IMG/VR virus record: IMGVR_UViG_3300045988_168232
Coordinates: 32,001-96,000 of that record
Length of the DNA stretch: 64,000 nucleotides
Origin: a virus
Reading direction: 5' to 3' (one strand)
Below are positions 1-64,000 of this stretch, piece after piece (position 1 is the first letter of the stretch; each line of letters opens with the position of its first letter). A model generated the notes under the pieces. That model was given only the letters and a program-made list of their open reading frames with translations, ran no database searches and was not told the origin of the DNA. Position numbers and translations under genes: made by a program.

Positions 1-130
1 AAATCATTGGGAACTGGTGTGCCTCCGCTTTTTCGATGCATAATTTGTCATACTTCTCAAAGTCGGACTGGAAACTGGTCATAACATCTGAAACGATGTT
101 GCGCATCTGTTTTATAATTGTATCATTCAT
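1..130 (-). CDS. hypothetical protein (partial, runs off the left edge)
   Basis: ATG at complement 128-130 opens a frame (MNDTIIKQMRNIVSDVMTSF...) that reaches position 1 without a stop. Confidence 0.35.
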   Translation of the reverse strand, partial: MNDTIIKQMRNIVSDVMTSFQSDFEKYDKLCIEKAEAHQFPMI

Positions 131-221
131 AACTCCATGTTTTTAAATATTAGGTGAGAAATGCTTGTTGTTTTTACTAACGGATGTTAATGTGGACATT
201 TTGTTAATGCTTTGAGCTTCG

Positions 222-503
222 CTATATGTTCACGACTTTATAGTATTTCAGTTCTCCGATATATCCACGTCTCCGTAATTCATCAAAGATTGCATCATCA
301 GTGAGGTTGGAAATACTAAATACAATTTGTTGCTCAGGTTTTATGCCGGCACGTTGTTGTTCTTTAAGTGTTCTTCTTTCTTCCCTGCAACATTCTTTAC
401 AAGTGCTCCAGAATCCATCTTTTGAAGTACGATGGCGGTAGAACATAGATGTAGAAAGCAATCTACCACAATGTTTGCACACTTTAGTTCCTTCTGCTGG
501 CAT
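222..503 (-). CDS. small zinc-ribbon protein
   Basis: 93-aa ORF with CxxC...CxxC (CKHCG...CKECC). Tightly packed against the neighbouring gene. Confidence 0.5.
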   Translation of the reverse strand: MPAEGTKVCKHCGRLLSTSMFYRHRTSKDGFWSTCKECCREERRTLKEQQRAGIKPEQQIVFSISNLTDDAIFDELRRRGYIGELKYYKVVNI

Positions 504-507
504 ATTA

Positions 508-711
508 TCACGACATTAAATTCAACATTCGGAATCCGACTTTATAGAACTCCAACCAAAATTTTCGTATTGATGGGGACAGCTTGGGGGAGTGGTACAT
601 AAGCACTCCCCATGCCAACCCTAATATTATGCCAACGATACTGTCTGAGCATATAAATATGCATGGAAAAAGCAATATTGTTCCCACCAAATATATTATC
701 ACTGATTTCAT
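508..711 (-). CDS. small membrane protein
   Basis: 67-aa ORF with two hydrophobic segments. Its stop lies 4 nt from the start of the next gene. Confidence 0.45.
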   Translation of the reverse strand: MKSVIIYLVGTILLFPCIFICSDSIVGIILGLAWGVLMYHSPKLSPSIRKFWLEFYKVGFRMLNLMS

Positions 712-789
712 TTTGAATATCTTATTATTTTGCTACCTGAACATGAAAGTATTCTTGTTGCGCGTCTGATTTTAACTTTTACTCTCATC

Positions 790-1356
790 TTATGCTACTT
801 TTACGTTTAAACCAAGTGCATTGGCGCATTCTTGTACACTGGCTGTACGGAACACCCAGCCCTCGCCACCATTCAAACGGCTATTATAAACTCCTTTAAA
901 TTGTTCTTTGAGAATTTTGCGCAAAGGCTTTGTCTCTCCACGCAACACCCAACACTTGTCATTGTATTTTTCAAATGTCAATCCAAGTTTCTTGATTGCT
1001 TTTGTGTCTGTGATAGCTATCAAGGTATCATTGTCTTTACTTTCCTTGGTTTCTTTTTGTGCCTCTGATTTTTGTTGCTTCTCTTGCTTTTTGAACTTTT
1101 CAGCCATTTCTTTGGCTCCAGCTGTTTTGCTGTTCTTGGATTTTGATTTTGCCTCTGGTTTTGGTGTTTCATTTGCGGACACTTCGACCTCCACGACTAC
1201 TCCTGTATTACCTGATTTAATTTCCGTTACTCTGGTGTCAAAAGCCTCTTTAACCTGACCGCAAATGTTATTTGCGACGGCTTTCAAGTCATCAACGGTA
1301 TCATATTTTGCAAATACGCTTGTGAAATTACACTTCACTTCAATGTTTGTTGTCAT
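790..1356 (-). CDS. hypothetical protein with a Lys/Glu-rich linker
   Basis: ORF track gives 790..1407, but the first 17 codons overlap a terminator hairpin. The internal ATG (MTTNIEVK) at 1356 is the likely start. Confidence 0.55.
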   Translation of the reverse strand: MTTNIEVKCNFTSVFAKYDTVDDLKAVANNICGQVKEAFDTRVTEIKSGNTGVVVEVEVSANETPKPEAKSKSKNSKTAGAKEMAEKFKKQEKQQKSEAQKETKESKDNDTLIAITDTKAIKKLGLTFEKYNDKCWVLRGETKPLRKILKEQFKGVYNSRLNGGEGWVFRTASVQECANALGLNVKVA

Positions 1357-1385
1357 ATCTTTAAATTTTTGATTTTTGAATAAAA

Positions 1386-1414
1386 ACGGCTGACACCAAA
1401 GAGGCATCAGCCGT
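1386..1414 (-). terminator. rho-independent terminator (minus strand)
   Basis: 8-bp stem acggctga/tcagccgt, followed on the minus strand by TTTTTATT. Sits just downstream of the small ORF 1439..1606. Confidence 0.55.
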
Positions 1415-1438
1415 CAGATTTGAAAATATTGCAGATCA

Positions 1439-1606
1439 TTATTCGTCTGCCAATGGGTCACGTGATTCAATTTCGTCTGTAATGTCCTCGATGTCGGCAG
1501 CGAGCAATTCAATTTTTATATCGTCATTGCATGCCATCATTTCATTTTGAATCCGTTCACGTTCTTGTTCCAGCTCGTAAACTGTCATTTCTGCATAATT
1601 TGCCAT
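1439..1606 (-). CDS. small acidic hypothetical protein (55 aa)
   Basis: Hand-translated as MANYAEMTVYELEQERERIQNEMMACNDDIKIELLAADIEDITDEIESRDPLADE. Below the ORF-track size cutoff, but it fills the gap and is followed by a terminator. Confidence 0.4.
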   Translation of the reverse strand: MANYAEMTVYELEQERERIQNEMMACNDDIKIELLAADIEDITDEIESRDPLADE

Positions 1607-1628
1607 AATTTTTGAATTTAGTTAGTAA

Positions 1629-1934
1629 TCAATCAAGTATAATATGTTTCCTGTGACTTTTGCGGTTCACCACCATTACAAGGGCACATTCCGCTCCATG
1701 TTTCCTACAAAGATTGTACATCTCTGCCACGCTTTTTGATGCCGGTATGAGCCGATTCTCATACATAAAGTAATATTTGGTCACTTTCTTGCCGTTCGAG
1801 CTTGTTGTCTCATCCAGCACGACTTTTTGTATTGAAGCGTTGTTCACCGCAATGGTGTCATTCTTTACCTCGGTCTGGGCATAGATTGATATGCTCCCTG
1901 CAAATAAGGCGAGAGCCAAAATGATTCGTTTCAT
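1629..1934 (-). CDS. secreted hypothetical protein
   Basis: N-terminal signal-peptide-like MKRIILALALFAGSISIYAQ. Confidence 0.55.
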   Translation of the reverse strand: MKRIILALALFAGSISIYAQTEVKNDTIAVNNASIQKVVLDETTSSNGKKVTKYYFMYENRLIPASKSVAEMYNLCRKHGAECALVMVVNRKSHRKHIILD

Positions 1935-1952
1935 GTTGTCTGTGATTAATGA

Positions 1953-2318
1953 TTAGTCTTCGTTTTTCAATTCGTACTCTATGGTTTCGTATTCCTTGGT
2001 AGCATAAAGCCATCCGTATAATTCCCGGTGGTTTTCGAGAGCGTCCACCACCTTGAAATAAGTCTCCTTTGTAACGCGGATGGCCTCATAGAATATGCCG
2101 GCATCCGCGTCATCATAAATCAGATACCACGCCCCGTCCTTGTCTGTACCATAGCATACATTATCCACCACGTTCAGAACATTAAAGAACATGCTGTCAT
2201 TTTCATCTTCTGTTTGTACTACCTTAGCCGTTTCTTGGCTAGTATTTTGCGCTGAGATAAATGACGTGCCCGCAATGACTACAAAGAGGGCGCACAAAAT
2301 GGTTGCTGAATGTCTCAT
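1953..2318 (-). CDS. secreted hypothetical protein
   Basis: Internal ATG gives MRHSATILCALFVVIAGTSFISAQ, which looks like a signal peptide. The ORF-track start at 2342 is probably too long. Confidence 0.55.
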   Translation of the reverse strand: MRHSATILCALFVVIAGTSFISAQNTSQETAKVVQTEDENDSMFFNVLNVVDNVCYGTDKDGAWYLIYDDADAGIFYEAIRVTKETYFKVVDALENHRELYGWLYATKEYETIEYELKNED

Positions 2319-2544
2319 CGTTTTAATTCTTAAAAAGGTCATAGATTGTTTTGCGCTTTGCAGTAACGTTCTGTGATTTCGGAAGATAGAATGTCATTGA
2401 TGCGTTTGCTACTGACATAATTTTCACGTTTGTTCTTGAAATTCTTGCACGTCTCATGATATTGTTGTTTTAGATGTTAATTATAATTTTGAGTTCGTAT
2501 CAATAACCGTAGGCTGTTAGGTTTATGCTGAGGTTGTTTTTGAT

Positions 2545-2763
2545 TCAGCACCAGCCGGCAAGTGGATTTGGATTATCAGCGCCACAAGCGATTGCACCTC
2601 TTAGGTCGATAATACTCATTTTGATATTATCTCGCAATTCGTTTAGTTTCACAACTTTCGCCATGATTTCCGGTGTCTGGGCTATACATTTAAGTGAGTG
2701 AATTTCTTTGTTGACTTGCGTTAGCTGTAAACACAAGTCTCTCAGTATTTGGAAATTTGTCAT
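2545..2763 (-). CDS. hypothetical protein
   Basis: 72-aa ORF co-oriented with its neighbours. No recognisable motif. Confidence 0.4.
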   Translation of the reverse strand: MTNFQILRDLCLQLTQVNKEIHSLKCIAQTPEIMAKVVKLNELRDNIKMSIIDLRGAIACGADNPNPLAGWC

Positions 2764-2780
2764 TGCCTTTGATTTTATAG

Positions 2781-3260
2781 TTATCTTTTCTCCATTCTTA
2801 TACCATTCGCCAACTTTGTAGAAAAGCTTATTTTAGTTCCACATTTACGAGAAGGTCTTTTGCCCTTAGCTGCATAAAAAAGTTCTTCCGCATCCATCAT
2901 ATAGATGGGCTTGGAAGTGTCACGACATTCAAATTCAGCCATGTTTCGGTTGGTCCCTGGGTGCAGTGCGGTTACACGCTTTCCTTTTACGATGTAGTAT
3001 GCTCTAAACCGGGCATTTTGCCCATATTGCGATTGTACCCTTAATTCAAACTCCAAAGTCCTACCACGGACACACCAAAAGTTACCAATTTTTCCGATTG
3101 CCACTTCACGACGGTTTATGCTGCACCGACCGATAAATTCAATATCTCCACGTTCAAAGTTGCTGTTTGCTATTTGTGCTTCTGCAATACGCATCAGCCC
3201 GACTGCATAAGCGTTCAGTTCCGATTTGGGCATGGAAGTCCCTTTGATTGTTGCTGTCAT
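2781..3260 (-). CDS. hypothetical protein
   Basis: 159-aa ORF with tight spacing. No recognisable motif. Confidence 0.5.
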   Translation of the reverse strand: MTATIKGTSMPKSELNAYAVGLMRIAEAQIANSNFERGDIEFIGRCSINRREVAIGKIGNFWCVRGRTLEFELRVQSQYGQNARFRAYYIVKGKRVTALHPGTNRNMAEFECRDTSKPIYMMDAEELFYAAKGKRPSRKCGTKISFSTKLANGIRMEKR

Positions 3261-3272
3261 AGTTTTCTGATT

Positions 3273-3479
3273 TTATTTGTTTGAACTCAAAGCCTCTTCT
3301 TCTTCCACAGAACCGCACCAACAGTCAAGAAAGTAGTTTTTTTGCTCTTCTGTGGGCTCATTTACGTTATAGGCTGCACAATATGCCTGCCAACTTGCAT
3401 CCGACTCAGGCATATTATTATTACAACTAGAGAAAACTGATACGGTAAAAACCATTATGGAGAAAATAATCGCTTTCAT
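3273..3479 (-). CDS. putative lipoprotein
   Basis: MKAIIFSIMVFTVSVFSSC resembles a signal peptide plus lipobox Cys. Confidence 0.5.
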   Translation of the reverse strand: MKAIIFSIMVFTVSVFSSCNNNMPESDASWQAYCAAYNVNEPTEEQKNYFLDCWCGSVEEEEALSSNK

Positions 3480-3564
3480 TTTGCTTTGATTTTTAGAATT
3501 AATACTTAGTGAGTGGGGAAGGCTTGAACTTCCACAATGCCGCCACGTTCACCCAAACCCTTTC

Positions 3565-4206
3565 TCAGAATTGCACCAGTTCTTTTTTGATTTCGATAAC
3601 CTTGCGCACTACATTTCCGTTTGTGTCTTTGTCAAAGCGTACAATATACACGTGTTCCAAGCCTTCCCAATCCAAGTCACTAAGCACGTTCTTTTCGTTT
3701 TCCTTTTCAAAGTTGTTTTTTTGTTTCAGACCTTTAAGAATAGTTGCGACGCTCCATTTGTTGTCCGCTATCGGAGTAAGCATATAACGGCTAATTGGTT
3801 TTCCGTCCACCTTTTCAGCCTCTTCTTTCGTGAACACCCGGAAAAAAGTTTCCATATCACGCAAGCCCATACGTTCCACGTCTTCTGCACATGGTTGATA
3901 CTTTGCGGGCACATTCCTGAACACAAAGGCACGTGTTCCTTTATCCTCAACATTTTTCATGCCTTCGTGCCAACCGTCCATAAGCAATGCCGGAGTATAG
4001 CCTTTCTTCTTTCCATTCTTTTCAAAACGTGACACACCATGTGCGCTCATCCATTGTTCCACAGTAAGTCCGTTACAGTCGGGAAGTTGTTTTGTGTACA
4101 GTCCGTCAAACTGTTTCAAGACTTGTGATAACTGTGACGTCAAGTCTAAAATACCTCTTGCGCCCTTGTTTTCTTGTGCTTTTGTAATTGTTACTTGAGT
4201 TGACAT
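3565..4206 (-). CDS. hypothetical protein
   Basis: The ORF-track start at 4227 is a GTG. The ATG at 4206 (MSTQVTITK) is preferred. Confidence 0.55.
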   Translation of the reverse strand: MSTQVTITKAQENKGARGILDLTSQLSQVLKQFDGLYTKQLPDCNGLTVEQWMSAHGVSRFEKNGKKKGYTPALLMDGWHEGMKNVEDKGTRAFVFRNVPAKYQPCAEDVERMGLRDMETFFRVFTKEEAEKVDGKPISRYMLTPIADNKWSVATILKGLKQKNNFEKENEKNVLSDLDWEGLEHVYIVRFDKDTNGNVVRKVIEIKKELVQF

Positions 4207-5048
4207 AACGATATAGTAACCCCACACGTGAGCGGTTACAACTGCTTTAAAATGAATAAATTGATTGAATTGTGGGTACGGGAACGCATTGCAGTCCCCA
4301 GCGCCGCTTTTAGTACGGACTTACCCTATAAAGTGTTTTTGAATTGTTGATTCATTACAACGGGTGCAACTTGTGCTCCTGCACCTAACACAGACACGCC
4401 AACCCAGTGGTTACATCAGTGCGCTTCGCTTGCGCTGCCTTACACGTACTTGCGCAATGTATTTTGAACATTCTGTATATTTTTGCATTGGATAACGGTC
4501 CCAATAGCGGGAACCTGTGGGCGTACTTTGCCCACGCACAGGCATATCAATCCCATGACTTGCACTACAACCTTATTATGCCTTGTATCTCTCACATACT
4601 TTCTTTACTTGCATTTCGTACCTATTGCTTAACATAGTTAAGCCAAATTTTCATACATAGTACAAAAGTGGTATTTTGCCGAAATGCTTTTAAGCGGATA
4701 AAAATTTCAAATGATATATGCAACACGCTTGCTGCACTGTAAGAGTGATTGTCGGTGTTATCCGTTGCTCAAATCTTACACCCCAATATTGAAGTGGTCT
4801 TTGGACGATTACAACAGTGAATGAAAATTTTTTTTGAGAAAGTGCTTTTATTATATAATATAATGTATGATGGGGGGTATTCTGTTATTAAGTTGTTGAA
4901 AATCAGTTAAATACAATAAAGTTACTTTCCTTGTAAAAATTGTTTGAATAATATTTTTAAATGACTGAAAAAGGCTTGAAAAAAGGTTTAGGGTTATTTT
5001 ATTGTTAAAATAATGTTAAAAAATGGAGTTTTTCATATATATAAAGTT

Positions 5049-5074
5049 GTTTCACTTTCAAAAAATAGTGAAAC
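5049..5074. promoter_or_regulatory. inverted pair of the recurrent GTTTCAC motif (GTTTCACT-N10-AGTGAAAC)
   Basis: Read directly: gtttcactttcaaaaaatagtgaaac. The same core recurs at 5185, 11557, 11626 and 13775, always between genes. Confidence 0.5.
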
Positions 5075-5184
5075 AAGAAAATGTAAATCAATGTAAATTT
5101 CTGAAAAATAGATATTTAAGCAAGTTGTAATCAAATAAATATATATTAACATTTGTGGTAATGAATTTATACAAATAAAATAAG

Positions 5185-5208
5185 GTTCACTTTTGTAGAA
5201 AGTGAAAC
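5185..5208. promoter_or_regulatory. second, imperfect inverted pair of the GTTTCAC motif
   Basis: ggttcacttttgtagaaagtgaaac. The right half is an exact AAAGTGAAAC. Confidence 0.45.
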
Positions 5209-6451
5209 AAAAATAAGCCACTATGTTGGCTAACTAATTGAAAATAAATAAAATAACTGGGTGGGTGGCTCACTTGCTCTTCAAAGCGGATGTAAATTTT
5301 TCCCGATTTTCAAATTTCGATTTTTAGGCATATTTTACTTATATAAGGAACTCACATCAGTTCCACAAAACACCATAATATCAAAAAACTTTGTGAAAAA
5401 ATTATTATCAGAATTATAATTTTGTCTTAAATCATAGTTTCTGTCTGATTTTCAATGTTTTATATATTTCTACATGTTTTTGGTGAACGGAAGAATTTCC
5501 GAATCCTTGTTTTGCTGACAGCTATAATCACCTGCTATTTGCTCGGAAATACCCTTTTCCTTGATTTTGCGACATTTTCTTCGTTGAAATGAATACTTGT
5601 AAGTCAAAGGAAAAATAAGGGCTAAAAATGGCTTAAAATGTAAATCATGGAATCGGTTTGGGCTATCCCAGATTTCTTCTCATGATTATTTGGTCATAAA
5701 TCCCCGAATTTTTATATTGCTACTAATTTCTTGAAAATATTTCAAACACTAAAAATCGCTCATGTACAAACTCCAAATTTTTCCCGACCCCAAATTTCAA
5801 ATTCAGTTTTTCGGTATGTGCCCAGTGGTTAACGGCGAAAGGAGGGGCTAAATGGGGTGGAATGAGAATAGGTGCGTAAGCACAGGGGAATTTTTGCGGA
5901 GCAAAAAGGCGCAAGCCCAACAGTGAGCGAAAAAGTAAAATTAAAATTTAAAGCTGGGAATGGAACTGCGCCTACAGTTCAAAAACTTAATTTTCAAATT
6001 AAAGCTGGAATAATCCTTACAATGTTTTAGCTCTCTCCTAAAATGCCTAAACAGTCTTTGTTTATTTACTGGGAATGGGAGTGCAATATTATAGTGGTTG
6101 TCCTACAAGTTACGGGCACTCGCGCACGCGCCAGACTTTTTCGAGTTTTTTCTTCGAACTTGTGAGAAGAAAAACGAGAAAAAGACTGTTTTTCTTTTTT
6201 AGGTAATTTCTCTTTTCTCTTTTTCTTTATTTATTTCTTTTTCTTTAAGGGGTCCAGGGGATTTTTCTTTTTCTTGTTTTTTCTTTTTCGGTTTTCTCTT
6301 TATCGACCTTTTCTTTTTACCAGAACCTGCCGTTTTCAGAACTGTCGGTACAAAAAGTGCGCCGAACTTCACAGCCCAGCGCACTTACCAAAATCCAAAA
6401 TTATTTGCTTTATCCAAGTATTAATAGTCTCGTCATCACAAAACCTCAGTT

Positions 6452-6748
6452 TTATTCTACCATGACTTCTTTTCCATACACTAATGCGGTTTGAAGTTCT
6501 GCCAGACATCCTTTAGACTTTTGCCAGTTCTTGCAGAGATAAATCATATCACAATCGAGCAATGCCGCTATACATTTGCTCATCGCTTCGTTATATGGGG
6601 TGTTTACAGACCGTACCACATCGAACGGGGTAATGACTTCATGGTCTTTCTGGACAAGATTGGTTGCTACAACAAATGCATGATTGCGTTGGTCGTTGTA
6701 ATTCTCACCAGTTATAGGAATTGAAACATAAACTTTCTTCATTATCAC
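6452..6748 (-). CDS. DUF4406-like protein (nucleoside 2-deoxyribosyltransferase-like)
   Basis: 98 aa. VYVSIPITG...ITPF...LLDCDMIYLCKNWQKSKGCLAELQTA fits my recollection of the DUF4406 pattern. Not searched. Confidence 0.5.
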   Translation of the reverse strand: MIMKKVYVSIPITGENYNDQRNHAFVVATNLVQKDHEVITPFDVVRSVNTPYNEAMSKCIAALLDCDMIYLCKNWQKSKGCLAELQTALVYGKEVMVE

Positions 6749-6916
6749 AATTTTTAAATCACATTGCTGTTATCACGTCTTTATTTGCGCCGTTTATTTG
6801 CTCTACGCTCTCTACGATTGGGTTTTCTGACTTCTTCAATTCTCACTATCGCATCTTGCTTTGGAATATCAAGAAGAATGTCTGTATGCTTGATTGATGA
6901 TACTGTCAGAATCGCA

Positions 6917-7174
6917 CTAATTAAAATTTGGCTTATCATGATTTTTATCTATTTCGTTTGCTGGCAGCCATGAAAACTGCCATTGATGGTTTGATGAAAA
7001 ACATTGAGTAATTTGGCCAAGGTCAAAAAACGCTGCATTAAAATTGTTTATTTTCAAGAATTTGTGTACTGAATCATCTTCAGTACGACAATGCAGATAA
7101 ATGTTTGCCCCCTGCTCTGGATAACATGAGAATGTATTCCAGTTCAACGCTGTCAGATATTCCCTAAAACTCAT
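6917..7174 (-). CDS. hypothetical protein
   Basis: The internal ATG at 7174 (MSFREYL) sits 1 nt after the upstream stop. The track start at 7207 would overlap by 32 nt. Confidence 0.45.
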   Translation of the reverse strand: MSFREYLTALNWNTFSCYPEQGANIYLHCRTEDDSVHKFLKINNFNAAFFDLGQITQCFSSNHQWQFSWLPANEIDKNHDKPNFN

Positions 7175-7175
7175 A

Positions 7176-7481
7176 TCAATCAAACTTGAACCTATGGTCA
7201 GGAACAATTAAACCTTGCTGCTGTTTCCAGCCTTTTTCTTTTTTCAGTTTGTTGAATTTTTCAATCAAATCAACCATAACACTGTCACTTACGTGACCAA
7301 GATGGAAATACACACATCCGTCTATATTCCGGCAGTCTTTGACAGTCTTCTCAGGGCATTTTACAACAAGTTTGCCATTTTCCATAACTGGTTGGAAACC
7401 ATAGTCTGATAATTTGGAATCCAGTGCGACTACTGTTAGATTTTTAAATTTTTGATACTCAAAATGAATAGGTCTGCTCAT
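7176..7481 (-). CDS. hypothetical protein
   Basis: 101-aa ORF co-oriented with its neighbours. Confidence 0.5.
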   Translation of the reverse strand: MSRPIHFEYQKFKNLTVVALDSKLSDYGFQPVMENGKLVVKCPEKTVKDCRNIDGCVYFHLGHVSDSVMVDLIEKFNKLKKEKGWKQQQGLIVPDHRFKFD

Positions 7482-7516
7482 AGATTAAACATTTAAACTA
7501 TAACTGCTCTAATCAA

Positions 7517-8098
7517 TTAATCATATTCCTCTTCTTCAGCTAGATCGTGGCCCGGCTCAAGAACATGATTGTCGTATGCGTTTTTTATATCATCTTTAGT
7601 AAGGCTCATGATGCTTGTTTTTCTGGTAGCCTTGCGTATTCTTGTATATATGCCGGAATCTTCTCCTTCCACCAAGTCATTAAGATGTTGAATCGCTGTA
7701 TAATTGAGTTTACGTATTCTGCCGGCCCCACGTTGGCCATTTGGGGCTTCCTGTAACAATCCTACTTTTCGTAGGGAATATAAACAGGAACTTACTGTGG
7801 GTGTTGAGATTTTAATTTTAATAGCAAGCTCTTTAACTGATGATGCGCATTCTCCGCGTTCATTAGTCTCTTCAAGAATAGTGGACACAATCATTAATTC
7901 ATTATGTGTCAAATAGTATATTAACACTTTTGGAATAGGAAGTACCATTCCATTAAAGACTTGCTCATTCTCCACTGAGGCAAGCACTTGATATTTAATT
8001 TTTGGCAAGACAATCCCTGTCTTTAATTGCTTCGGATCAATCTTGATAACGATTGGTTCCGGTTTTGCGAGTATCGCTTTTTGTGGTATTCGTTTCAT
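7517..8098 (-). CDS. putative winged-helix DNA-binding protein
   Basis: HTH-like segment SVKELAIKIKISTPTVSSCLYSLRKVGLLQE. First gene of a leftward unit, divergent from 8269. Confidence 0.45.
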   Translation of the reverse strand: MKRIPQKAILAKPEPIVIKIDPKQLKTGIVLPKIKYQVLASVENEQVFNGMVLPIPKVLIYYLTHNELMIVSTILEETNERGECASSVKELAIKIKISTPTVSSCLYSLRKVGLLQEAPNGQRGAGRIRKLNYTAIQHLNDLVEGEDSGIYTRIRKATRKTSIMSLTKDDIKNAYDNHVLEPGHDLAEEEEYD

Positions 8099-8233
8099 GC
8101 CATGTTATTATTCATGACACTGCCTTGATCACGTCAGGATATATCCTCATATATAATTAGTTGCAAAGCTATTAAAAAATAAAATTCGGTCAAAATAATC
8201 CGCATTATTTGAGTTGGATTTAAGTTTTAATCG

Positions 8234-8241
8234 TACCTTTG
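8234..8241 (+). promoter_or_regulatory. Bacteroidetes-type -7 promoter element (TAccTTTG)
   Basis: Matches the TAnnTTTG consensus 28 nt upstream of the ATG at 8269, inside a divergent intergenic region. Confidence 0.35.
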
Positions 8242-8268
8242 TCAATTTCTAATTTTCAATAATATGAT

Positions 8269-9138
8269 ATGAAAACATTAGACCAAATAATCAGATATAC
8301 ATCCCAATGCAGATTCCCAGATGACGACTGGCAGAAGGTACTTGCTTATTGTCGTGAGCGTTTTAAAGGAGGTAAGATACATAAGGCTTTATCTCCGATA
8401 TCTGAATCATCATATGACCAATTTGTTAACTGGCTTGATTCAGGATTCGGTTCTGGAGATTTGGTCAGTTATGGTAAAACAATGGGGGTAATAGGTGATT
8501 GTACGCCCAAAGTCACAACTCTTATTGCGTATTGTGACTATGAAGAGAATCTTATAGTCAAAAAAATGAATGTTCAGGACGTTTTAAGGCTAAAACGTCT
8601 TGATGAGGAAAGAAGCAGGGAGTTGAAAAAGAAAATTTATGAACGTGGTCTTGATATTGTTGTAAGAAACGCAAAATTGTCTGAGCTGTACATCCCCAAG
8701 AAAAATTTCTATGTCACTTTAGGTGATAGTGAATATGGAGATTTAAGTGTCGGAATATACTTAGAATCAAATGGTTGTTCACATCATTTCTCTGCTTTCT
8801 TAAATAAGAATGGTAAACTTGAAATGGATTGTTGGATAGACATTGAGTGTACACCATTTAGGTCGGCTACCGAGAAAGATATTCAAAGATTACATCAAGC
8901 CACATCTAATGCCGGATGGTCCTTTAACGGAAGAACCAATACGTTTATCAAAATGCCTAAGCGTGGACATAATAATGTTTACTGGTATATGAATGATCGG
9001 TTTGAAATTGTGCTGGATAAAGATAATGGCTCCAAGAAACATACAGAACGATATGATGCCGGAAATTATTTTCTTGACAATACTGAAGCGTTGCTATTCA
9101 TGAAAGAAGTTAGGAACATGAGAAATGGAGGAGTTTAA
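8269..9138 (+). CDS. hypothetical protein
   Basis: 289-aa ORF, the only plus-strand gene in the leftward block. Confidence 0.55.
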   Translation: MKTLDQIIRYTSQCRFPDDDWQKVLAYCRERFKGGKIHKALSPISESSYDQFVNWLDSGFGSGDLVSYGKTMGVIGDCTPKVTTLIAYCDYEENLIVKKMNVQDVLRLKRLDEERSRELKKKIYERGLDIVVRNAKLSELYIPKKNFYVTLGDSEYGDLSVGIYLESNGCSHHFSAFLNKNGKLEMDCWIDIECTPFRSATEKDIQRLHQATSNAGWSFNGRTNTFIKMPKRGHNNVYWYMNDRFEIVLDKDNGSKKHTERYDAGNYFLDNTEALLFMKEVRNMRNGGV

Positions 9139-9159
9139 TATACCCCTCCATTCTTGTTT

Positions 9160-10002
9160 TTATTGTAAGTCTATTGGTTTGAATGTTGACTGAAGTGCCA
9201 CATCATACCAGTAATCTTCCGCTTTTTGTATTGGAATCTCTACCGCTATGGATTTCTGTTTGTTTGCTTTATTCCATTCTTGTACTTTATTTTTGGAAAA
9301 AGTATACATGCCAATCGGCCTCTGCCTTAAAGTTGCTTTATCATTAAAGCAACTGAATATATCTACTTCTTCAACATATAAATGTTCTTTGTATTTTTGC
9401 TTGAACAGAATCCAATTGTCCACTTGGTATTTATTGTAGAACAATGCCCAGCAATATATGGCAACTTCCATGTCTGTGAGTTTATCCCATCCGTTATTTG
9501 CATCATCCTCTGCAAGCATAATGATTTGGCGGAGATATGTCCTATTTGCTTGGACATGTTCACGTGAAATTTCATATTTCTGTAAAATATCAGGAACAAT
9601 TCCGCATAAGTTCATTACCCCTTCTTTGGTAATCATATAATCACCATCTGTTTCAGGAAATTTAAAAATAAGATGAAGCCTTTTATGGTCATACGCATTT
9701 ATTTTACGGATAGAATATGATTTTCCCCATATACGCACTTGTTTATGATTAGATGCAGCATCATTAAAATCAGATTCTATATCAATTACAAGTCTATCAA
9801 GTATTTTTTTAGGAATTTTGAATCCCCACATATCATCAGGGCTAAATTTATCATCACATTCTTCCGCGTCAGTTTGAAATGTATCAAAAAGACAACTGAG
9901 TGCATACGCAGCGTGCAACATGTAAGGTTGATCGCTAACCTCCCAAGGTTCATGCATCAAGATATCTAAATCTGAAGCACTGTAAGATTGATAGTTATTC
10001 AT
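9160..10002 (-). CDS. hypothetical protein
   Basis: 280-aa ORF. No recognisable motif. Confidence 0.55.
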   Translation of the reverse strand: MNNYQSYSASDLDILMHEPWEVSDQPYMLHAAYALSCLFDTFQTDAEECDDKFSPDDMWGFKIPKKILDRLVIDIESDFNDAASNHKQVRIWGKSYSIRKINAYDHKRLHLIFKFPETDGDYMITKEGVMNLCGIVPDILQKYEISREHVQANRTYLRQIIMLAEDDANNGWDKLTDMEVAIYCWALFYNKYQVDNWILFKQKYKEHLYVEEVDIFSCFNDKATLRQRPIGMYTFSKNKVQEWNKANKQKSIAVEIPIQKAEDYWYDVALQSTFKPIDLQ

Positions 10003-10285
10003 CGTCTGGAAGTATTGAATTAATGGATTGAAGCAAATCAGTGGAATAAGGAGAATTATTTGTAATCATATTCATTACATTCAATTTGAGAATACGATAA
10101 ATGGCGGCACCAATAGGATTGTTTGGCTGGTGCATACAGGAAAAGATAGCTTGTGCTATATTGTCCGAATTTCCATGTGTTACGGCTCCACACCGTCCTT
10201 CTTTATGGGAAATGATAAATATATCTGCATCTTTTCCCATGATTTTTTTAGCTTCTCGAAGCAAATTGTCTGTTTTTGTCTCCAT
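9995..10285 (-). CDS. hypothetical protein
   Basis: 96-aa ORF overlapping the downstream gene by 8 nt, which suggests coupling. Confidence 0.5.
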   Translation of the reverse strand: METKTDNLLREAKKIMGKDADIFIISHKEGRCGAVTHGNSDNIAQAIFSCMHQPNNPIGAAIYRILKLNVMNMITNNSPYSTDLLQSINSILPDDE

Positions 10286-10297
10286 GAGGATTTTGGA

Positions 10298-10888
10298 TTA
10301 TTGATTGACACTGCTCTCATCATTTAATATATCTTTTTTGTTGATGAAGAATCCACAATGTTCATCACCAATCTTCCATTTTGGAGGAATCGAATTATAT
10401 GGTCCGGCTCCATCATTTTCTTGCTCTGTATTATATCTGAAGCAATGATACCTATCTAAGCAGGCACGGGCATTGCATGTTTTGTTTGTCCTTTTTAATT
10501 GTCGGTATGCCTTTAGAGTAATTTCAACTACAGTAGGATGAAATTTATCCAAGAAACGATCTGGTATGGTTCCTATAGTCCATATATCGTTTGATTGAAG
10601 CAAGGAGCTGTCAGGACGCATAAAATAGCGCATTTTACCTTTTCCCCCTAAAATAAGGGTTTTATCCTTTTTGTCAGCTACTGGATGTATTCTTAAACAC
10701 TTGTTATTAATCACTTCAAGATATTTAGGGGGATAATCAATTATATCTTGCCAGAATGCACATTCGTAACAGATTTTTTTCTGTTTCATTATGCGGCTTA
10801 TGTGATTTTGAGAATCATATCCATGCAAAAGCATTTTTATTCCGCAGCATTTACAATATCCAATATGACTGAATAATTTTACCGTCAT
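10298..10888 (-). CDS. Cys-rich hypothetical protein
   Basis: 196 aa with several CxxC pairs (CKCCG, CYEC). Confidence 0.55.
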   Translation of the reverse strand: MTVKLFSHIGYCKCCGIKMLLHGYDSQNHISRIMKQKKICYECAFWQDIIDYPPKYLEVINNKCLRIHPVADKKDKTLILGGKGKMRYFMRPDSSLLQSNDIWTIGTIPDRFLDKFHPTVVEITLKAYRQLKRTNKTCNARACLDRYHCFRYNTEQENDGAGPYNSIPPKWKIGDEHCGFFINKKDILNDESSVNQ

Positions 10889-10892
10889 ACCT

Positions 10893-11486
10893 TTATATTT
10901 CTATAGAGTTAAAGATGCTGGAAATCTCATCATCGCGTATTCCTAGATATATCATGGTTGTATCTATGCTTGTGTGTTTAAAAATACGATTTAGATATAC
11001 CAATGATTTTTCAGTTCTTCCACTCTTTTCATATACATATCTACCGAATGTCTTTCTAAAAGTGTGTGTGCTGAAATTGTCTATGTCAAGCTCATACTGA
11101 ATCGCCCACTGTTTCAGTGTTCGATTAATATATTGTATAGATACCGGCTTGTTTTCATTTCCCTTTTTATTGGCTAAAATAAAATCTCGTTTATTCGGTT
11201 TCCCCATTCGTTCATATAAGGTAGTAAAATGGTCAGAGGCATTTTGACCAATTGGTATAACATGGGTTTTACCTGTTTTTTTTGCTATAGCAATGACTTT
11301 TCGTTGATTAAGAATATCACACCATTTTAATTTGCATACATCAGAGAAACGTAATCCGGTACAGAAAGACAGTATGCAATAGCAGGCCCACCAATATTTT
11401 TTTTCATTTATCAGTGCTTGTACAAGTTTCTGATAATCACTGTACGGCAAATAATCTGCCGTTGTTATACTTCCTTTTTGGCTCAT
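10893..11486 (-). CDS. short tyrosine recombinase (phage integrase family, catalytic domain only)
   Basis: GLRFSDV (Arg), HTFRKTF (HxxR) and MIYLG (Tyr) occur in the canonical order. At 197 aa there is no room for an arm-binding domain. Confidence 0.7.
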   Translation of the reverse strand: MSQKGSITTADYLPYSDYQKLVQALINEKKYWWACYCILSFCTGLRFSDVCKLKWCDILNQRKVIAIAKKTGKTHVIPIGQNASDHFTTLYERMGKPNKRDFILANKKGNENKPVSIQYINRTLKQWAIQYELDIDNFSTHTFRKTFGRYVYEKSGRTEKSLVYLNRIFKHTSIDTTMIYLGIRDDEISSIFNSIEI

Positions 11487-11556
11487 AACTTTATTATTTT
11501 GGAATTTGGTAATGCAAAATTATCGTTAAAACTAGAATAAGCAAAATATTTTTCAT

Positions 11557-11566
11557 GTTTCACTTT
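11557..11566. promoter_or_regulatory. GTTTCACTTT motif copy
   Basis: Exact 10-mer in the recombinase-dut intergenic region. Confidence 0.45.
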
Positions 11567-11625
11567 CTAATAAAAGTTAAACTAAATATATATAATTGGT
11601 GTTCAAGTGTTTAAATATAGAACTT

Positions 11626-11635
11626 GTTTCACTTT
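11626..11635. promoter_or_regulatory. GTTTCACTTT motif copy
   Basis: Exact 10-mer, a direct repeat of 11557 with starts 69 nt apart. Confidence 0.45.
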
Positions 11636-11688
11636 TTATAATCACTCATGTTACTGACCGGAATTTATATACATTATTATATAGAAAA

Positions 11689-11715
11689 GGGGCGTGTCGT
11701 AAAACAACACGCCCC
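11689..11715 (-). terminator. rho-independent terminator downstream of dut (minus strand)
   Basis: 9-bp GC-rich stem ggggcgtgt/acacgcccc, followed on the minus strand by CTTTTCTAT. Confidence 0.55.
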
Positions 11716-11747
11716 TGGGACCACCGTCCTATCATGTAGTTAAGAGT

Positions 11748-12209
11748 TTACTTAGTGCCAGTATGTCCAAATCCACCTTCTCCACGTTCGGTCTCGGACA
11801 ATTCTGTAACAACTTCGAACGGTTCATTGCAATAATGGCTAATCACCATTTGGGCAATTTTCGTACCTTTCTTTACAACCAATGGAATAGATTCATAGCT
11901 TTTTATAATTACTCCAACTATACCACGGTAACTTTCATCTATTGTACCTATGAGCACATCAACATCAAATCTTTTCGAAGTATCCATATCATCTACAAGA
12001 TATCCTTCAATTCCTTTTAATGAAAACCCGCTACGAGGACGTATTTGAGCTTCTGTTCCAGGTTCCAGCTCTATACTGATATCAAGTTTTATGAGGTTGC
12101 GCCCAGGGCTAATCACAAAATCACATGGGATATATAGGTCATAACCAGCCGCACCCTTTTCAGCTCTTGTGGGCACTTTTGCCCCCGGTGATAACAATTT
12201 TACTTTCAT
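11748..12209 (-). CDS. dut: dUTP diphosphatase
   Basis: Canonical dUTPase motifs: AAGYDLY, RPRSGFS, GTIDESYRG and C-terminal RGEGGFGHTG. Confidence 0.92.
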   Translation of the reverse strand: MKVKLLSPGAKVPTRAEKGAAGYDLYIPCDFVISPGRNLIKLDISIELEPGTEAQIRPRSGFSLKGIEGYLVDDMDTSKRFDVDVLIGTIDESYRGIVGVIIKSYESIPLVVKKGTKIAQMVISHYCNEPFEVVTELSETERGEGGFGHTGTK

Positions 12210-12238
12210 CTTATTTATTATTAATAGTATTGGTTGAT

Positions 12239-12583
12239 TTATTTATTCAGTATTGCAAGATATTCACTTTCTAATATTACAGAAGATTTGAGCATTTTTC
12301 TGGTACTATATATTTTTCTATCTTCACCAATCTCTGCGTCAAAATCAAATAAGGTCAGTTTGCCGATATCATCCGGTTCAATCTGAAAATCGGATGGAAC
12401 AGTTCTCCAATATCTTTTATTTACTGATATTATTTCTCCATAAGCAGCCTTAATAAGCGATTGCCTGAGTGTACCGGTAAGTGTTGCCGCTTCACTGATT
12501 GACTTAAAGATCGCAACCAGAATATACGTTGCGTCAAAAGCAACAATTGTTGTAGGATTGTTATTCGGTTCCCGCTTCGTCAT
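12239..12583 (-). CDS. hypothetical protein, possible NUMOD1-like HTH
   Basis: FKSISEAATLTGTLRQSLIKAAYGEIISVNKRYWR resembles homing-endonuclease-associated HTH modules. No nuclease motif is visible. Confidence 0.4.
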   Translation of the reverse strand: MTKREPNNNPTTIVAFDATYILVAIFKSISEAATLTGTLRQSLIKAAYGEIISVNKRYWRTVPSDFQIEPDDIGKLTLFDFDAEIGEDRKIYSTRKMLKSSVILESEYLAILNK

Positions 12584-13031
12584 TTTTCCTTTCGTTTATT
12601 ATTTCATTAAGAGCTTCTGAAGGCAGTCTTTGAGCTGCCATGCTATAGAGAAAACCATTACTGTATGCTACTCCGTATGATATAGCATCTGTAATAATAC
12701 TATTGAAATACATGCACATCTCGGGGTTTGCAAAAGCAAGAAATATAAAAGCCAATTCTGCTGCTACCAAAATATGTCCATTCGTGTTCTGGTAAAACAG
12801 TTCTGATGTCTTTTTTTGTGACGCTTTAATTAATGGTTCTATAAAATGCTTGTTGGTACGCATAAACACCTTATAGTCTATGTACTGAATTTGATTTTCT
12901 TCAAAGTAAGCAGTATAGTCAAACACCGCTTTGTTCTCTCCCATAGAGCCAAAATACAATCCCTGTATTTCAGGAAGTAGAACCTCGTTAATCTCAAGCT
13001 CTTTAATGAGTGTTGTTGTTTTATAATCCAT
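12561..13031 (-). CDS. hypothetical protein
   Basis: 156-aa ORF co-oriented with its neighbours. Confidence 0.5.
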   Translation of the reverse strand: MDYKTTTLIKELEINEVLLPEIQGLYFGSMGENKAVFDYTAYFEENQIQYIDYKVFMRTNKHFIEPLIKASQKKTSELFYQNTNGHILVAAELAFIFLAFANPEMCMYFNSIITDAISYGVAYSNGFLYSMAAQRLPSEALNEIINERKNDEAGTE

Positions 13032-13034
13032 TAC

Positions 13035-13472
13035 TTATTCTTGTGTGAGTTTTTCTTCAAACACATCCATGATATTTGTCTCTGATATGCTGGTGATTTT
13101 GAAATCAGCCATCGTGCTCTTCATTCCGTCTATAAAGTTTTCAAGTGCATTACGGAAATCAGAAGCTTGTACCAACATATAATTTGCGGTTTGTTTTTCG
13201 ACACCGCTTTTTTCATCAAGCGTAATGAACAAAACCTTAACCTTATACCATCTGTCTCCCTTTTCATCATAGAAGATTTCAGATATGTTTGTTTTCTTAA
13301 CTGCTGAAACCGTAAAATCGCCGGATATATATGGTGTAATCTCCTCAATTATACGTGCCTCAGCTTCAGTAAAAGACAAGGCGTTCACGATATTTGTTTC
13401 AGTAACGCTTTTCAAGGCCCCATCTTCCATTACTTTATTGTAACGGACTTTTGTTTCGATCCAAAATGACAT
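13035..13472 (-). CDS. DUF4494-like protein
   Basis: WIETKVRYNKVMEDGALKSVTE...ALSFTEAEARIIEEITPYISGDFTV matches my recollection of the Bacteroidetes DUF4494 family. Not searched. Confidence 0.5.
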   Translation of the reverse strand: MSFWIETKVRYNKVMEDGALKSVTETNIVNALSFTEAEARIIEEITPYISGDFTVSAVKKTNISEIFYDEKGDRWYKVKVLFITLDEKSGVEKQTANYMLVQASDFRNALENFIDGMKSTMADFKITSISETNIMDVFEEKLTQE

Positions 13473-13508
13473 AATTCTTTCGTTTTAAATTGTTAATATT
13501 AATGTTTA

Positions 13509-13709
13509 TTATCTGATTTCATCAAGATTGATATACAGTGCTTCTTCAGGAACTTTATATGAATCAATCATTTTTGGATGTTTTATCAACCCCCAATTAC
13601 ATTCAGAATATATCTTAAACTTATATGTGTCGTAACTACTGCCAATTTTTACACATATATTACAATCCTCTTTTGGTGGATTAGCCCTTAAATTTTTCCA
13701 GTTTACCAT
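13509..13709 (-). CDS. hypothetical protein
   Basis: 66-aa ORF, first gene of the leftward unit. Confidence 0.4.
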   Translation of the reverse strand: MVNWKNLRANPPKEDCNICVKIGSSYDTYKFKIYSECNWGLIKHPKMIDSYKVPEEALYINLDEIR

Positions 13710-13774
13710 GATTGCATTGTTTTAATTAGTATACTTCATTATATAATAGTATATGATGTACATTGAGTAAATAA

Positions 13775-13784
13775 AAAGTGAAAC
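13775..13784. promoter_or_regulatory. GTTTCACTTT motif copy (inverted orientation, AAAGTGAAAC)
   Basis: Exact reverse complement of the 10-mer, in the divergent early/late intergenic region 144 nt upstream of the portal ATG. Confidence 0.45.
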
Positions 13785-13927
13785 CCAATTTATCATAACA
13801 TGTTGAATATCAGTATTTATTTTCTTTTATTTTTATTTTTAGAGCCGTATACCTTATAAAATCTTGCTGTTCAGTGTTTTCATAGGTTGCTGTACAGCGC
13901 ATCTATTAATAATAAAAAAATAATGAT

Positions 13928-15259
13928 ATGCGTAAACGGACAGCAAATAATTCAAATGGCAATTTCTTTACCGATGAAGCTCTTATAGCGAATTATAATA
14001 TTGTTAAAAAAACAATTGTTGAATATACTGATGAGTTGACCAGAAGATGTCGGTATAAAAGTGTGGTAAGTCAAGTGGATGATGGTGTAGTTATGGATGA
14101 CCGTTCCAGACTTATAGATATGTATGATTCTTGTTATATACAAAATGCACATCTTCAGGGAACAATCGCCACTCTTTTTTCTCAATTGATCGGTAAACGG
14201 TATATGTTTGCCAAAGAAGATAAGGATGGCAAATGGGTTAGGGATCCACAACAATCTCGAATCTGTCAAGGATCACAATTTGAAAAGATTATTAGAGCTA
14301 TTGTCGAATCAGAGCTTTATGGGTACTCACTTATTGAGATTATGCCGGAACTAGATTCGGAAACTGGCTTGCTTAAAGAAGTGAACAGTATTGAAAGACG
14401 ATGCGTATTGCCTGACCAGCGTCGTGTCGTACAGCGTTGGGGACAATGGACACCGGGTTGGGATTTGGATTCTGAACAATACAAGCATAATTATATTCTC
14501 GTGAATAATGGTGGATTTGGATTATTTGCCGCAACCACTCCCAATATTCTTGCCCAAAAATATACATTAAGTAATTGGGTTAATTTCAGTCACACTTATG
14601 GGCAACCGATTATTCATGGAAAGACAGGTGCCGAAGACAATGAGTCAAGAAGCAGGTTGGCACGTAAAATCGCTTCAGCAGCCCAGAATAAGGTTCTTGT
14701 AACCGGCAAAGAGGATGAGATTGACATTAAGGCTTTTACTATGTCAAACTCTGAAAAGATTTATGAGTCGCTTGCGAATTATGTCAATAAGGAGAATGAC
14801 AACTTAATATTAGGGTCTGAATCAATGGCTGGCGGTATGCAGTCTTATGTCGGCTCAACTAAAGCCCATGAGAACATATATCGTGCAAGAATCAATTCTT
14901 ATCGTACAATTGTAGAGAATGTGATGAATGAGCAGGTGGTTCCGGTTCTCAGATATTGGGGAATAATTTCAGATGATGTGTATTTCAAGTACATGACTAA
15001 GGTGGAGATGTCAGACGAGAACAAAATCAAATTGTTCGATATGCTTACCAACAAATATGAAATTGACCCGGAAGAAATAAACAAAGAATGGGGTATCGAA
15101 GTCGGGCAACAACGTAACTTTGAATCCAGTAACGGTAGTGATAGCATAGGTGATTGGGGAGATGGTAATGAAGACGGTCATAGAATGAGCGATGAGGAAT
15201 ATTACAAACGTTATGGGCACCATAGGGATAAAGTAAATTTTCTGTCAGGGGTGCATTAA
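13928..15259 (+). CDS. portal protein
   Basis: 443 aa, first gene of the virion module and directly followed by a MuF-like head morphogenesis gene. Called on size and synteny. Confidence 0.6.
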   Translation: MRKRTANNSNGNFFTDEALIANYNIVKKTIVEYTDELTRRCRYKSVVSQVDDGVVMDDRSRLIDMYDSCYIQNAHLQGTIATLFSQLIGKRYMFAKEDKDGKWVRDPQQSRICQGSQFEKIIRAIVESELYGYSLIEIMPELDSETGLLKEVNSIERRCVLPDQRRVVQRWGQWTPGWDLDSEQYKHNYILVNNGGFGLFAATTPNILAQKYTLSNWVNFSHTYGQPIIHGKTGAEDNESRSRLARKIASAAQNKVLVTGKEDEIDIKAFTMSNSEKIYESLANYVNKENDNLILGSESMAGGMQSYVGSTKAHENIYRARINSYRTIVENVMNEQVVPVLRYWGIISDDVYFKYMTKVEMSDENKIKLFDMLTNKYEIDPEEINKEWGIEVGQQRNFESSNGSDSIGDWGDGNEDGHRMSDEEYYKRYGHHRDKVNFLSGVH

Positions 15260-15303
15260 AAGGCGGATGCACCTCTAAACTTTCACAACAGGTAAAAGCT
15301 GTC

Positions 15304-16146
15304 ATGACAACAGAACAACAAGCTCGACATGATAGTGAATACCAGTCATTACAAGCCTTATTCATATCTTTGTTAAGATCTTTACGTGATGGAAATACAG
15401 AAGAATCTCTTTATGCTTTATGCGAACTCAAGACTGATTTGGCGTTTAAATATGTGCTGGATGGACTTGGGGTGGGTTACGATGAAGCCATTATATTGAT
15501 TCAAAGTGCTAATGACGATAATTTGACACAACATGACAAAGATTTGAGGGATCGTTTGATAGCTGCCATTCAGAACCTTATTGATTTTTCTGTTTGTGAG
15601 GAATACCAGCTTTATGATGAGGCTGTTGAAATGCTGGGGGACGGTGAATTGGATTTTAACTCGGAAGATTATGAAGATTTACTGGCAATATGTGAAAAAT
15701 ATAATGATACATACGCTTCCATTGAAAATAGCGATATTGAATATGCCGGGAAAATAGCTGCCATGTGGATAAGAATGTCTGCCAATGATTATGTCGTGTA
15801 CTGGACCCAAAATGATGCTAAAGTTCGTCCGTGGCACATGGCTTTGCAGGGATATGCGGCACCAAGGGATGAGTTCCCGTCGTGGATGATACCACCAATA
15901 GAGTATAACTGCCGGTGCTTTCTTGAAATTCTTGAAGTTGCTTCTGTGAATGGAAAATTGCGTCAATTTAAAGGGGCGGCTAAAGGTATTGAGAAACCTC
16001 AAAAGATAAATGATGTTTACAGTGAATCTTTAGCTAAATGTGGGAGGATTTTTGGACCGTCACACAATTACTTTACCATAAAGGAGGGTGATAGAGAAAT
16101 GCTTCAAGGCTTTGTAACAAAACTAAAAGAGAAGTATTATGTCTAA
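15304..16146 (+). CDS. head morphogenesis protein (Mu F / SPP1 gp7-like)
   Basis: C-terminal WTQNDAKVRPWHMALQGY...NCRCF is typical of the Phage_Mu_F family. Sits after the portal gene. Confidence 0.72.
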   Translation: MTTEQQARHDSEYQSLQALFISLLRSLRDGNTEESLYALCELKTDLAFKYVLDGLGVGYDEAIILIQSANDDNLTQHDKDLRDRLIAAIQNLIDFSVCEEYQLYDEAVEMLGDGELDFNSEDYEDLLAICEKYNDTYASIENSDIEYAGKIAAMWIRMSANDYVVYWTQNDAKVRPWHMALQGYAAPRDEFPSWMIPPIEYNCRCFLEILEVASVNGKLRQFKGAAKGIEKPQKINDVYSESLAKCGRIFGPSHNYFTIKEGDREMLQGFVTKLKEKYYV

Positions 16147-17050
16147 AGCCAAATTTGATCCAAGTAAATTTTCTACGCGATGGGGAATCCTGTATTATGA
16201 TGGTCAAACAGCCAGCCAATACAGGATAAAACAATATAATAGATACGTTAAAGGAGCTGGTGGACGCATAACGTCAGTCCCCAAACAATATAACAAATAT
16301 TTTAGTCAGGGAACCAGTTTTACAACAAGGCAGGGGCATCTTCAGTCGTGGGCAAAACCATTGACTTTAAGAGGTGGGCAAAACCCTAATTATAATTGGA
16401 GTAGAGTCAGTTATAGTGATTTCGATGGTGTCATAAGAAAAGGTTCTTCAAGTGGTCGTTGGGGTGCAGATATTAATCAAGGCAAAAAGGGTGTTTCTGG
16501 TTCAGCAACTATGCTTGCCGGAACAAAACAGTGGATACGCCAAATACAGATAAGTTTGCACCAGTTATATGTGAGTTCCGAGAATTTTCGTGTTGTTGCA
16601 GGCCGGCGTGCTATGAAAGTATTTCAAAACTCATTTAAGTATCAGCAATTTTATAGTAATAAGTCTCATAAATGGGCTTCGTTATCATCATATACTCTGA
16701 AAAAAAGAGCAAGGCGTGGCACAGGCAGCAAGATATTGAAAGAATATGGCGATTTATATAATTCAATAAGAATAGACGAACACGCAGGCTTATATGCCAC
16801 TCGTGTATATACTGATGTGGTTCATGCCAATGCCTCACACCACAAAAAACATAGTATCTGTTATGCTGGATATCACAATGAAGGGAAAGGTACTTATGGA
16901 AGTGGTTGGAATGGGCATAAGCCTAAATCTTATATCCGCAGACAGTTTATGGGGCATTCAAGTCATCTGGACCCATTTACGGACAATTTCATGAAAAAGA
17001 TGATGAAGCTTTATTTATTCGACAATGTATTCCTCGTCAAGAAGATATAA
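16139..17050 (+). CDS. basic hypothetical virion-module protein
   Basis: 303 aa, rich in Lys, Arg, Gly and Ser. Its start overlaps the MuF stop by 8 nt. Confidence 0.5.
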   Translation: MSKAKFDPSKFSTRWGILYYDGQTASQYRIKQYNRYVKGAGGRITSVPKQYNKYFSQGTSFTTRQGHLQSWAKPLTLRGGQNPNYNWSRVSYSDFDGVIRKGSSSGRWGADINQGKKGVSGSATMLAGTKQWIRQIQISLHQLYVSSENFRVVAGRRAMKVFQNSFKYQQFYSNKSHKWASLSSYTLKKRARRGTGSKILKEYGDLYNSIRIDEHAGLYATRVYTDVVHANASHHKKHSICYAGYHNEGKGTYGSGWNGHKPKSYIRRQFMGHSSHLDPFTDNFMKKMMKLYLFDNVFLVKKI

Positions 17051-17074
17051 GCTATTATCTATAAAGACAATGTT

Positions 17075-17821
17075 ATGATTATAGATAAAAAGAGCAACAA
17101 AGTTCTGAGTGGAAACAAGTCAAGTGTATTTGCTTTAACGGATAAGGAATCAGAGAACCAAGTTGTAGAAACACCCACTCAAATTGAGCCTGGTGGCCCG
17201 ATGGATGTATTAAAAGCCATCAAAGAAATTCTTCGTGGAGTCACGTGGGAATATGGCGTTGAAGGTAGTCCATTGATTTTTAAAACAGTGCAAATAGATG
17301 ATGGTCAATATGAACGAATCATATCTTCAAAAGGAAATCAGGAAGAAACGATGGGGTTCCCTGCCGTTTTTTTTCATTTTATAAATTGGCATTATCTGGT
17401 TCAACAAGCAAGAATAAATGAAGGTCGTGCAGTTCTCAGAATTCGCTTTATACTTAACAGTTTAAATGTCCATGAAGATGGGCATGATATGGATGTGTAT
17501 TATGTGGCTGAACGTATTCATCAGACAATTCAAGAACAGATAAGTCAATATGAATGTCTGCAAGAACGTTGTCAGTTACAATATATTGACCCGATGGAAA
17601 GTTTTGATCATGGCTTACAACCTTGTTGGATGACTTATGAAGTTTGGTTTAAGCAAGCAAATATCTGGATTAGGAGAAATAAGGCGTATAAGAAATTTGT
17701 TTGTCCGCCATTTACAAATCATGCAGATCAAGACAAATCTATTGAAGGAATAAATCCTAATAATCATACAAATCTGGACCATCCAATCACTTATGATGAG
17801 GCTACAGAATTTGCACCATGA
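17075..17821 (+). CDS. hypothetical virion-module protein
   Basis: 248-aa ORF in the head module. Confidence 0.5.
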   Translation: MIIDKKSNKVLSGNKSSVFALTDKESENQVVETPTQIEPGGPMDVLKAIKEILRGVTWEYGVEGSPLIFKTVQIDDGQYERIISSKGNQEETMGFPAVFFHFINWHYLVQQARINEGRAVLRIRFILNSLNVHEDGHDMDVYYVAERIHQTIQEQISQYECLQERCQLQYIDPMESFDHGLQPCWMTYEVWFKQANIWIRRNKAYKKFVCPPFTNHADQDKSIEGINPNNHTNLDHPITYDEATEFAP

Positions 17822-17913
17822 TTTATGTGTAATAATTTGATAATCAGTAATGTATAATTGCTTTTTACATAAATATTTATTATTGCATACTATTACTAAT
17901 AAATTGAAATACA

Positions 17914-19161
17914 ATGGCAAAGCAACAAGGGTTTAAGTTTATTAAAGGTGTTTGCAGTACTGGTAGCCCGGCGGACATTTTCCTTTATACAGATGTGGAC
18001 TACTGGAGTGTTGATAACTTTCTTTGGGAGTTTGATTACCTGATTAATTATGTGAATCCAAGCAAAATAAGAATACATATCAATTCTGTAGGAGGAAGCG
18101 TTGTAGAAGGTATGAGTGTATTTGCAAAGATTCAAGATTGTGCTATACCGACAGAATGTATCAATGATGCTTTGGCGGCTTCAATGGGGTCAATTATTTG
18201 GGCTGCTGGTGATGAACTGTATATGAAAGACTATGCGTTACTAATGATTCATAATCCATTTTGCGATGTAAATGGGAATAAACAATATGACCAAACAACA
18301 GAAGCTTTTACAATGCAATTAAAAACTATTTACATGAAACGCTTCGGACTTAGCGAAGAGGATGTGGAAAATATTATGAATGGTAAAGATGGCGAAGACG
18401 GTACATTCTTGACAGCGACCCAGGCAATTGAAAAGGGCTTTGTTAAAGCCGACCATGTTATTGAAACCCCTCAAGCCGTAAAAGACAAAATAAATGCTGC
18501 TTTAAAAAGCAGTAAGGATATAGTTCAAATTAAAGCAGTTTATGGATTGATCTCATCTACGTTACCAACAGCTACTATTAACAAACAGAATATCAACTCA
18601 ATTTTAGAAACAATGGAAAAGAACGAAATTACTGTTTTTGCCGCTCTCCTTGGATTGACAGGAGAAAAGGCAACGTCCGAAAATGTTTCTGCAAAGATTA
18701 ATGAACTGAAGGCAAAAGCCGATAATGCTGATGCCCTTCAGAAATCACTTGACGAGACAAAAGGTGAGCTGACAAAAATCAATGCGGAACTTACCGGCGC
18801 AAAAACTTCAATCAAGAATTTGACTGAAGATTTGGATAAGACAAAAACGGCCCTGAAAGTATATCAGGATGCAGAGACAAAAGCCAAAGAAGAAAGAGTT
18901 ACAGCACTCATCGACAAGGCTATTGCAGAGTGTAAAATCAACAAGGAAGAACGTGAAGCCTATACCACTATGGCCCAAAACAATTTTGAACTTGCTGAGA
19001 ATGTGTTGTCAAAAATTCCGGCACGAGACAATTTGGGGCAAATCATTTCACAGGCAAATAAAGGTAATGCAGAAAAAGGAGTTCAAACTGAACAGCAAAG
19101 GGTTTTTGCAAAGGTGGATGAGGTTGTAGGGAAAGACTTCAAATTCCGTACCCTTAGCTAA
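17914..19161 (+). CDS. ClpP-like (S14) prohead protease fused to a coiled-coil scaffold domain
   Basis: N-terminal half carries IHINSVGGSV, AASMGS (Ser) and LMIHNP (His). The C-terminal ~200 aa is heptad-like and rich in Lys, Glu and Ala. Sits immediately upstream of the capsid gene. Confidence 0.72.
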   Translation: MAKQQGFKFIKGVCSTGSPADIFLYTDVDYWSVDNFLWEFDYLINYVNPSKIRIHINSVGGSVVEGMSVFAKIQDCAIPTECINDALAASMGSIIWAAGDELYMKDYALLMIHNPFCDVNGNKQYDQTTEAFTMQLKTIYMKRFGLSEEDVENIMNGKDGEDGTFLTATQAIEKGFVKADHVIETPQAVKDKINAALKSSKDIVQIKAVYGLISSTLPTATINKQNINSILETMEKNEITVFAALLGLTGEKATSENVSAKINELKAKADNADALQKSLDETKGELTKINAELTGAKTSIKNLTEDLDKTKTALKVYQDAETKAKEERVTALIDKAIAECKINKEEREAYTTMAQNNFELAENVLSKIPARDNLGQIISQANKGNAEKGVQTEQQRVFAKVDEVVGKDFKFRTLS

Positions 19162-19188
19162 AATTATTATAACTAAATTTATACAAAT

Positions 19189-20241
19189 ATGGCAGCATTT
19201 AATTTTAACGCAGGTCAGACCAACTACACCGGTGAGGTACTTGAAGATCTTTTGACCCTTACCGCTCAAGACAATGAGACTTATAAGGAAGGTCTTATTC
19301 ACATTAAGTCGGGCATTCAAAAGAAATACGCACTTCCGAGTGTTCGTCTTGGCAAGATTATCCAAGATCATAAGCCGACTCCGAATTCAAGTCAAGGCGA
19401 ATATGAATTTGCAGAACGCTATTTGGAGCCGGAAGATTTTATGGTTTATTTGGAATTCAATCCTCGTGATTTTGAGCAGTATTACCGCCCGTTCCAGCCG
19501 AAGGGCAATTTAGTGTTCCGTGAACTTGATCCGAAAGTTCAGTCTGTTATGATTCGTTTGTTGATGGAGCGCAAAATCGAATACATTAATCATGCCATTT
19601 GGTGTTCAGCAACGACAGAACAAAAAGCAAAGGTTGCTAGCTCTGATGGCAATATAACCGCAGGTAAAACTGAAATTGGTAGTGATGATGATGCTGGTCC
19701 GATGAAATATTTCAACGGTGCAATCGTGCGTATGCTTATGAATTCAGCAGCAGAAGAAACTTCTGAAGATGCCAAATGTGGTCAAATCAAAGTTGCTGGA
19801 ACAGGAACTTTTGCTGATGGTGCAGCTGTTGAAAAAGAACTCTATGCGATGTGGCAGGCTACAGCTCCGAAAGTTCGTAAAAAGAGTGGTTTGGTTATCT
19901 TAATGGACTATAAGTCATGGGATGCCTATAATCAGTATTTGTCCGACAAGACAATGAAATACAACGATAACCGTACTGAAAATGAGCATCGTTTTCAGGG
20001 TAAACGAATCATTCCTATGGTTGCATTACCTGATGACACAATCATTATGGGCTGTTTCACAACCGGTGTTGATTCTAACCTTTGGATGGGTATTGATTAC
20101 GCCAATGATGAAGAGGTTCTTCAGGTTGAAAAGCTTCAAGCTAATTCAGAGTTATATTTTTTCAAGATGTTGATCAAGATGGACGTAAACATTGTTCGTC
20201 CTTCTGAAATCACGGCACACCTTCCGTTCAAATATGAATAA
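19189..20241 (+). CDS. major capsid protein
   Basis: 350 aa, directly after the protease/scaffold gene and followed by a hairpin at 20254-20276. Called on position and size. Confidence 0.68.
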   Translation: MAAFNFNAGQTNYTGEVLEDLLTLTAQDNETYKEGLIHIKSGIQKKYALPSVRLGKIIQDHKPTPNSSQGEYEFAERYLEPEDFMVYLEFNPRDFEQYYRPFQPKGNLVFRELDPKVQSVMIRLLMERKIEYINHAIWCSATTEQKAKVASSDGNITAGKTEIGSDDDAGPMKYFNGAIVRMLMNSAAEETSEDAKCGQIKVAGTGTFADGAAVEKELYAMWQATAPKVRKKSGLVILMDYKSWDAYNQYLSDKTMKYNDNRTENEHRFQGKRIIPMVALPDDTIIMGCFTTGVDSNLWMGIDYANDEEVLQVEKLQANSELYFFKMLIKMDVNIVRPSEITAHLPFKYE

Positions 20242-20296
20242 TAAACAAGTGTTAGCGAGGGTACATAATCCTCGCTTCACTTAAAAAACTTACAAT

Positions 20297-20593
20297 ATGG
20301 GCAGAACAAGCAAAAAAAACGAGGCTGTTAATATTGAGGAACAAACAGTAGGAACAGTTCAAGAGGAACAGGTTGCTCAGGAATCACATGTCACTGAGCA
20401 AGCATCTGAACAAGTATTGAACAAATCTGAAAAAAAGGAAGAAATTCCTCCTCGTGTGGCAGATCTGATGCGTCTTTATCCTCACTATGAGGAGCTTTGG
20501 ATTACCACTAATGGGTTTGTACATCCAGTTGGAACTCCAAAGTATCTTTTGAAAGATGCAGTCCTTTATAAGAATAAATTTTATAACAAATAA
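20297..20593 (+). CDS. hypothetical head-module protein
   Basis: 98 aa with an acidic N-terminus. Confidence 0.45.
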   Translation: MGRTSKKNEAVNIEEQTVGTVQEEQVAQESHVTEQASEQVLNKSEKKEEIPPRVADLMRLYPHYEELWITTNGFVHPVGTPKYLLKDAVLYKNKFYNK

Positions 20594-20604
20594 AACTCTT
20601 TACA

Positions 20605-21978
20605 ATGGCTACGAATACTAATTTAGGAGGTGTTTTTACCACTGATATTGATGGTAAAAAGACCAGTAATGTGTTCCTCAGCACAGAAAATGTTGTTGGT
20701 CTTATTTTTGATACCAGTATCGTTGGTGGGCTTGAAAAAGCTCTTGGAACAGATACTGTAGCAGCTAAAGCTTTTGCAAATGGAAGTGTTGTAGAGCTTA
20801 ATACTTCAAAAGATCTGAAAGAGGCTGGTATCGACGAATCTGTTTTGGCAGGTATCGCAAAATACCATCTTGATTGTTTCTTCAGTCTTGCTGGTGGAAC
20901 GCAACGTATCTTTGTTTCATTTATGAACAGTGATGATGACGCTGATTTTGAAGCTGTAGAAAAGATGCAGCTTGCATCCGGTGGCATCATTTATCAGATT
21001 GGTGTATGGACTGGAAAACCTATTGCTACTAAAAACGGTGATGATTCTTATTCGGTTGAAGCGGGCAATATCTGTGCTAAACTTGAATCTGTTGCTGAAA
21101 TTTTAGGGGGTAAGGTTGGCATAACTAACTATGAAGGTAATGCTCCATTAAACATTTTACTTAATGCGCCTATCATAGATGAGGCTGTTGTGGATTTGAA
21201 AAAACTTCCTGATCTCAGTGAGATGGATTTTCCTAAAGTAACTGTACTTGTTGGGCAAGCTCCTACTGATACAGTTCATAAGCTTATGTATGATGTCAAT
21301 CATGTAAATGACTCAACTGAATCATTTGCCCCGGTTGGATGTGTTGGTGCTGCTATTGGATGTTTAGCGGTTGCCCCGGCAAATGAAAGTATCGCTCATG
21401 TCAATGGATTTAATCTTGCCGCAGTAATGCAGGATGCAGAACTTGGTTTTGGCAATATTGTTAAAGATGATGACAATGACGTTTATGGATCTGAATCTTC
21501 ATTTACCAATATTAAAACAATTGGTTATACCAAGCGTAACACTTATCTTCACAAAAAAGGCTATGTTTTCTTGACCAATTATGACGGGCTAGAAAATAGT
21601 ATTTTTTTCAGTAGCGATCAGACACTCAGTATTGGTGATTATCGTACAATCGCACGTTGTCGTGTAATGCATAAAAGTCGTAGAGTTGTTCGTCGTGCTC
21701 TTTTGCCACGTGTAAACAGTAATGTTGAGATTGATGTAACGACAGGAAAATTGTCCGCTTCTGAAATTGCAGAATTTCAGAATATTGTGATTCAGGCGCT
21801 TGATATGAATATGGTCGAACCTGGAACATCGAAACCGCAAATTAGTGGCCGTACATGTATTATTGATGAAAATCAAGATGTGCTTAACACTGATGCGATT
21901 GATATTCATTACAGCCTCGTACCTCTTGGAGTTACCAGTGTAATCAATGTTACAGAAGGGTTCACGTCAACCATTTAA
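20605..21978 (+). CDS. tail sheath-like major tail protein (paralog 1)
   Basis: 457 aa, immediately upstream of a tube-sized gene. Clear paralog of 23350..24633 (IYQIGVWTGKPI; FFSSDQTLSIGDYRTIARCRVMHKSRR). Confidence 0.5.
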   Translation: MATNTNLGGVFTTDIDGKKTSNVFLSTENVVGLIFDTSIVGGLEKALGTDTVAAKAFANGSVVELNTSKDLKEAGIDESVLAGIAKYHLDCFFSLAGGTQRIFVSFMNSDDDADFEAVEKMQLASGGIIYQIGVWTGKPIATKNGDDSYSVEAGNICAKLESVAEILGGKVGITNYEGNAPLNILLNAPIIDEAVVDLKKLPDLSEMDFPKVTVLVGQAPTDTVHKLMYDVNHVNDSTESFAPVGCVGAAIGCLAVAPANESIAHVNGFNLAAVMQDAELGFGNIVKDDDNDVYGSESSFTNIKTIGYTKRNTYLHKKGYVFLTNYDGLENSIFFSSDQTLSIGDYRTIARCRVMHKSRRVVRRALLPRVNSNVEIDVTTGKLSASEIAEFQNIVIQALDMNMVEPGTSKPQISGRTCIIDENQDVLNTDAIDIHYSLVPLGVTSVINVTEGFTSTI

Positions 21979-22011
21979 CGCCAAAGTTTAACCATATAAA
22001 ACTATATAACA

Positions 22012-22512
22012 ATGGCAGCAGAAATTAATAATGTAGCATATAGTTGGTCTATGATTCAACTTCAGACCAATTTTGATGGAGAAAGCGCTCAAGCCCCCAT
22101 CTTTGTGGATTGTACCGCAATCAAGTGGGACACGAAACGAAAAATTGAATCCATCTATGGACTTGGCGGTCAGCCTCGTAAACGTGGTTTTGGAAACGTA
22201 ACTTATGAAGCAAGTATCACATTGCCATATGGCACTCAAATTGCTTTACGTGACAAATCCACTGACGGCACGTTGTTAGGTCTTGGAGAATTCAATCTGA
22301 TTGTAAGTTGGGTAAATGATGTGGCGGCAAATGTAACATCAGAAACAGTCACTCTTGCCGGATGTATCCTTGCTGAAGGTGGTATGGATGCGAGTCAAGA
22401 TGATACTTCAATTACCAGAGAATTTGATTTGCATCCGCATCGTATTTATACTGGAAAGGTTCAATCCAATGCAAACATGAGCTGGTCTCACGAATTGTAT
22501 GGCGGTGCGTAA
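22012..22512 (+). CDS. tail tube-like protein
   Basis: 166 aa between the sheath-like and chaperone-position genes. Called on position and size only. Confidence 0.45.
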   Translation: MAAEINNVAYSWSMIQLQTNFDGESAQAPIFVDCTAIKWDTKRKIESIYGLGGQPRKRGFGNVTYEASITLPYGTQIALRDKSTDGTLLGLGEFNLIVSWVNDVAANVTSETVTLAGCILAEGGMDASQDDTSITREFDLHPHRIYTGKVQSNANMSWSHELYGGA

Positions 22513-22669
22513 TCGGTTTTCTTGTTTTATACTATCAGTTGTTAAGGGGCGGTCAGAAATGGTCGCCTCTTTTTATATATTTTTTGAGGTTTACTATTAT
22601 ATAATGATGGCGCATCAAATACGCCTCACTGAAGTATAATTTATAAACAATTAAAAACCAATTACAGCA

Positions 22670-23086
22670 ATGGCAAAAGAAAAGAAAACAGAAGTAGTCG
22701 AAGACCGACAGGCAACCCCAGCTATCGAGTTCATCAACGATGTGAATGTTCCAATTGAAGTACGTGAGAAAATTGTAAAGAAAGCAGAAGAACTAAAATC
22801 CCAGCACAAATTGCGTAAAATCTTCATCATTGTTGTTGAAGGTGAGGATGGGGATGATAAGCCTCTTTATATCGCTTATTTACGTCGTCCGAGCCTCATG
22901 CATTTCAGTCAGTATATGAATTTTGTCCAAAAGGATTTGGTACAGGCAAATAAAATGCTTGCAACCAATGTGTTCCTTGAAGGGGATCGTGAACTGGTTG
23001 ATGATGATGAGTTGTTCTTGTACGGCACAATGCAGCAACTCAGTCATTTAATTGATTCTCGCAATGCTGACATGGTAAAGCAATAG
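22670..23086 (+). CDS. tail assembly chaperone candidate
   Basis: 138 aa, acidic, upstream of the tape measure. A start-less 72-codon open -1 frame follows at 23071-23286. Confidence 0.4.
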   Translation: MAKEKKTEVVEDRQATPAIEFINDVNVPIEVREKIVKKAEELKSQHKLRKIFIIVVEGEDGDDKPLYIAYLRRPSLMHFSQYMNFVQKDLVQANKMLATNVFLEGDRELVDDDELFLYGTMQQLSHLIDSRNADMVKQ

Positions 23087-23349
23087 AGCGTTGCCGGATA
23101 GGTAAAGAAGATTATTTTCGACAACGCTTTGCACTAACCGCACACTACTATCCTAATTTAGATTTTAGCACTATGAGCATTGAGGATTTTGCCTTTTGGT
23201 CAGAGAATGCGTATTGGATGCATTCACAAATGCTTATGGTACAACAAGCAAATTCATTAGGTACACTAACAGGCGGTGCAAAATAGAATGGAAAAATAGG
23301 GGCTATTATGGCTCCTATTTTTTATTCGTACTATTATAAAGAAAACAAT

Positions 23350-24633
23350 ATGGCACAACTTAGTTATATTAACACCGGCGTTAAACAGAAACCGGATTTA
23401 ACCTTTAATATTCCGACTGATGAAAGCGTCGGGGCAATGTTGTTTGATATAAGTGGATTTGATAAACCCTTTGACGATTATCCATTGCTGTATCATAATT
23501 TTAAAGATGGTAAGATTCAATGTGTAAAGAACATGGATGATGCGGTTTTATTGGGTATAGCTAATGATGGTTTTATAAATGGTTTATTATATCATCATTT
23601 GTCTCAATTTTATGATTTTGTTGGCAGAAATCAAGCTGTATATGTGGCTATTGCTGATTGTTCAAAAGATTGGGATATTGTTCAAAATATGCAGCAACAA
23701 GTAAGTGGAAGGGTGTTTCAAATAGGAATATGGACATCCCAACCTATATGGAGAATGAAAGATGATAATACATTAGGTTTTACTTCTCTGATTACGGATT
23801 TACAATTACAAGCTGATGAGATTAATGGTAGGGTTGGCATATCTACGCATACTATGATACCTCTTAATATTATACTTTGCGGAAATAGCTACTATGTAAA
23901 AAATGGGGAAGTTAATTATAAAATTCTACCAAATGCAATTGAATTAAATTGCCCAAAGGTTTCAGTGGTGCTTGCACAAAATGGCTCTCCAGAAGCACAT
24001 CTGATACAAAAAGACAATCCATTACAAGCTCCAGTAGGTTCATTAGGTTTGATTATGGCATGTTTGGCACTTTGTGGAGCTGAAGAAAGTATTGCTTCAT
24101 TGGACAAATGTGATTTGAATAAAAATGAAGGATTCAACTACCCTGAATGGGGAGTTGGAAATGACGGTACTCCGATAGATAGTGTGCATCGTATATGGGC
24201 CAATATTATATCATCACGCGGATATATTATACCGGTTGATTACGAGGGTATAGAGGCTTCATATTTTTTTAGTAGTGACCAGACATTATGTGATGGGGAT
24301 TTTAGTACGATTGCTAATAATCGGGTCATACATAAATGCAGAAGAGCTGTTTGTACGGCTCTAATACCATATGTTAATAGTCATCATATCTATGTACCCG
24401 GAACGCATAATATCAGTTCAACATCAATCGCAATCATCACAGATTCTATTAATACTATTTTGGACTCTGTTATGAGAAATAAGCAGGGGCTTAATCAAAT
24501 AGATGGCAGAGTCGTGACATTTCTGGAAAATAATGATATTTTGGAAACAGACTCTATCGCAATAAAAATGGATATTAAACCAATTAATTATAGCGGATTT
24601 ATTTCAGAAGAAGTTTCACATGATATAGGATAA
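23350..24633 (+). CDS. tail sheath-like protein (paralog 2)
   Basis: Homologous along its length to 20605..21978 (VFQIGIWTSQPIW; FFSSDQTLCDGDFSTIANNRVIHKCRR). The ATG at 23350 (MAQLSY) is preferred over the track start at 23308, which overlaps an ACTATTATAAA motif. Confidence 0.5.
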   Translation: MAQLSYINTGVKQKPDLTFNIPTDESVGAMLFDISGFDKPFDDYPLLYHNFKDGKIQCVKNMDDAVLLGIANDGFINGLLYHHLSQFYDFVGRNQAVYVAIADCSKDWDIVQNMQQQVSGRVFQIGIWTSQPIWRMKDDNTLGFTSLITDLQLQADEINGRVGISTHTMIPLNIILCGNSYYVKNGEVNYKILPNAIELNCPKVSVVLAQNGSPEAHLIQKDNPLQAPVGSLGLIMACLALCGAEESIASLDKCDLNKNEGFNYPEWGVGNDGTPIDSVHRIWANIISSRGYIIPVDYEGIEASYFFSSDQTLCDGDFSTIANNRVIHKCRRAVCTALIPYVNSHHIYVPGTHNISSTSIAIITDSINTILDSVMRNKQGLNQIDGRVVTFLENNDILETDSIAIKMDIKPINYSGFISEEVSHDIG

Positions 24634-24656
24634 GTATATCATTATAAAAGCATACT

Positions 24657-24685
24657 CCCAAGCCTACAAGTGACTTGGGTTTTTT
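24657..24685 (+). terminator. rho-independent terminator
   Basis: Stem cccaag/cttggg followed by TTTTTT. Confidence 0.5.
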
Positions 24686-24727
24686 ATACACTATTAATAG
24701 GTAGTAAAACATTTAATTTTATTACCT

Positions 24728-27700
24728 ATGGCAGATTATAAAGATTATATCGTCAGATATGATATCCAAGCCGACGTAACAAAAGCCGCAGAAGGACTTC
24801 AATCAATCGCAAATATTGCTAAAGAATTTGAGGTTCCAATGAGAGAACTTTCTGCTGCAATCAAACAAGTAAGCCAGTCGGCATTTCAGTTAAAACAAAA
24901 CGCAAATATTTCTTTTACGCCTAAAATTGATGTCGGGGCATTCAACAACCAATTACGAAATATGGTTGTGCAAGTCAGAAGTGCCGCAACCGAAATGCAC
25001 GCTGCGATATTCGAGGCACTATCTGGAAATGCGCCTGCAACAAAGGCAATGCAAAAAGGCATTGGAACAGCTCTTAAAAGCAATAAATCCATTAGTGACT
25101 TAAAAAGCGACATAGCTGCTTACAATAAAGAGCTTGATAAACTTTTAGGCACGCCTATTACTAAAAAAGGAAAGACGATAAGAAATAGGGATGGCGCAAT
25201 TCAAATGGCTAAAAATGCCAAAATGGATGACCGTGTTATCGAACTGGAGTCTCGTAAGCAAATGCTCCAGAAGCTTATCAAGCAGAGAAGGGCAGATCTT
25301 GCACTTGCTGAACAACTTGAAAAAGAGATTTCTTCTAAACAAGTTAAGACTGATTCCAAAGCTAAATCACCAGCAAAAGAGACCACAGTATTAGGCACAC
25401 AACCAGCTAAACTTACAAATGTCACGCCGGCTGTTATCAGAGAGTGGAAAAAAGTGTTTGGAGATGCTAAAAGCAAATCTTTGACAGTTAATATCAAAGG
25501 GAATGCAGGAGGCGCGAACGGTGCATTAACAATCATCAAACAGATACAATCCTCATTAGAGGCATTGCAGACAATGGGCACATTCAATATCAATCCGGTA
25601 TTGAACATAGAGGCTTTTGCTGCTGCTGAAACTCAACTTAAAAGACTTGCGGCATTAAGTTCTTCCGTTACAGCCCCTTTTATCGCAAAAGACGAAAATG
25701 CACAAGGAGCAAAATTAGGTAGCCCAACAACGTCACTGACAAAAGATGAAAAGAACAAACTCTCTGAGGCAAAGAGGCAGATTAAAACATGGAATGAAAA
25801 GATAGCTGGTGTTCAGTCCAGACTTCATGCGAATAAAGAAAAATATGAGCAAGCACCCACTCCAGGATTAAAAGGACAGATAACACGTGATACAAAAACG
25901 CTTGAAAAATATCAAGTCAATAGAGCGGCGCAAGAAGATGTTGTAAAAAGTCTTCAAGGCAAAACCGCTACTGCTGTTCAATCCGCTACCAAAGGGGTGA
26001 AACCGTTATCCATTGATATTATAGGGAACTTAAAGGGGGTTAATGTCACTGGAAAAACACCTGTAGTGCCCATAATTGGAGAGCTTACAAAAATACAGGG
26101 TAAGATTACCGAAACCATCCCGGTCAATGTTAAAATTATGGCTGATCAGGTGGCTGCATCCATTAAGTCTATACCCACTCCAACATTAAATGTCAATGTA
26201 CGCCTGAATACAGAGGGGATTGCGCAACAGTTGCAGACAGTTGCTGCAAAACCAAAATCAGTAACAAAACCTGAGACCAAAACGGAAACCGTTCCTGTGA
26301 AAGGAATTGGTGCTAAATCTAAAACACAGTTTCCTAAAAGTACAACTTTAATAACAGGTGATATTGATACTAAAAATATCGTCAACCAAATAAAAAATAT
26401 TCCACGTCAAATGATTCCGATAGCGGTAAAATTGATGTGGGAAAAAGGTGCTGTTGGCAGACAAGAGCAATTGAAAAATCTTGCAACTAAAATTCCACCT
26501 GTAACAATTGCTCTTGATACCAAAGCAGCTATTGCAAAATTTGAAGAATTTATAGCCCTTATTAAATCAAACAGCATTCAAAACATACAAATTACTGCAA
26601 GCGGTAATACCTCAAATGCAATTACAAAGGCGGTCACTTCTGCATCAGCATCTTCTACATCGGTTATTGCCGGTGGAAACAATAATGTTACTGCAAAAAA
26701 CAAATCTCTGACAGCACAAGACAGGTATGCAAAATTAAAAGAGAATGCTGTAAAAAATGCAGAAAAAGCCAAAGCCGGTGGAAAGCAAATGGTTCTGAAA
26801 GGGCAAGAGGTTAGAGCCAAAGAACAAGCATGGTATGCTCAACAGCAAGCTATGTACAATCGTTTATTTGAGGCTGTTCCTAAACCTGATTACGGGTGGT
26901 TACAACGACAAGAAACACAAAGAGCTTCAGAATTGCTCAAAATGCGTGAAGATGCAACCGCTGCATTTGCTAATCCGACACCTTTTGAACGAAAGGAAGC
27001 GGCATCTCATAAAGAAACAGTTTCAAGTAGTATAACCAGACACCAGCAAAAAGCTGAAAGACTTAGAGCGCAAGCTTATAATTCAATGTTGCCGTTTGCT
27101 CAAAACAAAGAGCAGGCAAATATGATGGCTAAGCACCGCAAATATTTTAGACAGGCTGTTACAACTACTGGCATTACACCTACACAAGGAATGGACGCAT
27201 CTCAAATGCTGAAATACTTACAAGGCGTATCAAGTCAAATGCAGTCATCCAGTGTAGCTGTTCCATGGCAATTGCAAAATCAAATAAATAAACTGGAAGG
27301 GCAGATTGCAAAATCAAAAGGTATTATGAGTGGCGGTTCTACGCATAGAACTTCTGTAACACCGGTTAATAGTCAAAAAACATTTTTTGACCAGTCTCGT
27401 AAATGGGCTTATCCGTTTACTGGGCAAACTTCATTCGGTGCCCGTACCCCTATGGCTGTAGATATGGCTAAAGGTGCAGGTGTGATGTTTGCTGTTGGAG
27501 GTGCTATGTCCGCAATAAGTGGGGCATTCAACGAAGCTGTAGAGTATCAAAATACCATGCGTACAACACAGTCTATTCTTAAACATGGTACAGATTCATA
27601 TACTAAAGACTCGTTTAAGAATATGGAGCGTACAGTGCGTGACGTAGGTGTAAAAACCAAGTTCTCATCTTCTGAAGTTGCTGATGCTGCCAAGTTCCTT

Positions 27701-30700
27701 GCAATGGCTGGTTATGATATTGAAGCTATCAATGCAGCCATTGCGCCAATTGCAGACTTAGCCCTTATCGGAGATTCTGATTTGGGTGAGACAGCTGATA
27801 AGATGACCAACATTATGACAACATTTCAAATTTCCCCCAACAGAATGAGGGAAGCTGCAAATATCATGGCTACAACTGCAACCAGATCAAATACAGACCT
27901 GATGATGTTGGCTGAATCAGCCAAATACGGTGGTGGTGTTGCGAACATGTATGGCAGAAATGACCCAAATCTTTTTGGGGATACGATGGCTTTGTTTGGA
28001 GTTATGGGTAATGCTGGTATCCAAGCATCTTCAGCAGGTACTGCGTTAAGAATGATGTATATGAACTTGTTTAATCCCAACAATAAACAGAAAGCGCTTC
28101 TTGATATGCTTGAAAGCACATACAATATCAAACGCTTTAAAGATAACGGAGAATATCGTGCAATGTCTGATATTTTGATAGACATGGCACAGAGAATACC
28201 CGAAAACAAAATGGCTGATGTTGTTGGCAAATTGTTCCGTATCACAGCACAACCTGGAGCAAATGCAACTTTAATTGCGGCAGCTGGAGGGGAATTGAAC
28301 AACGAGCAAGAAATCGTGTCTGGCTTCAATAGCGTTGGAGACAAGATACTTAAAGAAGGTCTTGGACCACTGATTTCATTGATGAAAGCAAATCGTGAGT
28401 CTATAAATGGAAATATTTCCGGAGATATAGCTGGCTCCAAACAGAACACGCTCAAGGGATTGTGGGCACAGGTTACATCCACTTTTGAAGAAGGGGTTCT
28501 TGTTACTCTTGAAAACCGGCAGGGTGAATTTGAAAACATGCTCAAACAGTTAAGTGAATATTTTGCAAAGCCTGAAACCATACAAATGATGCAAAATCTC
28601 ATTGACATGATTGTTGATATAGGTAAGGTTATGGCTGGATTTGTGAAGATATGGGCAGAATTGTATAATATGGCCCCTGGATTGATAAAATTATGGGTAA
28701 CTACGCAAATGCTCTTTACACAAATAGGAACATTGATCTCTCCAATCATATCATTAATAGGTGTTTTCAATAGACTTGGTGGGGTTATTGCAAAGCTTTC
28801 AGGAGTGTCTATGGTCGGAAGCATAGCACTTGGAAAAACAACATCTGGCAGAATGATTACAAATTCCGCTTTGCTTGGAGCACCGTTTGCTGTTGGTGGG
28901 TCTAATGTTATTCGAGGAAACGCAGCTGTAAGAGCAAATAGAGAATTGGCATCCAATGCTGTATTGGCTGGAGAACTTGCACTTAGTGGGGCTTCAAAAA
29001 GAGATACACTTGATGCTCTTAATAATGAAACACGACAGCATTATGCTGAAGTGCGCAAACGTGCAAACAGAATATATGGTACGGCACGAGCTGGAAGAGC
29101 CTTTAGAGCAGCTGCAACAGCTGTACCTACAATGGCTGCATTTGCTCCAATGATGACAGGAGTTAAGAGTATGTTTGTCGGTCTTCTTACTTCATTGGCA
29201 AAAGCTATAGGATTTCTTGTAAATCCGATAACATTGGTTGTAGGAGCATTAGGTGCTCTTGGATTTGGTGTATACAAATTGTTCCAGTTCGTAAATGGCA
29301 ATACTGAATCTCAAATATTGGCTCAGCAAGAAATGGCTAAACGTTCTGCTGAAGCAACTAGTGCTATGATTAACAATAGTCAATGGTATAAAGAGCAATT
29401 GAATAAATTTAAGAATCCGGCACAGCAACTTGAATCAGTTGGAAAGTCCAGGAAACAACTTGAATATGAAGAAAATGCTAATAGATTCAAAAGTGAAAAC
29501 GCTGATATATTTGCAGATTTGTCTAAGAATGCGAGTTATAAGGGAATAGATCAGCAAGTTTCAAGTTGGCGTGAAAGATTTAATAATAACCCTCTTTATA
29601 AATTTGCCATAGGAAAAGACTATGATAAATTTGTTGGAGATGGATTGACTAAAGACAATTCTCAGTTACAATACACTGGCACTGATGCGGATGGTGGTAT
29701 AGCTTTATATAATCTATTATTTGGGGCAAAGAATAAAGCGAAATTTGTTCAAAATAATCAGATTCAGGCGGCGTTAAGAACAGCTGGTGCCAATCATCCG
29801 ATTATACAGAATGCCAATGAGCAAATTGCTAATCTACGTCAACAATTTTTTGATGGAACTATCAATGAAGATGAGTATTATAAGCAAGCATATAAAATTC
29901 GTGATAGTATTGTAAATCTGAATAACCCTAAACTTCGTTCATCTGCCGGAATGACACTTGAACAGTTTAATGGTATTTCAGACCCAAGTATCTATCGTGA
30001 GTATGCAATAGGTCAGTATAATATTATCAATTCTTTTATTAATGGTGAGTATGGGTCATTAGTTGGAAAGATTAATGCTTATAAAGAACTTAGAGATGGA
30101 ATTGAAGCTTATTCAAATAAATGGTGGAATGCAATAAGTAATGTTATTGGCGATTTTCCCTTAATGTGGAATGCCATTTCTACTGATGGGAAACAATCTG
30201 CTAAAATTGAATTGTCATTATCCATGCTTCCTGACGGAAAGATAGATCATAACAATATAGTTAAACAGATAGAGGAAAAAGTTGGTGCGTTCAATAAGAA
30301 CATACAAGACTTTGCAAACATGTATGCTAAAGTTTATATGATGATGGCTGAAGCAGGTCTTGTTCCAAAGGATAAAGAAAACGCTCAGAAATGGACATTA
30401 CAACAGCTACAGAATCAGCAGATTTCAGCTGAAGATGCTGCATCATTCTATCATAATAATGTTTCAGATAGTTCTGTTTTGAAGAAATATGGAGTAACTG
30501 TTGAGGAATATCAGAAATATATAGCTAATCCAAATGGGAAATTGACAATTAATGGCAAAGCCTATTCTGCGGTCAACGATGTAAAATATATACGTAAAAC
30601 TTTAGCAAACCAAGCTGTTGATAAAATATTGGGTGGGGTACCTGAATTTAATGGAAATGGACCACTTTTACTAGGGGGACAAAACAATGGAAATGACAAT

Positions 30701-30964
30701 GTGAATGCTCAAACGAATAAGACTACAACGCCTAATGTTACAAATCAAAATGAGTATGCTTCAAAATATGAGCGTTCGTCTGCCAAACCTACACAAATAA
30801 ACATCCATATTAATGAGCTGGCTCACTTTGACCGCACAACAGTAGCTTCAAGTGCTGAAGAACGAGATTTGGTTGAATCAATGGAGTCTAAAATCGCTGA
30901 AGCTGTATATAGAATATTTGCTGAAGCCTCTAACCATGCGCAAAGTACTATTGATTTAACATAA
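24728..30964 (+). CDS. tail tape measure protein
   Basis: 2078 aa. Long coiled-coil-like Lys/Gln/Ala-rich N-terminal half, a central Gly/Ala/Met-rich hydrophobic region, and the expected position after the chaperone. Confidence 0.85.
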   Translation: MADYKDYIVRYDIQADVTKAAEGLQSIANIAKEFEVPMRELSAAIKQVSQSAFQLKQNANISFTPKIDVGAFNNQLRNMVVQVRSAATEMHAAIFEALSGNAPATKAMQKGIGTALKSNKSISDLKSDIAAYNKELDKLLGTPITKKGKTIRNRDGAIQMAKNAKMDDRVIELESRKQMLQKLIKQRRADLALAEQLEKEISSKQVKTDSKAKSPAKETTVLGTQPAKLTNVTPAVIREWKKVFGDAKSKSLTVNIKGNAGGANGALTIIKQIQSSLEALQTMGTFNINPVLNIEAFAAAETQLKRLAALSSSVTAPFIAKDENAQGAKLGSPTTSLTKDEKNKLSEAKRQIKTWNEKIAGVQSRLHANKEKYEQAPTPGLKGQITRDTKTLEKYQVNRAAQEDVVKSLQGKTATAVQSATKGVKPLSIDIIGNLKGVNVTGKTPVVPIIGELTKIQGKITETIPVNVKIMADQVAASIKSIPTPTLNVNVRLNTEGIAQQLQTVAAKPKSVTKPETKTETVPVKGIGAKSKTQFPKSTTLITGDIDTKNIVNQIKNIPRQMIPIAVKLMWEKGAVGRQEQLKNLATKIPPVTIALDTKAAIAKFEEFIALIKSNSIQNIQITASGNTSNAITKAVTSASASSTSVIAGGNNNVTAKNKSLTAQDRYAKLKENAVKNAEKAKAGGKQMVLKGQEVRAKEQAWYAQQQAMYNRLFEAVPKPDYGWLQRQETQRASELLKMREDATAAFANPTPFERKEAASHKETVSSSITRHQQKAERLRAQAYNSMLPFAQNKEQANMMAKHRKYFRQAVTTTGITPTQGMDASQMLKYLQGVSSQMQSSSVAVPWQLQNQINKLEGQIAKSKGIMSGGSTHRTSVTPVNSQKTFFDQSRKWAYPFTGQTSFGARTPMAVDMAKGAGVMFAVGGAMSAISGAFNEAVEYQNTMRTTQSILKHGTDSYTKDSFKNMERTVRDVGVKTKFSSSEVADAAKFLAMAGYDIEAINAAIAPIADLALIGDSDLGETADKMTNIMTTFQISPNRMREAANIMATTATRSNTDLMMLAESAKYGGGVANMYGRNDPNLFGDTMALFGVMGNAGIQASSAGTALRMMYMNLFNPNNKQKALLDMLESTYNIKRFKDNGEYRAMSDILIDMAQRIPENKMADVVGKLFRITAQPGANATLIAAAGGELNNEQEIVSGFNSVGDKILKEGLGPLISLMKANRESINGNISGDIAGSKQNTLKGLWAQVTSTFEEGVLVTLENRQGEFENMLKQLSEYFAKPETIQMMQNLIDMIVDIGKVMAGFVKIWAELYNMAPGLIKLWVTTQMLFTQIGTLISPIISLIGVFNRLGGVIAKLSGVSMVGSIALGKTTSGRMITNSALLGAPFAVGGSNVIRGNAAVRANRELASNAVLAGELALSGASKRDTLDALNNETRQHYAEVRKRANRIYGTARAGRAFRAAATAVPTMAAFAPMMTGVKSMFVGLLTSLAKAIGFLVNPITLVVGALGALGFGVYKLFQFVNGNTESQILAQQEMAKRSAEATSAMINNSQWYKEQLNKFKNPAQQLESVGKSRKQLEYEENANRFKSENADIFADLSKNASYKGIDQQVSSWRERFNNNPLYKFAIGKDYDKFVGDGLTKDNSQLQYTGTDADGGIALYNLLFGAKNKAKFVQNNQIQAALRTAGANHPIIQNANEQIANLRQQFFDGTINEDEYYKQAYKIRDSIVNLNNPKLRSSAGMTLEQFNGISDPSIYREYAIGQYNIINSFINGEYGSLVGKINAYKELRDGIEAYSNKWWNAISNVIGDFPLMWNAISTDGKQSAKIELSLSMLPDGKIDHNNIVKQIEEKVGAFNKNIQDFANMYAKVYMMMAEAGLVPKDKENAQKWTLQQLQNQQISAEDAASFYHNNVSDSSVLKKYGVTVEEYQKYIANPNGKLTINGKAYSAVNDVKYIRKTLANQAVDKILGGVPEFNGNGPLLLGGQNNGNDNVNAQTNKTTTPNVTNQNEYASKYERSSAKPTQINIHINELAHFDRTTVASSAEERDLVESMESKIAEAVYRIFAEASNHAQSTIDLT

Positions 30965-31034
30965 AAATAAGTCTCCGATTACTAATAATTGATTGGAAAA
31001 GGGGGCTTTTCAAATTTACAAACTATTATAAGAC

Positions 31035-32111
31035 ATGAGTAGCTTAAATAATCTTGCAATTACAGCCACAAACAGCGCAATGACCTCGGCTATGGGGGCG
31101 ATGTTTAATACTTTGCAAAGTAAAATAGCAAATGGTGGCAGGGATAGGAACTGTAAGTTCTACTATAATGACGGCGCCGGTGGTTCTATTTTACAAGTAG
31201 CCGTTAAAGGTGCTGTGGGAGGCGCTGTGTCCGCACTTAAAAATGAAGCGGTAAACGCATTTAACTCATTATTAAATGGGAAACGTACCAAAAGTAATAT
31301 AGGATCAGCATGGATAGAATCTGAACTTAAAAAACAGGAAGAAGAAGCCAAGGAATATGGCATGATGCAAGTTGATGGTGGAACTATTTACGCACTTGAC
31401 GACTGGGGATGCAAATCTCCAGAAGCCTTGATGCTTGGTATTGAATTGGATCAAAGTATCACAGTGACTCAAAAATTTCCAGTATATCGTACACAAGTGA
31501 TTGATGCAAAAAATGGCATATATAAAGAACAAGAACCTAATACGATTAATAATGTGGTGACTACTAAAACTTTAGTGTGGTATGATACAACAGCTCTTAT
31601 AACAATCAATTCAGATAAAAACTTAATTGCTACACGTGTTCAGGGGCGTGACTATAGTAGAAAGGAGTTAGTTTCTAATGGTGATATTAAATTCTCTGTT
31701 AGTGGGCAAATCACAAGTGGGAAACCTGATATTTATCCATCTGAGGAGGTAAAGAAATTTATCAAAGTTATGCAATACAAAGGCATTATCAAAATAAACA
31801 ATCAGATACTTGACCAATTTGGCATTAGTCATATTGTAATAACAAATTTCAATATGCCACCAAGACAAGGATATAAGGCTCTTCAACAATACTCTTTTTC
31901 AGCTATAGGATTACAACCTGAAAAAGATATTGAGATTTCAGAAGATACGATATCAATCATACCTCAAAAAGCTGTGGCTGACAAAGAGGATGATGGTAGT
32001 GAATGGATGAAGATGTTAAATAACCAATTAGAAGGACTGAAGTCTATGGCTGCTGACGTATTTAGTCAGGGGGCGGGACTTGCAGCTGGAATGTTGGAAA
32101 ATAAATTATAA
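31035..32111 (+). CDS. hypothetical tail/baseplate protein
   Basis: 358 aa, first gene after the tape measure. Called on position only. Confidence 0.45.
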   Translation: MSSLNNLAITATNSAMTSAMGAMFNTLQSKIANGGRDRNCKFYYNDGAGGSILQVAVKGAVGGAVSALKNEAVNAFNSLLNGKRTKSNIGSAWIESELKKQEEEAKEYGMMQVDGGTIYALDDWGCKSPEALMLGIELDQSITVTQKFPVYRTQVIDAKNGIYKEQEPNTINNVVTTKTLVWYDTTALITINSDKNLIATRVQGRDYSRKELVSNGDIKFSVSGQITSGKPDIYPSEEVKKFIKVMQYKGIIKINNQILDQFGISHIVITNFNMPPRQGYKALQQYSFSAIGLQPEKDIEISEDTISIIPQKAVADKEDDGSEWMKMLNNQLEGLKSMAADVFSQGAGLAAGMLENKL

Positions 32112-32114
32112 CTT

Positions 32115-33764
32115 ATGGCAACAGATTCAACATCATTAAGAACACAACGTCCTGATATAGTTCAAAAAATAGACTATACTTTAACACCTCAATATTATGA
32201 GCATAAAGCGTATGAGGATAAGTTGGCGATACTTGTTTGTCAAATTAAGATATGGAAAGCCAATGGCACAGATTGGTTTTCCATTCCTTCCGCAAATCAA
32301 TGTTTGACTATCCGGGAATGTGAAAGTATTGAAATATCAGATTCATCCAAGGAATTGATAAATAAAGCTACTGTCAGGTTTCCAAGAGGTACAGTAATTA
32401 GTCTGTCAAGTAAAAAAGATAAAAGTGTCAAAAGTGGGAGTAAAGAGGATTCAACTGAAAAAACGAATAATCTAAAAGACACTAATAATGATGGTGATGT
32501 CACAAGCACATCTACAGCACAATTTAGCGATGATGGAGTTTCAACCACTTCTATGGCTGTTAACTATGATGATAAGGGGTTAATAGATTTTAATCGCTCA
32601 AAAACAGAAAAAGCATTGTTAAGTCCTAATGATGTTGCTGTTGGAAATCGCATTGAAATTAGGCTTGGGTATGCTTATTCTGAAACTGAGTTCAATAAAA
32701 TGAATGTGGCAGATAATGACCCGAATATGAATGTAGCCTTTACTGGATTTATCACAGCTATTTCTGTAGATACTCCACTGGAATTGGAATGCACTAATAT
32801 GGCACATGTCTTAACTGCGGTTAGCACACCTAACATTTCAGAAAAGGCAACTTTATTTGTTAAAGATTTTTTGGATGATAACGGAAAATATCATCTTCTA
32901 AAAGGAACTGGCATACCATTAGCTAATTCCAGCAAAAATTCAATTATCTCAGTAAGTGGCGGATCCATCAGTAATAATTTAACTGTTGCAGATGTCCTTT
33001 CTGAATGGAATAAAAGTGGAGTACTATGTATTATGGAAACCAAATCTGATGGCAGTGTACAACTTCGAGTTGGATTAACATATTATGCAGGAAAAGGCGG
33101 TGGAAAATTACCTAATAATGATAAAAAGTACATCACATATAATGGTGGAAACAATTCTGTCATGCTTATTCAGTTTGACTGGGATGTGGCGCAAGATAAA
33201 TTGAGTTTAAAAAGAAATGACAAAAAGTATCTTGCGGTTGAAGCACAAGGGCGGACAAAGGATAACCAATTTTTTAAACTCACGATACGGAAGAATCCAA
33301 ATCCAGATGATGAAGGGTGGATGATAGACTTTGACGGTCAATTTCAAGTAATCAATCGTCGTAAAGTTAAAAACAGAAAAAAGATGAAATATGTCAATGG
33401 CACATTTAGCACCAAGATGATTGAGGGACACTTGACAGATCCGGTAAAGTTAGATAAATACAATGTTATTCACTATCTATCTACAAAAATTGGCATTACT
33501 GAAGAAGAATTGATTGAAGAGGCAAAACAATATTGGGCCAATTACAATCCTAACGGTATATCAGGTTCCTTAGTGATTTTTGGAGATTTGTTTATTAAAC
33601 CAACTGATATAGTCGGGCTTGTTGATGTTCGTCAACCAGAAAAGAATGGGTATTATTACGTCGAATCTGTCAATACTACATTCGGTATAAATGGATATAG
33701 ACGTGAACTTAAAATACCATTCAAAATAGCCTCATTTGCAAAACCAGTTCAAATCATAAAATAA
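32115..33764 (+). CDS. baseplate hub candidate (gpD-like position)
   Basis: 549 aa, at the position and size of P2 gpD / Mu gp44-type hub proteins. No motif verified. Confidence 0.4.
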   Translation: MATDSTSLRTQRPDIVQKIDYTLTPQYYEHKAYEDKLAILVCQIKIWKANGTDWFSIPSANQCLTIRECESIEISDSSKELINKATVRFPRGTVISLSSKKDKSVKSGSKEDSTEKTNNLKDTNNDGDVTSTSTAQFSDDGVSTTSMAVNYDDKGLIDFNRSKTEKALLSPNDVAVGNRIEIRLGYAYSETEFNKMNVADNDPNMNVAFTGFITAISVDTPLELECTNMAHVLTAVSTPNISEKATLFVKDFLDDNGKYHLLKGTGIPLANSSKNSIISVSGGSISNNLTVADVLSEWNKSGVLCIMETKSDGSVQLRVGLTYYAGKGGGKLPNNDKKYITYNGGNNSVMLIQFDWDVAQDKLSLKRNDKKYLAVEAQGRTKDNQFFKLTIRKNPNPDDEGWMIDFDGQFQVINRRKVKNRKKMKYVNGTFSTKMIEGHLTDPVKLDKYNVIHYLSTKIGITEEELIEEAKQYWANYNPNGISGSLVIFGDLFIKPTDIVGLVDVRQPEKNGYYYVESVNTTFGINGYRRELKIPFKIASFAKPVQIIK

Positions 33765-33771
33765 AATAGAT

Positions 33772-34656
33772 ATGTCTCTTACAGGTGAAATAAATAAGAT
33801 TTCAGGCGGTGTACGTAGATCCATAGAAAAAATGGCTAAAAACGGCATGGTCAGCTCTGACGGTTCAGTGCGTGGCACAAAAAAAATATTTGGTTATGTA
33901 TGTGCTATCCATGAAGATGGGGATTTAGCCGGGACTATTGATGTACAAGAATTTAATTATGAGCCGGATGAGTATCAAACAATGGGTACCGGCCATCATA
34001 AGGGAGTGTTGTTATCTGCTATTCAAGATAATAAAGACGGAATACAAATTGTGCCAATGTTGTATTCAGAAGTTGTTATTGTTCAAAACCCGACTGATGG
34101 ATGTGAATACGTGCTAATGTATAGCCATGCTCGCCATATCAAAATAAAGGCCTCGTCATTGGAGGATTTGGATGATGGTGAAATAGAAATAGGCGTGACA
34201 GAAGTCAAAAGTTTTGTTGAAACAGATGATGGGCTGGAAAAGGATTATTACGAATTGGAATCAACAAGGCACAAAACAAGTACAACCTACAAATCACAAT
34301 CTATAATAGACCATATTGTTTCTCCCGATGATGAAAAAGGTTTTAAGCAAGAAAAAACAGTTGAACATAAAATCATTACGGTTGGAGATACAAAAATTAC
34401 TATTGATGGTGAGAATATCATTATTGAAACAAGTAAGCTGGTAAACATCAAAACCGATATAGCAAAGGTGGAAACAAACGGTTGTGAGATTAAAGGTAAT
34501 GATGTTAAGGTAGATGGGAAAACTGTTACTATCACTGGAGGAACATTGAAGATAAAAGGAGTAAGCAATACAGATTTGAATGGCCCATTCAATGCCATAA
34601 AAGCCTGCCCTTTCAGTGGTGCACCACATTGCGGCTCTTCAGTTAGTGGAACTTAA
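33772..34656 (+). CDS. baseplate spike candidate (gpV-like)
   Basis: 294 aa. C-terminal beta-helix-like repeats (KITIDGENIIIETSKLVNIKTD, VKVDGKTVTITGGTLKIKG) and a Cys/His-containing tip. Confidence 0.45.
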   Translation: MSLTGEINKISGGVRRSIEKMAKNGMVSSDGSVRGTKKIFGYVCAIHEDGDLAGTIDVQEFNYEPDEYQTMGTGHHKGVLLSAIQDNKDGIQIVPMLYSEVVIVQNPTDGCEYVLMYSHARHIKIKASSLEDLDDGEIEIGVTEVKSFVETDDGLEKDYYELESTRHKTSTTYKSQSIIDHIVSPDDEKGFKQEKTVEHKIITVGDTKITIDGENIIIETSKLVNIKTDIAKVETNGCEIKGNDVKVDGKTVTITGGTLKIKGVSNTDLNGPFNAIKACPFSGAPHCGSSVSGT

Positions 34657-34666
34657 TTTTTGAATT

Positions 34667-35242
34667 ATGAGTAAGACAGCTTTTGCACAAACAATAATCA
34701 GTAAACTTAAAGCTACTATAGGAACTGATGGTGGCAGCTATACTTCCGGAAGTGCGTTATCCGCAATGGCTGCTGTAGCACAAGGGATTACAGAATATTT
34801 AATAGCAAATACAACCGTCACGATTACGTATGCCGGAATCGTATCGGCAACTGTGCCATACCCGGACCCGATAATTGCAGACACTTTTAAAATTGTAGGA
34901 ACTTGCACTCCACCCAGTCTGGCAAATAGTTTTGATAGTTGGATAAAACAAATCGAAACAAATATTATAACCGGATTTCAATTAGCCCCATCAGGAAATG
35001 TAGGGGTTGTGTTTGCGCAAAAACCTTTTTTAAATGTTGGAATTAAAACCATGCAAGAGAATCTAAAATCCGTACATGATGTTTCGGATAAGGACCCACA
35101 ATTAAAAGTATGGGAAGTCATTTGCGGTGGAATTATGGATTGGATTAATAGTGTCGCATTAAATAGTATTGCCGGGCCTGCATCACGACCAACCGCACCA
35201 TCGGTAGGAACGGCATCAATCACTAAAATCACAATTACTTAG
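34667..35242 (+). CDS. hypothetical baseplate protein
   Basis: 191-aa ORF in the baseplate block. Confidence 0.4.
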   Translation: MSKTAFAQTIISKLKATIGTDGGSYTSGSALSAMAAVAQGITEYLIANTTVTITYAGIVSATVPYPDPIIADTFKIVGTCTPPSLANSFDSWIKQIETNIITGFQLAPSGNVGVVFAQKPFLNVGIKTMQENLKSVHDVSDKDPQLKVWEVICGGIMDWINSVALNSIAGPASRPTAPSVGTASITKITIT

Positions 35243-35287
35243 AATGATGTTGCGGTGTACTATTATAAAATATAAGATATAATTAAT

Positions 35288-36670
35288 ATGGTAAGGGACT
35301 TGATTTTAGATATGAAAGAGCGTGATTTGTTAACCGAAGACAAATCCAATACCGCTGAACCGGTATTTGACTCTTTATGGGGGAATCTATTTGATGAAGA
35401 TGAGGCCATAGATGTTTTGATTTGCAATATAATCATTCCCGAAGCGTATTGGAGCATTGTTGGATATGAAAACGGAGAAATGACTTGTCGCTTTACATCC
35501 GTATATGTTCCGGATACAAGACATTTCAGAGTCCGTTTAGTTGGATTGAAAAATGGTCAATACGGTGTCTTTGATAATATTCGGGGCGAATTTGGAATTC
35601 CAGTAAACAGTTATGCCCTCAGTAAAAATATCGCAGCACCGATATCAGCCTGTATGTTGCCATACATTGATATTGATGGCGAGTTTATTGTAAAGATGGT
35701 TCAGAATTATAAATCTGAAATTTTGGACAAGGCGTATATTTACTCATCCAAAAGCACTGATATCAGCATAAACTATAGTGATGACCAAGCTTCTCAGTTA
35801 TTAACACTGTGCGCACCCGGTAAAAGCTATCGTTATCCAACTACCGGTGTGGGCATTACAAAATATCTTAATTGTATAGTTGCTCATTCAGATTTACATA
35901 AAGTACTTGAAATACAATTTGATGCAGATAATAAACCTATTCAAGATGCTGATTTTGATAATGAAACCTGCAAACTTGATGTTCTTTTTAGCCCTGAAAA
36001 AGAGGTGGCAGATATAGGATTGGAGGATTTGGAAAATTTGAATCTTGATTTCTTCAGTATGTTTACCGATGAATATGTACGTAGAAATATAGTATTGACA
36101 GAATTATCCGATACTAATTTCATGGAATTGCTAGATAGATATTCAAACGTACTTAATATAATACTTTTTCAAGACTGTACAACCACATCAACCCGTATTG
36201 CAAATAAGATTGAACCAGGTCAATTTAATGGAGTCGGAGACGTCATTCCCAGTAACGAATACTTTATAGTTGCAGCAACATTGGAGGCAAATACCATTAT
36301 CATGTTTGATGATGAAAAAGAGGATGAGATTAAAGATGCTCCCTTATTTATCATTAATGATAATGATGAAACACGTTTATATACAGCATTGGTCGAACAA
36401 CCATATTGGATTACTGAAACGTGTCATAAGTGTTTTATACTAAAACGCAGGTCCACTATCAAATACATGATTAAACAAGAACAATTTAGAATTGGCAAGG
36501 GGCTATATATGGTGCCTCAAACAAGTGCGAATATTAAAAATATGCTTGGATTAATACAAGACGTTAATACTGGACGATTACTTGGAATTGTTTCTAACAG
36601 CACCAATATTAGTGACATAACATTGGATGAGATAACTCAACATATATATGCAACTCAAATAATTCAATAA
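35288..36670 (+). CDS. hypothetical baseplate/fibre-module protein
   Basis: 460-aa ORF preceded by an ACTATTATAAAA motif. Confidence 0.4.
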   Translation: MVRDLILDMKERDLLTEDKSNTAEPVFDSLWGNLFDEDEAIDVLICNIIIPEAYWSIVGYENGEMTCRFTSVYVPDTRHFRVRLVGLKNGQYGVFDNIRGEFGIPVNSYALSKNIAAPISACMLPYIDIDGEFIVKMVQNYKSEILDKAYIYSSKSTDISINYSDDQASQLLTLCAPGKSYRYPTTGVGITKYLNCIVAHSDLHKVLEIQFDADNKPIQDADFDNETCKLDVLFSPEKEVADIGLEDLENLNLDFFSMFTDEYVRRNIVLTELSDTNFMELLDRYSNVLNIILFQDCTTTSTRIANKIEPGQFNGVGDVIPSNEYFIVAATLEANTIIMFDDEKEDEIKDAPLFIINDNDETRLYTALVEQPYWITETCHKCFILKRRSTIKYMIKQEQFRIGKGLYMVPQTSANIKNMLGLIQDVNTGRLLGIVSNSTNISDITLDEITQHIYATQIIQ

Positions 36671-36682
36671 TATCATTTTATC

Positions 36683-38608
36683 ATGAACAATAATAATATT
36701 GTCAAAATAGGAACCGCCCTTAAATGGCGCAATACATTTGATATTACAAAAAAATATTATCAAGAAAACGTAGTCACTGTATGTGGTTGCGTATTTCGAT
36801 GTAAAGTGTTGCAGGCGCAAGGTAAAACACCGGTTCACATAGCAGATGATGCAGGGCATCTTGCTTTTGCTAATACAGATGTTTGGGATGTAATTGTTGA
36901 TATGGTGTATTATTACAATTTCGCCATTGATACTAATAATCTCACAAAAGAAACATTAGAGTATATTAAAAAATTAGATGCTGAATGGCAGAAGCAACAG
37001 AAAGAAATTGAAGCGATTCAAAAAGATAACAAGAAACAATGGGAACGCATAATTGAAATTGAAAAATTAAATGCTGAACAACAACGTGAAATCAATTCTG
37101 TTCTAGACACATATAGTTGCTTTAGTGAAGGTATTTGGTTTGATACATTGCTTTGGAACAATGACTTGTTATGGAATAACAACAAGTATGCAATTACAGA
37201 TAATCTCCAAAATCAAATTGATGAACTTTCAAATCGTCATAGAGAGGACATTGAACAAATCAATTCAGATATTGAAGAGATTAATGCGCATATGGCTCAG
37301 CACGAGGAGGAACAGCGTCAAATTAATAATTATCTGTTGGAACAGAATGATAATTGGAATAATTCTATAAGCTGCTTTAGTGAAGGTATATGGGAGAATT
37401 TGTTGCATTGGGGCAATCTGTCTTTATGGGACAACAATAAATTTTCTATTACAGAGGATTTGCAAAGTCAGATTGATGATATTGTAAAACAGCATGATGA
37501 TGACATAAAGAATACAATCAGTCGTTTTGAAGAAGATGAATTGTTGATAAATGAGCATGATGCACAGTTAGTGGATTTGCTGGAGCGATTTTGTTGCTTC
37601 AATAATGGCCAATGGGATAACGAATTAAAATGGAATAATGCAACTGTATGGGAAAATTCAAATATGATGTGCAACACATTTAAAAATGTGTTGGATAAAA
37701 TAGATGAACATGATACGAGCATAGCAAATCTCATTGATGAACATGAAATTATTTATAAAAGTATTGATCGTTTAGAAGAGGAGATTGCCAATAATAAAAC
37801 AGCAAATAAAGAGCAACAGAAACAAATAGATGATCTTCTTAGAATTCATTCAGTCATAAACAATGGCTTTTGGGATAACAGTTTGCTTTGGACCAATGAA
37901 TCGGAATGGACCAATCAAACGCCCGTTGACCAATTAATTGAAGTGGTTGTCCAGAATACAAATGATATTGCTCAAAATAAAAAAGAGCTGGATGACTTAA
38001 ATGCGGATGCAGAAGAATTGGAAAAGAGTGTGGCGAGGTCTGAGAATAACATCAAGACTATCAACACGCAATTAGAAGAAATCTCAAAAGGACAAACTGT
38101 TCAGAATGAGAAAATTGCACAGATTGGATCACACTTCTGTTGTTTCGCAGATGGAATATGGGGAGATTGGTTTTTGTGGCATAATGATGATATATGGGCT
38201 AACAATGTAAATAATCATGAAAGCCGAATTTCTGAGATGGAGATGCAGTTTGCCAGCATGATGAATACGCTTGTAATCCAGCAGAAACAACTTACGGAGC
38301 AGATGGAAGAGCTTGATAGGCAGAAGGCTCTTCTTAATACCATAATGGTTTGTTTGTCTGTAATCAGTGTCGGCGCATGGAACAACGATCTATTATGGTA
38401 TAATGAAGCTAGATGGTCAAATGGTAATTTCTCGGAAAATGACAAGTTGACAATACAATCTTATGATAAAAATAGCGGGACAATAATATTGAATCCTGTT
38501 GCATACTATTATAATGAGATGGAACAATCTCTCGAATTCAAGGATGTGGGGTATTCTTATGACAAACCTACAGAAACCTTGGATTTTGACGTATTAAGTA
38601 AACCCTAA
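36683..38608 (+). CDS. tail fibre protein with six Trp-rich knots alternating with coiled coils
   Basis: 641 aa. Six copies of C-[FI]-x-x-G-x-W-x-[ND]-x-L-x-W-x-N-x-x-x-W-x-N, separated by Gln/Glu/Asn-rich heptad segments. Confidence 0.6.
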   Translation: MNNNNIVKIGTALKWRNTFDITKKYYQENVVTVCGCVFRCKVLQAQGKTPVHIADDAGHLAFANTDVWDVIVDMVYYYNFAIDTNNLTKETLEYIKKLDAEWQKQQKEIEAIQKDNKKQWERIIEIEKLNAEQQREINSVLDTYSCFSEGIWFDTLLWNNDLLWNNNKYAITDNLQNQIDELSNRHREDIEQINSDIEEINAHMAQHEEEQRQINNYLLEQNDNWNNSISCFSEGIWENLLHWGNLSLWDNNKFSITEDLQSQIDDIVKQHDDDIKNTISRFEEDELLINEHDAQLVDLLERFCCFNNGQWDNELKWNNATVWENSNMMCNTFKNVLDKIDEHDTSIANLIDEHEIIYKSIDRLEEEIANNKTANKEQQKQIDDLLRIHSVINNGFWDNSLLWTNESEWTNQTPVDQLIEVVVQNTNDIAQNKKELDDLNADAEELEKSVARSENNIKTINTQLEEISKGQTVQNEKIAQIGSHFCCFADGIWGDWFLWHNDDIWANNVNNHESRISEMEMQFASMMNTLVIQQKQLTEQMEELDRQKALLNTIMVCLSVISVGAWNNDLLWYNEARWSNGNFSENDKLTIQSYDKNSGTIILNPVAYYYNEMEQSLEFKDVGYSYDKPTETLDFDVLSKP

Positions 38609-38664
38609 ATGTGGAGGGGTAAAGATCCACAACTATATATTAACTGCTTAATTTAATAGAAAAC

Positions 38665-39399
38665 ATGGCAGATTTAAATGTAACTCGTTTTATCATTGAC
38701 GGTAAAACATTCGCAATTCCAGGTGCAGGTGCCGCACAAGCAGGTTTGATGTCGGCTGAAGACTTCAAAAAATTATCAGGCGTTGCAGCCGGTGCACAGG
38801 TCAATGTAATTGAAAGCGTGAAAATCAATGGTGTTGCTTTAGAAGTAGCCTCAAAGATTGTGGATATCCTGATCACTTCCGGTACTAAAAATGGTACTGT
38901 CAAAGTGAATGGTGTTGATGTAGAAGTAAAAGGACTGGCAGCATTGGCTTACAAGTCTCAAATTACTGAAACTGAATTGGCAGAAGCCTTGAAGCAAGTC
39001 ATTAATGCAAAGGCTGAACAGAGTGAGGTTGACACTTTGAATGAAAAAATTGATGTCTTGAATGGCGCAGGCGAAGGCTCTGTAAACAAAGCTGTAACAG
39101 ATGCGATCAATAAATTTGCGACTGATGTTACCGATGATGACGTTGTAAATTCATTTAAGGAATTGGTTGATTGGGCTGCTTCACATGGATCTGAGGCAAG
39201 TGAGATAGTTGCTTCCGTTGAAGAACTAAAATTAAATAAGGTTGATAAGATGGTTGGATATGGTCTTTCAAAGAACGACTTCACTGATGATTTAAAAGAC
39301 AAACTGAATGGTATCGCAGCCAAGGCGACAGCTAATACCTATAGTTACGATGAAGGCACCCAGACTTTGACTCTGACTGGTTTTACAGTAGCTCAATAA
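38665..39399 (+). CDS. tail fibre protein
   Basis: 244 aa. The N-terminus FIIDGKTFAIPGAGAAQAGLMSAEDFKKL is typical of phage fibre N-termini, and the centre is coiled coil. Confidence 0.5.
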   Translation: MADLNVTRFIIDGKTFAIPGAGAAQAGLMSAEDFKKLSGVAAGAQVNVIESVKINGVALEVASKIVDILITSGTKNGTVKVNGVDVEVKGLAALAYKSQITETELAEALKQVINAKAEQSEVDTLNEKIDVLNGAGEGSVNKAVTDAINKFATDVTDDDVVNSFKELVDWAASHGSEASEIVASVEELKLNKVDKMVGYGLSKNDFTDDLKDKLNGIAAKATANTYSYDEGTQTLTLTGFTVAQ

Positions 39400-39423
39400 T
39401 TCATATCCTAAAGCTAAATCCCA

Positions 39424-39882
39424 ATGGCAGACAACGATGTATTCAAAACACTAAAAATAGGAGGCAAAAGTTTTGGCGTGAAACCTTGTTGGGAACAACT
39501 TGGAATCACAAAAGACTATATGCTTGCTCTGTTAAACCGTGATGAATATACTCCCGTTGCGACCAAACAACCATCATATACAGATACACTTTATACTGAC
39601 CCGGTAAGTGGAAATCCAGCAGGGTTTCATGCCGGACAGTGTGTGGTATATCCAGATTACGATATTCCGGACGGATGGGGGCTTTCAATAGCCAAATACG
39701 TCCTTTACGATGATCAGGGAATTCCTACAAAAGTATTTTGGTATCATGCGACAGACATTGAAAAACACATTGCTTCATTAGAGGAAAATGTCACAAAGAC
39801 TTTTTATGGATGTCTTGGTACTGGATTGTGGGTAAATGAATTTCCATGGCAAAATGATGCTGTTTGGAACAATGGTATTTAA
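39424..39882 (+). CDS. hypothetical fibre-module protein ending in one Trp-rich motif
   Basis: C-terminus is CLGTGLWVNEFPWQNDAVWNNGI. Confidence 0.45.
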   Translation: MADNDVFKTLKIGGKSFGVKPCWEQLGITKDYMLALLNRDEYTPVATKQPSYTDTLYTDPVSGNPAGFHAGQCVVYPDYDIPDGWGLSIAKYVLYDDQGIPTKVFWYHATDIEKHIASLEENVTKTFYGCLGTGLWVNEFPWQNDAVWNNGI

Positions 39883-39944
39883 AGTTTTTGTTTAACGAGA
39901 CTATTATATATTGATTAAATATTTAAATCAAAAAATCAAGTAAT

Positions 39945-40751
39945 ATGGCAACAGAAATTACAATGGAAACCGACTGGGGAGCGAAAGGCGCTCAGTTGAC
40001 TGGAGCACAGGTTCAAGCGTTCATAAAAGAACAATTGAAGTCTTTGCATGAAAAGGACACTTCACTTCAGAATCAAATTAACAATTCAGAGCCTCGGTTG
40101 CAGGCTGCAACAGATGGCTGTTTTGTCACTTATCATCGTAAAAGTGACAATTGGCCTTTAGCTGTTCCATATTGGAAATGGCCGGATTTGGAAAAAGCAG
40201 GAGAAAAAGCTGATGGAGTACTTGTATTGATTGACGGACAAGCACCTATTATTGTTTCTCCAACTGGTACTCAGCTTAAATGGTCCAAGAATGCTGTAGC
40301 TGTTAATACTAATGTTGGTAGCGATTACAGTAAAGCTTATGTCGATTACACTGGTAAAACTCGGACCGCTGCTATCATAGCAAAAGGTACAGAATTGTTT
40401 GGTGATAATAAAAGTGAATGGAATCAGTATGCGCCGGCGTGGTGTAATGCTTATGACCGTTCCTATGATAAGGGCGATGAAGCACATACTAAAATCGGTA
40501 TTGGCGCAGGACAATGGTGGTTGCCATCTATTGCAGAGTTGATCATCATCTGGAAACACAAGTATGCAATCAATCAATGTCTCTCAGTCATTTCGGGCGC
40601 CAGCCCGCTTGTTGAGAGTTGGCATTGGAGTTCTACTGAGCACTCGGCGACGTACGCTTGGTACTTGAACCTGTACGACGGCAACCTCGGCAGCTGGTAC
40701 ACTAAGGTGTCGCTCAGCGGCTATGTGCGTGCCGTGGCAGCATTTCATTAA
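39945..40751 (+). CDS. DGR target (variable) protein with a C-type-lectin-fold / DUF1566-like C-terminus
   Basis: 268 aa. The C-terminus WWLPSIAEL...WHWSSTEHSATYAWYLNLYDGNLGSWYTKVSLSGYVRAVAAFH contains the VR. Confidence 0.9.
   Translation: MATEITMETDWGAKGAQLTGAQVQAFIKEQLKSLHEKDTSLQNQINNSEPRLQAATDGCFVTYHRKSDNWPLAVPYWKWPDLEKAGEKADGVLVLIDGQAPIIVSPTGTQLKWSKNAVAVNTNVGSDYSKAYVDYTGKTRTAAIIAKGTELFGDNKSEWNQYAPAWCNAYDRSYDKGDEAHTKIGIGAGQWWLPSIAELIIIWKHKYAINQCLSVISGASPLVESWHWSSTEHSATYAWYLNLYDGNLGSWYTKVSLSGYVRAVAAFH
40635..40746 (+). repeat. DGR variable repeat (VR)
   Basis: 112 bp aligned to 41513-41624 at a constant offset of 878. There are 12 mismatches, all at TR adenines, and 9 of 11 TR AAC codons are altered. 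Confidence 0.93.
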
Positions 40752-40759
40752 CCCTTTAT

Positions 40760-40828
40760 CCCTTCAACCCTTTAACTCTTCGGAGCGAAGCGACGTGCGA
40801 GCAACGCGAGCATAAAAGGGTTGAAGGG
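40760..40828 (+). promoter_or_regulatory. 14-bp-stem hairpin 14 nt downstream of the VR
   Basis: cccttcaacccttt (40760-40773) pairs perfectly with aaagggttgaaggg (40815-40828). An inner hairpin cttcg-gag-cgaag lies at 40777-40789. Confidence 0.6.
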
Positions 40829-41012
40829 GTAGTATATATTCAACTTATCACAAGAGACGTCGCCTTTTGGAAGGTTCAGTATGGTTCCAACCTCTTGTAT
40901 AAAATGAGTATATATGGAATGTTAAATCAAGGGTTGGTAATTTGATGATAATCAGTGTTTTGTAGTTAAGAGAATTGATGAAAGCAGTGTTTAAATAAAA
41001 AGAGAAGTTGTT

Positions 41013-41393
41013 ATGGCTTTATCCAACGAATTACCGGTTTATATAGATACATATCATTACATTCAAGCAGTACTCGATACTCACAAAAATTTCCCAAGAG
41101 ATATCAAACATACAGTTGGGCAGGAATGGATTAGAAGAGTAATTACGCTCCCTACTTTTATAGTACGGGCAAATATGTTCAAAAGTGAACGTGAAGCGTA
41201 TCTTACTGATTTCATTTGTGAATTTGAGTTCTGCAAATTGATAGTTCGTTTAGCTGGTGAAAATCATTGGATAAGCCGTAAGCAACAATCTCACCTTATG
41301 TATTTGGAGGCGGCTGTCGGCAAACAAGTGACAGCATGGAAGAACGCATCAAAAGCAAAATATCGGAAACGTATTAATGAAGCCGAAAAATAG
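41013..41393 (+). CDS. avd: DGR accessory variability determinant (Avd, four-helix-bundle family)
   Basis: 126 aa and basic. N-terminal LPVY, FPRDIKHTVGQ and C-terminal GKQVTAWKN resemble Avd / 23S-rRNA-IVS proteins. Sits between VR and TR. Confidence 0.8.
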   Translation: MALSNELPVYIDTYHYIQAVLDTHKNFPRDIKHTVGQEWIRRVITLPTFIVRANMFKSEREAYLTDFICEFEFCKLIVRLAGENHWISRKQQSHLMYLEAAVGKQVTAWKNASKAKYRKRINEAEK

Positions 41394-41512
41394 TAATTGA
41401 TGCAACGCACGGAGTATGGAAGTTTACGGATGACCATAGAGTTTGCGCTTCCGTGAGAAATGGGGGTACTACTGCCATTATGTAGTTAAGGATAAGAAAA
41501 TGTACCCGATAC

Positions 41513-41624
41513 ACTGAGAACTCGGCGACGAACGCTTGGAACTTGAACCTGAACGACGGCAACCTCAACAACTGGAACACTAAGGTGTCGAACAGCAACT
41601 ATGTGCGTGCCGTGGCAGCATTTC
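41513..41624 (+). repeat. DGR template repeat (TR), non-coding RNA template
   Basis: In the VR frame it reads TENSATNAWNLNLNDGNLNNWNTKVSNSNYVRAVAAF, with 11 AAC codons. It ends 71 nt upstream of the RT start codon. Confidence 0.93.
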
Positions 41625-41695
41625 TCCGAAAGGTAATTTTGCGAATAAGTAATTGTAGTACAATATAAAATAAGTATTATCACATTAGTGCTGAT

Positions 41696-43027
41696 ATGGT
41701 GACGTATGAGGATTTGGTAGAGGCCTATTATGATTGTCGTGTACATAAGTCGCGGACAAACAACTGCATTAAGTTTACTCTTGATGTAGAGGGTAATCTA
41801 TATGATATGATGCAAGCCATCAACAATAGAACCTACCAGCCTAAACGCTCCATTTGCTTTGTCGTTAGTCGCCCCAAATACCGTGAGGTGTTCGCTGCTG
41901 ATTTTGCAGACCGAATCGTGCATCATTACATCAGGTTACGGTTAGAACCGATTATTGAGCAAAAATTTAATGATAGGACATTTAATTGTAGAAACGGAAA
42001 AGGCACATTGGCTGGAGTTACACAGTTGAAGCACGATATGATTGAATGTTCTCATAATTATACAACAGACTGTTATGTAGCAACAGTGGACATCAACAGT
42101 TTCTTTATGTCTATCCCTAAAAAACTTGTTGAAAATTTAGTTATTCAACTTGTGAAGGACAAATATGATGGCGATGACAAAGAGGACTTAATTTATTTAT
42201 GCCACGTTGTATTAAGCCATAGCCCGGAGGACAATTGCATCAAACATTCATCAGACGAAATGTGGACGCATCTACCGTCCAGCAAATCATTGTTTACTAA
42301 CGGAAAGGGGCTGGGTATGCCAATTGGTAATCTGCCATCTCAGATGTTTGCTAATTACTTATTAAATGAAGTTGATTGGGCTATTGAAACGGATTGTGGT
42401 ATTAAATATCACGGACGCTATGTGGATGATATTTATCTTGTTGCAGAAACAAAAGAACAAATCCTAAACGCCATTCCAATCATCAGGACACGCTTGGAAT
42501 CATTAGGGCTTAAATTATCTCCAAATAAATTTTATATACAACATTACAGCAAAGGTATAGATTTTACCGGTGCTATAGTAAAACCTGGAAGGGTCTATCC
42601 TTTGAATCGGACTGTCACTTCATTCAGACACAGTATTGACAGACTCAACCAGTGTAAAACCAAATCTCAGATAATAAAAGCATTGTATTCCGTAAATAGC
42701 TATTTAGGGCTAATGAGACAATATAATAGCTATGCTATCAGATATAATGCCCTACATGAAATAGATAAAAGATTGTATAAATGGATATATATTAAAGGCA
42801 ATATGGAAGTAGTTGCCCTGAAAAGAAAATATCATCCTAAAACACGTATAAATTATAGATTATCACATGGGCTTAATCACAAATTGTCATTACCAAGACC
42901 TATAGCTGATTTTGAAGAAAGAGAAGATAGAACAAAATATATCAGACTATTGGCTGAGTACACTTCAGTCGATATTTTCCCAATAAGTGAACTTAAAGAG
43001 AGAGCAAGACTATTATCTAATATATAA
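41696..43027 (+). CDS. DGR reverse transcriptase
   Basis: 443 aa. Carries YVDD (GRYVDDIYLV), the DGR-typical IGNLPSQ motif and FADRIVHH. Confidence 0.93.
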   Translation: MVTYEDLVEAYYDCRVHKSRTNNCIKFTLDVEGNLYDMMQAINNRTYQPKRSICFVVSRPKYREVFAADFADRIVHHYIRLRLEPIIEQKFNDRTFNCRNGKGTLAGVTQLKHDMIECSHNYTTDCYVATVDINSFFMSIPKKLVENLVIQLVKDKYDGDDKEDLIYLCHVVLSHSPEDNCIKHSSDEMWTHLPSSKSLFTNGKGLGMPIGNLPSQMFANYLLNEVDWAIETDCGIKYHGRYVDDIYLVAETKEQILNAIPIIRTRLESLGLKLSPNKFYIQHYSKGIDFTGAIVKPGRVYPLNRTVTSFRHSIDRLNQCKTKSQIIKALYSVNSYLGLMRQYNSYAIRYNALHEIDKRLYKWIYIKGNMEVVALKRKYHPKTRINYRLSHGLNHKLSLPRPIADFEEREDRTKYIRLLAEYTSVDIFPISELKERARLLSNI

Positions 43028-43056
43028 CATAAGTTTAATTTTAAAATTGTTGAGAC

Positions 43057-43449
43057 ATGAGTGAAATTAAAAATGTCAATGAAATTGACGAACTTAACGG
43101 GTCTGAAATTTTAACCCCGGAGCAGATTGCAGAAATTGAAGCTCAAAAAGATCAAGAACTGTTTGGCGATAATGTCAAAAAAATTGGTGGATGTGCCGTA
43201 GTGACCGTTGACAACGAAGTTATTGCTGTAGAGATGCCGTTTACTTATCCGCAGCTTGTGACGGCGATTGTGCGACATAAATATGGCTCAGACCAAACCG
43301 AAGCCATTCTTGCCAATATTATTTCAACACAGACGATGCAAGTGTCAGAGGAAAAGGCAGATGAATATCTGAATGAGTACACCACATACAACAACTGGCG
43401 AAACAAGGCAAAAAGTATTGCAAAGGAAGTTCTTGGAGTAGAAGAGTAA
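43057..43449 (+). CDS. hypothetical protein
   Basis: 130 aa and acidic. Last gene before a terminator. Confidence 0.5.
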   Translation: MSEIKNVNEIDELNGSEILTPEQIAEIEAQKDQELFGDNVKKIGGCAVVTVDNEVIAVEMPFTYPQLVTAIVRHKYGSDQTEAILANIISTQTMQVSEEKADEYLNEYTTYNNWRNKAKSIAKEVLGVEE

Positions 43450-43465
43450 CAATCTCTTGATAGAA

Positions 43466-43504
43466 AGCCGCCCTTGGGTGAATGTATCCTTGGGCGGCTT
43501 TTTA
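43466..43504 (+). terminator. rho-independent terminator
   Basis: Stem agccgccc/gggcggct followed by TTTTTAT. Confidence 0.6.
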
Positions 43505-43580
43505 TAGGCAGATGATAAGTTTCAAGGTATAATTCATAAAAAATAAGGCGATGAACTATTATTAATAAAAACGAATACGA

Positions 43581-44252
43581 ATGTTACAATATAAGGTCAG
43601 AAGCGGACAAAACATATATGATGTTGCTCTAACTCTCTATGGTAGTGTAGAGGGAATTTTTGACTTGCTTGTAAGCAATGAAGGGCTAAACATGGATACA
43701 AAGTTATCCTATGGCATGATACTCAATTACCATGAAGAGTTTGCAATAAATAAAGACATTGTTATATGGTTAAAAGACAACAATATACTGGTAAAGAATG
43801 GGGAGCATGTACATAATTATCTTGATATAGAAAAACTTATAAAATCACATATCCAAACTTATCATCAGGACATATACGATGAGTTACAGCTTATGTCTCC
43901 GGACGAACAAGATATGTATTGGGAATCCTTATACATGCCTCGGATGGTAATCCAGCAACAAGGACAATTGTCATCTATCAAATTAAAATTGAAGCCTCAA
44001 AAACACCTAATTGTTGATTGGGGGGATTACACACAACCACTTATCGTGGAAATTAATGAAGAACATGAAATTGAACATTGCTATAAAGGAAATGGGCAAC
44101 ACACTATTACATTATATGGAGATTTTGAATTTGAATTGTTCGATTTAAAAGAAGTAAATGGCGTGTACTATCCACTTGGAACCATTTATGCCGATACATT
44201 TATATCAGAATTGGATATTGAGGATTCAAAAAAACTGATAATAACACAATGA
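43581..44252 (+). CDS. hypothetical virion protein (LysM-like N-terminus?)
   Basis: YKVRSGQNIYDVALTLYGSVEGIFDLL resembles LysM. Its stop overlaps the next start. Confidence 0.4.
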   Translation: MLQYKVRSGQNIYDVALTLYGSVEGIFDLLVSNEGLNMDTKLSYGMILNYHEEFAINKDIVIWLKDNNILVKNGEHVHNYLDIEKLIKSHIQTYHQDIYDELQLMSPDEQDMYWESLYMPRMVIQQQGQLSSIKLKLKPQKHLIVDWGDYTQPLIVEINEEHEIEHCYKGNGQHTITLYGDFEFELFDLKEVNGVYYPLGTIYADTFISELDIEDSKKLIITQ

Positions 44253-45199
44253 GAAGCGTGAGTCAAATCTATTCAGAAGCTGTTGCTACAAGAAACAATT
44301 ACTTGCAGTTGACAGAACTAAATACTGGGAGAAGTAACAGTAAACTCAGCATGATTAACCTGCTAACGTATGTAGTAGCTGTTTGTATTCATACTTATGA
44401 AGCAATATTAGACTTGTTTCAGGTTAAATTAGTCGAGGTTCTTGATGGTAGAATTAACGGAACTCCAGATTGGTATGCTATCATAGCTAAAAAATTTCAA
44501 TATAATGACACTACAGAGACAGGCGACCAATTGATTTTCAATGAAAACACTATGAAGCTTGAATATGCCGATGTAAATATGTCTCATAGAATAATTGAAA
44601 AAGCTGCATGGCAAAATGATGAAAATGGAACATCCCTAATACTTAAAGTATGTAAGGCAAATGACAATTCAAATGAAATCAATAATGGAATACCATATAT
44701 GCCATTGAATGACCATGAATTGACCGCATTCAGAATGTTTATTCAACAAATAAAATTTGTCGGAGCAGACATTTATTGTGAAAGTTCACCAGGTGATATT
44801 GTGACTATTGTTGCAGACAAATACAATCCCATATTTTATAATGATAGTTATGTTACCGCTGCACAAGCACTTACAAATCTACAACAAGCCATGATAGATT
44901 TTGCCAATGAAATGGAATTTAACGGAATGTTTTACTATCAGTCTGCATTAGACGTGATAAGAAAGACAGAGCACATCACTGATATTGGCAATAACATCAA
45001 AATTTATGTAAGTTCATACAATAGCGAAGACCGAAAATATAATGAGCCGGTTGAATTGGTTGGACGAATAAAACTGAAAAGTGGTTATATTCGACTACTT
45101 GATACAGATTCAGCAATAACAGTCAATAGTGATAACTTAACATTGGTTCCGGCTTCAAAAATGGACCAGTATTTTGAATCATTGAATCCTGAGAAATGA
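44249..45199 (+). CDS. hypothetical virion protein
   Basis: 316 aa, with ATGA start/stop overlaps on both sides. Confidence 0.45.
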   Translation: MRSVSQIYSEAVATRNNYLQLTELNTGRSNSKLSMINLLTYVVAVCIHTYEAILDLFQVKLVEVLDGRINGTPDWYAIIAKKFQYNDTTETGDQLIFNENTMKLEYADVNMSHRIIEKAAWQNDENGTSLILKVCKANDNSNEINNGIPYMPLNDHELTAFRMFIQQIKFVGADIYCESSPGDIVTIVADKYNPIFYNDSYVTAAQALTNLQQAMIDFANEMEFNGMFYYQSALDVIRKTEHITDIGNNIKIYVSSYNSEDRKYNEPVELVGRIKLKSGYIRLLDTDSAITVNSDNLTLVPASKMDQYFESLNPEK

Positions 45200-45837
45200 T
45201 AAATATTGATTTTGCAAATATCAATAATGCCAAATTGATTGGGCGGCTCTTACCTTTTTGGGCAAGAGGTAAAAAAGTGTCTTTGCTTTTACAAGCAATC
45301 CTGTACCCAATTGCTTCGGTTCATAATTTATTTAAAATATGGGCATTAGAAAAATTCATAGAGTGTCACATAACTGCTCAAAAAGCATCGTTGGAATGGT
45401 ATCTGAGATATAAGCTTAAATCTCATTTTCATAATGAAAATGATAACTTTTTCATTACACATGGCATTAATGAATCACTATCATGTTTTAGTAGTGACGT
45501 TTGGCGTAATGGATTACATTGGGACAACAACTTACGATGGAACGTGGAAACTGAATCATTAGTACACATGAATATGAACCTGTCTTGCATAAACACTGGT
45601 ATGTGGGAAAATAGGATGTTATGGAACAATGCTCTGCTGTGGGATAATGAAGATAATGGCAAAAAATATAATGATGACTATTTGGAAATTGTAAATCAGA
45701 CGAATGTCTATGCCCCAGCCATCATTGATACGGTAGATTATAACCATGAGGATTACGAACGTGACATTAGAAATATCATGTCCAAATTCATGATCAACTT
45801 CAATAAAATACATATTATAATTGCGGATACAGAGTAA
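45196..45837 (+). CDS. hypothetical fibre-module protein with two Trp-rich motifs
   Basis: Contains CFSSDVWRNGLHWDNNLRWN and CINTGMWENRMLWNNALLWDN. Confidence 0.5.
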   Translation: MINIDFANINNAKLIGRLLPFWARGKKVSLLLQAILYPIASVHNLFKIWALEKFIECHITAQKASLEWYLRYKLKSHFHNENDNFFITHGINESLSCFSSDVWRNGLHWDNNLRWNVETESLVHMNMNLSCINTGMWENRMLWNNALLWDNEDNGKKYNDDYLEIVNQTNVYAPAIIDTVDYNHEDYERDIRNIMSKFMINFNKIHIIIADTE

Positions 45838-45861
45838 CAAACCAATAAATAATTTATCAGT

Positions 45862-46125
45862 ATGAAGATTTATAATTTTGGCAATGATTATGCCTTTCAG
45901 CAAAAACAAAAATTAGAACAGGAAGCACCAAAAATGAATCCAAGTTCTGAAAACAAAGTAAAAGAGGAATCCAATGTTGAAAATCAAAATTCAGATGCCG
46001 GACTCGACAATGTGCCAGCTATCATTAAAGAGGATGACAAACAAATCCAGGTGTCGGAAACCGCAAAAAAGAAAAAAGAAGCGGGGACCAAAGGTTGGAA
46101 AAAGCAAGAGGGTAGTCAAGTTTAA
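45862..46125 (+). CDS. hypothetical Lys/Glu-rich protein
   Basis: 87-aa ORF. Its 3' part overlaps the next ORF around an A-rich tract. Confidence 0.35.
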   Translation: MKIYNFGNDYAFQQKQKLEQEAPKMNPSSENKVKEESNVENQNSDAGLDNVPAIIKEDDKQIQVSETAKKKKEAGTKGWKKQEGSQV

Positions 46126-46435
46126 TGAAACTGCTGTGGGGCATTTTCTTTATGTCTATGCTCCTATTCAGTATCATCTGCTGATGGAATACTGTAAGGC
46201 AATTAAGCAAGTAGAAAGAGGGCAGCGTATCAAATATAATATAATTGAAGCAATAGCTATTAACAGTGATAACGCTGCTTTCAAAACAGCACGTTTCAGA
46301 CGAGCGCTGATAGCTTATCGGAGATTCGGTACTCGTCCGTTAAGAAAAACCGGTTGGTCTTTAAGGGACGCTGTTTATTATGCAAAGAACAGTTATCATA
46401 TTCATGAGGCAGTAAAAAATGAAGGTACATTATGA
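46034..46435 (+). CDS. hypothetical protein (start uncertain)
   Basis: Frame +1 relative to 45862. The last in-frame ATG before the non-overlapping part is at 46034 (MTNKSRCRKPQKRKKKRG...). Confidence 0.35.
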   Translation: MTNKSRCRKPQKRKKKRGPKVGKSKRVVKFNETAVGHFLYVYAPIQYHLLMEYCKAIKQVERGQRIKYNIIEAIAINSDNAAFKTARFRRALIAYRRFGTRPLRKTGWSLRDAVYYAKNSYHIHEAVKNEGTL

Positions 46436-46587
46436 TGCGCTTCCTTCTGTTTGTTGTATGATAATTCCATAAAGAGTATTGCTTCCAAAAATACGATTAA
46501 GGTTGAAGATATCTTTCAAAGGACTGACAATAAGCAAATAAAAAACAAAAAATCCATTGTTCTTGTGGAATGACGATTTTTTTTGCA

Positions 46588-46595
46588 TATATTTG
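46588..46595 (+). promoter_or_regulatory. Bacteroidetes-type -7 element (TAtaTTTG)
   Basis: Matches TAnnTTTG 28 nt upstream of the ATG at 46624. A TTTG lies about 13 nt upstream of it. Confidence 0.4.
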
Positions 46596-46623
46596 AAGTT
46601 GCTTAAAAAATGAACAAAAGAAT

Positions 46624-47871
46624 ATGACAGCAATAGTAGGAGTATTGAATAAACATGCTGTGGCAATAGCGGCAGACAGTGCAGTCACAATGGGGAACAC
46701 TCACAAAGTGGTCAACAGTGCGAATAAGATTTTCACGCTGTCGAAGTATCATCCTGTAGCAGTGATGACATACAGTAGTGCCTCTTTTATGGGTGTACCA
46801 TGGGATATTATCATTAAAGAATACAGAAAGCAGTTAAAAAATAAGTGTTTTGCAAAACTTGAATATTATGTGGGTGATTTTATGAAATATCTGCATAAAG
46901 AACATTTCTTTTGTGATAAAAAAACTCAAGAAACATATTTGCAATGGATGTTGGAATCCTTTTTTGATATTTGTTGTAATGAGATTTGTAATGAAAATCA
47001 TATAGATAAAAGTGCTTTGGATGATACACTGATTGAACAAAAATTAGCGGATTGTATTAAAATATATAAAGCAGCCGATAAATGTCCTGATTTTGATTCG
47101 TATTCATTGGTGGACTTTAAAAAATATGCAGAAACAGCTATACAAAATTTTGCGAATGAAAAGAGTTTTGTAAATGTTGATTTATTGTCAGAGTCTTTCT
47201 TCTACTATTTGTCGGTTAAAATACTTACTTATTCCTATACAGGTTTGGTTTTTGTTGGTTATGGTGAGAAAGAAATATATCCATCACTTATTCCTGTGAA
47301 TATCTCTTCATTAGTTGTTGATGGACATTTAAAATATTTTATTGATCAGACTAATGTTGCTAAAATTTCAGAACATGGTTCTTGGGCTGTGATAAGTCCT
47401 TTTGCACAAGTTGATGTCGTTCAAACCATAATTAGAGGAATCAATCCAAGTTTTCAAGATATAATTTATAATGTTATAGGAAAATCTATTGAATCTTATA
47501 CAGATGCAATTACAGGTATTCTTGATAAGGATCCATCCACAATATCGGTATCAACAGCTATAAAGGGATTGGATAAGCAATCTGTAATCAAAGGTATTGC
47601 AACCCAAATAAACAAAGAGATGTTTAATTTGTATTCAAAGCCATTGATTGATACGGTGGCACATTTAGATAAAGAAGATATGGCAAACATGGCTGAAAGT
47701 TTTATATCTCTTACATCATTGGTTCGTAGAATGCAACCTGGAGAAGAAACAGTAGGAGGTCCAGTGGATGTGGCTGTTATTTCAAAAGGTGATGGTTTTG
47801 TTTGGATTAATAGAAAGCACTATTTTAAGCCTGAGTTGAATACTTCATTTTTTAGTAATTATTTTAAGTAA
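46624..47871 (+). CDS. HslV/proteasome-beta-like N-terminal-nucleophile protein with a long divergent extension
   Basis: M-TAIVGVLNKHAVAIAADSAVTMGNTHKVVNSANKIF parallels my recollection of E. coli HslV, [34 protein letters not shown]. It has Thr1, Asp17 and a Lys at position 34. Confidence 0.6.
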   Translation: MTAIVGVLNKHAVAIAADSAVTMGNTHKVVNSANKIFTLSKYHPVAVMTYSSASFMGVPWDIIIKEYRKQLKNKCFAKLEYYVGDFMKYLHKEHFFCDKKTQETYLQWMLESFFDICCNEICNENHIDKSALDDTLIEQKLADCIKIYKAADKCPDFDSYSLVDFKKYAETAIQNFANEKSFVNVDLLSESFFYYLSVKILTYSYTGLVFVGYGEKEIYPSLIPVNISSLVVDGHLKYFIDQTNVAKISEHGSWAVISPFAQVDVVQTIIRGINPSFQDIIYNVIGKSIESYTDAITGILDKDPSTISVSTAIKGLDKQSVIKGIATQINKEMFNLYSKPLIDTVAHLDKEDMANMAESFISLTSLVRRMQPGEETVGGPVDVAVISKGDGFVWINRKHYFKPELNTSFFSNYFK

Positions 47872-47885
47872 GGAAGGAGCTTGTT

Positions 47886-48077
47886 ATGTATGGAACAATG
47901 ACTTGCGGTTTATGCCCAGATTCAAAATTGGAAGGAACCCTATTGACAAAAGAGCAGATTGAAGAAATTTCGACTCGCATATCCAGGAATGTTTCCGAAA
48001 ATGTATCAAAACAATTGGAAGAAGCTATTTCTGCTTTATCTTCCAAAAAGACAGATAAGGAAACAAAGAAAAAATAA
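47886..48077 (+). CDS. small hypothetical protein
   Basis: 63 aa, starting 15 nt after the upstream stop and followed by a terminator. Confidence 0.35.
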   Translation: MYGTMTCGLCPDSKLEGTLLTKEQIEEISTRISRNVSENVSKQLEEAISALSSKKTDKETKKK

Positions 48078-48085
48078 ATTATTTT

Positions 48086-48127
48086 AAAAAAGTCCGCCTC
48101 GCATTGTTATTTTGGCGGACTTTTTTG
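48086..48127. terminator. bidirectional rho-independent terminator
   Basis: aaaaagtccgcc/ggcggacttttt: a 12-bp stem flanked by A- and T-runs, placed between convergent units. Confidence 0.65.
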
Positions 48128-48176
48128 CGATTGATTTATTAGTAACGTATTAGCCAATATACTTTATATTATTGAT

Positions 48177-48425
48177 TTAGAATTTTTTCATTTTTGAAAA
48201 TGTTGCATTGAAAATAACTTTAGCTTCTGGGCCGCCGTTAATTTTAGTTCCACATGGTACGCTGTGTAAATTTGAAAAGCCAGGATTATACCATTTCTTC
48301 TGAGCAGCATGTATGTCTGTATCTACACCAATGAAAAATTGATGAAATTGGGGTGATTCTCCAACATTATGTGAACATATTAAATGATATTTCCATTCTG
48401 ATGGTTTAATAATAGCACCACACAA
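48177..48425 (-). CDS. hypothetical Cys-containing protein (no ATG start; possibly degenerate)
   Basis: The track start is TTG. The frame is open 12 codons further upstream (IRGIKSKGKCKCRL) without an ATG. Confidence 0.3.
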   Translation of the reverse strand: MCGAIIKPSEWKYHLICSHNVGESPQFHQFFIGVDTDIHAAQKKWYNPGFSNLHSVPCGTKINGGPEAKVIFNATFSKMKKF

Positions 48426-48658
48426 TCTACATTTACATTTGCCTTTACTTTTAATCCCCCGTATCTAATACGCAATAATAATTATGAAAGCAAGATTCAC
48501 AAATAATGTCATGGAAGCGAGCTAAATGTTTTTTTCATTTTGTGAGTTTTAAGACTTCTCCGCATAATCGGCATTTTATTAAAGGAGCAGGTTTTGAATG
48601 TGTTATAATTTTATTTTTCTTATCCATTTTTATGTATGCTGGATCATTTAGAAATAAA

Positions 48659-49036
48659 TTAACTCCAAAACAATTTAATTTTTGCTATTTTCGAAGGTTT
48701 AATTTCGAATATCGCATGAGTGAATGGTTTTGAATTAAAACCATCGTGTAGGCAACCTGCTTGTCCTGTTTCTCTTATTTTTCCCCTTTCATCATAAATA
48801 GCATAATCCAATGCAACCCATGAATCTGAACTTTCAGTACGATGGATTTCAAACGCAATGGTCAGTTGTCCGTATGTATCAATATAAAATCCCAAATTCT
48901 TAATTTTGGATTTTACTATTTCTTCTCTTGAATTATCGTATTCTGTAATTGATAAGAAAAAATCATCCGTCTGAACATCATTCATTTTTTTATTCCATTT
49001 ACAGGAAACAGATGTTATATGGTTGTTGTTCATCAC
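48659..49036 (-). CDS. hypothetical protein
   Basis: 125-aa ORF. Confidence 0.5.
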   Translation of the reverse strand: MMNNNHITSVSCKWNKKMNDVQTDDFFLSITEYDNSREEIVKSKIKNLGFYIDTYGQLTIAFEIHRTESSDSWVALDYAIYDERGKIRETGQAGCLHDGFNSKPFTHAIFEIKPSKIAKIKLFWS

Positions 49037-49061
49037 TAAAATCTACTGTATTAAATTTGCT

Positions 49062-49694
49062 TTATTTATTATGTTGATTAACTATAATCGCATTAATTAT
49101 AGCATTAATTCGATGTGCAGTCTGTTCATTTTCACCAATATTGATTTCAAATAGCGGATGCGAAATATCTAATGTGCTAATAAGTACCGAATAATTGTGA
49201 TAAATTTTATCTGGTTCTTTTCGATATTCTGTTGTATATTTTTCAGGACCTGCAAGCAAAGTACCTGCTGTTTTACCAAACGACCGTTGCATAGAAGAGC
49301 GTTTAATTTCATTCCATAAATCCCCTTGAGTCACTGCAACAACAGTACCGGCTTTTATTTTCGGATTATCTACAATTTGAGAGCTACTTATATCATTGAA
49401 TTTTAACCATGATGATGAAAAGTATATTTCTTGTTTTTCTTTAAATATTAATACAGTCTTTTGAGGCTCCGATGGTACAATTGGGACTATAGCTTCTATT
49501 TCTCCATATTTATTCTTCATACTCTTAATCCATAGATCAAAGCTTTCTTTCCTTTTTTGCTTCCAATTCGTTATTGCACGAGCATTCTCAGTATGAAGCT
49601 GGGATGACTGAGTTGAATTTGTATTAATATTAAAATAAATCGAAACAATAACTGCAATGAAGAACAGTGCAAGTAAAAATATTGCCATATGCAT
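49062..49694 (-). CDS. membrane-anchored hypothetical protein
   Basis: The ATG at 49694 gives MHMAIFLLALFFIAVIVSIYF, which looks like a TM anchor. The track's longer N-terminus overlaps a structured intergenic element. Confidence 0.5.
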   Translation of the reverse strand: MHMAIFLLALFFIAVIVSIYFNINTNSTQSSQLHTENARAITNWKQKRKESFDLWIKSMKNKYGEIEAIVPIVPSEPQKTVLIFKEKQEIYFSSSWLKFNDISSSQIVDNPKIKAGTVVAVTQGDLWNEIKRSSMQRSFGKTAGTLLAGPEKYTTEYRKEPDKIYHNYSVLISTLDISHPLFEINIGENEQTAHRINAIINAIIVNQHNK

Positions 49695-49995
49695 TTTGGA
49701 TTTTGTTATACATTCAGTTTCAATCTCAAAATGGCAACGGCATAAACGAAAAGCGTAGAGCCATCGCCTTTCGTCTCGTGGTTCACCACAAACCATACTC
49801 AGTAAGGCAAGCTCTACGCTATATGCAGAACCGCCTAACACTGAGTATTTAACCTTATTCTATTCCGAGGTGGTGATTTCGAGACGAATTAGGTCATAAT
49901 ATGTCGCTTATAAGCAAATATGCTGTACAAGTGTTGCAAAAGTAAATATATTCAGCGATACAAACAAATAAAATATCTGTTAATCACTGTTTTTA

Positions 49996-50463
49996 TTACT
50001 TATTACAATTTTTCCAGAAACGGCTGGTGATATTCCTTAAAACATATCCATCCACTTTATAGAGACGCTGGTTGGTTTTAGGGGAGGTCAGACCGCCCAA
50101 TTTCTTTATGTATGGACCCAATTTTAGGTAATCGAAATTCTTGTATTCAGCAAAAATAGAAAACCACTCCTGACCACTGTACCAGCCAATTTTTAAATGA
50201 GGATAAGACTGCCGGATATGCCCAGCAAGTCTATTAATTTCATCTGGCTCAATATCTCCACCCATAAAACATACGCATGTAATACCTGTATTCTTCTCTA
50301 TAAGCAGGTTTAGTGACGATTCAGTTAATGGTTCTCCAATATCTTTCCATAAATGCTGGCTATGACACCCCTCGCATCTTATCGGGCAATTAGATATATT
50401 AATTGCCAACGTCACTTCATCGGGGACTTCTGCAAATACTATTCGTGTATCAACGTATTTCAT
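49996..50463 (-). CDS. nrdG: anaerobic ribonucleotide reductase activating protein (radical SAM)
   Basis: CPIRCEGC is a CxxxCxxC motif. 155 aa, overlapping the nrdD stop by 4 nt. Confidence 0.88.
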   Translation of the reverse strand: MKYVDTRIVFAEVPDEVTLAINISNCPIRCEGCHSQHLWKDIGEPLTESSLNLLIEKNTGITCVCFMGGDIEPDEINRLAGHIRQSYPHLKIGWYSGQEWFSIFAEYKNFDYLKLGPYIKKLGGLTSPKTNQRLYKVDGYVLRNITSRFWKNCNK

Positions 50464-52622
50464 TGTATCTGCTCCTTTCCGTTGCTATAAACTCGTTTAG
50501 CAGCTTCTACCTGGCGGTCTTGGCCAAAGGTTTTAATGGGGCGTAAATAGCCGATGACCCTTGTGTACTGAGTGATATGCAAACCTCCGCATTTGGGACA
50601 CACAATAATCGGTTTCTTAATGATATGACCACAATCTTCACATTTGCTGTTCGGAACATTGAACGTGAAATAACTGGTACCGTTCTCAATGGCAAAGTCA
50701 ATCAGCTTCAGATATTGTTCTTTGCTAAGGTGATCTTCCAAATTGATATGAGCGGCAGAACCTCCATCAGTATATTGATAAGTCTGTCGGCCATGCAGAA
50801 TAAATTTGTCCAATACAGAGGTGTCATCGTGGGCATTATAGAAATAACTGTTATACAGGTTCTCGTCTTCGGGTACCCAATAACCGTCTTCTTTATCCCA
50901 GTTGTAGTTCTTACCGCCTAATCCTTCTGCTGGAACAACCTCACTGTTAAACAAGAAAGGCCGTTTGCGGTCGTGAACGGAATACAGTTTATTTTGCTCC
51001 TTAATCGTGCCCAATATTAATTGTAAGAATCGGATGTATTCAGGATTGTTAGACACTTGCATACCTAAGAAACGGGCTGCCTCATTCAAACCATTAATGC
51101 CTATGGTGCTATATAGTTTGGACATATAGATATAGCCGCCATTGGAAGCAGCAAACATACCTTGCTCCTCCAAGTCATACAACATTGTCTTAAATGCAAT
51201 ATGATATTTATACACCCTTTTTAGGATCTCTACAAGATAATCTTTAATGAAAGAAGTGTTTTCCACCCAACCTCCATGAAGACCGTATGCTTTTACACAG
51301 TCTTGGATAATCCTATTGATATTCAAGGTAATCACATTGCAACTTCCTGTCATAACGCCTGTAAGACCAGATGTAGGACTGAAGGTGTTTTCTGACACCT
51401 CATTCCTAAGTCGACAACAACTTGCAAGGCTATCTGCACTATCGGAAATATATGTAAAAAACGAATGTCCTTCTGCATACATCTCGGCGCACAATTGCTT
51501 GTAGTCTTGGTCAACGATGTCTTTTCCATCGTGTACCATCGCGAAGGTCTCTACGGGGAAAGTCAATACTTGCTTCAGGCGTATTTGGTTAAACCACTTC
51601 ATAAAAAGTCGTTGCAAGGTATCAATCGCTTCCCATTCAGGTTTAGAAGCATCTGGGTAGCAAAAGTTCTTGAACAACGAATGGAAATATGTCTGGTCGT
51701 AGTAAGAGATGTTAGTGAATGGGCTTTGATAACTACGGTTGCCTGCCGGTTGATTCACACCCCACACAAATTGTTTGAACGCTTTTAGAATACTGTCCTT
51801 GACTGTACGTTGGATTTTACAATGAGAAGTAGATACTATACAGTCCAATTTCTCATACCACAACGGACCAAATTCCATCACAGCATAGTAATTGAGGGCA
51901 ATAAAGTACTCGCCAAATGCTACAGCTCCTTTGCATTGTGATGAAAGCAAAAAAGCAAGATTGGTAATCTGCCCACTGAATGATTGTAAGTCGTTAGGTT
52001 CACTGGGAGTTACGCCATCAATATTACCCACACCTTCCGTCATCAAAGGATAAAGTGATACCGCTTGACAATAGAACTTGGTGGTAGGTACGCTAGCCTC
52101 GTCATGTGTGTATATAATATGATGATTGAGGTCTTTTTCATATTGTTCAGCAACCTTTGGATAGAGTTTTTGCAATTCATTTTTCATACGCTGCCGTTGG
52201 ATTAAACGGTTGGTGGTTTTATACACCTCACCTTCCAAATTGGCTACATTCTTCATGGTCACATTGGCATTGCCATCGGTTTCTGAAGATGTGGCGGCAT
52301 TATCTGAAGAATTACTATATCGGTCCATATAATCAATGCGCTCACGGATAAAGCGTGCCTCTTGATGTTGTTGGCGGTACAAGATAAATGCCTTAGCCAC
52401 ATCACAGTGGCCGGACTGCATTAGCGACCTTTCTACCATGTCTTGTATTTTTTCCACTGAAATCGGATTCTCTAACATAGCACAATCCAGCCACATCTTC
52501 ACTTCTGTTACAATGGTATCGTCATACTCAACGCCTTGGCTTTCAAACGCCTTTCTGACAGCTGTTTCAATTTTGTTCAGGTCAAAATCCATCAATTGAC
52601 CATTCCTCTTTAGTACTTTCAT
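50460..52622 (-). CDS. nrdD: anaerobic (class III) ribonucleoside-triphosphate reductase
   Basis: 720 aa. ATP-cone-like N-terminus, C-terminal Zn site CEDCGH...CPKCGG and glycyl-radical motif TRVIGYLRP. Confidence 0.93.
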   Translation of the reverse strand: MKVLKRNGQLMDFDLNKIETAVRKAFESQGVEYDDTIVTEVKMWLDCAMLENPISVEKIQDMVERSLMQSGHCDVAKAFILYRQQHQEARFIRERIDYMDRYSNSSDNAATSSETDGNANVTMKNVANLEGEVYKTTNRLIQRQRMKNELQKLYPKVAEQYEKDLNHHIIYTHDEASVPTTKFYCQAVSLYPLMTEGVGNIDGVTPSEPNDLQSFSGQITNLAFLLSSQCKGAVAFGEYFIALNYYAVMEFGPLWYEKLDCIVSTSHCKIQRTVKDSILKAFKQFVWGVNQPAGNRSYQSPFTNISYYDQTYFHSLFKNFCYPDASKPEWEAIDTLQRLFMKWFNQIRLKQVLTFPVETFAMVHDGKDIVDQDYKQLCAEMYAEGHSFFTYISDSADSLASCCRLRNEVSENTFSPTSGLTGVMTGSCNVITLNINRIIQDCVKAYGLHGGWVENTSFIKDYLVEILKRVYKYHIAFKTMLYDLEEQGMFAASNGGYIYMSKLYSTIGINGLNEAARFLGMQVSNNPEYIRFLQLILGTIKEQNKLYSVHDRKRPFLFNSEVVPAEGLGGKNYNWDKEDGYWVPEDENLYNSYFYNAHDDTSVLDKFILHGRQTYQYTDGGSAAHINLEDHLSKEQYLKLIDFAIENGTSYFTFNVPNSKCEDCGHIIKKPIIVCPKCGGLHITQYTRVIGYLRPIKTFGQDRQVEAAKRVYSNGKEQIQ

Positions 52623-52689
52623 AACATTTACAAATTTTACAATCAGAGTCCGGGATTATCCACAGACCGACACTTAATAATAGCATTCA

Positions 52690-53094
52690 TTAAATAAACC
52701 GGAAATAATGTTTCAGGGCACAGACGGTATCACTGATTTCTTGGAATGTGATGTACTGCACTTCATACCCATTCATATCGGTCACAGCCGGTTTATAGTC
52801 GGAGATAGAAAGATTGCGGACTTCCGATTTAAATATGTCGTATTCCATTTCTGAAAGAGGATGCTCGTTGTTGCTGAGGCGTTCCAGTAGAACTCTTACC
52901 CATACAGGAGCATAGAATTTGGAATCTTTACCTCTCTGTTCTATATCCAGTCTCTTTGCTTTCAATATATTCAATGCAAGTGGCAATATATTGCTCAGTT
53001 TCTGAAAGTCCCGTTGGGATTTGCCGGACTGGAAATCTTCAATTATGCTGATGGCTCCATTCAGTTGTTCGATGGTGATATCATTCTGCTTCAT
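52690..53094 (-). CDS. hypothetical protein
   Basis: 134-aa ORF upstream of nrdD. Confidence 0.5.
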   Translation of the reverse strand: MKQNDITIEQLNGAISIIEDFQSGKSQRDFQKLSNILPLALNILKAKRLDIEQRGKDSKFYAPVWVRVLLERLSNNEHPLSEMEYDIFKSEVRNLSISDYKPAVTDMNGYEVQYITFQEISDTVCALKHYFRFI

Positions 53095-53284
53095 ATTCCA
53101 TGCCCTCCGTATTTTCTGTTTCTTCTATCTGGTACGGTATTACTGACTGAATGTATTCCAGCCCTCTGATTTGATGGATTAGGCTGTCTATGCAATTGCC
53201 CTGGATGAAATTAAGGATGATGCTGCATACAAGTAACAGAAATAATGCGAGGATACAGCCGTTGTTCGATTTTTCTTGTTTCAT
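53081..53284 (-). CDS. small membrane protein
   Basis: 67 aa with one TM segment (CILALFLLLVCSIILNFI). Confidence 0.45.
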   Translation of the reverse strand: MKQEKSNNGCILALFLLLVCSIILNFIQGNCIDSLIHQIRGLEYIQSVIPYQIEETENTEGMEYEAE

Positions 53285-54004
53285 TATGTTTTAGATTTAA
53301 TGAAACACTGCTTTAATCAATTTAGTATTAAAAATATACTGTCTTATTTATGGTTTCTTTTTATATCTGTAATTTTTCTTACTTCTCGTCTAAGTAGTTT
53401 TGAATGCCTACTTATGCTGCAATTATACATGATTTAATGGATAAAAACCACTGTTTTGAATCAATTTGAGAGTATTTAATATACTCCCCCTTTACCCTTA
53501 GCAAGAAGAAAGGAGCCGCCTAAATATTAAAAATAAATATTATAGAATAACCTTTTTCTTGTAAGTTTCGTAAGATATTTCATTCTTACAGACTGCAAGT
53601 ACCACTTCGCCCTCAACCTCGTTGCTTTTTTCTTCGGAATACCGCTTGCTATTGCCAGTTGTCAGGGGGGACGGACATTGCTGGACTTATTTGCAACGTG
53701 TACTTCAGTCGGAGCCATTTTATCTCAGGAGAACCTGTCTCCCTGGGTTGGCACGGATAGAACCCTATATTAATAAGCCGCTTTTTACAGAAACGTAAAC
53801 CACTTATAGTGGCAGTGAAAACTGGCATAAGATACTTCTTGGTCGCCCATTCCTCATATCTCCAGTGTCGCTGTCGGAACCTCTTGCTCTTACCATAGCT
53901 CCCACTTTTATTAAACCTGCAATGGGATGCGGATCTTTTCTTTTTACCAAATGGCTGGCTAAGAATTAGTAAAAACCGATATAATGGAAATCTTGTAAAA
54001 CAAT

Positions 54005-54042
54005 AAATCCCCGTGTCAATGTTGATTGAGCTACGGGGATTT
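54005..54042. terminator. 10-bp-stem hairpin (terminator-like)
   Basis: aaatccccgt / acggggattt with an 18-nt loop. Confidence 0.45.
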
Positions 54043-54052
54043 ATAAAAAGAA

Positions 54053-54091
54053 AAAATCCACAAGCTAAAGTGGTGGCGCTTGCGGATTTTT
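54053..54091. terminator. bidirectional terminator-like hairpin
   Basis: aaaatccacaagc / gcttgcggatttt: 13 positions with one mismatch, flanked by an A-run and a T-run. Confidence 0.5.
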
Positions 54092-54491
54092 AGTATATTT
54101 GTCGAAGCCGGTAGGCTCTTGGCATAATACTCAATATGTATATTCGCTTTGTAGAGCCACCACGTTCAACATTGCGATGCAAATATAAGTGTATATTTTA
54201 GACTGTGCAAATATTTTTGTGGTAAAAACATGTATAATTAAATATTTAACATTTCTAAACATAAACTCTCTCTTCTTATATATTTATGTACGCACGTGAA
54301 TACGATATTTATTGACTTGTTTGGTGTACATGTTTGTTTGTATGTATAATATTGAATACCAGTTGATTAATAAATATTTAATATACATATAGAAAAATAT
54401 TTTGAAAATATTTTGATTATCTAAAATCTTTTTCTCACCTTTGCCAATGAAATATTTGATGTACAACATAAATCTATCGTAAAATGAAAAC

Positions 54492-55019
54492 ATGATTAGA
54501 GGAAAAGGAAAATTGATTAAGGTGGCGGGAAACACAGTGGCTGATGAATTTTATCGAGCGTGTGAAAAGCTGCCGGACAATGACAATTATTTGTTTGTTA
54601 TTTGTGACGATACGAAAAATAGGAATTTACCTTATTTATCCTATTTTTTTTCCGTAGTATTAAAATACATTTCGGATTCTTTACCGGACCATCCGGGTAC
54701 TACGGCTCTCTACAAATATTTTGAGGATATGTTTGCTCCGATACATACCGTCAAAATAAACAATAAGCAGTTTGAATATTGCGAATTAAAATCGGAGAAA
54801 GCAAGTGATGTCAACAACATTATAGAGAAGGTTGTTGAATATGCCCTAAAGGAATGGGGCATTGAGGTTCCCAGACAAGAGGACTTGAAAGACCCTGAAG
54901 TTAGGGAACTGCATAGCCAAGCCTACCTGAATCAGGAGGTAGAATGGAGCAATTTTATCTCTTCGCGCAAAAAAATATCTAAAGATGAGCGAAGAAACAA
55001 GAAAACTGAGCGCATTTGA
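54492..55019 (+). CDS. hypothetical protein
   Basis: 175-aa ORF, first gene of the rightward replication block. Confidence 0.5.
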   Translation: MIRGKGKLIKVAGNTVADEFYRACEKLPDNDNYLFVICDDTKNRNLPYLSYFFSVVLKYISDSLPDHPGTTALYKYFEDMFAPIHTVKINNKQFEYCELKSEKASDVNNIIEKVVEYALKEWGIEVPRQEDLKDPEVRELHSQAYLNQEVEWSNFISSRKKISKDERRNKKTERI

Positions 55020-56436
55020 AGCGTTCGCCCAAACCCAGCAAACGTATGCTGAAGCTGAAGAAAAAGCAAAACAAGAAGCCGGTTCCCCCAAAGTTGAGCG
55101 TTTTAGAATAGGAGAAGATGGCGAGTATTCAATCCGCATTTTGCCTTTGGCTCCTAATTTTGATGAAAATGGCAATATCTTGCCTATGGAGCGTAAGGGA
55201 TATGAGTATGCGGTTCATCAATTCTTTTTAACTATTAAAGCACCTGCCAAAAAAGGCGGTAAGGCAAAGAAACTGAGCATTCCAGTTATTCGTACTACAG
55301 ACAAAGAGGTAGGTTTTTCTGTTGACTTGATTGACACTTATCTCAAGATTGCCAAAGAAATGTATGCTGATGATGAAAAGTTGATCAAGTTCATATCAGA
55401 CAACGCATACAGTGGCGGTCTCCGTTGGAATTACCAACACGCAATCATGGTTCTTGATGTTTCAAGTGATAAAGAACGTGCAAAAGGTCCGCAATTATGG
55501 CAATGTTCGCATAGCCAGTATAAGGATATTGATTCAGCAAAAATGCGTCTGTGGAAGGAATTGAGAGAAGATGGTGAACAAGAAACATGTCCGATTTCCA
55601 GCTTTACTGATGCCTATCCTGTTAAGGTTATTCGTAGTAATAATAATGGCAAGACTGAATATACTGTTGAAATTGGTCGTAAAACACTTAATATCAAAGA
55701 GGAGGAAGCTGAGAAATTGCTTGAACTTCCTCGTATTCCCGAACAATTGTATCGTTATACAAGATACCAGTTTGAAGCAACTTTGGTATTCTTGCAGCAA
55801 TATGATGAAGAGCACGACATGGAAGTATGTAAGGAGCCAGACTTCATAGAGGCTGTAGAGAAACTGAAAGGTGAGCTTCCAGCAGATGATAATTCACACT
55901 TTGATTTAAGTGGTGCTGCTTCTAAGGATAGTAGTAAGGAAGAAACTACTATTGATTCTTTATGGGCCGAATATGATGTTATCGTTGACCAAGATTTGAA
56001 TGAAAAATCTGATGAATATCAGGAGCTTCGTGAAAAGATTCGTCAATTTATCGAAGATAATGGCATTGATGTTCGTATTTCTCGTTCAAAGAACAATCAG
56101 CAGTTGCTGGAAGAAATTGATGAGGCGTTAGATGAAAAGGCTAAGAATAAGCCAAAAGAAGAAAAGAAAGAAGAGACTGTTGCACAGCCATCTCGTCGTG
56201 CTCCGAAACCTAAAGTTGAAGAGCCGGAAGATAAACCAGAAAACGGTGATGAAAATGATGGTGATGTCAAAACGGAAGAAGAAAAAGTGGATGAAACACC
56301 TCGCCGCCGCCGTGCTCGGCCTGGTAGAGAAGAGAGTGAAGAAGCTCCAGCAGAAAAAACTGAAGATGAGACATCTGAATCTGCTACAGAAGAAGAGGCT
56401 CCACGTCGCAGACTTCATTCCCGTCGTTTAAGATAA
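54985..56436 (+). CDS. gp32-like single-stranded DNA-binding protein candidate
   Basis: GEDGEYSIRILPLAPN and WNYQHAIMVLDV...GPQLWQCSHSQYKDI parallel T4 gp32 segments as I recall them. It also has a long acidic/basic C-terminal tail. Confidence 0.5.
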   Translation: MSEETRKLSAFEAFAQTQQTYAEAEEKAKQEAGSPKVERFRIGEDGEYSIRILPLAPNFDENGNILPMERKGYEYAVHQFFLTIKAPAKKGGKAKKLSIPVIRTTDKEVGFSVDLIDTYLKIAKEMYADDEKLIKFISDNAYSGGLRWNYQHAIMVLDVSSDKERAKGPQLWQCSHSQYKDIDSAKMRLWKELREDGEQETCPISSFTDAYPVKVIRSNNNGKTEYTVEIGRKTLNIKEEEAEKLLELPRIPEQLYRYTRYQFEATLVFLQQYDEEHDMEVCKEPDFIEAVEKLKGELPADDNSHFDLSGAASKDSSKEETTIDSLWAEYDVIVDQDLNEKSDEYQELREKIRQFIEDNGIDVRISRSKNNQQLLEEIDEALDEKAKNKPKEEKKEETVAQPSRRAPKPKVEEPEDKPENGDENDGDVKTEEEKVDETPRRRRARPGREESEEAPAEKTEDETSESATEEEAPRRRLHSRRLR

Positions 56437-56469
56437 CTCAATCTTTAGATAATAATTGTGTGTTTCAGA

Positions 56470-56505
56470 GGGGGCATTTGGATATGTCCTATGCCCCCTT
56501 ATTTT
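56470..56505 (+). terminator. rho-independent terminator
   Basis: gggggcat/atgccccc stem followed by TTATTTT. Confidence 0.6.
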
Positions 56506-56530
56506 CTAATCTTAATCATAGACAGGTATA

Positions 56531-57565
56531 ATGAAGGACGCTATAGCTTTATTAATCAATGACATCCATGTTAATAAAGACAATATTTCTGACTTTAATC
56601 AGAATTGGGATGAAATGCTTACAATATGTAAACGTGAAAATATCGCCGACATTGTGGTCGGTGGTGATATGTTTACTTCAAGGGCATCACAAACGCTTGC
56701 TACGCTACTTGCTGTCAAACATGCTTTAGATAAGGCTGTTGCTCAGGGCATATATGTAACTATTGCAGAGGGAAACCATGACCAAATAGATCAGGAATCA
56801 TTTGAGGGCTATAATCATTTATGGGTAGGACAAAAAGGCATTGAAGTCATAGATGTATATAAGGTTTTGATGTGGGAGGATTGTGATTTTGTTCTGCTTG
56901 TGATGAGTTATTTTCCGGAGGACGGATCATTTTTGGAACGCATGTGGCATGCAGTCCAAGACACATTGCAACAGTACCCGAATATTTCTAAGAGTGATAT
57001 TGTCCTATATATTCATCAGGGGGTTCATGGGGCATTAGGGGAGTTTGAAATTTCCAGTGAATTGCCACAAGAACCATTGCTTGGCTTTAAAGCAGTATTG
57101 TGTGGGCACTATCATAATCGCGTAAAAATCAAGAATACAAATATTGAATATATAGGTTCTTCACGCCAGGGGAATTTTGGTGAAGATGAAGAGAAAGGAT
57201 ACACTATATTGTATTCCGATGGTTCTTATGGATTTGTGAAGAATGAGGTTAATACCCGTTATAAAACAATCGAATTAAATGCGGATAGGGCTGATAATTT
57301 CCAATTTGACAAGGATGAACGGTACAAGTATAAGGTCAAAGTAAAATGTAATGAAAAACAGGCTAAACTTTTTGACAAGCAGAAGCTATTGGACTTAGGT
57401 TTTCATAAAGTTGAAGTGGTTACTGAAAATATTGTGTCTAAAGAATCCGCAGCGTCTGGTATTCAAGAGAAGTATGACAAACAAGGAATTAAAAAGGAGT
57501 ATCAGAATTATTGCAATGAAAATTCAATAGACAGCAGACTGGGTATCAAATATTTGGAGGGTTAA
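56531..57565 (+). CDS. SbcD/Mre11-like nuclease (T4 gp47-like)
   Basis: Calcineurin-like phosphoesterase motifs in order: NDIHV, GGDMF, EGNHD, IHQG, GHYHN. Confidence 0.85.
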   Translation: MKDAIALLINDIHVNKDNISDFNQNWDEMLTICKRENIADIVVGGDMFTSRASQTLATLLAVKHALDKAVAQGIYVTIAEGNHDQIDQESFEGYNHLWVGQKGIEVIDVYKVLMWEDCDFVLLVMSYFPEDGSFLERMWHAVQDTLQQYPNISKSDIVLYIHQGVHGALGEFEISSELPQEPLLGFKAVLCGHYHNRVKIKNTNIEYIGSSRQGNFGEDEEKGYTILYSDGSYGFVKNEVNTRYKTIELNADRADNFQFDKDERYKYKVKVKCNEKQAKLFDKQKLLDLGFHKVEVVTENIVSKESAASGIQEKYDKQGIKKEYQNYCNENSIDSRLGIKYLEG

Positions 57566-57568
57566 GCT

Positions 57569-59938
57569 ATGTGGAAATTATTAGAAATAAAAATCAACAA
57601 TATTATCTCTTTTCGTGAAGCGTCACTCTCCATAGAGCAAGGGGTTGCTACGCTTATATTTGGCAAGAATGAGGACAATTCCTCTCAGCCTTGTAATGGT
57701 TCTGGAAAATCATCATTGATAGAGGCTATCTCTTTTGCACTCACAGGTGAGCAGTTGCGTAAAGTAAAGAGCGTGGAGGAAATCATAAACGATCACGCTG
57801 ATGATGCTTATGTGTATGTTAGGTTGGGAAATGATTACAATAACACCATATTCACAATAGAGCGTACCATTAGTCGTAACGCTCCGCAAAGTATTGAATG
57901 CCATAAGTATGATTCTTTTGGTGAAGAGATTGAGATAGACAAGACCGTTCAACCTACAGTCTTGGATTATAATAAGTTTATTCTCAGTGAGATTGGATTA
58001 ACTAAGGATGATATTTATAATAATTTTATCCTTTGTGATAACAAATACGAGGGTTTCTTTGATTGCTCTGACAAAAACAAGAAAGAAATAATCAACCGCT
58101 TCAGTAATGGCATTATCATTGATGATAGTATCGCTCGTGTACAAGCGGATATGCTTCCTGTGGAGTCTGAACTTACAGAAGCGAATAATAAAGTTATCAA
58201 TGTAAAAGGTTCTATTTCGGCTATCGAAAATGAGCTGGAGCATGTTGACGAGAAGAAAGCCAATGCCAGACAGGAACGTGAAGTGCGTATTGAACGGTTG
58301 GATAGGCAGATACAAAAGTGTCGTGATGATATTGAGGTTGCCGAGGACAAGCAGCGGAAAGCGGAAGTAAGACTGGAATTGTTGCATAAACTTCAGGACG
58401 AGGTACTGGATTTGGAAGAATCCGATTTGTCGTTATTGGAAGCATATGGTCGTGTAAAAACAATTTGTTTAGAAAATGAACTGGAAGCTGTCAGTGAGTT
58501 TGACGTTTTGTCTGAAAAATATAAGAACCAGTTAGTTGAACAGCAGGAAGATATAAAGGACATAAAAGCCAAGATTGATGATGCGGAAACTATATTTCTC
58601 AAGCGTAAGGATGAATACAGAAAATGTTCTGACTTATACCAGAGTCATCGTGACGAGGAATTAAAGCTGAGTGCCGATGATGTGGCTCTGAAGGAAAAAA
58701 TCAATGGCGAAATTGATAATATAGAGAAAAAGCTGGATAAAATCGAAGATGATATTAATTCCAACAAGAAGCGCCAGGCTGAATTGGAAACTATGATTGC
58801 CCGAAACTCTGCTTTGATGGATGGTGTAATTATTTGTCCTAAATGTCAACATAATTTTTTTGTTGATGGCGATGTTTCTGTTGATGATGTAAGGAAAACT
58901 TTGATCAGCCTTCGTACTGAAATGGAGGAGAAGAAAACAGAAGTCAAGAAGTTGGTGGAAGAATTCGATCTTATTGATGAGAAGTGTGAGGCTAAGAGTG
59001 AAGAAGTAAATGCTATCGTTAAAAAGGCCAAGAACCGTACCAATGCACTTGAGGAAGAGTATCGTGCATTAAGAACATTATCTTCTGAAGTTGACAATGC
59101 GGAAAGCAATGTGAATAATCTTCGTAAAAAATTGGTTGCTTCCGAAAATGAGCTTGACCGTTTGAATGGAAAGATAGAGGTGATGCGTAATCGTCTTTTT
59201 GGAGAAATAACTAGCATCTTGGAGGGCCGTATCATGAATGGAAAAAGCTATATAGAGCAACAGGTTTCTTCCATTACGTTTGCCAAAGGGCAAATGTGTC
59301 AGTATCAGCAGTCAAAGAAAGAACTTGTTGAGACTCCTGAAACAGATTTTGCGACTTCATTGAAAGAATCATTGGAAAAGTATCAGAATGAGCTACAAAA
59401 AGCAGAGGAAATTGCATCGGAGATACAGTCTGAGTACAATAAGCTGAAAGAGCAGGAACTTAACTTCACAATGTTCAAGTCGTACATAGCGAACAAGAAG
59501 ATTGATGCCCTTTCTCTTATTGTGAATGATTTCTTAGAAAAGATTGGCTCTGATATCCGTTTAAAATTAGAGGGATTTACTGTTACAAAGACCGGTAAGT
59601 TTAGAGATAAGATTTCTGTCCAAGTAATGCGTGATGGCATTGATTGTGGTTCCTACCATAAGTTTTCTGGTGGTGAAAAGGCACGGTTGAATCTGGCGTG
59701 TATTTTGTCATTGCACACTCTTACAAATTCTAATTGTGAGGATGGTAAAGGCTTGGACTTCATTATTATAGATGAGCTGCTCGATAAGTCTGATGAGGTT
59801 GGCATGGCGACTTATTGCGAAGCATTAAATAAACTTGGCCAAACAGCTTTGCTTATTACTCAGGGTGGCATATCTGAAGGATATCCGCATAAGCTATTAA
59901 TAGTTAAGAAACAAGGTGTTTCAACAATCCTTAAATAA
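57569..59938 (+). CDS. SbcC/Rad50-like ATPase (T4 gp46-like)
   Basis: Walker A NGSGKSS, long coiled coils with a CPKC zinc hook, signature FSGGEKARL and Walker B FIIIDE. Confidence 0.88.
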   Translation: MWKLLEIKINNIISFREASLSIEQGVATLIFGKNEDNSSQPCNGSGKSSLIEAISFALTGEQLRKVKSVEEIINDHADDAYVYVRLGNDYNNTIFTIERTISRNAPQSIECHKYDSFGEEIEIDKTVQPTVLDYNKFILSEIGLTKDDIYNNFILCDNKYEGFFDCSDKNKKEIINRFSNGIIIDDSIARVQADMLPVESELTEANNKVINVKGSISAIENELEHVDEKKANARQEREVRIERLDRQIQKCRDDIEVAEDKQRKAEVRLELLHKLQDEVLDLEESDLSLLEAYGRVKTICLENELEAVSEFDVLSEKYKNQLVEQQEDIKDIKAKIDDAETIFLKRKDEYRKCSDLYQSHRDEELKLSADDVALKEKINGEIDNIEKKLDKIEDDINSNKKRQAELETMIARNSALMDGVIICPKCQHNFFVDGDVSVDDVRKTLISLRTEMEEKKTEVKKLVEEFDLIDEKCEAKSEEVNAIVKKAKNRTNALEEEYRALRTLSSEVDNAESNVNNLRKKLVASENELDRLNGKIEVMRNRLFGEITSILEGRIMNGKSYIEQQVSSITFAKGQMCQYQQSKKELVETPETDFATSLKESLEKYQNELQKAEEIASEIQSEYNKLKEQELNFTMFKSYIANKKIDALSLIVNDFLEKIGSDIRLKLEGFTVTKTGKFRDKISVQVMRDGIDCGSYHKFSGGEKARLNLACILSLHTLTNSNCEDGKGLDFIIIDELLDKSDEVGMATYCEALNKLGQTALLITQGGISEGYPHKLLIVKKQGVSTILK

Positions 59939-59945
59939 TAGTATT

Positions 59946-60446
59946 ATGCAGAAATTGACAGAAGAATATGTAAGCCAACTCAAAAGAGGTGATATCATGG
60001 CATTTGATGTAGCCACTCATTGTGGTTACTATACTCTTGGTGATTATGGAACCGCTCATTTCCCAAATACAGAAAAGGCCCCTAAAAAAATGGGGCTTGA
60101 CTATGCGCAACATAAGGCTTTTAGAAAATGGCTTATAGATATTTTGACCTCTCATAATATCAAAGCTGTTGCGGCAGAAGATGTTGTGTTCGGTCATTTT
60201 GTGGACTTCAGAAAACTTTGTGAATTTAGGGGTATTTTGTTTGAAGTATGCGAAACGCTGGATATACCAATAGTGACTTTTAAGCCATCTGACATAAAGA
60301 AGCATGGTACTGGTAAGGGTAATGCGGATAAAAAGATGATGATGGAGTTTGCAGAAAAGCGTTATCACATTGAGGTAAATGGTGACGATAATCTTGCTGA
60401 TGCGATTCATATCTACATGTATTTCATTCATCGGTATAAACTTTAA
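59946..60446 (+). CDS. RuvC-like Holliday junction resolvase
   Basis: MAFDVATHCGY (Asp), AAEDVVFG (Glu) and DNLADAIHI (Asp/His) in RuvC order. The ATG at 59946 avoids overlap with the upstream gene. Confidence 0.62.
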   Translation: MQKLTEEYVSQLKRGDIMAFDVATHCGYYTLGDYGTAHFPNTEKAPKKMGLDYAQHKAFRKWLIDILTSHNIKAVAAEDVVFGHFVDFRKLCEFRGILFEVCETLDIPIVTFKPSDIKKHGTGKGNADKKMMMEFAEKRYHIEVNGDDNLADAIHIYMYFIHRYKL

Positions 60447-60492
60447 TAAGTGGCGGTATGATTGGAATTTATTTAGAAAATCAAATCAATAA

Positions 60493-61170
60493 ATGCAGTT
60501 TATGTCATCAAAAATGCCGTTAAAACCGGACAAATCAACTGTTAAATGTAAGCAGTTAAGTCCAAGTGAAAAAGAAATACTTTTCAATAAGTACATTGTT
60601 CCTAATTTCAGTAGCATAAAAAGTCTTACAAGGAGATATACTGACCATTATCAGGATGTTGATGAAAATTACAATTACTGTCTGGCCCAATTATTCAATT
60701 ACATTGGATCATACAATCCAGAGCAGAAACTTGATACATGGATTCATATTTGCGTCAAACGAGCGTGTTTTCATCAAAATAAAAAACGTGCAGAAGATGC
60801 TTCACATTGGACCGATATAGAAATGTGTACCAATGAAGACATTTATCAAAATGGAACGAATATGATTGTTGATGCGGGATTCGGAACATTGATAGATAAT
60901 ATATCAGATCAAATGTATAACGCATTAATGCAAATACCTTCACAGAGATTATCTCCATTTATGATGTATGTACAAGGACATCGTATAAGGGAGATAACTG
61001 CTGCAGAATGGAGAATGGGGCATCTTGAAAAACGAAGTGAAGATGTTGTGAAAAGTCGGATATATTGGGCTAAAAGAGAATTGCAATACATACTCAGACA
61101 ATATGGAATTACAAGAAAGAACCGTAAAGGTCCGGAAAATGATCGAGACTGTAGTGAAGAGGACGATTAA
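60493..61170 (+). CDS. ECF-like sigma-70 family factor
   Basis: Region-2-like DENYNYCLAQLFNYIGSYNPEQKLDTWIHICVKRACFHQNKKR and region-4-like LSPFMMYVQGHRIREITAAEW...VKSRIYWAKRELQ. Confidence 0.58.
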   Translation: MQFMSSKMPLKPDKSTVKCKQLSPSEKEILFNKYIVPNFSSIKSLTRRYTDHYQDVDENYNYCLAQLFNYIGSYNPEQKLDTWIHICVKRACFHQNKKRAEDASHWTDIEMCTNEDIYQNGTNMIVDAGFGTLIDNISDQMYNALMQIPSQRLSPFMMYVQGHRIREITAAEWRMGHLEKRSEDVVKSRIYWAKRELQYILRQYGITRKNRKGPENDRDCSEEDD

Positions 61171-61732
61171 TCCTAAATGGAGGTTTACTCAAAGTGGTAT
61201 TGCTGCAATCTATTTACAAAATGGGTTGCAGCAACTACCCTCCTTGTTCGGGGTATCGGATATTGATGATGAGAGAATTGTAGATTATCTCATTTATCAG
61301 TTGTATCGAATGCGCTCATTTATTGCAGATGGTTCATGGCAGTATACTTGGTTGTTTTCTAATTCTGCTATGGACAAATTCAAAAAGCAATTTTTAAGTG
61401 CTGACGGAAAATCTGGAATGAATTATTATATCAATCAATGGTTGGATGAGGCAGAATTATCACGTAGTAAATTAACAGTGATGATAGCACAGCCAAAACC
61501 TAACCCATTAAGAAAAATGATTTATTTGGCTTCAGAAGAGCCGATAAAAAAGAGGTTCCTGAATACAGAAGATGGACTGGCGTTATGCCAGCGTTCGACT
61601 ACAGGTTGGAGTCCGCTGTCTGAAACTTGTGGACAATGTGATTACTGGGCTGAGTGTGGAAAAATGACCGCTAAAAAGTACCCAGAACTTATGCGGTTCA
61701 GAAAAGAAGAATATGGCAGGAAAGAAAAATGA
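61139..61732 (+). CDS. hypothetical protein
   Basis: The internal ATG (MIETVVK) reduces the overlap with the sigma gene. C-terminal CGQCDYWAECG. Confidence 0.45.
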   Translation: MIETVVKRTINPKWRFTQSGIAAIYLQNGLQQLPSLFGVSDIDDERIVDYLIYQLYRMRSFIADGSWQYTWLFSNSAMDKFKKQFLSADGKSGMNYYINQWLDEAELSRSKLTVMIAQPKPNPLRKMIYLASEEPIKKRFLNTEDGLALCQRSTTGWSPLSETCGQCDYWAECGKMTAKKYPELMRFRKEEYGRKEK

Positions 61733-63068
61733 TAATGTATTGACATCTGAGTTTTTGGCAGAATTGTATAATTGTGCCATAACGAACAATCAAATTTGTT
61801 CAGTAGTGTCAAGATACATGGAAGATTCGTTTCTTCCAGATCAACAATACCAGATGCTAAATTCTGCATTAAAGAGTTATTTTGCAGAGTATAAGACCGC
61901 ACCGCAATATGGTATCATTACGCAGCGTTTATCCTCTTCAAGAGCAGTTTCAGAATTACTGGAAGAGATTCGTGAAGTGGCGACAAGCGTAGATATGGAC
62001 GGTATCAGAGATCAGTTTGAAGAGTATTTGAAATTGGTTCAGTTCAAGAAGATTTTTAAGGAAGTTTCTAAAAAATATGAGGATGGTGAGCGTATCAATG
62101 CAATGATGTCCTTTACAAGAGAGGCCATGAAGTTGCAGCAATTTTCATTAAAACCGGAAGAGTTTATTGATATTGCTCAAACTTATGAAGAACGATTGAG
62201 AGAAAATAAGGTTCGTAATGATAATCCTGTTTCTAAAATGGTCAATAGTTTTTATATTGATGGATTGGATGAACTGAATCAAGGTAGAAATTTGCGAACA
62301 CAGCTGTCGTTATTCCTTGCTATGTCAGGTGTTGGTAAAAGTCATATAGCACGTTGGATAGGATACAATGCTGCATATATAAGTGGACTTGATGTATTAC
62401 ATATCCAATTGGAAGGTGCCGCATCAGAAACAACAGATGCTTATTCTGCAATGTTGAGTGGTACAACAACTTATGAATATGAGAGCGGAAAGGTCAATAA
62501 TCATACATTAGAGCATTTAAAAAGTCTGCTTGATACTTATAAAGGGACATTGAAAGTAAAGGCTTACCCTAAATTTGGCAAAGAAGTATCGACTACAGAT
62601 ATTAGAACTGATTGTGATAAATATAGGGAAAAATTTGGGAAATACCCAGATGTTGTGATTGTCGATTCTCTTGACCTTTGTACTGATTCTTCAGGAAAAA
62701 ACTGGGATGCGAAATCATTGCGACATAAACGTATCGCCACAGCACAAGACTTAAAAGACCTTGCTGGTGAAATAGATGGCTGGTTAGTTGTAACGTATCA
62801 GGCTACGATTGAAAATCCTGAATGGGTGAATGATGAGAAGAATGTGCTTACAGCATTTAATACATCTGAATGTAAGGGGTTACAGAGACCTTGTACACAT
62901 CTTATATCGTTGAATCAAAGCAAGAAGGAATATCGCGAGGGAACTATGAGGCTTTATGCTGATAAGTTTAGATTTTGTAAAAAGGGAGAGCCTTTTAGGA
63001 TTGCTTTAGACTATGAGCATGAAGTTTTCTATGATAGGGTGCGAACATTAAATTTACCGCAGGAATAA
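61713..63068 (+). CDS. DnaB/RecA-superfamily replicative helicase
   Basis: Walker A AMSGVGKSH and Walker B VVIVDSLD. Sits adjacent to the primase gene. Confidence 0.68.
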   Translation: MAGKKNDNVLTSEFLAELYNCAITNNQICSVVSRYMEDSFLPDQQYQMLNSALKSYFAEYKTAPQYGIITQRLSSSRAVSELLEEIREVATSVDMDGIRDQFEEYLKLVQFKKIFKEVSKKYEDGERINAMMSFTREAMKLQQFSLKPEEFIDIAQTYEERLRENKVRNDNPVSKMVNSFYIDGLDELNQGRNLRTQLSLFLAMSGVGKSHIARWIGYNAAYISGLDVLHIQLEGAASETTDAYSAMLSGTTTYEYESGKVNNHTLEHLKSLLDTYKGTLKVKAYPKFGKEVSTTDIRTDCDKYREKFGKYPDVVIVDSLDLCTDSSGKNWDAKSLRHKRIATAQDLKDLAGEIDGWLVVTYQATIENPEWVNDEKNVLTAFNTSECKGLQRPCTHLISLNQSKKEYREGTMRLYADKFRFCKKGEPFRIALDYEHEVFYDRVRTLNLPQE

Positions 63069-63103
63069 ATGATTAAAGCAGTTAAATAAGCTGATTACAC
63101 ACA

Positions 63104-64000
63104 ATGATTATCACACCAGAAATGCAGCGTTCCATTACAGAAGAGCTGCTCTATGACTTTAGAGGCAAGATGGACGGGTCTCGCCGGAATATACTTATAC
63201 AACATTGTCCTTTCTGTGGACATGACGGTTTTAAGTATGGTATTTATGTTGGAAACAATCTTGGAAAGAAGCGCTTTGGTATGTCTAATTGCTATCATTG
63301 TAACAGACGATATGGTTCATTGAAGGAAACTCTGAAAGCACTTGGAAGAGAGGATTTACTTCCAAAAGAAACAGCGCAACTTGATGACTCAGAAACAGAT
63401 ATTTCATCCATGTTTGACGATGAAATAGATGATGAATTGGTTGACGCAGTAATGCCGAATGGTTATAAACGCTGCTACAGAAATAGCTATTTGAAATCAC
63501 GTGGTTGGGTTATGGATGATTATGAATATTTCCCGGTTGGTACTAATCGTGGTTTTGATAGAGAGTACAATGATTATATTATTTTAGAGGTTCGTGATGA
63601 GGGTCGATGCGTTGGATTTGTTGCACGTAGCATTCTTAGTAAAGATGAGATAGATTCATATAATTCCAGACATCATTTTAAGATACGTCGATATAAAAAT
63701 TCAGATGAACGTATGGGTAATGGATTTTCTAAAATGTTATATAATTATGATGCTATTGAAACAATGACTACTCACTCTGTAATTCTGTGCGAAGGGCCAT
63801 TCGATGTTGTTGGGCTTAATCGAAAATTAGAACTTTATGACAACAAACATATTGTTCCGGTAGCAACTTTCGGCAAAAAGATTAGTCAGGAGCAAATGTT
63901 TAAGTTGCAGAAAAAAGGTGTTGAACAAATTGTGATAGGTTATGACAATGACGCAAAAGAAACCACATCCAGAATTGCTATGGAATTGGAAAAATACTTT
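63104..64000 (+). CDS. DNA primase (zinc finger + TOPRIM), partial, runs off the right edge
   Basis: Hand-translated: CPFCGH...CYHCN zinc ribbon, then TOPRIM LCEGPFDVVG and GYDNDA. No stop before position 64000. Confidence 0.8.
   Translation, partial: MIITPEMQRSITEELLYDFRGKMDGSRRNILIQHCPFCGHDGFKYGIYVGNNLGKKRFGMSNCYHCNRRYGSLKETLKALGREDLLPKETAQLDDSETDISSMFDDEIDDELVDAVMPNGYKRCYRNSYLKSRGWVMDDYEYFPVGTNRGFDREYNDYIILEVRDEGRCVGFVARSILSKDEIDSYNSRHHFKIRRYKNSDERMGNGFSKMLYNYDAIETMTTHSVILCEGPFDVVGLNRKLELYDNKHIVPVATFGKKISQEQMFKLQKKGVEQIVIGYDNDAKETTSRIAMELEKYF

What the first reader, a model, noticed from the sequence alone, without database searches (positions are those of the whole stretch)
46560..48127. 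Stand-alone cassette encoding an HslV/proteasome-beta-like protein with a ~240-aa extension
Between the end of the virion module and a convergent leftward block lies a self-contained unit. It has a TAtaTTTG promoter-like element (46588), a 415-aa ORF, a 63-aa ORF and a strong bidirectional terminator (48086-48127). After Met removal, the large protein starts TAIVGVLNKHAVAIAADSAVTMGNTHKVVNSANKIF. This tracks the HslV/20S-beta N-terminus (T-x-IV-x-V...H-x-V-x-IA-x-D...T-x-GNT...K), with the catalytic Thr1, Asp17 and a Lys at position 34 (canonical position 33). No HslU-like ATPase is visible in the window, and the C-terminal ~240 aa have no recognisable motif. I am not aware of a characterised phage-borne Ntn-protease of this architecture. 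It could process virion or host proteins or counter a host defence.
Basis: partly seen in the sequence, partly recalled or inferred. Interest (0 to 1): 0.65.

Follow-up and report, generated by a model that had tools for sequence, protein, structure and literature searches.

The report
Proteasome-like protease with small partner gene
This phage carries a swappable two-gene cassette encoding a proteasome-like threonine protease, split by two helical insertions, and a small partner protein; the family is large, catalogued since 2021 but untested, and its positions in phages suggest a role in conflicts between phages.

Summary
There is a 415-aa ORF (46624-47871), a 63-aa ORF (47886-48077), a TATATTTG element and a strong hairpin terminator.

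The architecture was misread. The protein is not an HslV-like domain plus a 240-aa extension. It is one proteasome-beta fold (AlphaFold pLDDT 95.6; Foldseek hits only 20S beta and Anbu). Two helical insertions, at about residues 95-200 and 273-347, interrupt that fold.

In 137 diverse homologs, position 2 is Thr or Ser in every sequence, and Asp18 and Lys35 are invariant.

The family is large: 5,025 clusters at 50% identity, across bacteria, archaea and phages. It fits 'PMI-4' of Fuchs, Alva and Lupas (2021), whose function is unknown.

Three findings appear to be new:
- A homologous small ORF follows the gene in 153 of 157 loci, and it is under purifying selection.
- The pair is exchangeable cargo. 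Sister phages have an empty site, a Panacea-type toxin-antitoxin-like module, or three unknown genes at the same junction.
- Elsewhere the pair sits in typical accessory-gene ('moron') positions: next to a prophage repressor, in the Q-to-lysis region, and at the ends of prophages and satellites.

The phage already has a standard head protease.

My best reading, which is inferred and not shown, is a self-contained protease module controlled by its partner and used in phage-phage conflict, probably defence.

The parts
46588..46595 (+). TATATTTG, a match to the Bacteroidota -7 promoter consensus TAnnTTTG, 29 nt before the ATG
   Evidence: Read directly. It is not enriched in the window (75 copies against 86 expected). 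It is conserved in position in 7-8 of 10 cassettes that sit in unrelated upstream contexts. Promoter function is inferred.
46624..47871 (+). Gene for a 415-aa proteasome-beta-like Ntn (Thr1) hydrolase of the 'multiple insertions' type, probably PMI-4
   Evidence: ORF. phrog_5990 matches full-length at E 2.5e-96. AF2 pLDDT 95.6, pTM 0.92. The top 50 Foldseek PDB hits are all 20S beta or Anbu, and the alignments span about 400 columns. T2, D18, S19, K35 and Q262 are conserved.
46906..47223 (+). Insertion 1 (about residues 95-200): four helices after core helices H1/H2, at the 'pore loop' site
   Evidence: Helices 99-125, 134-149, 162-179 and 185-197 in the model. This is the most variable segment: majority fraction 0.23 against 0.65-0.74 in the terminal core segments, and length 99-131 aa. 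The site matches the PMI-3/PMI-4 description in PMC8665760.
47440..47664 (+). Insertion 2 (about residues 273-347): three helices between core helices H3 and H4
   Evidence: Helices 275-300, 304-314 and 318-346 in the model. Majority fraction 0.27. The site matches the PMI-2 to PMI-6 description.
47665..47868 (+). C-terminal core (residues 348-415): helix H4, the last two strands and a short terminal helix, including the ETVGGPVDVAVISKGDGF motif
   Evidence: Aligned with Thermoplasma beta residues 163-187 (mature numbering) by HMMER. This is the best-conserved segment, with majority fraction 0.74.
47886..48077 (+). Gene for the 63-aa partner protein, starting 14 nt after the protease stop codon
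   Evidence: A same-strand 40-90-aa ORF follows in 153 of 157 loci, against 49 and 31 in the two controls. A profile seeded with an archaeal partner recruits 67 of 122 unique partners, including this one, and none of 244 shuffled or reversed controls. dN/dS is 0.13. It matches no Pfam family.
48085..48127 (.). Hairpin with a 14-bp stem and 15-nt loop, preceded by an A-run and followed by a T-run: a likely bidirectional terminator at the convergent junction
   Evidence: Folds at -20.3 kcal/mol, z = -5.6, and 0 of 200 shuffles fold as well.
46436..48176 (.). Cargo slot between the last rightward virion-side gene (45974-46435) and the first leftward gene (48177-48425)
   Evidence: In sister phages this interval is empty (36 bp; L174-L187), holds three unknown genes (L167), or holds a SocA/Panacea-domain two-gene module (L168). 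Seven contigs carry the protease pair.

Best explanation
The cassette encodes a complete, probably active, proteasome-like N-terminal-threonine hydrolase.

Shown:
- The beta-sandwich core is interrupted by two fast-evolving helical insertions. This matches the architecture catalogued as PMI-4.
- An obligatory, co-inherited small partner protein is encoded immediately downstream.
- The pair is a mobile, self-transcribed accessory unit. It moves between temperate phages, satellites and cellular chromosomes, and occupies exchangeable cargo slots.

Inferred:
- The enzyme works without an unfoldase ATPase and probably not as a stacked ring. It would act as a substrate-specific protease, and a connectase-like transpeptidase is also possible.
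- The helical insertions would recognise the target or trigger.
- The small partner would control activity, as an inhibitor (antitoxin-like) or as an adaptor.
- The most likely biological role is in conflict between mobile elements. A prophage or satellite would use it to protect its host against other phages, by proteolysis of a phage protein or an essential host protein once the control is released.
For: Fold and active site:
- AF2 pLDDT 95.6.
- Foldseek hits only 20S beta and Anbu, at probability 1.0. The best viral hit is a phage 'proteasome beta' with target TM 0.71.
- T2/S2, D18 and K35 are conserved in 137 of 137 sequences and align with T1, E17 and K33 of the 20S beta subunit.

Family size and spread:
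- 5,025 clusters at 50% identity.
- Many bacterial phyla, plus ANME-1, Methanosarcinales and Woesearchaeota; 238 viral contigs.
- This fits PMI-4.

Partner.

No recurrent third gene: 132 Pfam families among 150 neighbours, none found more than 3 times.

Cargo behaviour: the same slot is empty, filled by a Panacea toxin-antitoxin-like module, or filled by unknown genes in sister phages.

Accessory-gene ('moron') positions:
- Downstream of a RacR-like repressor, where Rac carries sieB.
- Between Q and the lysis genes, on the opposite strand.
- Between the adenine methylase and the holin in a Providencia lambdoid phage.
- After the lysin at a streptococcal prophage end.
- At the end of streptococcal satellites.
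- At a convergent junction in a Mu-like phage.

Other support:
- The gene is rare and patchy in E. coli: 22 of 5,426 genomes.
- The insertions are far more variable than the core.
- The promoter-like motif travels with the cassette.
Against: - No experiment exists, and no paper on the function of this family was found.
- The protein matches no PADLOC model.
- Only a minority of immediate neighbours in cellular genomes are defence genes. AriA/AAA_21, MADS, methylases and PDC-S14 each occur 2-4 times in 150; many neighbours are housekeeping genes.
- The family is old and reaches archaea, which also fits a cellular function.
- The Gly47 oxyanion-hole residue is not a glycine at the aligned position (I/V/T/L).
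- Sequence-profile support for the proteasome relationship is below curated thresholds. Pfam gives 17.6 bits against 22.4, and the profile against PDB gives E 0.008.
- Binding of the partner could not be modelled.
Confidence: 0.5

Rival explanations
1. Counter-defence: the phage uses the protease during its own infection to destroy host immune proteins or other host factors. The small protein would act as an adaptor.
For: - The cassette is carried by phage genomes.
- In the window it lies at the end of the rightward virion block, on the same strand.
- Fast-evolving insertions would also suit recognition of variable host immune proteins.
- It matches no known defence family.
Against: - Many copies lie in cellular genomes of bacteria and archaea with housekeeping neighbours.
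- In E. coli prophages it follows the repressor on the lysogenic strand, or lies antisense to the late genes.
- It sits at the end of satellites, which do not run their own lytic programme.
- All named phage carriers that could be judged are temperate or lambdoid.
Confidence: 0.15
2. A cellular or selfish two-gene module unrelated to phage defence. One version is an addiction (toxin-antitoxin-like) pair. Another is a specific protein-processing or protein-ligating enzyme (connectase-like) whose substrate or cofactor is the small protein. Phages would carry it only as a passenger.
For: - The family is ancient and broadly distributed, including archaea.
- Neighbours are heterogeneous and mostly housekeeping.
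- Partners outside Bacteroidota share a conserved N-terminal motif (y-S-x-x-E-F-x-k-x-y-F-P-k) that could be a recognition or cleavage site.
- Connectase shows that monomeric proteasome homologs can be sequence-specific ligases (PMC8665760).
Against: - The distribution is patchy and of low frequency: 22 of 5,426 E. coli genomes, all in prophages in the two examined.
- The cassette occupies exchangeable cargo slots shared with a Panacea toxin-antitoxin-like module.
- It recurs at phage accessory-gene ('moron') positions.
- A pure addiction module and a defence module are not mutually exclusive.
Confidence: 0.25
3. One reading: an HslV-like N-terminal protease domain carrying a novel ~240-aa C-terminal domain, acting on virion proteins.
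For: - The N-terminal 45 residues are the only part that sequence profiles recognise (Pfam, NCBIfam HslV, phrog_1040).
Against: - The model and Foldseek alignments span the whole chain, and the last strands of the fold are at residues 381-396.
- HslV equivalog scores are far below threshold: 15.6 bits against 137.
- A ClpP/S49-type head maturation protease is already encoded at 17914-19161.
- Closest relatives with 95-98% identical virion genes lack the cassette.
Confidence: 0.03
4. A catalytically dead proteasome-fold protein used as a scaffold or binding protein.
For: - Gly47 is not conserved as glycine.
- Proteasome alpha subunits and several homologs are inactive. An automatic NCBI name even says 'alpha type-2'.
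Against: - A Thr or Ser directly after Met1 in 137 of 137 sequences, and invariant Asp18, Ser19 and Lys35. These are hard to explain without catalysis.
- Alpha subunits carry an N-terminal extension instead of a free Thr1.
Confidence: 0.07

Closest known systems
PMI-4 ('proteasome homolog with multiple insertions', Fuchs, Alva and Lupas 2021, PMC8665760)
   Same: - No propeptide.
- A long insertion after H1/H2 and another between H3 and H4.
- The most populous of the PMI groups.
- Found in Proteobacteria, Firmicutes, Bacteroidetes, other phyla, Euryarchaeota and phages.
- No AAA+ partner and no known function.
   Different: - Identity with PMI-4 could not be checked against the authors' reference (HDY66466.1) or their HMM. 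PMI-3 has the same insertion sites but is rare.
- The paper reports no informative gene context. Here a conserved small partner gene and cargo-slot behaviour are seen.
20S proteasome beta subunit and Anbu
   Same: - The core fold.
- The Thr1 / Asp(Glu)17 / Lys33 equivalents.
- The C-terminal GG-x-x-DV motif.
   Different: - About 180 extra residues in two helical insertions. PMC8665760 judges insertions at these sites hard to reconcile with ring and double-ring assembly.
- No alpha subunits.
- The Gly47 position is not glycine.
- Scores below the Pfam threshold.
HslV (ClpQ)
   Same: - Bacterial Thr1 protease of the same superfamily.
- Similar N-terminal sequence.
   Different: - No HslU partner.
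- More than twice the length.
- NCBIfam HslV scores of 13-16 bits against cut-offs of 137-158.
Connectase (the Methanosarcina MtrA ligase)
   Same: - A proteasome homolog with helical insertions.
- It acts without an ATPase, as a monomer, on a specific sequence.
   Different: - Its insertion is at a different site (S3/S4).
- It lacks H1/H2.
- It is restricted to methanogens.
- Ligase activity here is only a possibility.
PPH and AAH (phage-associated proteasome homologs, same paper)
   Same: - Proteasome-fold proteins carried by tailed phages.
   Different: - They are compact (about 140-200 aa), lack insertions, and belong to the HslV/BPH-like group I.
Prophage accessory defence genes (sieB and rexAB by position) and protease-based abortive infection such as Lit (functional analogy, from general knowledge)
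   Same: - Position next to the repressor or in the Q-to-lysis region of lambdoid prophages.
- A small self-contained unit.
- Patchy distribution.
   Different: - No sequence or fold relationship.
- A defence phenotype has not been shown for this cassette.

Membership tests
Proteasome-like Ntn hydrolases (20S beta / HslV / Anbu superfamily) | alpha-beta-beta-alpha sandwich fold of the proteasome beta subunit | tested here: met
   AF2 pLDDT 95.6, pTM 0.92. The top 50 Foldseek PDB hits are all 20S beta or Anbu, at probability 1.0, E down to 5.5e-5 and target TM 0.41-0.60.
Proteasome-like Ntn hydrolases (20S beta / HslV / Anbu superfamily) | N-terminal Thr (or Ser) nucleophile exposed at the mature N-terminus | tested here: met
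   Position 2 is Thr in 134 and Ser in 3 of 137 homologs, directly after Met1. Removal of Met is assumed and not tested.
Proteasome-like Ntn hydrolases (20S beta / HslV / Anbu superfamily) | Equivalents of Asp/Glu17 and Lys33 | tested here: met
   D18 and K35 are invariant in 137 sequences. HMMER aligns them with E17 and K33 of Thermoplasma beta.
Proteasome-like Ntn hydrolases (20S beta / HslV / Anbu superfamily) | Gly47 oxyanion hole | tested here: inconclusive
   Extending the alignment puts residue 49 at this position, and it is I/V/T/L. The hole uses a backbone amide, so the side chain may not matter. Model coordinates could not be inspected.
Proteasome-like Ntn hydrolases (20S beta / HslV / Anbu superfamily) | Pfam PF00227 gathering score | tested here: not met
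   17.6 bits against a cut-off of 22.4, covering residues 2-42 only.
Proteasome-like Ntn hydrolases (20S beta / HslV / Anbu superfamily) | Thr1-dependent hydrolytic activity | not testable with these tools
   Needs biochemistry.
HslV | NCBIfam equivalog score, a compact ~175-aa subunit, and an hslU neighbour | tested here: not met
   15.6 and 13.1 bits against cut-offs of 137 and 157.75. The protein is 415 aa. No AAA+ family recurs among 150 neighbours.
PMI-4 (PMC8665760) | Long insertion after H1/H2 and insertion between H3 and H4, with no propeptide | tested here: met
   Secondary-structure map of the model, compared with the paper's description.
PMI-4 (PMC8665760) | Broad distribution: major bacterial phyla, Euryarchaeota and phages; the largest PMI group | tested here: met
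   compared with Table 1 of the paper.
PMI-4 (PMC8665760) | Sequence match to the authors' PMI-4 reference (HDY66466.1) or their HMM | not testable with these tools
Known anti-phage defence systems | Match to a curated defence-protein model | tested here: not met
   No PADLOC 2.0 hit for either protein.
Known anti-phage defence systems | Location in variable cargo slots of mobile elements, or next to defence genes | tested here: inconclusive
   Cargo slots and accessory-gene ('moron') positions are clearly met. Defence genes among cellular neighbours are few, and no background rate was computed.
Known anti-phage defence systems | Protection against phage infection | not testable with these tools
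   Needs plaque assays.
Toxin-antitoxin-like two-gene modules | A tightly linked, co-inherited small partner gene | tested here: met
   153 of 157 loci. Partners are homologous across bacteria and archaea, with dN/dS 0.13.
Toxin-antitoxin-like two-gene modules | Toxicity of one component, neutralised by the other | not testable with these tools
   Needs expression experiments.

The most novel reading that the evidence does not exclude
The protease and its small partner form a new, very widespread class of two-gene conflict system in bacteria and archaea. A non-ring proteasome-fold threonine protease would be the effector, with no unfoldase ATPase. Its hypervariable helical insertions would sense or select the target. 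The small co-evolving partner would hold it in check until infection. This would be the first immune or abortive-infection system built on the proteasome fold in prokaryotes.
Probability: 0.35. Interest if true: 0.8.

Novelty: new member of a known kind. Interest (0 to 1): 0.55.

Why it matters
- Proteasome homologs outside HslV, the 20S particle, Anbu, BPH and connectase have no known function. This family is one of the largest, with thousands of clusters.
- The original survey found no informative gene context. The obligatory small partner and the cargo-slot behaviour give the first concrete, testable hypothesis for it.
- If the module proves to be a defence or addiction system, it adds a new enzymatic principle to prokaryotic immunity: a regulated Thr1 protease acting without an ATPase.
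- It would also show what helical insertions in the proteasome fold are for.
- Native E. coli prophage versions with their own partner ORF exist, so the test is straightforward.

Tried and rejected
- Major capsid protein: considered because the Porphyromonas phage homolog sits between the portal and neck genes. Rejected because that phage has its own capsid and prohead protease genes elsewhere, and the fold is proteasome-like.
- Prohead protease: rejected because one is already present at 17914-19161 and sister phages lack the cassette.
- NrdD/NrdG as host DNA, with the cassette at a prophage end: rejected. The same block is conserved in 110-115-kb viral contigs and continues into phage-like genes.
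- Profile search against PDB sequences: stays weak. 20S beta scores E 0.008. Cullin-3 helical repeats score E 0.005 on insertion 1, which I take as a helical-composition artefact.
- Literature searches for a proteasome-like defence system, for papers citing the 2021 survey, and for accession numbers: nothing on function.
- Pfam, NCBIfam and PADLOC for both proteins: no family above threshold.
- Search for the small protein on its own in viral contigs: it found only the contigs that also carry the protease, so the reverse co-occurrence test covers close relatives only.
- Megablast of 20 kb of the window against GenBank phages: no match.
Full report
**What is in the sequence**

The ORFs are as described. 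A 415-aa ORF lies at 46624-47871 (+). A 63-aa ORF at 47886-48077 (+) starts 14 nt after its stop codon. TATATTTG lies at 46588-46595.

Downstream, a 14-bp stem (48085-48098 / 48114-48127) with a 15-nt loop folds at -20.3 kcal/mol, with z = -5.6 against shuffles. It is flanked by an A-run and a T-run. The consensus terminator scanner misses it only because of the loop length.

The motif TAnnTTTG is not enriched in the window: 75 copies against 86 expected. Taken alone it proves nothing. However, it recurs 25-35 nt before the ATG in 7-8 of 10 cassettes whose upstream DNA is otherwise unalignable. The element therefore appears to travel with the gene.

**What the large protein is**

Sequence profiles recognise only the first ~45 residues, and only below threshold:
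- Pfam Proteasome: 17.6 bits against a cut-off of 22.4.
- NCBIfam HslV: 15.6 bits against 137.
- phrog_1040.

phmmer against PDB sequences gave two weak, collinear matches to the Thermoplasma 20S beta subunit:
- Residues 2-46 match the N-terminus, with T2 on T1, D18 on E17 and K35 on K33.
- Residues 371-395 (EETVGGPVDVAVISKGDGFVWI) match the D166/S169/G170 segment and the last strands.

An AlphaFold2 model built on 137 diverse homologs is very confident (pLDDT 95.6, pTM 0.92). Foldseek against the PDB returns only 20S beta subunits and Anbu among the top 50. Those alignments span about 400 columns of the query (probability 1.0, E down to 5.5e-5, target-normalised TM 0.41-0.60). The best viral match is a 219-aa phage 'proteasome beta' protein with TM 0.71.

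The secondary-structure map shows one proteasome fold interrupted twice:
- Four helices at about residues 95-200, after H1/H2.
- Three helices at about residues 273-347, between H3 and H4.

So the '240-aa C-terminal extension' does not exist. The C-terminus is in fact the best-conserved part of the core.

**Active site**

In 137 homologs of 32-64% identity:
- Position 2 is Thr in 134 and Ser in 3.
- D18, S19, K35, G212, G214, P220, Q262, V377, D382, G391 and K398 are invariant.
- The residue aligned with Gly47 is I/V/T/L, so that feature is open.
- The insertions are much more variable than the core, and vary in length. Majority fractions are 0.23 and 0.27 for the insertions, against 0.65, 0.45 and 0.74 for the three core segments.

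**The family and what is already known**

The family is very large:
- 5,025 clusters at 50% identity with E <= 0.001, nearly all 400-440 aa and starting at residue 1.
- More than 6,500 hits in the 90% database.

It occurs in Bacteroidota, Proteobacteria, Firmicutes, Planctomycetota, Nitrospirota, Acidobacteriota, Cyanobacteria and Saccharibacteria. It also occurs in archaea: ANME-1, Methanosarcinales, Woesearchaeota and Hydrothermarchaeota. It is found on 238 viral contigs.

Fuchs, Alva and Lupas (2021, PMC8665760) described 22 new proteasome homologs. Among them are the PMI groups ('multiple insertions'). PMI-3 and PMI-4 have a long insertion after H1/H2 and another between H3 and H4. PMI-4 is the populous one, present in all major bacterial phyla, Euryarchaeota and phages.

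The authors argue that such insertions should hinder ring and double-ring assembly. They found no AAA+ partner and no informative gene context. The present family fits PMI-4 on every feature I could test. The reference accession and the authors' HMMs were out of reach.

An automatic NCBI annotation of a 433-aa member of the same 90% cluster already reads 'Proteasome subunit alpha type-2' (DAJ40534.1). I found no functional study, no Pfam or NCBIfam family, and no PADLOC model.

**The small partner**

- A same-strand ORF of 40-90 aa starts within -40 to +70 nt of the stop codon in 153 of 157 loci with enough downstream sequence. The controls gave 49 (reverse complement) and 31 (shuffled).
- The partners are very divergent. 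Even so, an iterated profile seeded with the ANME-1 archaeal partner recruits 67 of 122 unique sequences, including the window's. It recruits none of 244 shuffled or reversed controls.
- Two elements recur: an N-terminal y-S-x-x-E-F-x-k-x-y-F-P-k motif, degenerate in the Prevotella clade, and a C-terminal amphipathic helix (d-P-x-x-f-G-x-x-L-A-x-e-x-L-x-x-I-r-x-q-L).
- Between the window and close relatives, the small ORF has dN/dS 0.13, like the protease gene.
- It matches no Pfam family.
- RefSeq does not annotate it in E. coli, and a metagenome gene caller missed it in a Mu-like phage. This may be why it went unnoticed.
- No third gene recurs: 150 immediate neighbours in 80 species fall into 132 Pfam families, none seen more than three times.

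**Context in this phage**

The window belongs to a ~110-kb myovirus-like phage. It encodes:
- a portal;
- a ClpP/S49-type head maturation protease at 17914-19161;
- a sheath, a 2,078-aa tape measure and a baseplate hub;
- a diversity-generating retroelement (DGR);
- NrdD/NrdG;
- an SbcC-like nuclease.

A conventional prohead protease is thus already present.

Using the neighbouring virion-side gene as a probe, I found 22 related viral contigs that share the backbone on both sides:
- Seven carry the protease pair.
- The closest relative (98% identity in the probe gene) carries three unrelated unknown genes instead.
- Another (95%) carries a SocA/Panacea antitoxin-domain protein (Pfam E 6e-22) with a 150-aa partner.
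- A group at 83% has an empty site, with the two convergent stop codons 36 bp apart.

The cassette is therefore exchangeable cargo at a convergent junction, not part of the phage's core programme.

**Context elsewhere**

- Providencia lambdoid phage: between the adenine methylase that follows the Q antiterminator and the holin, with a 58-aa ORF after it.
- E. coli ETEC prophages: in the same Q-to-lysis region, on the opposite strand to the late genes.
- Another E. coli prophage: directly downstream of the RacR-like repressor on the same strand, before ydaE-recE-recT. In Rac of K-12 this interval holds sieB.
- Streptococcus prophage Javan85: after the lysin, at the prophage end.
- Streptococcal satellites: the last two genes.
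- A temperate Porphyromonas phage: among methyltransferase accessory genes in the late region.
- A Mu-like Prevotella phage: at a convergent junction.
- E. coli overall: 22 of 5,426 complete genomes carry it.
- Plasmids: ten records, mostly large rhizobial replicons.
- Cellular genomes: a few neighbours are defence genes (AriA/AAA_21, MADS, methylases, PDC-S14), but most are ordinary genes.

**Interpretation**

Shown:
- The fold and the conserved catalytic residues.
- The two insertions and their variability.
- The obligatory, homologous partner under purifying selection.
- The absence of any other recurrent partner.
- The cargo-slot and accessory-gene behaviour.

Inferred:
- The enzyme is an ATPase-independent, substrate-specific Thr1 protease or transpeptidase, and not a ring-shaped degradation chamber.
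- The insertions recognise a target or trigger.
- The partner regulates the enzyme.
- The module serves its mobile element in competition with other phages, most plausibly as a defence expressed from the prophage or satellite.

I put about 0.5 on this package as a whole. The identity of the protein alone I put at about 0.85-0.9.

Alternatives, in order of my confidence:
- A cellular or selfish processing/addiction module, with phages as carriers (0.25).
- A counter-defence protease (0.15).
- An inactive scaffold (0.07).

**Novelty and score**

The protein is a new member of a family that was catalogued by computation, including in phages, so the architecture itself is not new. What appears new is the conserved partner gene and the evidence that the pair is mobile accessory cargo. 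Together these turn an orphan family into a testable candidate conflict system. Interest: 0.55.

Noticed in passing
window 39945-43027: A complete diversity-generating retroelement (DGR).
- Target gene at 39945-40751 (Lcl_C/C-type-lectin-like C-terminus), with the variable repeat at 40635-40746.
- bAvd accessory gene at 41013-41393.
- Template repeat at 41513-41624.
- Reverse transcriptase at 41696-43027.
All 12 mismatches between the repeats fall on adenines of the template.
   Followed up: yes
L168 10425-11422 and L167 10346-11870 (sister phages, same slot as window 46436-48176): Alternative cargo at the same junction.
- L168 holds a SocA/Panacea antitoxin-domain protein with a 150-aa partner.
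- L167 holds three unknown genes of 225, 132 and 143 aa, the last with a weak hit to the PADLOC candidate PDC-M64C (E 1.7e-4).
   Followed up: partly
window 10893-11486 (-): A 197-aa tyrosine recombinase consisting of the catalytic domain only (Pfam Phage_integrase, E 4e-24). It could be an integrase or an invertase, and the phage's lifestyle remains unsettled.
   Followed up: partly
L189 9264-9413; L190 7786-9189; L196 11300-11476: Annotation gaps and likely misplaced starts.
- The small partner ORF is not annotated in E. coli RefSeq records and was not called in a Mu-like Prevotella phage contig.
- The annotated start of WP_231531568.1 is probably 33 codons too far upstream; the conserved MTAE... 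start is internal.
- The 433-aa and 428-aa cluster members likewise probably start upstream of the true Met-Thr.
   Followed up: partly
window 46873-47106 (residues 84-161, insertion 1): The family profile gives weak hits (E 0.005-0.02) to the N-terminal helical repeats of Cullin-3. This is probably a helical-composition effect.
   Followed up: no
window 17914-19161 (+): A second ORF of exactly 415 aa. It is the ClpP/S49-type head maturation protease (phrog_2976, E 5e-42) and matches different families from the finding; the equal length looks coincidental.
   Followed up: yes
window 13035-13472 (-) and 11748-12209 (-): A DUF4494 protein (Pfam E 3.6e-56). There is also an ORF that looks like a dUTPase by eye; that one was not tested.
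   Followed up: no
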